Assembly (NCBI RefSeq): GCF_009914755.1
Contig: NC_060934.1
Direction: 5' to 3' (one strand)
Source of the DNA: the human T2T-CHM13v2.0 reference genome, Homo sapiens
DNA length: 64,000 nucleotides
Below the pieces are notes generated by a model. It was given only the letters and a program-made list of their open reading frames with translations. It did no database searches and was not told where the DNA came from. The translations under genes were made by a program, and so were the position numbers. Positions within the stretch are counted from its first letter, which is position 1, and every line of letters starts with the position of its first letter. Positions 1 through 64,000 of this stretch are shown one piece after another.

Positions 1-2117
1 CATAACCAAGCAACAAAGATGAATATGACTTGCACTTATGAATTTTGCATAAGGAGGCTAGTTTCAAAGCCTAAAGAGGTTGTTATTATCATGGCTCCTG
101 ATTTTACTTACCTTGGAGCCAAGAACTAGAGCTCTAGCACAAATATAAGTGCAAAAATGCAAAGACAGTAAGATTGGGATGTGCCCTTCCTTATTTATTT
201 CTATGTTGATATTAACTGAAACCCTATAGTTCCAGAACCATCTTCCATGAACTTTTCCCCCATGCAAACTCAAGTTATGGTGATACACTACAAATGAAAT
301 AAAAAGCAAAATAAAGATTTAGAAAAGAGTAATACGAGCAATCACTTTGTATAAAAAGTTAACTGGCTAATTTCGTAAATGGTATTATGTGACTAAATTC
401 ATTATTTCAAATCCTATATTTGCAATTTCCTCCTAGATGTTAAGTACACTTGTAAAAATTAGTGGATAAAGTTTTTATCACTGTATTTTTAAAATAAATT
501 TATAAACATTGACATGATAGAATTATTCTTCCTTTATAAATTTTAATTGAATCAGAAACTTTTTTTACAACCCTATTCTATTAATATTCAAAATCATAAA
601 AACAAAAGATTTTATACCAACTTGCTGTTTTTCTTCATGGCATTTTCCTATAATTCAACAAAGGGCATGATAACGTAAGTTTCCTATTCCAAAACCCTAA
701 GTACCAAATATTGAAATCCAGAAAGTAGTGGATCAGATGGCCTTTACAAGTTTTAGTTTGGTAAAGAATCATCATCAAAACATAGGTTAAAGTGTTTTTA
801 AATGCCATTTAAAATGTTCAGAATCAATACAATGATTTATGCATAACTTTTAACTTTATGTGAGACAATATTCAAGGAAATTTCAAGTAGAATTTCAATT
901 CTTTGAGAATAAAGACATTAGCTGCCTATTTGTCACAGAAATATATTGTCTCTCTGAACAAGTCCATATCTGTTATATGTTTATGATTTAATAAGGATAA
1001 TTTTGACCAGATTTATTTGAAAATAAATAACATATATAAAAACAAACAATGCATCTCTCAGTGAATCAAACTCTAGTTTAATAAGAGAGACAGAGAGAGA
1101 GGAGAAAGAAAGAGAGGAGGACCAGCAAACATTTCTGAATGGTATTCAAGAGGCAGAAAAAGCAAAAACAAAAACAAAAAAAAACAAAATTAGTCAAATG
1201 AGGACATTTCAGTAAAGATAAATGCTAGAATAAATATTTATCAGATCCAAATATTGAAGTATTAACATAAAAAAGAAATCATGCAAATCAACATACAAAA
1301 GGACTCCGTTACAATTAATACTTCTACATACACACACAAACAAACACACATACCCCCACACACACCTCACCTTCCTATGCATCTATATAGAAACCAGTTT
1401 GAAAGAGCTATTAAAAAGCAAAATATCCCTTTTGTATAGTTCTTTTAAAGAAATACATATACACTTATCAAAAATTTTCAATCAATGAAAATTTATAATA
1501 ATATCAAACTGTACATTTCTAAGTTGCCTAGGACTGAAAAAGAGTTGAGTATGGATCCAGATTCGAGTATAATTACATTTATTTCATCTTTAAGTGACAC
1601 ATTATCTTATCCCACATATGCCAAATATATTAGAAATGTGTAAGCCTCCTATTTAAAAATCCCTTTGAGAGCCAGTCAGGCAAGGAGCCTCAAAGCTCCT
1701 TTCTGTTAGTGAGTTGGCCAGTGAAAAGTCATCACGCTTAAGAACAGTGCAATATTCTCACGAAAGCTTTAAGTTTTCTGATGTCAGAAGACTTGTAGCA
1801 TTCTGTGACAAGGGTTTTTTTCCTTGTGCCTAGACTTAATGTAGCAAGGACAAGCAGGCTTTTGAATGAGTGCTCCACTTTAAGCATTTGCCTGCTTGTG
1901 AGATTTATACTCGACTACAGTTTGGCTCCCTTCTAATGTGATTCCTGGGCTATATGCTTCTGCAAACTGACAGAAATCACAGGAGATGTGAAAAATGCAA
2001 CAATACTAAAAACAGATGTTGGTGTAAAATTCCAGGGCCATTTATTTGGTCATTTCGCTGTTTAATGTACAGTTTCTATGCTAAAAACAAAGGGTTGGTT
2101 TTTTCCTCTTAAAATAC

Positions 2118-2180
2118 CTAGAACCATGAAACATCTAGGCGAGGTGGAACAGGGAATTTATGGGATGCAGACTTGAAGAG
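2118..2180 (-). other. MPP7: Candidate cryptic/poison exon of MPP7 (adds SLQVCIP-stop after the 2811-2875 exon)
   Basis: Branch-like CTAAT (2216-2220), pyrimidine tract CTTTTCTTTATTTCCCACCACCCAG, donor TAG|GTATTT at 2117, in-frame TAA. A second strong acceptor lies at 2222-23. Confidence 0.45.
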
Positions 2181-2810
2181 CTGGGTGGTGGGAAATAAAG
2201 AAAAGCTGACAGAAGATTAGGCTGAAAGAGAAAAAAAAGTATTTAAATGCACACTAAGTTTTTCAGTAGTCATACGGTAGCCATCCTTTGTCTTTCTCTC
2301 ATTTTCTTTTAATCTAGTCTGGTAATAACTCCAAAGGGATAGGCTAAAGGTCAGAAGTATTATGATCTGGGGATAAGAAAGGAATTAAGAACAATTGGTC
2401 TTGAGCACAATTGCTTTTGTACCCAAGAAAATGGTAGATTTTTTTTCTCCCTAATCTTTACCAAGAAATACCTAACCCAAACTTCCTGGCTTTGAAGAAG
2501 GAAGAGCTGTATTTTAGGTGACATTTAATAAAATAACTATATTTGGAAATCAAAGACAGTAGTAGTAGTAGTCACTTTCTTAAAGAGTGAGTCATGGATT
2601 TATTATTAACAACCTCAACCACCCCTTTCCTCAAAAGATTCATGTTAATATTCCAAATATGAATCTCATATTTGTTTGTTCCTGAGAACTGATGATCCCA
2701 AAGTTATTGCTAGGGTAATAGGACCCTTTGTTCTGCCATGAGCACCTGCTTTAATAGTCAAAAATAAACATCAGGGTTTGGTTTCTCTGCATTCTTATTA
2801 ACAAACTTAC

Positions 2811-2875
2811 ATGATTTCCTGTTGGAAACTTTCAGGGGCTGAACCAATATTTCTGGTCGTCTCAAAGCCAATCTC
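2811..2875 (-). CDS. MPP7: MPP7 coding exon (probably exon 11): (R)RLALRRPEILVQPLKVSNRKS(S), start of HOOK region; 65 bp, phase 2-1
   Basis: Translated by hand. Acceptor ttctttctcccAG (ct 2876-77), donor GTAAGT (2805-2810); phase fits the upstream exon. Confidence 0.96.
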
Positions 2876-3353
2876 CTGGGAGAAAGAAGGTCAACATACC
2901 TATCAATTTTCAGCACAGGTCCGAGGTGAATACAATATCAAAATATTTAGTCTTAAGAAAAAACTTAAAGGTTAGAGAAAAAAATGAATGTAATGCAATA
3001 GATTCAAATTAAGAAACAAATCGCCCACTTTCAAATTTTTGTAAATTATCTTCCCTCCCTCCAAAACCACTGGTCTTTTTTTTTTCCACCTTTCATATCA
3101 ACATGGTTTCAAGATATTAATGTGCTATTTTCCATTTGCTTCATAACAAAAATCTAATATGACCCAGTACTGTCATATTATTTTTGGTCATTCATCATAC
3201 TTAGTTAGACAAAACAGAAATCCAAACCCACAGGATAAAAAATTCTAAGGCAAGGTTTTATAGCATATTTTATCACATCAATGCCAGAATGATATTTTGC
3301 AGAGAACAAAAGGTCAGCTGGAGAAAAGCCATTATTATGTACCAGCAGCTCAC

Positions 3354-3550
3354 CTTTCCTGGAAATGCTTTGAGGGGATCAAGCCTGCCCTGGGGTTGGC
3401 ATCAGCTTCGTGTTTCGCTTGCCACCAAGTTGCATCATCTTGGCTCATAATCTGAAGAATATCTCCCTTTTTGAAAGAAAGCCCAGCTTCCTTACATGGA
3501 ATTGCCTTATCCTCATTAGGATTATAGTCAAAGAGGGCTTTGATAAACAT
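3354..3550 (-). CDS. MPP7: MPP7 coding exon (probably exon 10): [19 protein letters not shown]...[24 protein letters not shown](R), SH3 domain; 197 bp, phase 0-2
   Basis: Overlaps ORF 3350..3568. MAGUK SH3 motifs ALFDY, WWQA and GLIPS. Acceptor ttcttccAG, donor GTGAG. Confidence 0.98.
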
Positions 3551-3753
3551 CTGGAAGAAAAGTTTCATTAAAGATGAATAAAGATAAAAAATAAATGTGA
3601 AATGGCCTATATTCTCCTAACTCCGACTCCAAACATAGTAATTTTAAAACTGGAATATTGAAAGAAATGTGTTGTGACAAAGTGGATATGTGTTGGATGG
3701 AAAAACATGACTTCCCTCCCACGCACGAAGAAATGTTTTTAAGCAATAATTAC

Positions 3754-3828
3754 CTTGCCTTCTTTTGATGGTGTCTCCTCTTTGCTGCCGGGTATAATCT
3801 TAAATGTAATTGCTCCCTGAGACTGAGC
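3754..3828 (-). CDS. MPP7: MPP7 coding exon (probably exon 9): [28 protein letters not shown] end and linker; 75 bp, phase 0-0
   Basis: Translated by hand. Acceptor ttaccAG (ct 3829-30), donor GTAATT (ac 3752-53). Confidence 0.97.
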
Positions 3829-4186
3829 CTGGTAACAGATAAAACAAGGAGTTATAAGAAAACCAGACCCAAGGAAGAATAAGGTAAAATAGGTAGAAAG
3901 TGAAATGCATCTGAAAATTTACAAGCTTGGGGCTTCTACTCTTAGATAGACTAAACGGAGGAAACTATTTTTGTAGAAATTCCTGTAATGTGAGAAAGAA
4001 AGCTCTGAAGTTTGTAGAATAAGTTAAAAAACATTAACTCCTAAATCCACTTTTACTTCCTGTGTACTTTTAAGCTGTCAAGTAAATACATTCCCATCCA
4101 AGTTTCTTCGAAATAGAAACACACAAAATATGCACAACACCTTAAATAAACACAGTATTCAATGACTAGAACAGATAATGTATAAA

Positions 4187-4442
4187 GGTCTGGGTGCAGT
4201 GGCTCGTGTCTGTAATTCCAGTGTTTTGGGAGGCAAGGTGGCAGGATCACCCAAGCCCAGGAGTTCAAGACCAGCAATATAGCAAAACCCCTGTCTCTAC
4301 AAAAAAAATTTTAAAAATTAGCCAAGCGTGGTGATGAAGCTAAGGCCTCTTGAGCCCAGGAGTTCAAGGCTGCGGTGAGCTGTGATCGCACCACTGCACT
4401 CCAGCCTAGGTGACAGAGCAAGAAGCTTTTTTTTTTTTTTTT
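4187..4442 (+). mobile_element. Old Alu (AluJ-like) with internal deletion, ending in a T16 run
   Basis: Alu left and right arm motifs; degenerate flanks ataatgtataaa / ataatgtacaa. Confidence 0.85.
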
Positions 4443-5469
4443 AAAGAATAATGTACAAGGTTCATACAGTTACATTTAAGTATCAGCATCCATGTTTTGG
4501 GGGACAAAACACCTATAATGTCAGTAGTGCAGTTACAAATACATGATTCAATTAGTGGCAATGCCCATCAGAAAAAAAAAATAAAGAACATTCATATCTA
4601 TTGTATTCTGGTGAGCGAGTAAAATATCCAACGTAATAGATTAATTGAAAGATGAAAAGACTGAGTATCTATTCTAACTTCATTAAAATAAGTACCAGCA
4701 CCCACAAGTTTTTGTTATCTCAGATAGGATTTCTCTTTAAATATAGTCTCATGTCATTCTCTGTCTCTCTCTTTTTACCATGTATTGTAGCCATATTTAA
4801 TTATTTATGCCATTATTTCATAAGATATGTTACTCCTGCTAATTTGTAAGCTCCATAAAAGCACTAAATACTTGGCACATTTGAAAGATATGAAAGGAAG
4901 GGGGGTAGGGCAAGACATATCTCTGAGTCTCACTATCTGTGGTGCACTGGTAAACCAGGACTCCATTTATTTAAAAAAAAAAAAAGGCTCTGATGTGTAC
5001 TGTCTGTCAATTTCCATGGTATAAATACTTTCACTATAGTCAATTTCAATTCACCAGCATGAAGTTGCTGAAAGCTGAGTTGGGAAATGGTGCATCACAC
5101 AGTCAGCTCTGGGCCGAGCCTTAAGAAGGCAGCTCTAGTGCAACACAGCAAGTTAAGTAAAATGGGATTCTGATAGTTTAAATAATAGAATTTTATAAAG
5201 GGTTGATTTATTTCAAAATGGTAATATCATTGCTATTGCTTATTGTAGAAGGCGCTCACAAATCTTATAAAGAATTCTCATACTGTAATACTGAATTACA
5301 TTGGTAGAGAGAAAACAAAAGTCTTTTCTATAATCTCCTCTTATTTTTCTAGTTTGTGTCTGTGTGTTTTTTTTTAAATGGATCTATGGTCCTTACAACA
5401 GTGTCATTTAATAAGGACTCAATTGTTATTACTATTACTGCTGAGCCATATAGGTCTATCTCTCGTGAT

Positions 5470-6480
5470 TGCCTCACAATAATCTAGCATATGGATGAAT
5501 GATTATTTGATCAACGCAACTTTCTTGGTAGTTTCCGAATATTTTTGAAAAATTTTGTTTATACACATTTACCAAATTATTGCTTGAGGATTAATTTCCA
5601 ACTAAAGGGTATGCACATTTAAAATTTTGATAGTTTCAGATCTCAAAAAGTTCTACTAATAATTTATCCCATCCCCAAATCATATAAATATACCTATTTT
5701 CCTATACCCTGACCAACTCTAGGCATTATCAAGCTTTCCAATCTCATATCCTGAAAATGCTTTGAGGGGATCAAGCCTGGCCTGGGCTTGGCATCACCTT
5801 CGTGTCTCCAGACATCTATGTTTTCTTTTGTAAAGTATTTGTCCATATGCACTGCTGATTTTTCTGTAAATGTTTTTCTTATTGATTTTTATCATCTCTA
5901 TATATTTTGAAACATTAGCCTTTTATTATATATACTGAAAATATTTTTCATACAATCTCATTTGTCTTTGATGTTTCTTTATGGCACCTTTTTTCTATAA
6001 AGAAAGTTTTGAATTCTAGTAGACACATCTGTTATTTTTCTATTTGACTTTCATATCAAGGTTAAAAAGTCTTTTTCTACCTTATAATTATAGAAATTGT
6101 ATATTACCTTTTATTGTGCAATTTTTGTTTTTTTTGCACTTATTTAATTTGTTGGGAATTTATTTTTATGTATTGTGTAAAACAAGGATTGACCTTATTT
6201 TTTCTGCGCCATTAACCTGATACCATCTATGAAATGTTCCACTGTTTTCCCACTGATTTAAAATGCCACCTTAACCATATACTAAATTTTCATATATACA
6301 GAGATCTGTTTTTGAGACACACTCAAACCTCTTCTAGTTGGTATAGGTTTCCAGTATGTTTTCACATATAAAAGAGAGTTTCCCTTCCTTTTATCTTACA
6401 AATGAACTTTAGAATTAATATTTCCAAGGCATAAAATAATTTTATTCAAGTGTCAGATTTCAAAAGACATCTAAATTAGT
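5470..6480 (-). mobile_element. Ancient L1M 3'-region fragment, host of the MPP7-derived insertion
   Basis: T-rich antisense L1M phrases such as 'gtccatatgcactgctgattttt' and 'ttttcccactgatttaaaatgccacc'. Boundaries approximate. Confidence 0.7.
5738..5805 (-). pseudogene. Intronic fragment copy of MPP7 coding sequence (3' end of the SH3 exon plus the first 8 nt of the next exon)
   Basis: 5749-5805 vs 3357-3413 matches 53/57 ungapped. 5738-5745 (ccaatctc) equals 2868-2875 in spliced register. Total 62/68 against the spliced mRNA. Confidence 0.9.
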
Positions 6481-6551
6481 TTGACTAATTTGTATTGCTA
6501 TGATCTATAGCATGGAATGTGACTGTGTCAATGGGAGGAAGACAAAGATAA

Positions 6552-6932
<381 letters not shown>

Positions 6933-6939
6933 TAAAACT

Positions 6940-7090
6940 CTTTATATATACTATCTCATTTAATCCTCAAAACACTCCAGATGGATAGTTACCTCTTATT
7001 CTCATTTTGCAAATGAAAACACTGAGGCATGAATAGATTAAGATATTTTCCAAGAACACACAGGGATTAAGTGTTCGAACCCTGCACTGC
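6940..7090 (-). mobile_element. MIR fragment
   Basis: 'ctcatttaatcctc...cattttgcaaatgaaaacactgaggca' is the antisense MIR core. Confidence 0.7.
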
Positions 7091-7160
7091 TTAATACAAA
7101 TCCTGTCTATGTCAAACCAAGTCTAAAAGTCTGAAATACAGTGATTCGATTTTATTTTTA

Positions 7161-7361
<201 letters not shown>

Positions 7362-7589
7362 TTAGGTTCCCTTAATACACTTAACGAATGGAAAGGAGAC
7401 CTTCACACATCTCAGGTTTCAGCCTCTATGCCTCTCCATAGCAGTGACTCAAAAACCACAACATAGTAATGCTGGCCAAGAAATGGTAACAGGAGCTTGG
7501 TCTTTGTCTAGAAATGCACATTACTGATATCTTATACTAATATACTAATAAAATAATTTTTATTTATCTTAAAGGCTGCATGCTCTTAG

Positions 7590-7943
<354 letters not shown>

Positions 7944-8120
7944 CACAAGTTTTAAGATAGCTTTGGATGCTTGTGTACAAGAAGACCATAGAGTAATGTT
8001 TATCTATCATTTATTTAAATAGGCTCTCACATTTCAACACAGAGAAAAATATCTTATTACTTGTTCTGCTGTATTAGATCCAAAGATGGTTATCCTCTTA
8101 GTTATCTACTGGAAATGCTA

Positions 8121-8255
<135 letters not shown>

Positions 8256-9817
8256 TTAAGACAAAAACAAAAAGCATTTGTGGGTAAATGTGTGTACTAG
8301 GTGTTAGAAAAGGAGGAAATAAGGACATTCATCTGAAAAAAGAGAAAACAACTACAAAAACGAAAAAAAAGAAATGAGGCAGGAAAAATAGACATCATGC
8401 CATTTGTCTTAGAATGTCTATTCTCATGACTAAATAGAGGAAATTCTATCTACATAGCATCAAAGGGTTTCAGCCCAATTTAAGGATTTTTGAAATCTTC
8501 AACCTCTTCAAAACTGTGTAAAATAAACATACCTTCTTTCCATTATAAAAATACCTTGTATTTCAATGCTGTTTGGTTTTTATCCTTTTAAAGCAATTCT
8601 TCATTCATTTCATCCTTATAGTACCGCATCAAGAAAGTGGAATAGTGACAATTACACTAATAGACAAAAGATTCTATATGTTAAAAAACTAAAACCCAGA
8701 TCATTTGACTTTTAGTTAGTTCAGTGATCCTTCTATCACCCTCAGTTATCATAGTAAAAAAATAAAAATTTAAAAATTAAAAAAAACTTGGGCGATAATT
8801 ATAAAGAAAAAGAAAAAAGTTAAAACCCAGAAATTAGTTATATTTGTTGCCTAAGTCTAAGACAAATGATTAGAAGAAAGAGCTCTTACTCCATGGTTTT
8901 AGTGAACTAGGATTGTAACTAGTACAAATAGAACTAAGTATTGGCATAAGATTAGGAAACAGTCTCAAAAAGAAGCCAAAAATTCTTCACTTACAGATAC
9001 TCAGAAGCAAATTAACTGCTGCCTTGTAAGAACAACAGGCACAAGTGGTTACTTTGAAAGCCTTTCCATGACTTTCCTTTTAAGAATCTGGCATTGGTTT
9101 TGCAAAGCCATCCAACATTGCATAATACTGCTAAAAAGGTATGCTTTTCAGTGGCAGCAGAATTAATCCAAAAGAAGTGAAATTTTTCTCCAGTTTGTCA
9201 ATAAACACATTTATATCATTAAAGAACAGATATGTAAACAAAGTAAAAGTCCATCTGTAATAAGTATCCTTTATCTATAACTATCAGATACATAGCCAAT
9301 AATAGTAAAAAAGTCAAAGAATTAAGTGACAGGCATTTTACGGCATTTTTCATCACCTGTGCATGTATTCAAGGCCAGAGACTTGAATGAGCATCTCTTC
9401 ATGGTCATAAAGCTTAGACTCACCAACTACTAGTATTTTCTGCTTTTATTTCAATTTCTAACTTGTTTCCAAAATGACTGGAAATGTAATATTCTCAATA
9501 TAACTAATTAGTTTGATTAAATCAACTTTCATTTTCCTTAATGACATGTCTCAAATTTTCCCACCAAATATGCCCAACGGCAGAAAAGCCTAGTAATCTA
9601 AGTTTACTTATCCATAGTTTCTGGATGATAAACTGAATATTAAATGGTCGTAATTTGTCTAAGATCAGATAACTAGTATATGGAAAAATCAGGACTTGTT
9701 TAAGGTAATCTGACCAGAGACACAATCATTCATCTCAATCATCATCCAATACTGCTTAACCTCTATCTTCCCATAACCTTTCGTTCATAAGTTCATTCTG
9801 TCTATGAGTTCATTACT

Positions 9818-10285
9818 CTTGGGGGAGATTGTCTCTAAAAGGGGGATCACCAATTCCTTCCCTCCTTGTATGTGCATGCCATATTCCCACATTAAGTGGT
9901 AAAAATGGTTTTGAGGCTTCAAAGGCTATAAGAAGATCTGTAGCTGCCACTTGGGCCTCTTGAAACACTTGCTCTATGCGAATCTCACTGCCATGTAAGA
10001 AATCATGACCACTGCTATGCTCTGAGGAATCCCAAGCTAGCCAAGTAAAGGTAACAATTAGAGAAAGAGACACTTGGCCAGCCCCCAACCTTCCAGCTCC
10101 AAGCCCAGGTAACAGTTGTGTAAATGAAGGAGCCCTCAGTTCACTCCAGCCACCACCATCTGACTGTATGTATGAGGAACTCCAAGTGAGAACCTCCCAG
10201 CTGAGCTCATCAACCCCCAAAATAATATTGTTTTCGCCACAACATACAGCCGTGGTTTGCAACATAGAATTAGTTAAGTGGAACC
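9818..10285 (+). mobile_element. MLT1-family (ERVL-MaLR) solo LTR
   Basis: Phrases 'gccatgtaaga', 'cccaagctagcc', 'cccagctgagctc' and a terminal 'gtggtttgcaaca' typical of MLT1. Confidence 0.6.
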
Positions 10286-10553
10286 AATCTCTCTCTGTAC
10301 TATGGACTGTACAGTTTTTCAGTATAGGGCTATCTAACCTGTTTGTTATACTTAATGCTAGTTCCTTTGACTTATTCTGTATTCAATGAAGTTGACCAAT
10401 GTTTATTGAGAACTTACTCTGTGCAAGGCACCGTTCTAAGGGCTTATAATAAACTGATGAAAAAGAAAAAAATGTCTGCTTTCTCATCCCAATGGGGGAG
10501 ACAAGACAATAAACAAGAGATGGAATAATTACATACATTATACAGTATGTTAG

Positions 10554-10916
10554 AGAGTTAGTCTGTTTTCATACTGCTAATAAAGACATGCCTGAGACTG
10601 GGCAATTTATGAAAGGAAGGTTTAATGGACTTATAGTTCCATGTGGCTGGGGAGGCCTCGCAATCATGGTGGAAGGCAAGGAGGAGCAAATCACATTTTA
10701 CATGGATGGCAGCAGGCAAACAGAGAGCTTGTGCAGGGAAACTCCCGTTTTTAAAACCATCAGATCTCGTGAGACTTATTCACTATCACAAGAACAGCAT
10801 GGGAAAGACCTGACCCGTGATTCAATTATCTCCCACCAGGTCCCTCCCACGACACGTGGTTATTATGGGAGCTACAAGATGAGGTTTGGGTGAGGACACA
10901 GAGCCGAACCCTATCA
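10554..10916 (-). mobile_element. THE1B-like solo LTR, same orientation as MPP7
   Basis: Reverse complement of the recalled THE1 consensus (catcagatctcgtgagacttattcactatc; ends ...ccctatca); about 360 bp. Confidence 0.9.
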
Positions 10917-11390
10917 GGTGGTAAACACTGTGGGGGTGTGAGGGGATGTAGGGCAGGAAATAGAAGACCAGGATGCCAGGGCAGGCGGAGGAAAGACAAT
11001 GTGAAGACACAGGACTCACTGAGAAGATGATGTCTGAGTGAATAAAGACTGGACGGAGGTGAAGAAGTTAGCCAATGGGAAGGAACAGAAGACACAGCCA
11101 GTGCAAAGGTGCCAAGGGGAAGGCTGTGAATAAAATGCTCAAGAGCGAGCAAGGCAGCCTGTGTGGCTGGAGCCCAGTAGCAGAGGAGCGGCAAGAGGAG
11201 ATGAGGTAAAGGCAGAAGGGAGTCAGCTTATGTGCTTTATGAGTCACTGTGAGGACACTGGGCTTTACTCTGAATGAAAGAGGGAACATGCAAGGTTGTG
11301 AACAGCAGGAGGGGCACAACCTAGGAGGACCACTCCACCCACTGTGCTAAGAGTGAAGGATGGCAAGGGCTAAAGCAATGAAATTAATGA

Positions 11391-11621
11391 GAGGTTAATC
11401 CCTTGTCTGAAATGCTTAGACCAGAAGTGTTTCAGATTCCAGATTTTCTTTTCAGATTTGGGCACATTTGCATTCTTATTGGTTGAGCATCCCAAATCCA
11501 AGAATATGAAATCTAAGAGTCTCCAATGACCATTTCCTTGGAGCTCATGTCTGCACTCAAAATGTTTCAGATTTTGGCACATTTTGGATTTCAGATCTTC
11601 AGATTTGGGATGCTCACTCTG
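11391..11621. mobile_element. Tigger4a/MER46A-like DNA transposon
   Basis: Repeated 'tttcagatt' units and inverted 'ggttgagcatccc' / 'gggatgctca'. Confidence 0.75.
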
Positions 11622-12657
11622 CACAGTAATTCAAGGGAAAGATGATGGTGGCATGGATCTGACTGGCAGGAGTAGAGGTGATGAAAGGGGATCTGGCTAT
11701 ATTATTGGTGGAGTCTAAAGGATTTCCCAACAGATTGCCTATGGAATGCAAAAGAAAGAGAGGGATTAAAGATAGGCTCAACTTCTTTTGGCTGAGCAGC
11801 TGGAAGGATGGAATTGCCATCAACTAAAAGGGGTTAAGACAAGGGTGGAACAGATTTGGGGACAAAGATCAGCAGTTTATTTTTGGATATGTGAAAATTG
11901 AGATGTCTATTAGACCTCCAAATGGAGATAACAAATAGACAGATGGATATACGAATTTAAAGATTAGAAGAAAAGACTGGAAGAGAAATAACCCTGGGAG
12001 TCTCTGGCACATAGACGCTTTTTAAAGCCATGGGCAGAATAAAATCACTTTTGGAATGTATAGATAATGCAAAGCACTCCAACGCATAAGGGTCTCATTA
12101 TAGACAGAGATAAGTGCCCTGATAGAATCTTCTTGCTATCCCCTGATTCTACTTTGCTTGGAGGGTAAACTACAGACTTGAAGAATAATCTCTCACTTTC
12201 TACATGATACTACCACTTGAATCAATCTTCACTTTGAACCCTTCATTCTTGAAGACTTCTATTTCCATATTGTTTTCCAAACCTCTCTTACCACAATTGT
12301 TTGATGTATTCCCAGTGCAATATATTTCCATGAAAATAAGATCAAATCTCAAAAACACAGAGCACATTACACGTGATACTGTACAAAAGTCATCAATCCT
12401 ATAGCATAGTCTGCCAACACAAAATAAATTAAAATTGGATCTAATATTTTAAAAATTACTTATTTTCCTACATAATTATTTTGAATTTATTCTATGTGAT
12501 TTTGTTTTAAAAACAGAGTATGGAGAATTTCAAGTTAGATTGAAAAAATAAATTCTGGTCAGATTTTTCTTAATTATTAATTCTGTAAAATGGTTTATAA
12601 AAGGGGACTGCTTACTGGGTTATCATGATTTCCTTAAACAAAAAATTTATCTCCTAT

Positions 12658-12764
12658 AGAATTGCTTGAATCCAGGAAGCGGAGGTTGCAGTGAGCCGAG
12701 ATCACGCCACTGCACTCCAGCCTGGGCAACAGAGTGAGACTCCGTCTCAAAAAAAAAAAAAAAA
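12658..12764 (+). mobile_element. 5'-truncated Alu (right-arm end plus A tail)
   Basis: agaattgcttgaa...gagactccgtctc(A)n. Confidence 0.9.
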
Positions 12765-12851
12765 TTTACTTTATTTATTTCCTATAAACTGCCGTATTGC
12801 AAGGTCTCCTCAAGTAGGTGGCACAGTGAATTTCAGATTGAGCCTTTGAAA

Positions 12852-13043
12852 CAAGTGTTTTTGAAGTGTGATCTACCAAAAACTTGCACCAAGAACATCT
12901 GAGACGCTTTTTAAAATCAAGATTCCCAGGCACCAAAAAAACCCTCCTGATATAAATCCCTTGGGATTCAGCTCAGAAATCTGCATTGTAAGTAAGCATC
13001 TCAGGTCATTCTTCCAATACCAAAATCTGAGAACCACTGTTCT
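12852..13043. mobile_element. MER5-like hAT element
   Basis: 'agattcccaggc...aatctgcatt...ctgagaaccactg'. Confidence 0.65.
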
Positions 13044-13266
13044 CAAGGAAGCAAGAGGACAGCCGATGCAAGTAACACTGAGAATTTAGGATCGAAATCT
13101 ACTCACCAACAAACAGAATTTCATTTTCAAGGGATCTTGCCCCTTAAGTAATTACCCTTTTTCCTATCCATTATCTAATACCCACATAACCTGTGTTCAC
13201 AGCCTGTTCTCTGAGGTAACCATTCTCTCCTTGAGCAGATGCAACCTAGCTTTTATAAGTATTAAC

Positions 13267-13352
13267 TAGAATATAAATTCTAATATCTTTTAAATATTAG
13301 ATGGAATATATTCTAATATCTTTTAAATATTAGATAGAATATATTCTAATAT
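13267..13352. repeat. AT-rich 33-bp tandem repeat (about 2.6 copies) built from inverted sub-repeats
   Basis: Units at 13278-13310 and 13311-13343 differ at 1 position. Confidence 0.9.
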
Positions 13353-14699
13353 TTACATAATGTTTGCATAATGCTTCAGAACTCATAAACCATTCCAAAC
13401 ACATTATATCTTAGCTGATGTTCAAAAACACTTGCAAAGAGGTACATTTCCTGATTTTCTGATAAGGAACCTGAGGCTGAGATGGTGAGTGGTTTGCTCT
13501 ATAGGATACAGGGCAAAGTGACAGGATCCCAACTCCCACTTAGGTCATCCAGTGCAAGCTCAGTGTTCATGTCACCACATTATGGATCCCAATAAACAAA
13601 ATTGCATTTTTAGATAACACTGGTAACCTATCCCTTGGTTGCCAAACGTTACAGCCTTTCCTCATGAATCACTTGCCAAGCATTTCCTGACCATCCACTT
13701 GCTAGAATTTTATTTCAGCTTAGCTTCCAGCACTTTGCCTACTTCTGATTCTCACGACTGGGGCTCATTCTCCTAAAGATATCTTTGACTCTTAATCTTC
13801 TCTCTGTGTGTTTTTCATTGCGCTTTGACAGTCTTGTGGCTTCTCCAACAATTCCCCGAACTAACAAATGTCATTTGACTGATGTTAAATAACAAATTTG
13901 TTGAAAGTATTTTCTATTCTTCTGGGTAGTGTATTTTTTAAACTTTAAATTTGTTCACACAATAATCTTACTTTACCTTAACAATAATTGCAAAGATAAT
14001 ACACTAATTATATATTTGAATGAGAAAAATTTCAAGACAAGTAATTCTATTCATTTGATTTCATATTCCAATATTTAAAATGACATTTTAAATCTTAATA
14101 CTTTATTTAAGGAATAGCTAACAAATAATTTTGGAAATTTCTTCATTGCCATTAGAGGTTCTATTTTTCTATATTAAGCTTTTTTTATTTTTAAAAATAG
14201 AGCTACTTGGACATAAAATAAAATTAAATTAAACAAATTTAAGTTCCACGCCTCCTGACCAAATAAGATCTTCAAAAGATGTTTAACAAAGAAATTAGAT
14301 GTTTACTTCACTGAGACTTCTCAAAAGTTTTGTTGGACCTGCTGTAAATTAGTTTAAATTTAAAAAGCAATTGAATTAAGTATATAAAATAACTTAAAGT
14401 TGCGTTCCCATAGACAATAGCAATTTTTTTAAGTTGTACCATGTAATCTCAAATCAACCATGCTTGGTACATGTTACGCCTTCTTTCATAAATGTCAACA
14501 GGTTACATTTTCAAAATCATTGCTATTTAAATGTAGCCAATAAAATGTCTATTAACCTTCACTTTCATTTTTCAAAAGCATGTTCTTTAGACATCAATGT
14601 TCCATTTCTTTTAAAGTTTAAGAACATAGAGGAAGTATATTTTAAAGAGTTATACATGGTATGCACCATCAGATTTGGCCCTATCATGGTATCTACTCA

Positions 14700-14861
<162 letters not shown>

Positions 14862-15596
14862 TCAAAGGTTGATTTAAATAAGTAAATATACATACTTATA
14901 TATTATATGTAATATATATAAAATTTCAAACACATCAAACTATAAGGAAAATCAAAACAGTGTTACGGTTTTGACATAGTAGTGGTAATAAGACAATTAC
15001 TTGAATAGGTTCCTCTTACAAATGGAATGGGAAACAGTGCTTGTCCAGAGAGCAGATAGCAGCTCTACTTAGCAGCCACCTCTGTCCCCAGTGTCACTGA
15101 TGTATGTAAAGAATCAACAAATAATCTCCTCTAAGTTGTACATTCTCTGGTTTATCCTTAAAAAGGTAGCAATTTGGGGCAAGAGTGCGGGGGATGTTAC
15201 TTTTGGGGGAAGGGAGAACATGAGGGCTAAAGATGCAATGTCAAATAGAGTCTGAGAATATTCTATATTTTGTTCTTTCCTACTATTTTTTCTCCTATTA
15301 GCAGAAAATACAATGATGATCAATATGACAGATTCTTTTGTCTTTTTCCTCACTTTAATTGTGTGTGTAATTGGTGACTACTATGTGTATAAAAGAATGT
15401 AATTCTACACCAAAGATGAAAAGAACACCAGAACTTTGACATGTCACAATTCACTATTTTAGATGAGTGAGTTTTGGACTTTCAACAAACTTGACCCCTA
15501 ATAAGCAACACCACTATTCATAAATTACTCAAGCCATCCTTGAATCCTCTCCTCTTACTGACATTCTCAATAACCAATATATATTCTATTTTTTAA

Positions 15597-16054
15597 AAAC
15601 TTTTTTTTAGACACAAGGTCTTGCTCTGTTACGCTGGCTGGAGTTCAGCGGTGGGATCATAGCTCACTACAACCTCAACGCCTAGGCTCAAGCGATCCTA
15701 ATTCCTCAGCCTCCTGAGTAGCCAGGATTACAAATGCATGCCCCAATGCCCAGCTATTTTTTTTATTTTTATTTTTTTAAGACAGAGTCTCGCTCTGTCG
15801 CCCAGGCTGTAGTGCAGTGGTGCAATCTTGGCTTACCGCAACCTCCACCTCCCAGGTTCAAGCAATTCTCGGCCTCAGCCTCCCAAGTAGCTGGGATTAC
15901 AGGCGCCCGCCACCACGCCTGGCTAGTTTTTTGTATTTTCAGTAGAGATGGGGTTTCACCATTTTGCCCAGGCTGGTCTTGAACTCCTGACCTCATGATC
16001 CACCTGCCTTGGACTCCTAAAGTGCTGAGATTACAGGCATGAGCCACTGCACCT
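15597..16054 (-). mobile_element. AluJ right arm (about 15597-15757) directly followed by a full AluS (about 15757-16054)
   Basis: Two successive antisense Alu bodies; the AluS sits at the A-rich linker of the older copy. Confidence 0.9.
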
Positions 16055-16075
16055 AAAGGTTTTCTTTTCTCCACT

Positions 16076-16250
16076 TAGATCAGAGATTGGTAAACTACAA
16101 CATCTGTTTTTGTAAATCAAGTTTTACTGGAACACAGGCCATGCTCATTCATTTATCCATTGTCTATGGCCGCTGTCATGCTACAGTGGCAAAGTTTAGC
16201 AGGTGGAACACACACTTTTTACATAAAAAGCTGTCAGGTCCCTGGTCTAG
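16076..16250. mobile_element. MER58A-like hAT element
   Basis: 'gtttttgtaaatcaagttttactggaacacag...catgctcattcattt...gtctatggccgct'. Confidence 0.75.
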
Positions 16251-16709
16251 ATTATGGATGCCATCATTTTTTGCCTGGAGCACTCCAGTATCTTTAAATG
16301 GTTCAGCAGCATTCAACTCTGGCCCATTTTCAAGTCTGCAATTCACAGTGTAGCCAGAGTGATTATTTTAAAAACTTAAATCACATAACTACCCCTTAAT
16401 AGCCCTTCTAAAGTTGCCCATCCATTGGGATGACCAAACTCTCCAGGATGTCCTAAAAGTCCTGCATGCCTCTCCAACCTTATCTTACACTGCCCTCCTC
16501 CTCATTCAACTTGAATAACTCTTTCTCATAGAGGTCTGGCCAAAACATTACATAAAAGCAGATCCCCTGGTGACTCAATCCCATAGCACCTTGTTCTTTG
16601 CCTTCATACATGTCCATAATTTATAATCATATGTGCATTTTTATGTTTATATGGTTTATATTTGCTGTCTACTGAAACAGAAGCTCTAAAATGGCAAATA
16701 GTGTCTGTT

Positions 16710-17700
16710 TTAAATCAAACTTTTGAATTGACTATAACATATATACAAAAAGTACAAATCATAAGTGTATAGTATAAATTTCAAAAATGAATATGCCCAA
16801 ATAAACACCCCGAAAACAAGAAATACAACATTAACCAAACTCCAGTGGCCCCCACTTATGCTCATTCCTAGTCATCATGCCCTCCATACCCCCCAAAGTG
16901 GTGATCTTTCCCTTTATTTGAAAATTATATAATTAGAATTACAAGTGAGTATTCATTTTTCCCTAATATTAAGTTAGTGAAATTCACCCATGCTGTTACT
17001 TATGGTAGAAGGAATTCATTTTTCATTGCTATATAGTTTTACAACATATAAATATGTTGCAATTTCTTTACCCATTATGCCTTTGAGGGGCATCTGGGTT
17101 GTTTTCCGTTCTTGGCTAGTACAAATAATGCTGCCATAAATGTTTCATATCTTTTGATGCATATATATATGATGTTATTTAAGTATATTTAAGAGTAGAA
17201 TGTCTGGGTCATAGATATATAGTAAGCCCATTCAAAATTAGTAGCGTTTTTCAATTATACTTCTACTAAAAATGTGAGTTCTAGCTTTCTAACATGATCC
17301 CAAACATTTTACATTATTAGTCTAAATTTGGCCATTCCAAGTGTATAGCGGTATCTCCTGTGGTTGAAATGTTCATTTTTCTTAAAATGAATGAGAACGA
17401 AACCCATTTGTGTTTATTGGGCATGTGTGTCTCTTGGTGAGATGCCTCCTCAAGATATTTGCATGGTTTTCTATTGCATCTGTCTTTTTCTTATTAATTT
17501 GTAAGAACTATTTATAGTATGCTGGACCCAGTCTTTATCAGTTACATGTGCTAGAAATACATTCTCCCTTTTGGTAACTTGCCCTTTCACTCTCCTTCTT
17601 GGTTATTTTTGCTCAATAAAGGATTCTAATTTTAATGAGCTCAATAAATGTTTTTTTCCTTTGTGGTTCATGCTTTTTGTATCCAACAAGAGTTTTAATG
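16710..17700 (-). mobile_element. Ancient L1M 3' fragment
   Basis: Antisense L1M 3' phrases (aataatgctgccataaat, aattcatttttcattgct). Confidence 0.7.
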
Positions 17701-20560
17701 GGGAAGAAATAAACAACATCAAGATGATAAAATACCTGAGAAGATAATGGCTGCAAATTTTTGAGAAGTGATGAGAGAAAGACTCTAAACGTTCACGAAG
17801 CCTGATATATCCTTTAGGAACAAGGAAAGATAAAAAGAAACCTATGCTTAATACATCACAGCAGAAATACAAAATGGCAAAGGCAAAGAGAAGATCCTAA
17901 AAGTACTCAGAGCAAAAAAAGATAGATCATGAGAAAGGAAAGAAGAAAACTGATTGACAGCTGATTAACAGCAGCAGTAGACACCAGAAGACAGTTCAAA
18001 TACCTTCAAAGTGCTTAGAAAAAATAATAGCCAGTCCAGAATTGTGTACCCAGCAAAAGTATCTTTCAAGAATAAAGATGAGGACCAAGATGAGGTTAAC
18101 AGGAATCCACCTGAAAAAACTAGAAACTAAAAATAAATAAAAATAAAGGATAATGAAACCATAGTTTTCAAAGATGCTGGGTATCAAGCAACAAAGGACA
18201 GAGATCACTGAGAGACAGGAAACAATGTGAGCCTATGACTGCCCCAGCATTGCAGCCTAGAGTTTCCAGGCTGTGATGGGGAAAAAGAAACACAGGCAAA
18301 ACTCAGTCGTCTCCTTGAGTTGGGAAAACAGAGCTGGGAATCCAGAGACGTCAACTGACTAGATTCTCAGGTAAGCCTATAGAAGAGGAAAGGGTGGCAG
18401 ATACAGAATTTGGGAGATCTGTAGGAGGTCTCCCTTGAGTCCTGAGCAAAGTCCTTAGCCATGGCATGCATATAAGAAAACTACCAGAAAGAATTAGAGC
18501 AGTGGCTCTTAACTGAGGGCAATTGTACTCCCTTGGAGCCATTGGCAATATCTGGAGACAATTTTTGATTGTCTTAATTTAAAGGATGTTACTGCCATCT
18601 ACTGTATTGAGGCCAGGGATGCTCCTAAACATTTGGTCATATACAGGGCAGTCCCCTAAACTCCAGAAATAATTATCCAGCCCATAAATGTCAATAATTC
18701 TAAGGTTGAGAAACTGCATTACAAGGAATAATCCCTGAAGTTTGCATAGGGCAGAAATAGTTCTTGTTCTCATCAGTTAGCAGGAAAATCCTCATAATTC
18801 ATAGGCACTGAGAAGAGTTATGGGATGGGTATTGTCTCAATAGTGGAAAAAATAAGCCCAAGATTTAATGCTATGATCTCACCTAAAAAAAAGCTAAAAA
18901 TAAGCCTCTGAAAGATCAAAATGTTTCCAAGTAATTTAACTGTATAACAAAATAAAGCTCAAGAATACTATCTATAGCAGGGGTCTTCAACCCCAGGCCA
19001 CAGACCAGTACCCGCTTATGACCTGTTAGGAACCAGGCCACACAGTAGGAGGTGAGTAGTAGAGACTGAGCAAAGCTTCATCTATATTTATAGCTGTCCC
19101 CCATTGCTTGCATTACCACCTGAGCTCTGCCTCCTGTCAGATCAGCAGCAGCATTAGATTCTCATAGGAGCGTGAACCCTATTGTGAACTGAGTATGCGA
19201 GGATCTAGGTTGCATGCTTCTTATGAGAATCTAATGCTTGATGATCTGTCGCCGTCTCCCATCACCACTACATGGGATCATCTAGTTGCAGGAAAATAAG
19301 CTCAAGGTTCCCACTGATCCTACATTATGGTGATTATGTAATAATAATAGAAATAAAGTACACAACAAATGTAATACACTTGAATCACACTGAAATCACT
19401 CCCCAAACCCCCATCTGTGGAAAAACTTGTCTTCCATGAAGCCGATCACTGGTGCCAAAATGGTTGGAGAAGGTTGATCCAAAGAAACACAAAAATACCC
19501 AGCATCCAACAAGATAAAACTCACAGTAACTGGTAGTTAATCAAGATAAAACTCACAATGACTCAAAATTACTAGGTATGCAAAGAAAGCAGAAAATACT
19601 GCTCATAATGAAGAAAAAAATGAAACAATGAAACCAAATACTGAAATTACACAGATGATAAACTGGATAAAACCAAACCCTAAAATTACACAGATAGCAG
19701 ACAAGAAAATTAAAAGTTATTATTTAACTGTATTTCAAATGCTCTAAAAAGTTAAAGGAAACACTGAACATGAGAAATAGAATATATAAAAATTACTCAA
19801 ATCAAACTTCTAGATATGGAAAGTATGAAATAAGAAAAAAGTACACTGAATGAGATTAATATAGATACTGCAGAAGGAAAAGTAATACTGTAGAATAAGC
19901 AACATGAGCTGTCCACAATGAAACACAGGGAGAAAATATACTGAGAAATTATGAATAGGACTGAATAGGACTTAGTGATCTGGGCAACTACTTTAAATGG
20001 CCTAATATACATGTTAACTGGCATCTCCAAAGAAAGGGGGCAGTTGCTGGAAACTATTTAAAGAAATATGGCAGAAAATAGTCCAAATATGATGAAAAAA
20101 GTATAAACCCACATGTTCAAGAAGCTCAATGTACCCAAGCACAAAGAAAACATAAAACACCACCAAAATGCTTAAAACCAGGAAGAAAATATTGAAATCA
20201 TCCAAAAGATTTAAAAAACACATTATATATAAAACAATAAGGATTAAAAACGACAGCACACTTCTCATCAGAAACAATGTGGGCCACAAAACAATGGAGC
20301 AACATCTTTAAAATACTCAAAGAAAAATACTGTTAACTTAGAATTCTATACCCAGCAAAAATATCTTTTAGAAATGAAGGGGTATTGAAAAGTTTTGAAA
20401 AATATACACAAGCTGAAAGAATTCACTGCCAGCAGACTTGCATTGCAAGAAATGTTACAGGAAGTCTTTCAGACAGGAGGAAAATGTTGGCAGATGGAAA
20501 TGTGGGTCCATACAGAGGAATAAAGAACACTGGGAATATCTACTATCTGTGTATCTATGG
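17700..20560 (+). mobile_element. Ancient L1M 5'/ORF1 fragments with nested MER20 (about 18498-18716) and MER1A
   Basis: A-rich ORF1-like phrases 'agaattctatacccagcaaaaatatc' and 'caagaagctcaat'; MER20 'cagtggctcttaac...ggttgagaaactgc'. Confidence 0.7.
18978..19476. mobile_element. MER1A hAT-Charlie element
   Basis: 'caggggtcttcaacccc...cattagattctcataggag...cttatgagaatctaatg...gtgccaaaatggttgg'; about 500 bp. Confidence 0.85.
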
Positions 20561-22091
20561 CATATCTTGCACATAGTAAAACAGAGATAGCTGAATAAAA
20601 TGTTTTTAAATGAAGCAATTATGATAATTGACAGGCAATATTAAGAACATCAGCTAAATATTTTTTCTACTTAGCTTTGTTCCATGTCTGCATTCCAAAA
20701 TAATTTCATAGGCATTAAGTTTGTAATTTTTAATAACTTTGTTTTACAAATATTGTTGGATAGCAACATTTTTAATTTTGGACAACTAAAATTTTGCATT
20801 CCATTATCCTGTTTTAACTGAGGTGATTTTATTCTTTAATATACAGACTTGCCTTTAAAAAGGCAATACTTAAATGGAAATTGTGTTTCCATATGCCAGA
20901 GCCACCAATCACAACTGATGGGTTTACCTGTTGCTCAGAAGAATCTGCAGGAAATTGAACACTAGGCCTTGTAACTCATCAGACTCACAAGCACTCACTG
21001 CACTGGAACCCCTGGAGTCAACTTTATGTTCTAAGTATCTGTCAGGTTCACAGAATTAAGTGTCTAGCTTATAAGGATGAGCAACATTGATTTATCCCTC
21101 CAGAAGGAGCTTAACTTTTTCCTTCAGCTTGCTTTAATGAAGCTTCATTCATCTTGCATGCTCAGGCAGTGAGTAATTTCTCTTAAGTGAATGTTTGGAA
21201 GCTAAAAATTACAACAAATCTTCTTATTTTATTGCCTTTTAAAAAATCTACCAAATTTTCCATGACTGCCTAAATTATAATGCCATATTCTAGAGATGAT
21301 GTCACTTCACTGTTTTATCAAAAGTGAGCCCCCGGAATGATGACTCATACAGTTTAATTTGCCTTTAATGTGGCAATTTGATGGTTAGAAGTGGTTTTGA
21401 TTTATTAATGACTATCTCTGCTTCCCCTAGAAACAAAGTCTCTATATAGAACAATATCCCTCCATCAATGCCCCTAAATGCCACCAACATTATTGATTTT
21501 GCCTATTTCATCACTGCAGGAAGTATTCACATTCAATTAATCTAGTTAGGCCTTTGGCTACTTACTTTTACATTTTCAGACATCTATTGTTTCTTTTATA
21601 CTGCATTTATTTTCCTGAACTGGATTTTGTAGACATTATTGACTAATAAGAATAATCTATTTTTCAATATGGCAATTGACTGATCAATTCATTCTGGGTA
21701 TAATCTTTCAATTTTTGACAGTTCTCCAGTGACACTATTGTTACAGAATGACAAGTCATTTCCTAACTATCAAAGACTTGAGGGCAACAGGTTATACAAG
21801 AAAAGTGTTGGCATTCTTCTGAACACAGCAAGAGATTCCTAAAGAGTAAAATGAACAAAATCACAATCTTATACTATTATGAATTAAAGACTATGAAAGA
21901 AAAGTTTGAATGTCATATAAATGTACAGAATTATCTTATATGTAGAGACAAAGAAGGCTATAATGGAATAAAAATTCCACCAAACATTTAATAATTTACA
22001 TTGAATTCCGTTTACTGGGAATCCCAATGTTGCAATCACAGTGCTATGTGCTAGAAACAAAGATAAGAAGACCATCCTGTGTATCATGAAG

Positions 22092-22578
22092 TGTGGCAGA
22101 CTGCCACTGTTACTGCCTGAGACCCTCATTACAGCAGTTACCACTGTTACTGCCTGAGACCCTCATTATGAGACTGAATGAAGGGACGAACATAGAAATG
22201 ATAACAAAAAACAAAAGAAACTATTTTAAGGAAAGGGCCAGGGGAAGAAGAGAGCTCCCCGCTTCTAGTGAGCAAAGGCAGCCCCTGAGCTCCTACCACC
22301 CTTTGTATTTATTGGGTAGAAAGAGCATGGAGGAGGTAATGATTGGTCAGCTGCTTAACTGATCACAGGTTCACATCATTGCTAACAGGCTTCAATTATG
22401 CCTAATCACCAGAAACACTTGAGCTTGGGGCATGAATGCCCTCAGCATTCCTTCTGGGCAGCGGACATAGTTGTCAGCTTGCCCACATCCTGCATTTATG
22501 AGAAGTTTGCTGTTTACTCATATAACCTCCAGTGGTATACTGAGCTGATCATGACCCTCACACTTTCGGCCTCCAACA
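22092..22578 (-). mobile_element. LTR22-family (HERV-K22/HML-5) solo LTR, same orientation as MPP7
   Basis: Minus strand reads TGTTGGAGGCCGAAAG...GGCAGTCTGCCACA (TG...CA termini), 487 bp. It includes an internal 28-bp duplication (22103-22130 / 22141-22168). Family assignment is from recall. Confidence 0.8.
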
Positions 22579-22679
22579 AATAAGAAAGATATACTTTTGT
22601 TCTTTATTAGGTACAGAACACAGAAAATCCCTGAAACACACATACATACACACAAACACACACACACAAACATCTGTTA

Positions 22680-22865
22680 AAGGTCCAGTTTCGTTTCTGG
22701 ATACAAGTTTTTGAGCTTTAATTTTCTTAATCTTTAAAAGAGTTAATATTAGTACCTACTTAATAGGGCTTCACAATGATTAAAGAGATAATACATGAAA
22801 GTGCACGGCAAAAAGGCTGCTCCATAGTAAAGACTTCGTATTGTTGGCTTATTAGCTATTACAAT
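22680..22865 (+). mobile_element. MIR fragment
   Basis: 'agtacctacttaataggg...gattaaaagagataatacatgaaagtgc'. Confidence 0.65.
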
Positions 22866-23350
22866 TAATTTAATGATTATCTTATTTCAGGAACAGTCAC
22901 ATTGTATATTTAACCTTGTCTATAAACTTGTAAAGGACCATATATAAATTTTTTAAAAATCCTTTCCATATAGCTATTCTTTTCCTTCATATATTTGCAA
23001 AAGTTGGCCAAACTAGCAAGCAAACATTTTAAACAAATTTTATATTAAAAAGGTTAACAGGTTGTATATTGTGATAAAAATGGGTCAAACTAGAAATTAA
23101 CATCTGTAAATATAAAAAATGAAACCCAAACAACCTCACAAATTTAAATAAGTCAGGATATTGAAGTTATCAAAATGTATTATAGACAATCAAGAAGTTA
23201 ATATCAATGCCAATATGACATACACAATGTCCATGGAAGGTGACCAAATTTAAGAGAAAGCCGCATACTCTTAAATGTGTTTGTAATTAAACAAGCGTGA
23301 CAGCTAAGGAGCCCACTATCTAATCAAAGATAGATATAAAGAAAAAAATC

Positions 23351-23696
<346 letters not shown>

Positions 23697-25571
23697 TTAC
23701 TCATTTCTGGTATGCAGAGCAAGAAACTAGAGAAAAATATGTATATTAATAGCACTGAGAAATGGGACAGAACTTTGGATACAAATCAACAGGATAAATT
23801 GAACACCATTCCAACATGCTTGAAATCTTAATAAAATGTTAAGTTTCCTAGGAAAAAATAAATAATGAAGTAATTCTGGAAGAGCTTGAAAGCTGGATTA
23901 AATCAATAACTACAGAAGAAATTAAAAGCACTATCAAAAAACTTTCCCCAGAGATGGCACTGGAACCAAATGAAGGGTTGTATTAAAGTTTTCTGTGTTA
24001 TTTACAGAATTCCAACACATAGTAAAATGTAACATTTCTTTTTCAAAGGTCTCACAACCCAAATGTAAAACCTAACCAGAAAGTATAAAAAGATGACAGC
24101 ACAACTTTGGTCTCAGGATGATTTTTTTTAAATACTAAAGTAAAATATTACAAAATTAGACATAAAAATCTTCTTTTATCAAAAAGAAGTTTTAATCCCA
24201 AGAATTTAATGTTTTATCACATAAATATCTGCAGTTATTTATGCTAACAACTAAAAAAGTTTCTATGATCACTTTGATAAGTACCATAAAGTCACTTGAC
24301 AAAATTTAACATAATTCTGATTTATTTTTTTTAAATGAGACAACAAAACTTTGTAAAATATTCTATCAGAAACCAGCCACAAACATCATACTTATTAATA
24401 ACAGGAAGCACAGAAGTATCCCCATAAAAGTACAGAAAAACAAAAGCATATCCTGTTTTTACTACAAGTTTTGAGCATTTTTTCCTGCAAGTCATATCAA
24501 GGCAATAAGGTAAGGGGGGAAATTATCTATAATTACTAAACAGGAAAAGATTTTTAAAAAATCTTGTCAATAACATTGAAAATTAAATGAGATACTTCGG
24601 TAAGGTGGTATAAAATAAGTATTATGGAAATTAACATGTTTACTGTATAGAAACAACATACTTGTTAGAAAATACTCAGTAAATAGTATACCATGGGGGA
24701 AAATTAATTTATACATATGTGTAGATGTGTGTATACATATAAATATATGCATGCCGGCACACACGCGTACACATCAGGCCTGGGAATAGACTTAGCAGGA
24801 AATAGTCCAGGGTTATATAAGGAACAATTTGATCTAAATAAATAAATTGCCACGGTCTCTGGAAAATTTAATTGCATCCCAATGGTTTTTTTTTATGACA
24901 TAAAAGAGAATTCCAAATTTCTTCTGGGAAAATACATTTGCAAGAATAATGATAGGAATTTGGCCTTAGAAGGTATCATGCTACAATTACTAAAACAATA
25001 AGATAACCAAATTAACAGCAATCAAACCAAGAGTTCAAAACAGATTCAGATATATAATAAAGATAAATCAAATTGTGAGAAAATTACCATCCACTTGAAT
25101 AAAAAAAAACTAGAACCACATCTTATACCATACACCAAATTTTCATACAGAGTGATAATTTCAAACTTCAAAAAATCACATTTTTAAAAAGCCAAAAGAA
25201 AATAGGAAAGACAATTTTCGTAAACTCATCATGAAGAATACAAGTCCTTTCCAAGCTAACTCAGTGCCCAGAAGTCATAAAGAAAAAGAATGCCAAATTC
25301 TACTATATAAAAGTACATATTTCTACCCAGTCTTAGAAAATGCATGTAAGATTAAAGAAAAATAACTAAGGAGAAATCTATAATAATGATTTTATATTCT
25401 TATGTCACTCACAAGTCATTAGGAAAAACACAAAATTTTTACTAATCATTATTTAATCACACAGTACTCAATGAAAGCCTGCTATACACCTGCAATTTTT
25501 ATTCCCTATTCTCATGTGGCTTATATTCTAGTGGTACTCAACTAGCAAAGCTAAAAAAGAATATTAGTTGG

Positions 25572-25860
25572 GGCTGTGCATGGTGGCTCACCTCTGTAAT
25601 CCTAGCACTTTGGGAGGACTAGGTGAGTGGATCACTTGAGGCCAGGAGTTCAAGACCAGCCTGGCCAACATGTCAAAACCCCGAATTGTCAAAAAACACA
25701 AGAATTAGCCAGGTGTGGTGGCGTGCACCTGTAGTCCCAGCTAGTTAGGAGGCTGAGGCAGGAGAATCGCTTAAACTTGGGAGGTGGAGGTTACAGTAAG
25801 CTGAGATTGTGCCACTGCACGCCAACCTGGGTGACAGAGCGAGACTCTGTCTCAAAAAAA
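25572..25860 (+). mobile_element. AluS
   Basis: Full Alu; TSD aaagaatattagt on both sides. Confidence 0.95.
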
Positions 25861-26977
25861 GAGAAAGAATATTAGTCGAAAAGAGCTTATGCAATTAATT
25901 GCATATAAATTGCAACAGCATAGGGAAACAGGCCTTCTCATGCACTATACTGCAGGTGCTCGAGAAGGTCTGTCTTAACAACAAGCTGGAAACAATGATC
26001 AAAACTGTAAAATGTACAAACATTATGTATGCCCCAATAATTTACTGTCCTAATTAAAGTATATTTTGACAAAATATTCCATAAAATCCTCTAATATACA
26101 AAAGATGTGCATCATAGTGTTATTTAAATAGCAGAAAAGCAGAAATAACAAAGGTTCGTCTGTAAGTTAAAATAGGTAATTTTGTTGACACAAAGAGAAG
26201 GCTACAAAATGCCAAAAATATTAAAAGAAAAAAAAATCACATTAAGTAGTGCATTCTATGATCCCACAGAATATACTGGGAAAAAACATTTAATATTTAT
26301 ATATACAGAAAGGGTTGAAAGGTAATGCAGCCAGCCAAGAGCAGTTATCCCTAGAGGTATATGAACATGCAATTCACAGAAGAAATAAAAACATATAAGC
26401 ATAGGAAAAGATATGCATCCGCACTAATAAAGCAATGACGATAGGGGCTTCTACTTTCTTTATAATTTGAATGAAAAATACAATTACGTATTATCAAAAA
26501 AGAATATTTCTGTTTCCTTTTAAGTCTTTATCAAGTCACTCTGCAAAAAGTAAAAGTGAACATAATAAATTATCACATCTTATTAAGGACAGATATCATA
26601 AATCATGTATATTAATAAATGTTCCTTCTAATCTCACTTATGGATTTTAAAATATTCTTTCCTTTATGGGTGCATGTTTGTGTCTGTATGTGTGTATTCC
26701 TATCTTTGTGGATCAAATGCTTTTCTATTCCATGATAACATAACTTACAAATTTTCTTCTAATACATATTTTTTCAATTAAAAATATTCTTATGGTTCAA
26801 CTTTTTACACTTAAATTTTTAATCTATTTGAAGTTCACTCTAGTGGTGACTTTTCTCATTTTTTCCCAAACTATTTGTTATTCCAAGACCACGTATTACA
26901 ATTGTCCCTCAAGCTGCCCATCCCCCGTGCTTCCTTCCACCCATCCCACACTCTTTCATTAGGACCTCAATCGTGTG

Positions 26978-26978
<1 letters not shown>

Positions 26979-27022
<44 letters not shown>
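26979..27022. repeat. (TG)22 perfect microsatellite
   Basis: 44 bp of uninterrupted TG. Confidence 0.98.
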
Positions 27023-27024
<2 letters not shown>

Positions 27025-27277
27025 AGACTGAGTTTCACTCTTTCACCCAGGCTAGAGTGAAGCGGCGTGATCTTAGCTCACTGAAACCTCCATCTCCCAG
27101 GTTCAAGTGATTCTCCTGCCTCAGCCTCCCAGGTAGCTGGGATTACAGGCACCTGCCACCGCCACCATACCCGGGATTTTTGTATCTTTAGTAGAGATGG
27201 GGTTTCACCATGTTGGCCAGGCTGGTCTCGAACTCCTGACCTCCGGTGATCAGCCCACCTCGGCCTCCCAAAGTGCT
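27023..27277 (-). mobile_element. AluS, slightly 5'-truncated, with the tail position occupied by (CA)22
   Basis: Antisense Alu body ending ...cccaaagtgct. Confidence 0.92.
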
Positions 27278-27462
27278 AGTGCTCTATGTGAATTATTCCT
27301 ATAGGCTCCCACTGGCCTTCCTCCATTCAGTATTGCATTTCTCCCATTCTACACCACCCAATGCCTCAAAAGCTTGGTCTGTAGACTACATAGGGAGTGA
27401 CATGTCACTTCCTGCTTCAGATCCTTTCAATGGCTTTCCACTTTTTTATAAGCTCACGATTT

Positions 27463-27590
27463 CAGGTGTGGCCATATAATTTATCACCCAAATAGGGAAA
27501 CAAATGAAAGTGGGAGAAAGGCTATTACTAATAATGCTGGAACTGCAGGCATGAAGCCGACTATCCTGGGCAAACCCTACTCAAAAGGTC
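27463..27590. mobile_element. MER81-like hAT-Blackjack element
   Basis: 'gccatataatttatcacccaaa...gctattactaataatgctgg...cctgggcaaacc'. Confidence 0.7.
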
Positions 27591-28118
27591 GACTCCCCAG
27601 CTCCAAACTCTCACCCCTTCTTCCTTCGCAAGCCACTGTTCGCCCGTTCTGAGGCTGCTTTTGCATTTTTACATCTTCAAACTTAAAGTTTTCCTTTATG
27701 GGACTTCACATGCTCTTCCCTGTACCTAAATCATTTCTTTTTCACATCCCACCCCCAACCCATCTCCCACTCCTTTGTCCCCTTGCTGATTCCCTCAAAC
27801 TGCAACGTAAGGTCTCAACTTATATGCCACTTCCTCTGTAAAGTTTTCTTCAATATTCTCCCCCTGCCCAAGTTTGGGTTTAGCGCCATTCCTATGTATC
27901 CCATATCATTTCCATACGCTCCCTCTTTTAAATCAGTATTTCTCCTATCACCTTCACTAGTGTACGTATATCCTCTATAATCTGCATCCATAGGGCCTGG
28001 CACACACTAGGCATTAGAAGAAAAAAAATCTAAGAATAAATGAATGAATGAAGATCCGTTGCTGGTGACATTTATAAACTGCCAAAGAAAGTTATAAAAA
28101 TTTTCAGAAAGAATTGGC

Positions 28119-28333
28119 ACACCTCCTGGGTTCACACAATTCTCCTGCCTCAGCCTCCCGAGTAGCTGGGATTACAGGCACACACCACCACACCTGGCTA
28201 ATTTTTTGTATTTTTAGTAGAGACGGGGTTTCACTAAGTTGGCCAGGCTGGTCTCGAACTTCTGACCTCGTGATCCGCCCGTCACGGCCTCCCAAAGTGC
28301 TGGGATTACAGGCTTGAGCCACCGTGCCTGGCC
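28119..28333 (-). mobile_element. Alu (Sc/Y-like) lacking its 3' end and A tail
   Basis: Antisense Alu starts abruptly at 'cctcctgggttc' with no poly-T. Confidence 0.9.
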
Positions 28334-29249
28334 GTATCTGTGTCTTTTTAAAGTTCTATTACTTTGAAGATATATTTCAACTTCCTTTTCAGTCCAATGA
28401 ATTAAGTATTTAAAATGAAATAGGAAATCTTTAAAAAGTAAGTAACTTCCCTAATCCACTAGAAATTAAATATTCAAATTAACACACTAGAGTTACATTT
28501 TTCATATTTTAACTGTCAATTCAACTAACAACCTACATACCTTGCTTCTGTTTAAAAGGAAAACAATCACAAAAAGATTTTAGTTTACTCCCAGGACAAA
28601 AATAGATTAACTGATTATATCCTGAAATAGTCTAAAATTTATTTGGGGGCTTAACTTGTTAAAGTAATATGGAAATGAGGTCAAAGCAATGGTAGATAAT
28701 AAGAATGACTTCAAGAAAAGCAATGTTAAATGTTAGATCAAAAAAGGAAAAAAGATACTTTATTCCCAAGACTAGCTAACTACAAACTGACATTGCCAAA
28801 CAAAACATCATGTATCCTGGAATATTACCTATTTTCTACACATATGAATATACGTCTTTCATGCTAACTTTACACAATTCTTTAGTCACACTGCTAGATA
28901 AAATGAAAAATAACCAAATTATCCACCTAAAATATTTTCCACATAATAAAATTTAACTAATTATTATAAAATTTTATCAAATGGCCCTTCTTAATAACGT
29001 CTAAAGTCATACCTCCCTCTTGAGCCAAATACCAGTTCTCATCCAGTATAATATTGCATAATTAGCTATTCCATTTGAAACACTCTTGAACCAAATACCA
29101 TAATCGGGGATTTTTTTTGTCTGAAACATGCTGCTTTCATTTCTAATACCCTTGAACCAAAACAATAATTTCAAAAAGGAGTTTAACAAGATATTCATAG
29201 CTAACCTCACCCTCCCCTGGGTGATACTAACTTCTCAGGTGCAGTCTAA

Positions 29250-29719
<470 letters not shown>

Positions 29720-30440
29720 TAAAAATAAATTTAAAACCAAGTTTTAAATTCTGAAAGCTATTTCTCAAAAAAAGTAGAAACTAGTTTTTACATCTAGGAA
29801 GAAATTTTCATTCAACACTCTACATATGCTCACCAGTAATCATCACAAGCTAAATGATCATTTTAATTATGTAATTATGTAACCTATATGTAATTCTGAC
29901 TCACAGAACAATATCTGACACATAATTGCCCCAGCGTCAAGTCCAAAATGTATACAGTGCAGGATTTAGTGCAGTAATGACTTCAGAATAATGTAGGAAA
30001 ATTCTGAAATGCCTGCTGTAAACTGATCACATTTGGAGGAAAAATAAGTGATAAACTTAGGAGGCAATGGAAAGGGAGAATTGAAATCTGTCTGCCAATA
30101 TTTTATGGGTATTTTACACTGGAAAAGTGCTCTTCTCTGTAAAATGGAATGACATTTTGAAACATAAATTAGTAAAGGGACAGGAAATGGGGAGGTGAAA
30201 GGGGAAAGAAAGAGGAATGCTGAAATGACCCTATAGAAAAATAGGTATGTTTGTCAAACATATTGGAATCCCATTAACTACCCAAGTAAAATGGACCTAA
30301 ACAAAATTACTAGTAGGTTCTGTATAGTGTACTCTTAACTTTACTTAAAACAAAAATGACCTTGAAGCTACATTTGACAGAACTTAAATTCTGAGCTTCC
30401 CAATAAGAGTATTTTGCAGTTTCTCATCACATTATAATCA

Positions 30441-30695
<255 letters not shown>

Positions 30696-33101
30696 TTACA
30701 TTGACTTAAAGAACATTTAGTAAGAGCATTGTGGGATTGGGTGTGTGACAACTGAGAATCTAACTTGCTCAAGGCTATTACTTTCCAATGTTTAAGGAGA
30801 GGTCAGCATAAAAGAAAACAGATCATCAATCATTGCTCTTCTTTTTAGACCTTCGGTAGTCCAGATCCGAGCCCAGGCTCTCAGCTGAGTACAAATCAAG
30901 TAATCGTATCAGCCAGATCACCTTCTGATTTATTGCAAGGAGGGCAAACCCCAGCACTTCGTCCATGTGAATGGTCTTTTGCACCTAGACAAAGGACCAC
31001 TTGTAAGAAGAACTGGATAAAGCTTTGACACTGTAACCTCCCCCAACCCCCACAAAAACAGAGCTTCTGAATGAGGTGGTGAAATCCACAGGGTTTCCAA
31101 AAACCCATGGGGATTCCAAAAACCCACAGTAGCTGTGCTGTTTAGAGCTAGGGTAAAAATAATTAGAATGCCCCTAATAGAGCAAATGGCCTGAAACTTT
31201 TATTATGTTTACCTATACAGATGAAGAAATCTGTTAAATACCAACCAATCATAGTACCAATTGTAAAATGAGCTATAATGGGTTGACAGCTAGCTACCCT
31301 GGTACCAAAAATGCTGACTGTACTCTACTATAATAACCAAGAATTCCCATTTTGGGTTCTACATAAAGAAGGTGTTACAACTTCAAACCTGCCCCATATC
31401 TTCCATTAAGAGATATTCCTATCAAAATTCCCATTCAATTTTAGGCTATAGGAAAGATCTCATAATTTTCTTTAAAAAAGCAAGACTCAAACAGGAAAAA
31501 AGATTAGAATTATGAAATACGTGGCATATGTATAGATGCATTTTTATTTAAAAACCCATCTTAAAACCTTGCATGAAATTTCCATTTGCCCCTACTTTTT
31601 CTAACAAGCTAAAAATAATTGCTCTTATCTCTGGAAAAGGAATTTTCTCTAAAAGAAGGGCATAATATAAATTGTACACAAAAAATAAAATCATAGAAAA
31701 TTATACAGTCATTAATTACCTTTCAAACACTGCTTTACTTTTTTGAGGTAATATTTCTACAGCATTTTTAACTTACAAAAAGACATAAAGGTCATTTGCA
31801 CACTTTAGTCACTTAAAACATAATATATTTTAACATTTAAATATACTGCTCTGACAAATTATAAGATACTATGGTTTATCATATTTATATAGCAGTCTCT
31901 AACTTTTTATAAAGGAATATTTTTGCAATATGATTGGGCCACAACAACATTGGTTTATAAACAAATGTTTCCCAAAACTCTGAATAGTAAATGTTTTAAA
32001 ACTGATTTTTTAAGGCTTTCGTGCCTTACTTGAGCAACTGTATCTACAACTTTATTTGCCTTCATTTAAAAAATTTTGCTTCAATAATGCAGAAGTAAGC
32101 TTCCTCATTAAATATATACTGAAACATACTTGTAATCTTTGTAGATAAAAACAAAAAGAAAAATGGGAACTAAACAAATAGCACGCAACTTGCAAATTTA
32201 TTACATATGTGTTTTTTCTAAATTAGAATGCAAAGTAGTTCAAATAAAATCAACTTCTCAAGATGGCCAATTTTTTAATTATATTATGGCCTGGATATTT
32301 TACCACACTGAATTATATAGCTTGTCTTAAAAAATAAAGGAAAGAAATATTAAAAGCAACAAATAAGCTACGGGTTATCACTAAAACCAGCCTTCGCACT
32401 AAACATATTTCTCTTCCAGCTTCATGTCCTTTATAGTTTATCCAGGTGTGTTCTCAATTCATCCGAGTCCGAAAGTTAACAGTAAGAATCAGCAAGTTAG
32501 TTACCTTCCCCCAAGTTCAAAATAAAATTATAGCTACAGGAAATTAACTACTCCATCAATGCCAACTGCTTCTAAAATTTATTTTTTGGTTATGAAGGTA
32601 ATTTGGAAAAGTCTAATATCCATAAATCATTACTATGTTTTATAATCCATTATAAAAACAATCCTGTCTTTTTATGTATTTCATATTATTTCATATGCCT
32701 CGTTCGTATCCTAGTATCTGTCATTTTTTAGTACTGTCAGCAATAGAGCTATCTCATTTGTCTTTATTTCTCCAAAGCATTCCTCTTGTCTGTGACTTTC
32801 TCAGAACACCAACAGCTGACAGCTTCTCTCTCTCCAGAGTTTAAAGCCTAAAATGTCTATTACGAAGTTACGAAAGCAGAACAAGAGAGTAGCTACATGC
32901 AAAATTTTTAGAACAGAAAAGTGAATGGAAATCAACATAATATTAACATAAGCTCAGTGATGACAGGACTTTTGGAAACATTTGTAACCTCTTCTGCTTT
33001 TCACTCATAGGATCACACGCATCTGTCTGCACTAGGACAGGTTCTGCCTGGGCCAGGTCTGCAGCAGACACATCCCAGTGAGCTCGGAGAGTCACACTTA
33101 C

Positions 33102-33179
33102 ATCATCGGCCAAGGCCGCCGCACCATGGAGAATGGGCACCGGACTCTGCTTCTCATAGTAGTGTAGTTTTTCATGAAT
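33102..33179 (-). CDS. MPP7: MPP7 coding exon (probably exon 4): [26 protein letters not shown], end of L27N and start of L27C; 78 bp, phase 0-0
   Basis: Minus-strand acceptor ttttcttccAG (ct at 33180-81) and donor GTAAGT (ac at 33100-01). The peptide matches recalled human MPP7. Confidence 0.97.
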
Positions 33180-34679
33180 CTGGAAGAAAATCAAATGCAT
33201 ATAAGTTCACCTGCTAGCAAACAATCTCAGATAGCTGCACATTTTTATACTTGAAAAGAGAATCTGAATCCTTGAATATCCTAAAGTTATATGTTTATGA
33301 CATATTACACACATGTAATATGTTTGTACATGCTAATATAAACCCATAGGTGACACGTATGTGTGCCTAATTCATTTATTACTATGGCCCAGTGTTTACA
33401 ACACGGAGTCAAATGGAAAAAACAGTCTTAATCAAACAGAACCCACTTGAAAACTAAGTCTTTGTCTTTCCCCTCAATAAGCATGTTAAGTTTTGTGATG
33501 TCTATTATATCTAAAATCTATTGCTGCAATATTTCAAGTATCAGTTGCAGCTTATATTCCTGCTAAAAATGTAAATTATGATTAAAGCAAAGCAATAAAC
33601 TGTCAGCCACATTTTGGCAGGTTGGTATGGAATCACTGTCAAGAGGGAAGGAGCTGGCACTATTTGTGCCTGGGTGCCACATCCAGGAACATCTGCTCAA
33701 GCACACTGTTCCTTTTATTATACTTATTCATTCTTTTTTTTTGAAATTGCCAACTTTCCCCCTCAACTTCAAATTTCTAAGAAACGAAGGGATTTTTCAT
33801 AACTAGTGGCATTTCTTATAATTATTTAGCATAAATGAGATCATTTTTCATATTGTAAAATAATTATAATAATAAATTTTAAAAAATTTAGCCCTTCATT
33901 TCCCATTATTGTGACCCAAGAAACACAAAGGCAAGAATCTACATAAATCCCATGTAAGACACACTGAGTTCCTTGAAAAATCTAGCAGAAAGTTGAGAAA
34001 CAAAAGACGTGTTGACAAACACATAACTGTCAGCACTTAAGTTTCATCTATTTCAGCTCTTGTGTAGGTGTCCTTTCATATTTTATACTTGAAAACTCAC
34101 TTTAGTCTCTTTTTATTTATAGTTGAAGAAAAATGTCCCCCACCATATACAAAAAACAGTTGCACCTCACAATTTCCTGTCTTTAACAGGTATCAAGTAA
34201 TACACTCTTTAATTATACTCAAAGCTAACCAAACTCCATTGTAAAAGTCTGGAAGATAAATTTTATTCTGATTAGCCAGATGCTATTGCTAAGAGAGGAT
34301 TCTATTACCTTTTTGGCAACCCAGTACACAATGTAAAGCTTCAGGGAAAGAATTTTGACACTTATGATATTACCAGAATGATCAGAGCCACATTTTTACT
34401 TAACATCTTGGAAATTTTAAAGATGTATCATAACAAGGTAATAAACTTTAAAGACTGTAAGCTATAAAAAGAGTTAGATTTGATTTGAGAAACTATGAAC
34501 ATTTAATTTAAAACAAAAACCAATCATACTGAGCTAAATTCACTTTGTTTAAATAATTATCGAGAATTAAGACATCTCAACATATAGTATCACAGAATAC
34601 TTAACTTACCCTATCACAAAACTCATCTAACCTGACTGCAGTTACTTGTTTAAATGTCTGCTTCCCTGCTATAATAAAC

Positions 34680-34940
34680 ATAGAGACTTATTAAGAACTT
34701 ACCAGGTGCCTGTACTACCCACCTAATAGGTCAGTAATACTAGTAACATAGTCTTTAATGAGTTTAAAATTTGAATTCCTCAATTCTCACAAGAAAATAA
34801 AGAGGTAGACAGCGGGACCATCTCATTTTACAGATAAATAGGAGTTAAACAAGTTGCTATGTTCTTGCAGACAGTAAGAGGCAGAGCTGAGATTTCAAGC
34901 TCAAGCCATCTGGCTCAGTGCTGGAGCTCCTAATCACCCA
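34680..34940 (-). mobile_element. MIR
   Basis: 'catctcattttacagat...gcagagctgagatttcaa'. Confidence 0.65.
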
Positions 34941-35629
34941 CTTTTCCTCTCAGACTGACATCTCATCTGTGTTCTTCACTGCGATCCTTGGCTGCCTAAT
35001 GAATATGGCCAGTTTGTAGGGCATAGAAAGGAAGGCTGGAAAGATATATAACAAATCGCAGTGACTGCTTCCACTGACTAGAGGATCATCAGTGGTTCCT
35101 CTCCATCCCTTATATTTTCTTTCTCATTGGTGGTTCCTCTTCATCCCTTGTGTTTTCTTTCTGATGGCTTCCAATTTTCCCAGGTTAATTTCTATGAATA
35201 CTCTAATTATAACATAAAATTATGTGCCTCAAATAAACACATTATTTCTCCACTTCATTTGCTTCTTCTGAGCGTCTTTCACAAATAGTCAGTTTCTCTT
35301 CCATCATCTTCTCCAGATCCTGACCCAATTGATAGAGTATCCCACCCCTAGCCTGCCCACTCCTGGATTTTGTGCCATATCAAACATTTTTTAAATGTTC
35401 TAGAATTTCAAAGTTCTGGTAACCCTGTGTTGCGTATGTGTTTTACTTTACCGCATCATTTTAAAAATTAAGTTGGTAGGGGAGTAAAAATTTACTCTAA
35501 ATAATTTTGAGCTGTTCACTGTTTCCAAAAATATTGACAGAAATTCTGCTTTTTATTACTATTTATGATAACCAAAAGAAAAAAATGATTTTTCAATTCT
35601 AATAAACAGGCAACACATATAGACTTCAC

Positions 35630-35835
35630 CCCAAGGCTATCCAACAGAACTGCCTGTGATGGTGAAAATGTTTTATAGCCGTTTGCCCAATATGGTTAGC
35701 CACTGGCCACGTGTGGCTTTTGAGCACTTGAGCTGTGGCTTGACTTGAGGAACTGAATTCTTCATTTTATTTAATTTTATTTACTTTACATTTAAATACC
35801 CACATGGAGCCAGTAGCCTTCTTCTTGGAGAACAT
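35630..35835. mobile_element. MER3-like hAT element
   Basis: 'tccaacagaact...gccactggccacgtgtggc...gagcacttga...catttaaatacccacatg'. Confidence 0.75.
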
Positions 35836-36090
35836 GACATAACTTTATGCAGTCTATAATTTCTCTTTATATCCCAGAAAAATTTACTCTGATACAGGGT
35901 GACAAATTTCCCTAAGTGGGAACATTTGGGGATCTAGTAGACAAATATATAACCAAAGATGTGGCTTCATCATCAATGAGCAATCTAGCATCAATTATTA
36001 AGTATCAGGTGTAGCCAAACCTGCAAAACCTCATTTATTTTAACTACACATTTCCCTTTGCAGATTCAAGACATAATAAAAGTACACTTC

Positions 36091-36394
<304 letters not shown>

Positions 36395-38427
36395 GTATAC
36401 TTCATTTTTCTCCCCTGAGCAACTGGAAGAGGAGGAAGCAGAGAAGGAGATGAGGGAGGAAAGGAGTTAGGAGTAAAGAAGTCTGGAGAAAAGGGGAAAT
36501 CTGGTTAAATTAATTTTATATAACAGTTATTCAAAAACAAGATCCTAAAAGTCAGGACACGCTAAAATATATTAAATGCACTATTAAGAAAAAAGGACAT
36601 TTCAAAATCTATATACATTATGCTCTATGTATATGTCCATAAGGGTTTTTTTCCTATAATTACATTTGTAATCAGAAAACATCAGTAAAAATAAAAATAA
36701 TTTTAATATGTAAGCAGTTCTCATAAGGAAGCCATAGTTACCTTCATTTACATACTTCCTAAAAATAAATGTTTAATTTTAGTGAGGAAATCTGTTTTAC
36801 TTACACATACAATAGAACTTTTAAAAATAAAGCTTCAATAATTAAACTATGAATAAAGTACCCCCCAATGCAGTCATGTGTTTTATACCTGTCAATGATG
36901 TACAGACTCCACCATGGTCATCTGCATTACATTACATTAAGTAAACTAAAGCTGTAATCCTTTTATTGGCTTCTATTATGAGTACAAAAAAGTACTGAAA
37001 ATTACTGCCCAGTAGTTTGACTCTTCAGCATGTTAATTAATGGTACCAGATCTAGAATTAGCACATGCATGCATACACCTATCTACCTCCATATTTTAAA
37101 TACTGGGGGTGGGGAGAAGATTCTGGGTACTAAAAAAAGAAAATCCATGGGACACGATCCTTTCAGAAACATGTATTTATTTCTGATGCATGACCTTGAA
37201 ATATCACTGGCCACTTTGCTAACTTTACAATGTAGGACTTGGTGGATAAAACTCTCAAATCCTAAGCCATGGACCAACAAGTCCATGGATGGTTACAAAC
37301 TCTTAAAGCAGACTTTCTTTTGTTCCTACCTAATCCCAGGAAGAGCCAGACCAGCTTCTTTGTCATCTCCCTAGTAGTTTAAAGTTTTCTCATCTTCCCA
37401 CTCACTAACAAAGTAGCCCTAGAAAAGTAGCTATTCTGTGTGTGTATATCATAAAGCCTAAAAACTTGGAGGCTGTACCTTTGCTCAAGCTACACAGTCA
37501 GAAGTAAAAATGTAAACAAATAAAGCCTTCCCATAGGAATCGCTGGGAGCAACTGGTACTTTGCCTTCAATTCCAGCCAGGGTGTTTGCAACATCTCTAC
37601 ACAGATGCATAATTCTTATAAGGAACATGTCTATAAAGTCTACAAAATACAAAGCACCAAAAACCGTTTTTAGGCTTAAATTAAATGATTAAAAAGCAAC
37701 AAACCATCAACATTTTCATTTTGGTTGAAAATGTAGTGATACTATTTGAAACCACTTCTCAGAACATTTTCTACAGATCAAATTCCTTTAGTTCCCAGAA
37801 TAATGTTCTAGAGAAAGTAGCCAGGGCATTAAACATTTCTTTGGAAAATCTGAGTTAGTTGGGGTGGGGGGTGGTGGGGAAACTTGAATTCTCCAATCCA
37901 GAGATATATAATCTGTCCCATTTTGAAACAACCCCAAATTTCTACATACATTTATTTTTCACTCCCCACATATTACAATTATGAGAGCTGCCATTCTTCA
38001 AAAATCTGTATTTCAGTAATTGTTTTTTTTTTCCAGTAATTGTTGATGAAGTGGGAACTGTTAAATTTTTGATCAGATAGCTGTTACTGCAGATGATGTC
38101 ATGGAACTCAGACAGGTTTCAACATACAAGTAGCAATCAATTACCTTGTATACTTGTTTGCAGTTTACATTTTAACAAACATTAAAACTGTAATTACAGC
38201 TTAAAACTAGTTTTGTAACAAAAGATGGAATGAACCGTCTTAAAACGTGGCGAGTCTGGGATCTATGGCTAGGAGAGTTCATGTGTGACTCAGTTGATTC
38301 ATGAACTCCTGAAAACTATATACAATTTGTTTGCATGCATTTTCTAGGAAAATACCCAAATACAGATGGGTGATTTATGCTAAAGGACTTAAGACTTTAT
38401 TCAGTAAATAAATAAATAGCCATTAAA

Positions 38428-38745
38428 GGCCAAGTGCGGTGGCTCACACCGGTAAGCCCAGCACTTTGGGAGGCCAAGGCAGGCAGATTGCTTGAGCCCA
38501 GGAGTTCAACACCAGCCTGGGTAACATGGTGAAACCCCAACTCTACAAAAAATACAGAAATTGGCCAGGCATGGTAGTGTACACCTGTAGTCCCAGCTAC
38601 TCGGGAGGCTGAAGTGGGCAGACTGATTGATTGATTGAGCCCAGGAAGTGGAGGTTGCAGTGAGCTCAGATTGTGCCACCGCACTCCAGCCTGGGCAACA
38701 GAGCCAGACCCTGTCTCCAAAAAAAAAAAGAAAGAAAAAGAAAAA
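38428..38745 (+). mobile_element. AluJ-like
   Basis: Full Alu with J-type 'cttgagcccagg'; TSD cattaaa. Confidence 0.93.
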
Positions 38746-39219
38746 GGCATTAAAGAATAGGAGACCCTTGGGCCAATTTGTGCTTCACTCCATTTTCCTT
38801 GGACAGATTTGGGGAGGAAGGGAGGTAGCAGGTAAGACGAGGAACAGAAAACCTGTTAGGAGGATATTGTGCTAGTGGTCAGAAACTTAAAAAAACAAAA
38901 CAAAACAAAACAAACAAACTGGTCACTGCTCAGTGCAGATGACTTTGGGGTTCCTCAGGTTTCCCTTTCTTTGCAAACACAATGGACTTAAGCAGTTCCA
39001 TCTCCTCTCAGCAGCCACCACACTGCCTCTATCCCCAAATCTGTTGTGAAATCAGATGTACTCTTCCAGCTATTGTTTTCCTTGCTGCCTCCAAGATAAA
39101 CATATAGGCCCATTGTACGTTAGAGATTTAACTGTTATCTCCATAGAGAAAAGGAAAAGCACTAAAAAAAATGAAGAATTTATAGTATTTTCACAGTTTT
39201 AAAAGATGAAGTATCAACA

Positions 39220-39445
39220 TAATTTACTGAGAGTCTTGAAGTCAAATACATGAGTTTAAATCCCAATTCCGCCCCTTACTTATGCTTAAGCAACTTATTT
39301 AACTTTCTATGCCTTAGTTTTCTCATATTTAAAACAGGATAATAATCGTATCTATTAACTAGGGTTACTGTGAGAATGAAAGTCACCATTAAAAGAGTTT
39401 CATGCAAGTTCTGGAAAATAGAAAACACCTAATAAACAGTATTTA
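39220..39445 (+). mobile_element. MIR
   Basis: 'gtttaaatcccaattccgccccttact...gccttagttttctcat...agggttactgtgag'. Confidence 0.7.
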
Positions 39446-39830
39446 TTTCCAATTCCCCTGCTCGCTTCCACTGGTGTTCCTAGTAAGAGGAGATTCTCGT
39501 CTCCCTTTGACTACACCATGTTGTGTATACATATGATACAATCAAGACCTAAAGATCAACATCAAAGATTAATCGGTATCACCTATATTCAAGAAGAGAA
39601 TTTCTGAGGTCACGCAACCAAATGCCATCTCTATTGACATTTCTTCAAAAACAGTCCAAGTAAAAAGAGAAGAGGACCTGAACAAAGGGCTAACGGAAGC
39701 CTGGATGGACACAGGAAAGGCAGACAGTAACTGTGACCACCAGATACGGACACAGGAAAGGCAGACACTAACTGTGATCACTGCAAGTGGCAAATGATGG
39801 AAAGGGTGCAAGACCAAGCTGAGAGTATCA

Positions 39831-40404
<574 letters not shown>

Positions 40405-42371
40405 CTAGCTATCACTGTTGTCAGCTCTCATCTGTCTATCATTTGGGAATCCAAAGACCCTCTGCCCACAAGCCCAAATTCTGTTGAAATTAATAAGGAA
40501 GCTCACATAATTTTGAGATGAGCTAGGATCTGGTTAGGGAATGTGGAGTGTATTCCAATGTGACTGTATGGAAAATGACTATTAGACAGGAATCAGACTT
40601 TATTCACAATGGAAATACCCAGCAACCATAAACTGGTTGTCACTTCCTTATTTAAGCCCTTTGGTGGCTTGCCATTGCTCTTGAGATGAAGGGCATGCCT
40701 GCCAATGCACTTGAAACTCAAGCCTGTTCTGGGGCTCTGCATGCCCTGGACCCTGCAGACTTCCATCTCAAGCCATTCTCCATCAGGTTCCACCCACAGG
40801 GACCTTATGTTAGACCCTCAAGCACCCAGAGTCTCTCCTACCTCAAGGCATCCTCTCTGCCTGCAATGTTCCTGAGTCTTGGGGGTACCCACATTCATCT
40901 CTGAGTCTTAGCTAAAATGTCACTTACACACAGCTCTTCCCAACAGTCTTACCCAATCAAAACCAGTTCTCCTTCATTATTAGGTCTGATGGCTTCCTAT
41001 TCTTTTTGTTCACTATCCTTATCAGACTTTGTATTTATAGATTTATCATATTTATCTGTTTACACCCCCATCGGTAAGGAAATTCATAGATCAGGGACAA
41101 TGTCCCTAGAGTTCACCACCAGATCCCTTGCTCATAACCCAATGCCTCACATAAAATAGATGTTAAAACGTTATTATTAGTTAGTGATAAGTGGACATAT
41201 AAATCCTCTAATCCTGCACAGTTGGTAACACCCTGGGATCACCGTGGAAGAGGATGATAAATGCAATGATTTTCTTCTTGCCCCAAAACTGATGACTAGT
41301 CCCCAAAGCTGAGGAAAAAGAAGTGTTAAGTCCCATGTTCTAAGAAAAACTCCAAACAGCTGAAACATACACTTCTCTAGACTCAAAGAGATGGGTGAAA
41401 TGTAACCATCAACTATCTTCTATCTGCCACTTCCCAGAATGTGTGTGTGTGAAATTTATATATGAAATATAAATTTCATATATACATACACACATAGGAC
41501 TACAGAGTGGAAATTGTCTTACGGAAACAGGAAAAGAGGGGACAGCCGGCAGGGGGGCCCACAGCCTAGTGAAGAGTAGAATAATGGAGGTAAGTCTCTG
41601 AGACAATCCCTCATAGAGAACAGGGGTACAGAGAAGACGACAGAGGACAAACTCTAGCTCCTATGCAGGCAGCAGACTAGCTGATTTTCCTTTCGTGTTT
41701 CTCTAATCAAGGTGACAAGGGAAATGAGGCAGGATGGCAGAACAGAGAGAGGGAACAGTAGAGGCCGACAGTTGCTTGGCCTACAAATGATGCATGAGTT
41801 ACCTACAGGTCACATGGACCCCACTGAAAGTAGTTGGGCTGGAGCCACCCTGCAGATAATCCAGCCTACAGCACTACAGGAGGTTTTGGGTTACACAAGC
41901 CATGCACTGTAAGAGAAATGCAACATTTGAGCACTTCCACAAAGAGTAAGAATGCTGGTCAGTGCTGGCCTGAGAAGAGGCAATAATGTGGCCAACTTCT
42001 GTCTCCCTGCCCCAACACAACAGAAGAACTGGATCTCCTTTCAAAAGCAAACCGATCCATCTTGCAAAGGGTATTGGGGGAGTAGGGGTAAAAGGAGAAC
42101 ACACTATCCCCCATCCCCAAGCCAACTCCCCTACCCCTGGCTGACACTAGGGACAGGAGGAGGTGAGACTCAGATCAGAGATGACCACAAAGGAATACTA
42201 AATTGAGCTTTTAATAATTGAAAATGTCCTGGAAGCTACAGACTGCCAGAAATTTTGTTAAAAGAGATAGAAAAGTTAGCTTTGATGTAACATATTTTGA
42301 TGCAGTGATTGGAGAAAATTAAAACTCCCTCTTTGAGCACTGTTTGATTTGTTGTCTAGAACAGTATAGCC

Positions 42372-43738
42372 CAATAGTTCTCAACTTTTTTGGTCTCAGA
42401 ACTCGTCTTAGTTTCTTAAAATTCACTGAGTATCTTAAAGAGTTCTATGTGCTTATATCTACTGATAATTTGTAATACTGAAAATAAAACTAAGAATTTT
42501 TAAAAATTTATTCACTTAAAATAACAATAAATGTGTTAAAATGACATCTTACCAAAAATCAGTATATTTTCCAAAATAAAAGTTTTTGAAGAGTGGCATT
42601 GTTTGACAAATTTGTAAATATCTTTCATTTCTGGCTACAAAGGAAACAGCTGAATTCTCCTATCAGCTCCTGCATCCTATCTACTGGGACACGCTGCTTT
42701 GGTTGAAGTTCATGAAGCAAATCATGCCTCCCACAGACTTGCAGTTGGAAGAGAGAGGAATATGTTCAGAGCCTCTTTAGCTAAGTGTAGATACTCACTG
42801 ATACTACACCAAAACTCTGCAGCTGATACTTTCTTAGAGGTGAGATGCAATGTGGACCCTGCAGCTGCATCACTGGGCTTTCCATATGCCTTTACATTAC
42901 AATCCTTGTTTTCTCTTGCATTCTACATGGCGCTTACCCATGCATAGTTTCATGATATTATGCATTGATCATTTGGAAAATACTGCTTCACTAAGTTATG
43001 CAGATTTTCCAAACATTTACACATTTCATGGTACAACAACAAAAAGCCACACATTAATATCACCACCAATCTCATCAAAAAAAGTTTTTAAGTACTAGAA
43101 AGCTGGCAATCTCAGAGTGGCAGAGACAAGTTTTTCAAAATTCTAATACTTGCTCAAAAGCTTGAATTTTATTCATTGGCAACAATACAGTTTGTTGTTG
43201 GTTTTTTAATGACAGGCAAACTTTGATCATTAGAAAAAAAAAAAAAAGTCTTCCAAACACCACAATCTGCATAGACACAGTTTCTAATGGTTTCCTATGA
43301 GAAAAAGAAACTAGTTTAGTTCACAATCTCACAATCCTACAGCTACTTGTCCTCTGCTAACCAGAACTCTGGTTTGCAGCCAAGTGCTTTCTGAGTATTC
43401 CCCTCTTTCTGCTAGATTAAAAAGACTTGACAGTAAAGAGATGTGTACCATGGTTAAGATTTAATGCAGCCAACTATTCTTGATTGTGAGTGTGCCATGG
43501 TGAAGAACATGACAACTCACTAACTAGTACCACTTGGTGCCATGGCCTTGGTTTGTGTGACAGCATGAGCAGTTTTACCCATCAGTATTTTTAACCATCA
43601 GTACAGATGCCAACTCAGTGAAAAAAGCAAACAACATCATAATATTATCAGGAAAATAGTTTAGACCTTGAAGAGCCTCCCCACAAAATAGTCTCAGGGA
43701 TCCCCAGGGGTCCACAAGCCACACCTTGAGAACCACGA
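42372..43738 (-). mobile_element. Charlie1a-like hAT DNA transposon, near full length
   Basis: TIR-like ends caatagttctcaa / ttgagaaccacga. The minus strand begins ...GTGGTTCTCAAGGTGTGG...GGACCCCTGGGGATCCCTGAGAC...AAACTATTTTC, as in the recalled consensus. Confidence 0.8.
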
Positions 43739-45747
43739 CTACCTACTATCTCTGAATACATGAATCTAACAAATAAAAGGAAATCTAACATTTCTTTGTG
43801 GCTGCAGAACTCATGGTGAACTATATGACTTTGGTATAGGAATATTAATACTTTTTCCCTTACAAACACGGTCTTCTGAATCTGGCAATTTACCTGAAAC
43901 CACTGGTCCAGGCTTGTGATGTGTGTGACTCTCAGAACCAGGTGTTACTTTTCTAAAAAACCATGATTTTGAGGTCTGAAAAGTAGCTTTGGGGAAAAAA
44001 CTAGTATATTTTTAAAGAGTTCACTTAAAAAGAGACACAGAACAGGTTTTAGCATTTCATGAAACTGAAGTTTGCTCAATCCCTTAATGTTTCATTATTC
44101 ACATTTTTTCCAAAGTTCTGCCTTTCATGCTTTTCATGCTGGCTGATTGCTGCCACCGTTAGCGCATTTAAACCTCAGCGATTTATAACATGGTCCCAGA
44201 CTAAGAAGCTCTGGCATTGGCCCAGTGCTGCTATTATCATCTTCTTTTATTTATGGCACTATTTCAAAATCGTCCTTTCACACACTAACATACATTTTTC
44301 ATTTACTTTCATGCACATTTATGTTCTAAAATGCTATTCTATATTGCTGCTTTGTATAATAACATAAAATGTAATTTGCTTACACTGCTACCATCACAGC
44401 TGGGATATTTTAATGCACTCAAATATATACTGTAGCATGTCCAAAAAACAGCGTTCCCCACCCCCTCCCACCCCCCGCAGGTTTTATATAATACACTGCT
44501 TCCATTCCCTTCTTATTCCTGGCAGAGTTATCTAAAATGTTTTTCTTCCTATGAAAAACATTTTTTGCTATGAATTCTTTTTTTAATAGAACATGAAAGC
44601 TGCTATTATACAAGAAGCTTTGCAGGCATGAATAATCAAATATACCCCTTGGTCAGTAAGAAACAAAAACTTGTAATCATTTTGCATGTAAGAATACGGT
44701 CCCTAGGTGGAGAGAGGAAATTCAGACCGAAGCTAAACATTTCATTCCTATTCCTAAACAACATTTCCTACCACCTCAAAGCTAAACAGCCTCGATTTCT
44801 GAAGTCTAAGTGAAAATATTCGCAATTTATTTTTAACATAAAATAAAACCTTTATTTTCTAAGAAAATTATTTCCCCAACTTTTCACTCAATAGAAAATT
44901 CTAATTCAAATAGATTCTAAGTCCTTAGAATCATATGGCTATACGTTAAAACTTATTTACAGAAAGGAAATTGTAAAAATTGTTATGCCTTTCTTCTAGC
45001 TTTTAAACAATCTCTTGGTTCATTCCAACAGATAGGTAAAATCTGATTACTTTCAAACGGCAGATGGTTAATACATTCTTATTGATATAGTTTACACACC
45101 CAGAAAATCCAAGTCACAATTCAGAAAGCAATTGAATTCAAATCTGTCAAATTCTACTACTCTGAAATCCGGCTGAAGTTTCCTCTCAGATCAGCTATAA
45201 CAAAGCACTGCTTAATAATAAAACCTAAATGAAGCTTTGGACTTCAGGGATACAAAGACAACTCTCTGAAGAAGCAAAGGAAACACTGTTTTCCATCAAA
45301 TTAATATTTTACATGTGGAAATATCAACAATTCCACTAAAGGTGGGAAGAATTACCTTGAAAACACAGAACAAGGCCTTGCAGTTTCAGATGGTGAACTG
45401 AGCCCACGAATTGATCACACACCCTACTCAGAATCCCACTGAAATAACCAAATAATATACAGTACAAATTTTTTTTAACGCATGGTAATAGCAGAGAAAA
45501 ATGCCACCCACAGGTCAGGAGACTCTGAAATATTTCTAAAAAAATACAAAGATAAAAATACTATGAAAAGTCTATCTGAATCATCGTATTCTTCTATACT
45601 TACCGGGAAAGAGAGACCTGCTTAGGAAAGAAAGTGGACAAGTATGGCCACCAAAGGACCAAAGAACTCCAAGTTCAGAGAAGCAGAGGTTCAGAAAAAC
45701 AGTGGGGAGCAGGATATTAATTCGTTGTTCAATAGTCATCTACTAGG

Positions 45748-45977
45748 TGTGCAGCAGGCGGCCTCTAAAATGGCTCCCAAAGATTCTCCTTCTCAGGACT
45801 TACTTCCTGGTGTCATCTTTTCTCCTTGTTGGGGGGTTGAACCTACTGACTTGATTCTAATGAATTGAAATATTCAGACAAAAGTGATGGGAGGTCCCTC
45901 CTGAGATCAGGTTATAAAACACCGTGACTTTTGTCTTGCAGGTACATGCCTAAGCCCCCTCCATATTCTTTCTCTCA

Positions 45978-46008
<31 letters not shown>

Positions 46009-46258
46009 ATATCTCTGCTTCCATTTTTGAATCTCCTTCCTATGACCCTCCTACTTCCCCGTTACACAGAGCTTGTGATTACATTGGTTGGACCCAACTG
46101 AATAGTCCAGGATAATCTTCCTATCTCAAGGTCCTTAACGTCATTACATCTGCAAAGTCCCTTTTGTCATGTAAGGTGACACAGTCATAGGGTCCAGGGA
46201 GAAAGACGTCTTGAGGGTAGTGAAGGGGTGGAGGAAGGCATGAATCCACCCAGCACAC
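45748..46258. mobile_element. Two MLT1 LTR fragments (plus about 45748-45945; minus about 46040-46258) separated by a CT-rich tract
   Basis: 'ctctaaaatggctccc' and 'cattacatctgcaaagtccctttt'. Confidence 0.6.
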
Positions 46259-46784
46259 AGCACCTCCAATCCTCCCTGTGATCTGGCCTCTCTTTCCTGT
46301 CTGAACACATCCCTCCCTCTCCCTCCATTCATGACACTCTGGCCACCTTGCACTTCACAGTGTCTTGAATCTAGATCCAGAGCCTTTCCCAACTTAGGGA
46401 CTTTGTACTTGCTGTTCCTTCTGTCTCCAGATCTTTAAGGCTGACTCCTTGACATTAGATCTCAATTAAAATGTCACCTCTTCAGAGAGGTCTCTGTGAT
46501 CCCATCTTACTATCTTACCTATTCACCCTTACTATTGCTTTCACAGCACAGTACCATAGAAGTTGTCTTGCTCACTTTTTATTTATTTAACATAAGTTCT
46601 CTCAGAAAAGAGGGCTGCCCTGGTTTATCATGTTCACACCTATACACCCAGGGACCAGGATAGGCAAGAAACTTAGTACATACTCAAATATTTTCAAATA
46701 AATAAATCAGGTTAAAAAAATAGTACTTGGAATTTGACTGCCTGTAGTGGGAGAAAGAAGTGTCTGGAATGAGTACTATATTTT

Positions 46785-47049
46785 GGCCAGGCACAATGGC
46801 TCACCCCTGTAATCCCAGCACTTTGGGTGACCGAGGCGGGTGGATCACCTGAGGTCAGGAGTTTGAGACCAGCCTGGCCAACATGGTGAAACCCCGTCTC
46901 TACTAAAAATACAAAAATTAGCCGGGCGTGATGGCAGGAGAATCGCTTGAACCCAGGAGGCGGAGATCGCAGTGAGCCGAGGCCGCGCCACTGCACTCCA
47001 GCCTGGGTGATAAAACTCCAGAGCTCCATCTCAAAAAAAAAAAAAAAAA
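46785..47049 (+). mobile_element. AluS with an internal deletion of about 30 bp
   Basis: 'ggcgtgatggcaggagaatc' skips the start of the right arm; TSD gaatgagtactatattt. Confidence 0.95.
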
Positions 47050-47711
47050 GAATGAGTACTATATTTCTATAAAAACCAGAGGAACGATGCTGCCATTTAC
47101 CGAAACACAGAAGTCTGAAGAAGTAGAGATCAAATGTAGAGGAGATACACTGAGCATAAAGCCTTGTGAGACACCCACGTGGAGAAGTGGGACAGGCAGG
47201 TGACGACATAGGCCTGGCTTTAAAAAGAAAGATCGAGGCCGAAGACAAAGATTGGGAGAGTCAGGGGATGTAAATGGTAACTGAAATGAACTGAAGAGAA
47301 AGAAATCACCCAGGGAGAACCGACTGTCTGCAGTTTCAGAAGGGAAGCAGGGTGGAGGAGAGGCCCAGGAGACCTCCTGAGAGGGGAGGGAGAGGGATAG
47401 GAGACCCCGCAGATGCCGGCATCTCAGAGTTCTGGGAAAGCGCTTTTTAATGGTGAGCTCACCATGAGGTAAAATGAAGGTGTTCCAGAACTGAAATAGC
47501 ACCTCTTCACACTGTATAGCTAACTATCCACTATTAGGCTTTTCTCGGTGAGAACTACTTGGTAGCTAAGTGGAGGGCTGCAACAGGGGACTCCAAACAC
47601 AGGTAGGTAGAGAAGGCAGGTAGTCACCCGATAGAAGCTTCCATTAAAAAAGTGTGGGTAAGCGCTCACTTATGAATAATGTGTACACATGGACAGTGTG
47701 GAATAATAGAC

Positions 47712-47901
47712 CAAGAGTGTCCAACCTGTGGCCCATGGGCCACGTGCAGCCCAACACAAATTTGTAAACTTTCTTCAAACATTATGAGATTTTTTTTTCA
47801 GCTCATCAGCTATCATTAGTGTTAGTGTTTTTTATGTGGGGCCCAAGATAATTCTTCTTCTTCCAAAGTGGCCCAGGGAACCCAAAAGATTGGACATCTT
47901 T
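47712..47901 (-). mobile_element. MER30 inserted into an L1MA-type 3' end (about 47662-48075, +)
   Basis: Reverse MER30 consensus ('cagctcatcagctatcattagtgttagtg'); near-match 8-bp TSD taatagac/taagagac; L1 resumes 'attggagactcagaa'. Confidence 0.85.
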
Positions 47902-48362
47902 GTAAGAGACATTGGAGACTCAGAAGTGGGGGAGGGCTGAGGGATGAAGAATAAGAAATTACTTAATGGGTAAAATGTATGTTGCTGTTTGGGTGATGGT
48001 TACACTAAAAGCCCAGACTTCACCACTATACATATATCCATGTAATAAAACTGCATTTGTATCCCCTAAATCTAAATCAAAACAGAAACATGGGGGAATT
48101 ATGAGTTAATGAATGGCTTAACACAATAATGGCATTTTGAATGCCCCTGGCCAATCTGGTGATTCTCTTCTCCTCACTAATACCTATGGCTCCAAATGAA
48201 CACAGAGATCCCACCGTTCCCAGCTGCAGCAACAATAATAGAGCATGTGGTGTCTGGGTAATGGCCCCCAAAGATGTCTGCATCCAAATAGCCCGAGCCT
48301 GTGACTATGTTACCTCACATGGTAAAGGGACTTTGCAGATGTCTCTTTAAAATAAAGATATT

Positions 48363-48675
48363 GATTGGGCACTGTGGCTCACTCCTATACTCCCAGAGCT
48401 TGGGAAGTCAAGGCAAGAGGATCAGTTGAGGCCAGTTTGATATCAGCCTGGGTAACAGAGTGAGAATCCTATCTCTATAAAGAAATTTTTAAAAGTTAGC
48501 CAGGCATAGTGGTGCCCACCTATAATCCCAAATTCTCAGGAGTCTTAGGTGGGAGGATTGCTTAAGCCCAGGAATTCAAGGCTGCAGTGAGCCATGACTG
48601 CACCACTGCCCTCCGACCTGGGCTATAGAGTGAGACCTTGTCTCTAAGAAAAGGAAAAAAAAAAAAAAAGAAAGA
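48363..48675 (+). mobile_element. AluJ-like
   Basis: Diverged full Alu with A tail. Confidence 0.88.
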
Positions 48676-48860
48676 AGCCTCATTCTCTGCTGTATGGACC
48701 AGATGACTTTAGCCTCAAATATTTTAAAGGCAGCCATGATAAGTTCATCACATCAAACCTGAAAAAACATGGGCATGACATCTTCCAAAAATCATTTTGA
48801 TAAGCACTGACTCCTGTCAGGCCAATTAGAATAAAAGTAAAATTTAGAATTTAGTGTCCT

Positions 48861-49162
<302 letters not shown>

Positions 49163-49441
49163 GAATTTAGTGTCCCACATGGTCCTGAAGGTGCTTATCT
49201 TCCAGGCAAACCAACAAATGAAATTTAAATCCTGATGTACCTTAACTACATAACATCCTTAATAAAACTGTATAATCTAGTCAGAGCTTTTTTTCTACTC
49301 TTTTATTCTTTATCTTATATCATTCAGTACATAAAAGAGCATGTAAGCATTTTGCATATTAATAAGTTATAATTTACTAGGAACATCTAGGAACCTACCA
49401 ACAAACCATCCGCTAGAATAGTACAAATATTTTACATCTAA

Positions 49442-49826
<385 letters not shown>

Positions 49827-50148
49827 TTATCTTTTAATTTTTTAAAAAAATCTGGTCTTACAACTCTTGTGTGAATGTTTCAACAATATATTGTTCTGTT
49901 TTGCTTGTTTTTGAGCTTCATAAAAATGGTATCGAGCTGTAAGAACTTTTCCAACACTTGCTTTTTTCCCCCTTCAACATTACGGTTTTGGAGATCACTC
50001 ATTTTGTTCCATATTCTATAGATCATTTATTTTTCACTGCTACATAATACTTTGTTCTGCAGAAAAGCCACAAATTATTTACCTATTTTGCTATCAATAG
50101 ATATCCCAATTGATATAGCTTTTCTGCTATTATGAACTCTGCTAGTGG

Positions 50149-50748
<600 letters not shown>

Positions 50749-51011
50749 TACTTGGCTGATAAAAAATATTCTTGTAAAAGTTTGCTGGTATATATATATG
50801 GAAATGGTTTCCTCAGATAAATTCTCATGAGAAGAATTGCTGGGTCACAGGATATAAATATTTTTACGTTAACATCAAATGTTTTCTAAAATGGTGTTAT
50901 CTATTTGCACCCCACCAGAATAACATAAAAGTTGTTCCACATACTCACCAATACTTGAGATTTACAGATCTCTTATATTTTGCCAATCTAGAGGACCTAA
51001 GTGAATAGCTA

Positions 51012-51352
<341 letters not shown>

Positions 51353-51571
51353 GATTATATTTTCTATATCTACTGGCCCCTACATGTTTCTGATGTTTTC
51401 TACCCGTTTTCTCTTAAATTGTTTTTTTCACTCTTTTGTAGATGTGCTTTCTATTTTCAGGAAGCTAAACCTTTGTCAATTATATGTATTACAATTATCT
51501 TCTCTCAAATTACGGCTAGTTTTTTCACTTATTTATGGGACACCTTGATGAACTGAAGTTCTTAGCTTTAA

Positions 51572-51929
<358 letters not shown>

Positions 51930-52320
51930 TCTTTTATCTCATCATCTAAGAGTTTTCAGGTTTTGCTTTTCAAATTTATATTCATAACCCATCTAAAATT
52001 GATTTTGGTTTATGATGTGAGGTAGGGATCCAAATCCATCCTTTTTTATATGTATAAACTATTTATTTTAGCTTCCTTCTTTTTCTACAGTACTGTCCCA
52101 GTTCCATAGACTTACAAGTCTGTAACAAGGAGTTCTTTTGTTCCTTTGTTCCACCTGTCTACTCCCATGCCAATACCATGCCATCTTCACTATTGAGACT
52201 CTATGATAAAACTTGATATCTAGTGGGAAGAGCACCCCCTATGCCATCAGGTGTGGGTTGGCTTGTGGTGACACTTTGCTGGTATCTATAATCCAAAGCT
52301 CTAAAACACATTAAACCACT

Positions 52321-52638
52321 AGCCAGGCATAGTGGTCCGAGCCTATAATCCTCACTACTTGGTAGGCTGAGGTGAAGGGATTGCTTGAACCCAGGAATTC
52401 AGGACCAGCCTGAGCAACACAGCAAGACCCTGTCTCTTAAAAAAAAAAATTAATTAGCCAGGAAAGGTCCCCAGCTAATTAAAACAAAGGTTGATATGGG
52501 AGGATATCTTGAACCCAGGAGTGAGGCTGATGTCGGAGGTTCTCTTGAGCACAGGAGTTCAAGGCTGCACTGAGCTATGATTGTACCATTGTATTCCAGC
52601 CTGGGCAACAAAGCAAGACCCCATCTCTTTAAAAAAAA
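52321..52638 (+). mobile_element. Rearranged AluJ-like element
   Basis: Monomer-like left part plus a partly repeated 'ggagg...cttga' segment. Confidence 0.75.
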
Positions 52639-53442
52639 TAATTAATACACGTTAGATAATTGCCATCTTTACAATACTGAGTCTCCCTATTTGTGAACAA
52701 GTATCACTCTCCACTTGTGCCTCAGTAAAGTGTCATAATTTCCTGCATGTAAGCCTTGAACATTTTTTGTTAAATTTTTACCTAGCTAACTCATGGTTTC
52801 TGCTGCTATTGTAAGTAGGGTTTTTTTGTTTGTTTATTTCATTTCCTGTTGGTTGCTGGGGTTAGAAACACAGCTGACTTTCATATACAGACCTTGCAGT
52901 CAGCCACCCAGCACTGACCACTCTATTAACTAGTATGTAGATTCCCGTTGGGTTTTCCATACAGAGATAATCCTATCACCTGTGAATGACAGTTTTGTTT
53001 CTTTCTTTCTAATCCTTATCCCCACTCTCCCTTATCTTGCAACGGTGACTAGGATCTCTATTCCAAGATTTTTTTAAGTGGCGACAGAAAGCACTTTTTA
53101 TTTGTTTCTTATTTTTAAAGGAATGCTTTTCATTTTTCCCCATTAAGCATAATAATTACTATAGATTTCAGTAGATATCCATAAGTTTCCTCCTTTTCCT
53201 CCCATCCTATTATCTAAGAGTATTTTTCTTCTTTTAATTAAAAAATGAGGGTGCTCAAAATATTCTAGTTCTGCCTTTATGTATATACATATATATGTTT
53301 CTATTTATGTATATGTTCTGTTTATGTATATGTTCTGTTTTGGGTATATTGTGATTCCTGAGTCTGTGGTGTCATGGGTCTTCTCCAGTTCTAGAAAGCA
53401 TGTAGTCATTATCCCACAAATATCACCTTTCCTCTATTTTCT

Positions 53443-53580
53443 CTTTTTTTTAATTTTTTTATATAGAGATGGGGTCTTGCTATGTTGCCCAGGCTGTTCC
53501 TGAACTCCTGGGCTCAAGTAATTGTTCCACCTCAGCCTCCCAAAGTGCTAAGATTACAGGGGTGAACCACTGCATCCAAC
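53443..53580 (-). mobile_element. FLAM/Alu monomer
   Basis: 'gagatggggtcttgctatgttgcccaggct...cccaaagtgct'. Confidence 0.85.
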
Positions 53581-56500
53581 TTCCTCTATTTTCTTTATCA
53601 TCGCTGCCTGGATCCCCAGTTGAGCACACATTAGACTCTCTCATTCTAACTTTCTTACCACTGGGAATTTCTTTTGTATTCTCTATCACTCCTTATTATT
53701 ACATAATTATAATATTTATAATATATAATTATACATGTATTATTATTATATGTCTACTTTCTTGTTCTTCAGATAATTTTTGAGGTCACTAATTCTTTTC
53801 AGCTGTATCTAATTTGCAATTGAAGCCATTTGATCCACTGAGTTTTTTATTTCCACAATTAGATTTTTAGAAGTTCCATTCACCACTGAATCTGTCGGTT
53901 TCTTCCCAATGCCCATTCAATGTTCATTCATAGCTCATCTCTGCAACAGCAACTCATATGTCTTCATTCATTTCTTCCCTTTTAGCCTCAGACTTAGGTT
54001 ACAATTATAGAAAAGTATCCTCTCACATGACGAGACAACAGTGATAGAATAACCATATCAGTATATCATATAATAGTTACATAAAATCCTACACGCTCTG
54101 AGGAATAGCTTTATACAACTTTAGCATTCCACAAATTGTTCCAAAAGGTAAGTTTAATTATAAAAATTCTCAAAATGTCACACTACATCCAAAAACACAA
54201 ATTAATAAGTGTCTATTAGGTGTCGAGTAATGTGCCCTGTCAGCATCGAGGGTACAGAAAGGACAGACACACCTTCAGTCCATATCTTCTTAAAGTTTAT
54301 AGTATACTTTGTGGAGGCGTTGACATTAAACAACTAATTACATTGTTTTAACTTGCTTTTTAGCCAATTTTCTCAAAAAAGAAAACAAACATGTTCTGTG
54401 AGCAAAAGAAAATGAAAATTAATGAAAACCAGAAGAGGGAAAGTAAAGAAAATTTTTCTCTCTGCCACCTTTACTTCCTTTTTATTTTTAACCTCAGAAT
54501 TCTATGCTGTGGGAAAAGTCTATTTTCCTTACAGTTTTCTATTTTAATAGCTGCCGGTTAGTCTTGGTTGCCAATATGGGAGGGAGGCCATACCATGGGG
54601 TCAACAGCATTTCAAATGAGCCCAGAGATTTTAAAAAGTGAAAATATGCTAAACTCACTGGAAAGAGAAACTATAATTTCGCTGAGTCTTCTCTACACAT
54701 TTACTGAACCTCTTTCACGGGTATGTTGATAAAAGTTTATGCTTGCAACCAAACTTTTTAAGTGTACCGTATTTGAAACTTGGCAGGCAGTTCTAGTATA
54801 TTGCAGAATCCTCAGATAAACAAATCAAGGGTAACAAAAGCACACCCTCTGTGTAAATGTGGATTATGGTATCAAACGCCTGCACTTCTCTAGTTTTGTT
54901 CATTCTTTGTATAGTCTTTCTACACAGCAGACTTTCTGTAGTTTTGTTATGTCTTTACTTTTTGCTCGTGCCATGTTCCAAAGAGAAGAGGGGAGGATGG
55001 ATGGGCTCTTGGTTTCATGCAGTTATTCAAAAGCCGAGCTTCTTTCCATCTAAGCAGCTCCACTATCCCCCAGGTCCTCATAGTCTTTCCCTGGATACAC
55101 TGAATAATGTTGCCAAAGCAGCAGTCATCACTATCCCAGCAGCACAAGAGCCTGTGCTAACGTCTTTGCAAATCTCACAAACTGCCAGGTCTAGGATGAT
55201 GCAATGTACTTTCATTGGCCTACGGAGAAGGACGATGTCATGAACTTTGGCAACACATTTTCATGAAGTTGCAAGATACCAAATCTAATTGTCCTATTAA
55301 TTTCAAGAGGATATTTTACTAAAATGCCAGGTAGGACCTCAACATACTACAGATTTTTAAAATTCAGCACAAACAAATACATTGTTAAGTAAAATACGTG
55401 ATTTAGAAATAGGTACTGTTGGAATGGTACGAAAAAATCTTAAAAACAGTCAGACACTATTCAATCCTCTCCCACTGCTGATTTATGTAGGAAGGTTAAA
55501 CAGCTCCACGTGGCACACGCCGAAGTCTTATTTCATTCTAGACACTTGGTCTACCCTAAACATACATGTATTGTATTTCTACTCCCGAAGGCAGTTACTG
55601 TGGAAATATCAAGACTCTACTACACCGACTCAGACTGTGGGTGTAAGAAATATTTGACAATGAGCGGCAGCAGAAAGTTGATTTTCCAGCTAGGACAAAA
55701 TAATGTTTTTCATCAAGTTCCAAAGAAGAAAGATAAATCTAATAAAGCATGAAAGAACTCGATATCCAAAAAAAGACTTTCTGAGCTATAGAAATTACAC
55801 CGAGCTATAGAAATTACACCAATTACACTAATGATTGCTTCTCGTGTATCTAATTACACATTTGCCAAAAAGTGAGTCAGACAAGCAATAAATTAGTCTT
55901 ATTCTCAATGTTTTTCTTTCAGTCACTACCAACTTTAATATTATTTATTGAAATGGTTATTTTGTTGAATGAGTGAAAGAATATGATATTTTCTCATTAT
56001 TACTAATAATTACAACATAAACAGTGAGTGCTTACTATGGCCGGACTGTTCCAGGTGCTTCATGTGGACTGACCCCTTTAATCTATTCAACCATCCTATG
56101 AATACCAAGACTTTCACCCTATAGATATCACAAGTTTGGTGGACACAAAATAAAATGTTTGATCGACTTTTAAATAAAATATAAGCCGGGGGAGGAACAA
56201 CGGTGGCAAAACATGCTTTCCAAAAGTAGTGGTTCCCCAGACAGGAAGGGAACTTCTGAAAGGAGAACCAGGGTGAGCAGGGCAGGAATACTAAAGCACA
56301 GGGGAGAGAAGGCTCAGACTCAATAGGTGAGTAGCGATGAAAAAAAAAAAAAAGACAAAAAGAATTTGAAGGAAAAGAGACAAGCAGATCCATTATTACA
56401 GATCTACCACTACTACGGATTATCCATTATCACGGATCTACCCACTCAACAATGTACTTAGAGGTCCCAGACTGAACAATAAGGCAAACATAAATAGATG

Positions 56501-56621
56501 GATAAAGAATTGTCATGGAAGAAATAAAATTGGCATTATTAACAAACAAAAGAATCTACAGATAAAGGAATAAATGTTCTAAGTGCACAATACTACAGTA
56601 ACATGAGGCATTTCTATGTAT

Positions 56622-56810
56622 CAGCTCTGCTTTGCCTTCCACTGTAAGTGGAAGCGTCCTGAGACCCTCATCAAGAGCAGATGTTGGCACCATGCTTCTT
56701 GTACAGTCTGCAGAACTGTGAGCCAAATAAATTTTTCTTTATAAATTACCCATCCTCAACTATTCCTTTGTAGCAACACAAAACAAAGATAACCCGCAAC
56801 CCCATTCTTA
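56622..56810 (+). repeat. 189-bp local duplicate of 57580-57768 (MST LTR 3' part plus its right flank)
   Basis: Ungapped alignment, 180/189 identical, offset 958. Confidence 0.95.
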
Positions 56811-57339
56811 AGTAGCAAATATTTAAAAATCATTTTCTCAACACCTAGGAAAAACACTAGTGAAAGATATGCAAGATCTATAAGAGAAAATTAGAAAGTG
56901 TTACTGGGAGAAACTGAAAACCTAACTAAATAGAAAGAGTCACCACACTTGTGAATTATAAGACTCAGTATTGTAAAGATATTCATTCTCACCAAATTAA
57001 ACTATGAATTCAATGCAATAATCATCAAAATGCCAACAGATTTTTCTGCAAATAAGACACTGTGGTACTGACATAGCGACAGAACAACAGAAAAGAGCAG
57101 ACGGTCCAGAAACAGACCCATACGAAACATATGAAGAAGTACTCAACCTCATTAGTCATCTGGGGATCCAAATTTAAAACCAATGAGATACCACTACAGC
57201 CCCCAAAGTGGCTTCAAAAACAAAAAGCAAAGACAAGCCCCACCATACCAAGGGCTAGCAAGAATGTGTGTGTGGAACAGCAACGACTGTCATACACTGA
57301 TCGTGGCAATACAAACCGCAACAATACCCAATTACCCAG

Positions 57340-57749
57340 TGCTATGGTTTGGATATGGGGAGCCTTTTGGCCCCACTAAGTCTCATGTTGAAATGTTGGA
57401 GGTGGGGCCTGTTGGGAGGTGTGTGGGTCATGCGGACAGATCCCTCGTGAATGGTTGGTGCCATTCTCTAGAGAGTGAGTTCTCACTCTTAGCTCCCATG
57501 AAAGCTGGTTAATGAAAGGAGCCTGACACCTCTCCTCTCTCTTTCTTGCTCCTTCTCTCACCATAGGACACGCATATGCCAGCTCCGCTTTGCCTTCCAC
57601 TGAAAGTGGAAGCGTCCTGAGACCCTCATCAAGAGCAGATGTTGGCACCATGCTTCTTGTACGGTCTGCAGAACTGTGAGCCAAACAAATTTTTCTTTAT
57701 AAATTACTCACCCTCGACTATTCCTTTGTAGCAACACAAAACAAAGATA
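57340..57749 (+). mobile_element. MST-family (MaLR) solo LTR inserted in L1M ORF2/3' sequence (about 56440-58110)
   Basis: Starts tgctatggtttgg, ends ...gcaacacaaaacaaagata; TSD cccag / ccccg. Confidence 0.88.
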
Positions 57750-58123
57750 CCCCGCAACTCCATTCTTACATCATACCTTAAGAAAATACATATACAAAGA
57801 GTTGAATGAAAATCCTATTTCCCAACATTTCCATTCCTTAGTATATACCCAACAGAAACACATACACATTCAGGCAAAGACCTGTACAGGACTGCTAACA
57901 GCAGTGGCATTACCAAAGTGGTCAAAAATCAGAAATGGTAAAAATGTCCATCGACAGTTGAATAGATAAATTGTTCTATGCTTACAGAATAGAATACTGT
58001 TTGGTAACAAAAATGAATTAATCTAGTAACAACATAAATGAATCATATAATTTGAGCAAGAGAAGAAAGACACAAACAAAATACATCCTGCATGGTTCCA
58101 TTTAAAGAAACTTCCAAGAACAT

Positions 58124-58475
<352 letters not shown>

Positions 58476-59258
58476 TTACTTAGGAAGTAGAGTTTGAAGT
58501 AAAGGAGCAAGAAGATGGGGGAGAGGAGGGTACATTTTGGGGTTCTGCAGGAATTTTTTTAAATGCCATGAAATAAAAGTATGTGAACATACATGATTAA
58601 AAGAACATACTGAATATCTGGGAAAACTGATACTAAACAGTCAACACTGAGAAATATTTTTTAAGAATCAGAAATTTTAAAAAACATTCTTTAAACATCA
58701 AGACAAAAACACTTATAAAGGAAAGTTATATTGACACCATACTTACGAACACTTTATACCAGAAGCTGAAGAAGTATGATACTTAAGATATTCAAAACAA
58801 GAAGCTATGAACCAAGGATTTTAACTTTAGACAAACTGATCTTCAACTATTAATGTAAAGACCACAAGAAAAACTTGTAAGAGCTCAGGGAAAATTGCTC
58901 CCTGAGCCCTCTCCATGGGAGAGCAACTAGGGGATGAATTTCTGAAATAATCAGAGAAGCTTTTGGATAAGAAATGATAGTTACCATCAATATACTGTAT
59001 TTAACTAAAGTTAAACAATGGGGCAGAGTAAAAAGTAGAATGCAGCTTTTTTAGAATCTAGCAATGCAGGTCAAATACAACTACCAAAAATTAGGAAGAG
59101 AAGGGAAATAATATATGTAAAGTAAATAAGTTCATTGATTACCTTTAATTGGGAGTTTTAAAAAAGTATATAGTAGTTTAAATTAGAAGTTGGGAAGAGC
59201 AGGGTAAAGGAATTCCTATTGGTCACTGTTAGGAACCAATACAGTATTTAACAAGAGA

Positions 59259-59342
59259 TTCTAGAATTGAGAATCACTTGAACCCAGGGGGCAGAGGGTG
59301 CAGTGAGCTGAGATTGCATCATTGCAATTCTCAATTCTAGAA
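59259..59342. repeat. 59-bp exact copy of Alu segment 58309-58367 bracketed by a 16-bp perfect inverted repeat
   Basis: 59268-59326 equals 58309-58367 (59/59). Arms ttctagaattgagaat (59259-74) and attctcaattctagaa (59327-42). Confidence 0.95.
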
Positions 59343-59559
59343 ATCTACCTTAAAATATACAGGGGCAGGAAATGTGTAAAATAAGCCTGAGAGACCCTGT
59401 CAGGCCAAAAAGCAAAGAAGCAATCAAAGCCCAGTGCAGTTGGGTCAAAAACAAAACAAAACAAAACAAAACAAAACAAAACACAGGAGTCAACTTGAAG
59501 GCACTCCCACTGGCCAAAGCTGGGGTCATTTTAGCATCAAAAAGAATAATAATTGCACT

Positions 59560-60165
<606 letters not shown>

Positions 60166-60242
60166 AAGAATAATTGCAGTGGACTAAAACCCATCAAATA
60201 TACAAAAATCTTTGTATTCATACCGATAGTAAAAAGAGTTCT

Positions 60243-60523
60243 GGCCGGGCGCAGTGGCTCACGCCTGTAATCCCAGCACTTTGGGAGGCCAAGCAGGCAG
60301 ATCATGAGGTCATGAGTTCGAGACCAGCCTGGCCAACATAGTGAAACCCCAACTCTACTAAAAATGCAAAAAAAAAAAAAAAAAAAATTAGCCAGGCATG
60401 GTGGCGCGGCTGAGGCAGGAGAATCACTTGAAACAAGGAGGCAGAGGTTGTGGTGAGCCAAGATCACGCCACTGCACTCCAGCCTGGGCAACGCAGTGAG
60501 ACTCCATTTCAAAAAAAAAAAAA
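60243..60523 (+). mobile_element. AluS with an expanded A linker and internal deletion
   Basis: TSD aaaagagttct. Confidence 0.93.
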
Positions 60524-61176
60524 AGAGTTCTTACTGATTCACTTTTGGAGGGTGCAAGGGCACCAAAACAACATTGTGAAAATTCGTAGATTAATTGTTC
60601 CTATATAAGCTGTATTTCAAAATAACCTAAGAATTGATAAGGAAAAATTGTTCTGTACAATGATAAGAAAATGATTAAATAAACCATAGCATAAGCGGTT
60701 GATGGATTACAATAATGCCACTAAAAATTATGATTACAAAGTTTAGTGATTAAAGATACGGATCTCTTCTCTATCCTAAGTTGCACTAAGATGATTTTTC
60801 AAATTAAAAATAACAGAAATGAGACAGAAGACTAGAGAGTTCAAAAATTTTTAGAAAAAGGAAGCCACCGCATAGAACCAGACAAAGTGGGGAATTGTTT
60901 AAAAGAGACAATTTGACCCAGGGAACACTGTCATGCTGGCGGATCAGGGATGCCAGGCATGCAGGTGCTGAAACCCTAAATACTGTGAGGGGCTCCTTTC
61001 CCTTGGCTGATCCAGAATGTCAAGCAGCCAGCCACCTAAGGCCCAGGCAGCAGATTCCAGGTCTCTCTGATGAAAAAACTGAAGAGCCATGGAGAAAAAT
61101 GGCTCTTTATTCTGGGATTTGCAATCTCTCCTCCTGTAACCAACAGTAGCTGATTTTTCATCCTTTCCCTCTGAAG

Positions 61177-61398
61177 CAGAGTTTTTAAGTTCTGGCACTA
61201 CTGACATTTTAGGCTGAATAGTTCTTTGTTGTGAGGGGCTTTCCTGTCTATCGCAGGATGTTCAGCAGCATCCCTGAGCTGTTCTCCTAGATGCCAGCAG
61301 TACCCCCTCCTCAAGTCATCACCATCAAAGATGCCTCCAGATGTTGCCAAATGACCAGGAAAGGCGAGAAGGAATCCAACTCAGTCGAAAACCACTGT
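61177..61398. mobile_element. MER20 hAT element
   Basis: 'ggcactactgacatttt...gcaggatgttcagcagcatccctg...ctagatgccagcagta...ctccagatgttgccaaatg...aaaccactg'. Confidence 0.85.
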
Positions 61399-61654
61399 TC
61401 TACAGAGATTCCACCTGTCACCAGGCCCTGCTCCAACACATAGATCTTCCAATCAGCTCTTTTAACAACTCACTATTAAACACAGGCAGACAACCAAGAA
61501 TAAGCAGACATTTGAGGAAAGCCCCCACAGGATAAACACCAAGCAGGCAAAACAGGAAAAAAAAAGTCCCAGAGTAAAGAAAAATTGTGAACAAAATGAG
61601 GAGAATTGAAAATGAAACCGAAACCATTCTACTGAATACTCATCAACAAGCAGA

Positions 61655-61860
61655 GTAGCATGATAGTAAAAATGTAGAACTTGAGTCAGACCACCTGGGT
61701 TCAAGACCAGCTCTACCACCTAACTGGCTGTGTAATCAAAGTGGTACCTCATTCTTCTAATCTTTACAATGGGGTAAAGATTAATATCTATCTAAAGGGT
61801 TGCTGGAAGAGAGAAACAAGGTACTTAGAACTTTGAAAAGTTCATGGAACACAGAATCAA
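61655..61860 (+). mobile_element. MIR
   Basis: 'cagaccacctgggttcaagaccagctctaccacctaactggctgtg'. Confidence 0.7.
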
Positions 61861-62790
61861 CAAAAAGGGGGCTTTTGTTTTGTTTAATTATCCTCAGAAA
61901 GATTCTATAGTGTATCCATGGAATGAGACTAAGATGTTACAAAAAAGAAACAGAGACATTCTTCTCAAATGTACTGGAATTAAAATAGCAGCAGCGAATT
62001 TTTAAGATTTTAAAGAGAAATGTAGTAAAAGTTGAAGAAATCTCTTTAAAAGCAAAGGTAAAATCCAGAAAGGCCAATATTCACCTAAAAGAACTTCTAG
62101 AAAGATGGAAGAGGAGAAGAGCTGAGGGAAGGAAATTATCAAGAAATTAAAGCTGAAGAACAGATGTCTCCAGGACTGAAAAGGTCCATTGGATCCAACC
62201 ATTACAACGACTGGGGTGCAGATAAAGAACTCCTTGCAACCCCACACTAACCTCATCACTGTGAAATTTCTCCTCCAACACACTCACACTGGTTAATTCT
62301 TCAGCAACTTTCAGATCTTATTTAACTAGATCAGTGATCAGTTCTTCAATAAAACTTCCCAGAATCTTGGAAAATACCCCCTTCTCTGCCCCTTATACAC
62401 TCAAAGCACCAAAAACCTGTCCCTATCTCAGTAATAATTACACACTTACTCAAGTGATTACTTGAGTGTTGATTCCAAGAGTCATATGGTTTAAGACCAC
62501 CGTGTCTGTTTTTCACCATTGCATCCCCATCATCTAACACAATCTATAATAACTATTTAAATACATTTTATATAAATGAGCCATATAATAAAATTACTGA
62601 TTTCTTGGAAATATCATACATTAATAATAATACATACCTCTACTACAGAGTTTCACAACTCATTACATGAAATAAAAAAATTTCACAAGTTTTTCGTACT
62701 GCTTTGGCCTGAATTTGCTTCTTTTATCTTTAACCCATCAGTGACAGAACTAAATTCTTTAAGCTAGGTCTCAGATATCCCGAAGGAATG

Positions 62791-62805
62791 AGCACCACCT
62801 AGTGG
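62791..62805 (-). promoter_or_regulatory. Candidate CTCF binding site
   Basis: Minus strand CCACTAGGTGGTGCT matches CCASYAGRKGGCRSY at 14/15 positions, in apparently non-repeat sequence. Confidence 0.6.
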
Positions 62806-63719
62806 AGGCACATAATATTAAAAAGTGGCTTGAAACACTACCTAAATTTACTAGGCACACAATAGTGGCTAGCCAAATATTTATTCAAATTAAAAGACAA
62901 AGATACATGCCAACTTTGTCAAGTAATGAAAATCAAATTTTTACCATCTGTATAATTTATAACATTCCAATTTAAACAAATGAAATTCACAAATAAAATG
63001 TATTTTTAAAGTTGGCAGTTAACATCCTTTCATTTAGCTTTTAACTGAACACAGAAATGAAAACAATGAGGAAGAAAGCAATTCTAGATGCTATGCTTCC
63101 AAAGTGAGAAAGAAAATAAAGGTACAATTAAAACACTAATTGCATATGAAAATACACCATTTGATACACTCAAGCCTTTCAAAAAAAATAGGAAAGTTTT
63201 TTATCAGAAGGGAGGGGGTGTATTATACTTTGATATTGATAGCCCTCACTTGCTAAGCAAAAATAATTGTGAAATGTAGTAATGAAACAGGGGACTCTAA
63301 GAACAATGTAGATACATTTGTCTTCTAGTTTTATTAGTGATGAAAGGAAACACAAATCAAAAGTATCCAGGATAGCACACTCCTGGGTTAATATATTAAT
63401 ATTAAACTGGAATAATCAAGTAAAACAGGGACATCTTACAAGACATATCACCCTTTCTCAAGCCTTGCCACAGTGGTTGCAGAGGGGAGATGCATGTCTA
63501 TCAAAGAAGAAAATGTAAAAATTACCAAGTTTTGACAAGAAAATGAATATGAACTTTCTACAGCGCAACTGTTAGATCAATAGCAACTACCTAAAAGTAA
63601 TTAGCCTCATGCAATGTTAATAACTATTTATTTTAATTTCTACATCACTAAGCCATATTTGAAAAATATATTTGAAATGTAATATAGTGAAAATACTTGT
63701 TAAAATTAAGTTATAAATA

Positions 63720-64000
63720 ATATTGTGGTAATAAGCAATGCCTAAACCTTAGCAGCATATAACAACGAAAGTTTATATTCCCCCAGACACTCTCTGTCTA
63801 CTGCATTTCCTCTGTGAACTCTGCTCCACAAGCCCACGTGCTCAGACCCAGGTGGGGAGAACTCCCACCACCTGGAACATCAGCAGTCAGCAATGGGGGC
63901 TGGAGGGTAGGAAGAAGAGACAGAGTGCACTGACTGCTAAAGGCTTCTGCCCAGCGGTGACACACTTCACTCCCACTCACATTCTATTGACTAAACAAGT
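63720..64000 (-). mobile_element. Old MLT1-type LTR fragment
   Basis: 'aacaacgaaagtttatatt...ctctgctccac...ctcagacccagg...cacttcactcccactcacattctattg'. Confidence 0.55.

What the first reader, a model, noticed from the sequence alone, without database searches (positions are those of the whole stretch)
5738..5805. Fossil of a splice-junction-spanning MPP7 mRNA fragment written back into MPP7's own intron (candidate in-cis RNA-templated break repair)
Seen: 5749-5805 is an ungapped 53/57 copy of the SH3 exon's 3' end (3357-3413), in the same orientation, 2.4 kb away. Extending leftwards without gaps, the next 3 nt (ata) match the last exon bases (ctt) at 1/3. The following 8 nt (ccaatctc, 5738-5745) match the NEXT exon (2868-2875) 8/8, but match the genomic intron (cagctcac) only 4/8. 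On the sense strand the copy reads CAGGATATGAGATTGG and the spliced mRNA reads CAGGAAAG|GAGATTGG. The insert has no poly-A and no TSD. It appears to replace about 60-80 bp of an antisense L1M; compare the intact analogous L1M segments at about 17330-17430 and 50940-51060. Inference: 'ccaatct' is also the expected host L1 sequence at that point. A broken plus-strand 3' end ending in ccaatct is complementary to the MPP7 transcript. It could have annealed to the downstream exon and been extended across the already spliced junction, which is the polarity needed for RNA-templated repair using the locus's own transcript. The roughly 9% divergence implies an old germline event. Caveats: two mismatches sit right at the junction, and a gapped alignment to genomic DNA (ctca..tcctg) is a weaker alternative.
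Basis: partly seen in the sequence, partly recalled or inferred. Interest (0 to 1): 0.85.

Follow-up and report, generated by a model that had tools for sequence, protein, structure and literature searches.

The report
Exon patch inside an MPP7 intron
A 60-base copy of the end of an MPP7 coding exon replaces part of an ancient L1 repeat in a nearby intron, and the repeat bases beside it happen to match the next exon in exact register, which hints, without proving it, that a broken chromosome end was once extended on the gene's own spliced RNA.

Summary
Window 5749-5805 matches exon 3357-3413 at 53/57, and the match extends to 55/60 through 5808. The only two copies in the T2T genome are the exon and this patch. 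There is no poly-A and no target-site duplication. The patch replaces about 85-90 nt of an old L1 and is far younger than that L1.

The 11 bases left of the patch (5738-5748, ccaatctc+ata) are host L1, not copied mRNA. An old L1M family has the consensus TTTGCCAATCTGATAGG (82 genome hits, 0 in the control). Our flank runs collinearly into that motif and matches it 10/11. So "ata" is L1 and not a mutated exon "ctt", and no mRNA-specific base is demonstrably copied.

What remains is that 8/8 host bases match the downstream exon's end in exact spliced register, against 4/8 for the intron. This 8-mer occurs about 3-5 times per 100,000 positions.

My best reading, at about 0.5, is that the L1 3' end annealed to spliced MPP7 RNA and was extended about 60 nt, then end-joined. 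The main rival, at about 0.4, is a DNA-templated or captured patch with a chance 8-mer. Primate alignments and a genome-wide enrichment test are needed to decide.

The parts
5749..5808 (-). Exon-derived patch: a copy of the 3' part of the MPP7 SH3-coding exon in gene orientation, starting 3 nt inside the exon end
   Evidence: 55/60 identical to 3357-3416; 53/57 over 5749-5805. Reads [18 protein letters not shown] against [18 protein letters not shown] in the exon.
5738..5748 (-). Host L1 end (ccaatctc+ata), the proposed primer. It is 8/8 identical in spliced register to the end of the downstream exon, followed by 1/3.
   Evidence: Matches the L1M family motif GCCAATCTGATA at 10/11 (82 hits at <=2 mismatches of 27, control 0). 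Collinear with L055. 8/8 to 2868-2875 and 4/8 to the intron at 3346-3353.
3357..3416 (-). Donor segment in the exon 3354-3550 (intact)
2868..2875 (-). First 8 nt (in mRNA sense) of the downstream exon 2811-2875. This is the site the host L1 end would pair with on spliced RNA.
   Evidence: exon bounds from the supplied annotation; AG|GT and AG acceptor read
5578..5737 (-). Left flank: old L1 (antisense on the + strand), running into the CTTT(G)CCAATCT motif
   Evidence: Alignments to L1 loci; 41/58 identity to an L1 profile consensus
5809..6046 (-). Right flank: the same old L1 resumes about 85-90 profile positions further on. There is 1 nt (c, 5808) of overlap with the patch.
   Evidence: nhmmer E=2.1e-4, window 5814-5945 to profile 380-525; 152/228 identity; motif at profile 280-286

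Best explanation
This is a fossil of one double-strand-break repair event in the primate germline.

Proposed sequence of events:
1. A break occurred in an old L1 inside an MPP7 intron.
2. The left end's 3' tail (+ strand, the strand complementary to MPP7 RNA) ended in ...ccaatct(c/g)ata.
3. Its ccaatctc block paired with the first 8 nt of the downstream exon on an already spliced MPP7 transcript. This placed the tail's last three bases opposite the last three bases of the SH3 exon (one pair, two mismatches).
4. A polymerase with reverse-transcriptase activity that tolerates mismatched primer ends extended it directly for about 60 nt into the SH3 exon.
5. The new strand was then end-joined to the right break end with 1 nt of overlap, with loss of about 85-90 nt of L1.

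Shown by tool results: the patch and its limits, its uniqueness, the host origin of the 11-mer, the in-register 8/8 homology, the L1 loss, and the age gap between patch and L1.

Inferred only: that RNA and not DNA was the template, which enzyme acted, and that the break was germline and spontaneous.
For: 1. The in-register homology is 8/8 between host bases 5738-5745 and the downstream exon end, against 4/8 to the adjacent intron. CCAATCTC occurs 6 times in 128 kb of both strands, the two sites in question included. The chance at a fixed register is therefore about 3-5e-5.
2. Those bases are host, so the homology existed before the event and could have acted as a primer. The L1M family consensus is TTTGCCAATCTGATAGG. 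L055 is collinear with 5578-5759. An in-window L1 copy near 50,990 also reads GCCAATCT.
3. The L1 family motif and the spliced RNA agree in register at 13/22 positions (ccaatct, t, aaatg). Unspliced DNA gives 9/22. This is my count.
4. The polarity fits. The patch is in gene orientation and lies to the right of the + strand end.
5. A DNA-primed copy from the same end would carry the same terminal mismatches, but with only 4/8 upstream pairing.
6. There are no L1-endonuclease hallmarks and no other donor in the genome.
7. There is precedent in print:
   - Human cells use their own spliced transcripts to repair intronic breaks, with Pol zeta as the reverse transcriptase; 113 whole-intron deletions were found among 73,030 tumour deletions (PMC12065846, sections 11-12 read).
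   - Germline class-2 templated insertions lack a target-site duplication and poly-A, and their templates include spliced cDNAs (PMC5110952, parts 1-2 read).
   - L1 RNPs extend mismatched primer ends directly when matches within the last 10 bases compensate (PMC3649969, passages).
Against: 1. No base that is specific to the spliced RNA is demonstrably copied. The copied part is exon-only, so RNA and DNA templates predict the same sequence.
2. The whole case is a single 8-nt coincidence, found by a reader who was looking for exactly this.
3. Extension from a primer with 2 of its last 3 bases unpaired is inefficient. In one search, extension was undetectable beyond 2 terminal mismatches in the gel assay.
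4. Base 5745 is c where the L1 family has g. At the time of the event the perfect block may have been only 7 nt.
5. Local DNA-templated insertions at deletion breakpoints are, from my recollection of the CNV-breakpoint literature (not read here), commoner than any RNA-templated event.
6. MPP7 expression in the germline was not examined.
7. No other primate genome could be consulted.
Confidence: 0.5

Rival explanations
1. The patch has a DNA origin. One route is a replication or repair template switch (FoSTeS/MMBIR or synthesis-dependent end joining). The other is end-joining capture of a short DNA fragment. Either way, 60 nt of the exon 2.4 kb away were copied into a break in the L1. The 8/8 match between the host L1 and the downstream exon is then pure coincidence, helped by an L1 family motif that happens to resemble that exon end.
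For: The donor is local, intact and in direct orientation, as expected for template switching. All of 5738-5748 is explained by host L1 at 10/11, so nothing in the sequence requires RNA. A target deletion with 0-1 nt junction overlap is ordinary end joining. Such events are, by my recollection, much commoner than RNA-templated ones.
Against: The 8-mer coincidence in exact register has a chance of about 3-5e-5, or about 1e-4 to 1e-3 if neighbouring registers and weaker matches would also have been accepted. On top of that, the copy starts only 3 nt from an exon boundary, which is 4 of 197 possible positions within the exon. The left junction has no microhomology to the DNA donor: the terminal base is mismatched and upstream pairing is 4/8. 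The right junction has 1 nt, which is poor for MMBIR or Pol-theta priming. From recollection, 60 nt copied from 2.4 kb away is atypical for Pol-theta templated insertions.
Confidence: 0.4
2. This is the literal first-reader version. A 71-nt cDNA that really spans the exon-exon junction (ccaatctc|ctt|tcctg...) was written in, with or without priming from ccaatct. The bases 'ctt' later mutated to 'ata'.
For: 64/71 identity to the spliced sequence, against 60/71 to unspliced DNA. 8/8 on the far side of the junction.
Against: It needs two transversions within 3 nt in a patch that is otherwise about 8% diverged. Both changes must also land by chance on the bases of the L1 family consensus (GATA). 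If ccaatctc came with the insert, its 7/7 match to the L1 motif, at the collinear place in the L1, would be a second coincidence.
Confidence: 0.05
3. The patch arose together with the L1, by template switching of the L1 reverse transcriptase onto MPP7 RNA during the L1's own insertion. Alternatively, it is the remnant of a processed MPP7 retrocopy that was later mostly deleted.
For: The patch sits inside an L1. Chimeric retrocopies formed by reverse-transcriptase template switching are known (recalled, not read here).
Against: There is a clear age gap. The patch is 55/60 identical to its donor, while the L1 flanks are 193/286 identical to an L1 profile (Fisher p=6.4e-5; the profile is biased towards young copies, so the L1 divergence is somewhat overstated). 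There is no poly-A, no target-site duplication, and no further exon sequence to the left of 5738. No MPP7 retrocopy exists anywhere in the genome.
Confidence: 0.03

Closest known systems
Class-2 templated-sequence insertions (Onozawa & Aplan; PMC5110952, read)
   Same: A short patch copied from an intact donor. No target-site duplication and no poly-A. A target microdeletion and 0-1 nt junction overlap. Germline transmission. RNA templates, including spliced cDNAs, are documented for the class.
   Different: In those cases the donor is by definition distant, often on another chromosome, and patches of 73-414 bp were recovered experimentally. Here the donor is the same gene 2.4 kb away, the patch is 60 nt, and an 8-nt in-register homology to the spliced transcript suggests priming from the break end rather than capture of a free cDNA.
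RNA-templated double-strand-break repair with own transcript (Jalan et al. 2025, PMC12065846; yeast work by Keskin et al. 2014 recalled only)
   Same: A break in an intron of a transcribed gene. The gene's own, already spliced transcript is the template. A polymerase acts as a reverse transcriptase that extends imperfect ends.
   Different: The known scar is a precise whole-intron deletion with homology on both sides. Here no intron is lost. Pairing is ectopic (L1 to a downstream exon), imperfect and one-sided. The second end is simply end-joined, and exon sequence is added to an intron.
Endonuclease-independent L1/Alu insertions at breaks (Morrish et al. 2002, as summarised in PMC5110952)
   Same: A 3' DNA end at a lesion primes reverse transcription. 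No target-site duplication, often no poly-A, and target deletions occur.
   Different: In those cases the inserted sequence is L1 or Alu RNA. Here it is a cellular mRNA segment. The enzyme cannot be identified from the sequence.
Microhomology-mediated template switching (FoSTeS/MMBIR) insertions at deletion breakpoints (recalled, no paper read here)
   Same: A local, direct-orientation, tens-of-nt templated insertion combined with a deletion.
   Different: Expected junction microhomology to the DNA donor is 2-5 nt. Here it is 0 nt on the left and 1 nt on the right, while the host end instead matches the spliced RNA at 8/8.
Processed pseudogene / class-1 insertion by L1 endonuclease
   Same: The source would be mRNA.
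   Different: There is no poly-A, no target-site duplication and no 3' part of the mRNA. The target shows a deletion, not a duplication.

Membership tests
Class-2 templated-sequence insertion (RNA-derived DSB patch) | Inserted sequence copied from a donor that stays intact | tested here: met
   Exon and patch are both present and are the only two genome hits.
Class-2 templated-sequence insertion (RNA-derived DSB patch) | No target-site duplication, no poly-A; end-joining junctions with a target microdeletion | tested here: met
   Flanks read. About 85-90 nt of L1 are missing. Right junction overlap is 1 nt.
Class-2 templated-sequence insertion (RNA-derived DSB patch) | Donor in a distant genomic region | tested here: not met
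   The donor is 2392 nt away in the same gene.
Class-2 templated-sequence insertion (RNA-derived DSB patch) | RNA intermediate (for example, an exon-exon junction inside the insert) | tested here: inconclusive
   The junction-side bases 5738-5748 are host L1 at 10/11. Only the in-register 8/8 homology speaks for RNA.
RNA-templated DSB repair by own transcript (RT-DSBR) | The break end is complementary to the gene's own transcript and is extended on it | tested here: inconclusive
   The polarity is right, with 8/8 plus 1/3 pairing to the spliced RNA. The template molecule cannot be read from the product.
RNA-templated DSB repair by own transcript (RT-DSBR) | Scar is a precise whole-intron deletion | tested here: not met
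   Introns 2876-3353 and 3551-3753 are present (annotation).
RNA-templated DSB repair by own transcript (RT-DSBR) | Dependence on Pol zeta (REV3L) | not testable with these tools
   This needs cell experiments.
L1-endonuclease retrocopy (processed pseudogene / class 1) | Target-site duplication, poly-A tail, TTTT/A target | tested here: not met
   None of these is present at 5730-5830.
FoSTeS/MMBIR templated insertion | Local DNA donor | tested here: met
   2.4 kb away, direct orientation.
FoSTeS/MMBIR templated insertion | Microhomology of about 2-5 nt to the DNA donor at the switch points (feature as recalled) | tested here: not met
   Left junction: terminal a vs t, with upstream pairing 4/8. 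Right junction: 1 nt.

The most novel reading that the evidence does not exclude
This is a germline fossil showing that a broken DNA end in an intron can anneal ectopically to its own gene's spliced transcript. The pairing is an imperfect 8-9/11 homology. The end is then extended by reverse transcription directly from a mismatched terminus, and the product is end-joined. This would be a one-ended, microhomology-primed form of RNA-templated break repair that writes exon sequence into introns. If true, transcript-templated repair has acted in the primate germline and leaves scars other than intron loss.
Probability: 0.5. Interest if true: 0.7.

Novelty: new variant of a known kind. Interest (0 to 1): 0.5.

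Why it matters
RNA-templated break repair in human cells has so far been shown with reporters and as rare whole-intron deletions in tumours. The authors of PMC12065846 state that its role in evolution "remains to be determined". A germline patch whose host end pairs in register with a spliced junction would be a different and searchable kind of scar. It suggests a concrete genome-wide test: look for short exon-derived patches near exon ends and ask whether the flanking host bases match the neighbouring exon more often than the neighbouring intron. If the present case is only coincidence, it is an ordinary templated insertion with no functional consequence.

Tried and rejected
1. Genome-wide DNA searches with the two flanks, to find sister L1 copies. 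These found only the locus itself and one weak hit. The tool skips very common words, so this says nothing about how rare the flanks are.
2. In-window blastn of the flanks. The strict run found nothing. The lax run gave only 52-59% alignments.
3. A four-way MAFFT alignment with the in-window L1-like copies was too diverged to read the junction.
4. An apparent 11/11 match 'cagacatctat' between the right flank and window ~21,577 looked like a subfamily marker. The genome count was 27 against 7 in the control and the contexts are unrelated, so I dropped it as chance.
5. An nhmmer profile built from 30 well-preserved L1 copies found the right flank (E=2.1e-4) but not the left flank.
6. Ranking 60 L1 loci by flank similarity did not single out a subfamily. 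Well-preserved young copies score best regardless.
7. The idea that the host L1 runs on to 'tgaaaatg' (5752-5759), with an 'aaatg' microhomology junction, was rejected. 'tcctg' at 5749-5753 is 5/5 exon and at most 2/5 L1.
8. A gapped alignment to unspliced DNA (ctca..t.tcctg) needs a 2-nt gap plus a mismatch for only 4 matched intron bases, so it was rejected as weaker.
Only the match table was used.
11. No primate orthologue, repeat library (RepeatMasker/Dfam) or expression data was available.
12. Literature search for junction-containing templated insertions in the germline (1 paper, irrelevant). I found no report of such a patch inside its own gene in the searches. This does not show that none exists.

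Full report
**1. The observation**

The + strand at 5749-5805 is an ungapped 53/57 copy of 3357-3413, which is the 3' end (in mRNA sense) of the MPP7 exon 3354-3550. The copy is in the same orientation, 2392 nt away (blastn 92.98% over 57 nt, E=2.9e-18). The match continues to 5808, giving 55/60.

- To the left, 'ata' (5746-5748) matches the last exon bases 'ctt' at 1/3.
- CCAATCTC (5738-5745) equals the last 8 + strand bases of the downstream exon (2868-2875) at 8/8.
- The same 8 bases match the adjacent intron (3346-3353) at only 4/8.
- Over 5738-5808, identity is 64/71 to the spliced sequence and 60/71 to unspliced DNA.
- Further left there is no similarity to either donor.
- The splice sites flanking the two exons read as canonical.
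- The copy translates to [18 protein letters not shown], the exon to [18 protein letters not shown].
- Neither side has an A or T run attributable to a poly-A tail, and there is no flanking direct repeat.

**2. Uniqueness**

In the T2T genome that holds the window, the 86-mer 5730-5815 hits only itself and the exon. The whole 197-nt exon hits only itself and the patch. No processed MPP7 pseudogene or closer donor is therefore visible. The caveat is that the tool scores only its best candidates.

Among the 9 exon queries run against the window, this is the only significant extra-exonic match. All other hits have E>=0.013 and are 11-17 nt long.

**3. The host is an old L1, and the patch is much younger**

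A 30-nt L1 motif has 16,697 genome matches at <=1 mismatch and 0 in the reversed control. A profile built from 30 such copies finds the right flank: window 5814-5945 aligns to profile 380-525 with E=2.1e-4. The left flank aligns to individual L1 copies.

The motif CCATTCT lies at profile 280-286, and the L1 resumes at about profile 376-380. So about 85-90 nt of L1 are missing and 60 nt of exon sequence stand in their place.

The flanks are 41/58 and 152/228 identical to the profile consensus, while the patch is 55/60 identical to its donor (Fisher p=6.4e-5). The profile comes from well-preserved copies, so the L1 divergence is somewhat overstated. Even so, an origin of the patch together with the L1 is excluded.

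From general knowledge of primate neutral rates, with the exon side nearly static, 5/60 differences suggest an event some tens of millions of years old. The confidence interval is very wide.

**4. The 11 bases left of the patch are host L1**

Most L1 copies read CCATTCT at this site. By my count of the rows printed, 19 of 30 loci read CCATTCT and 0 of 30 read CCAATCT. Genome-wide, only 41 copies combine CCAATCT with the nearby anchor, and none of those 41 is followed by C.

An old L1M family, however, has the consensus TTTGCCAATCTGATAGGTGA(A/G)AAATGG. It gives 82 genome matches at <=2 mismatches of 27 (0 exact, 14 with one mismatch, 68 with two) and 0 in the control. That distribution is the signature of an old, large family.

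A member of this family, L055, aligns collinearly with our left flank from 5578 to 5759. The alignment runs through CTTT(G)CCAATCT(G>C)ATA. An in-window L1 copy near 50,990 also reads TTTTGCCAATCT.

So 5738-5748 matches the host family at 10/11. The 'ata' is L1 sequence, not a doubly mutated exon 'ctt'.

By contrast, 'tcctg' at 5749-5753 is 5/5 exon and at most 2/5 L1. The left junction therefore lies between 5748 and 5749, which is 3 nt inside the exon.

The consequence is that no nucleotide specific to the spliced mRNA has demonstrably been copied. The title reading, "a junction-spanning mRNA fragment written back", is not supported as such.

**5. What still speaks for RNA**

The host's own end is identical, in exact ungapped register, to the downstream exon's end (8/8). 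It is followed by one pair and two mismatches opposite the last three exon bases.

CCAATCTC occurs 6 times in the window on both strands, against 2.4 expected from shuffles, and the count includes the two sites in question. The chance of finding it at one fixed place is therefore about 3-5e-5. If neighbouring registers or slightly weaker matches would also have been accepted, it is perhaps 1e-4 to 1e-3.

In addition, the L1 family motif and the spliced sequence agree in register at 13 of 22 positions (ccaatct, t, aaatg). Unspliced DNA agrees at 9 of 22 (my count).

For any mechanism in which the left end primes synthesis, the DNA donor offers the same mismatched terminus but only 4/8 upstream pairing. 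The spliced RNA offers 8/8.

The polarity is the only one possible for RNA. MPP7 RNA is complementary to the + strand, whose 3' end lies on the left of a break, and the patch extends rightwards from it towards the 5' end of the mRNA.

**6. Mechanism proposed (inference)**

1. A break occurred in the L1.
2. The + strand 3' tail ...ccaatct(c/g)ata annealed to a pre-existing spliced MPP7 transcript at the start of exon 2875-2811.
3. The imperfect terminus was extended directly for about 60 nt across what is, on the RNA, the exon-exon junction.
4. The product was joined to the right end through 1 nt (c at 5808).

Precedents in papers read here:
- Own spliced transcripts template the repair of intronic breaks in human cells, with Pol zeta as the reverse transcriptase. 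113 whole-intron deletions were found among 73,030 tumour deletions (PMC12065846, sections 11 and 12).
- Germline class-2 templated-sequence insertions lack a target-site duplication and poly-A, show microdeletion and microhomology, and are attributed to RNA, including spliced cDNAs (PMC5110952, parts 1-2).
- L1 RNPs extend primers with terminal mismatches directly if matches within the last 10 bases compensate. Extension became undetectable in the gel assay with more than two terminal mismatches (PMC3649969, passages).

Which enzyme acted cannot be read from the sequence.

**7. Weighing the readings**

The rival is a DNA-templated switch or a captured fragment, with the 8-mer match a coincidence. 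It needs nothing unusual mechanistically except poor junction microhomology (0 and 1 nt). Such events are, to my recollection, far commoner than RNA-templated ones.

The coincidence it requires is small (1e-4 or below), but it is a single one, found by a reader looking for it. The prior for ectopic, one-sided transcript priming in the germline is unknown.

My estimates:
- About 0.5 for transcript priming.
- About 0.4 for a DNA or captured patch with a chance 8-mer.
- About 0.05 for a literally junction-spanning cDNA that later mutated. This needs two transversions that also land on the L1 consensus bases.
- The small remainder covers co-insertion with the L1 or a decayed retrocopy, both contradicted by the age gap and by the absence of further mRNA sequence.

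**8. Comparison with known kinds, and novelty**

The patch behaves like a class-2 templated insertion, but its donor is not distant. It resembles RT-DSBR in using the gene's own spliced transcript, but it lacks the defining whole-intron deletion and the two-sided homology. It is not an endonuclease-mediated retrocopy. It fits MMBIR poorly at the junctions.

If the RNA reading is right, it is a new variant of a known kind: one-ended, microhomology-primed, and it writes exon sequence into an intron of the same gene. I found no report of such a case in the three literature searches made. Supplements were not consulted.

**9. What would settle it**

Primate alignments would fix the pre-insertion host sequence and the ancestral junction bases. 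RNA and DNA templates predict the same product here, so only two things can settle the template question:
- A genome-wide enrichment test of neighbouring-exon homology at such patches.
- A reporter experiment.

Both are described under the next steps.

Noticed in passing
window 5745, 5754: Mosaic pattern at the left end. In register, 5745 'c' agrees with the exon side (both the mRNA and the intron have c) and not with the L1 family (g). 5754 'a' agrees with the L1 family (a) and not with the exon (g). With 'aaatg' (5755-5759) shared by the L1 family motif and the exon, this could be two ordinary substitutions or patchy correction of a homeologous heteroduplex. It remains unexplained.
   Followed up: partly
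window 5780, 5787, 5798: Three of the five differences between patch and exon are C<->G transversions, normally the rarest class. All three change the encoded residue (A>G, N>K, A>P), so they probably lie on the patch lineage. They may reflect error-prone synthesis at the event rather than later decay. The sample is too small to test.
   Followed up: no
window 5801-5802: The CpG in 'ttcgtgt' is retained in the patch despite its apparent age.
   Followed up: no
window 50940-51058 and 51373-51600: Another old L1 copy of the GCCAATCT type, split by an Alu at 51059-51372. It also lacks part of the segment downstream of the motif.
   Followed up: partly
window 6612-6934 and 7616-7949: Two Alu elements in direct orientation 1 kb apart (81% over 190 nt), with further Alu-like inverted partners at 4186-4423.
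   Followed up: no
window 21488-21762: A stretch that aligns weakly (55%) with the locus across the patch region and shares an 11/11 'cagacatctat'. The genome count shows this motif is not a family marker, so the match is probably chance.
   Followed up: yes
genome-wide (G000): L1 copies fall into distinct classes at the site after CCATTCT: AACT/GACT/GGCT types in well-preserved copies, AATAGG in 112 copies, and an older GCCAATCTGATAGG family. These short diagnostic words could serve to subtype decayed L1 3' fragments when no repeat library is at hand.
   Followed up: partly
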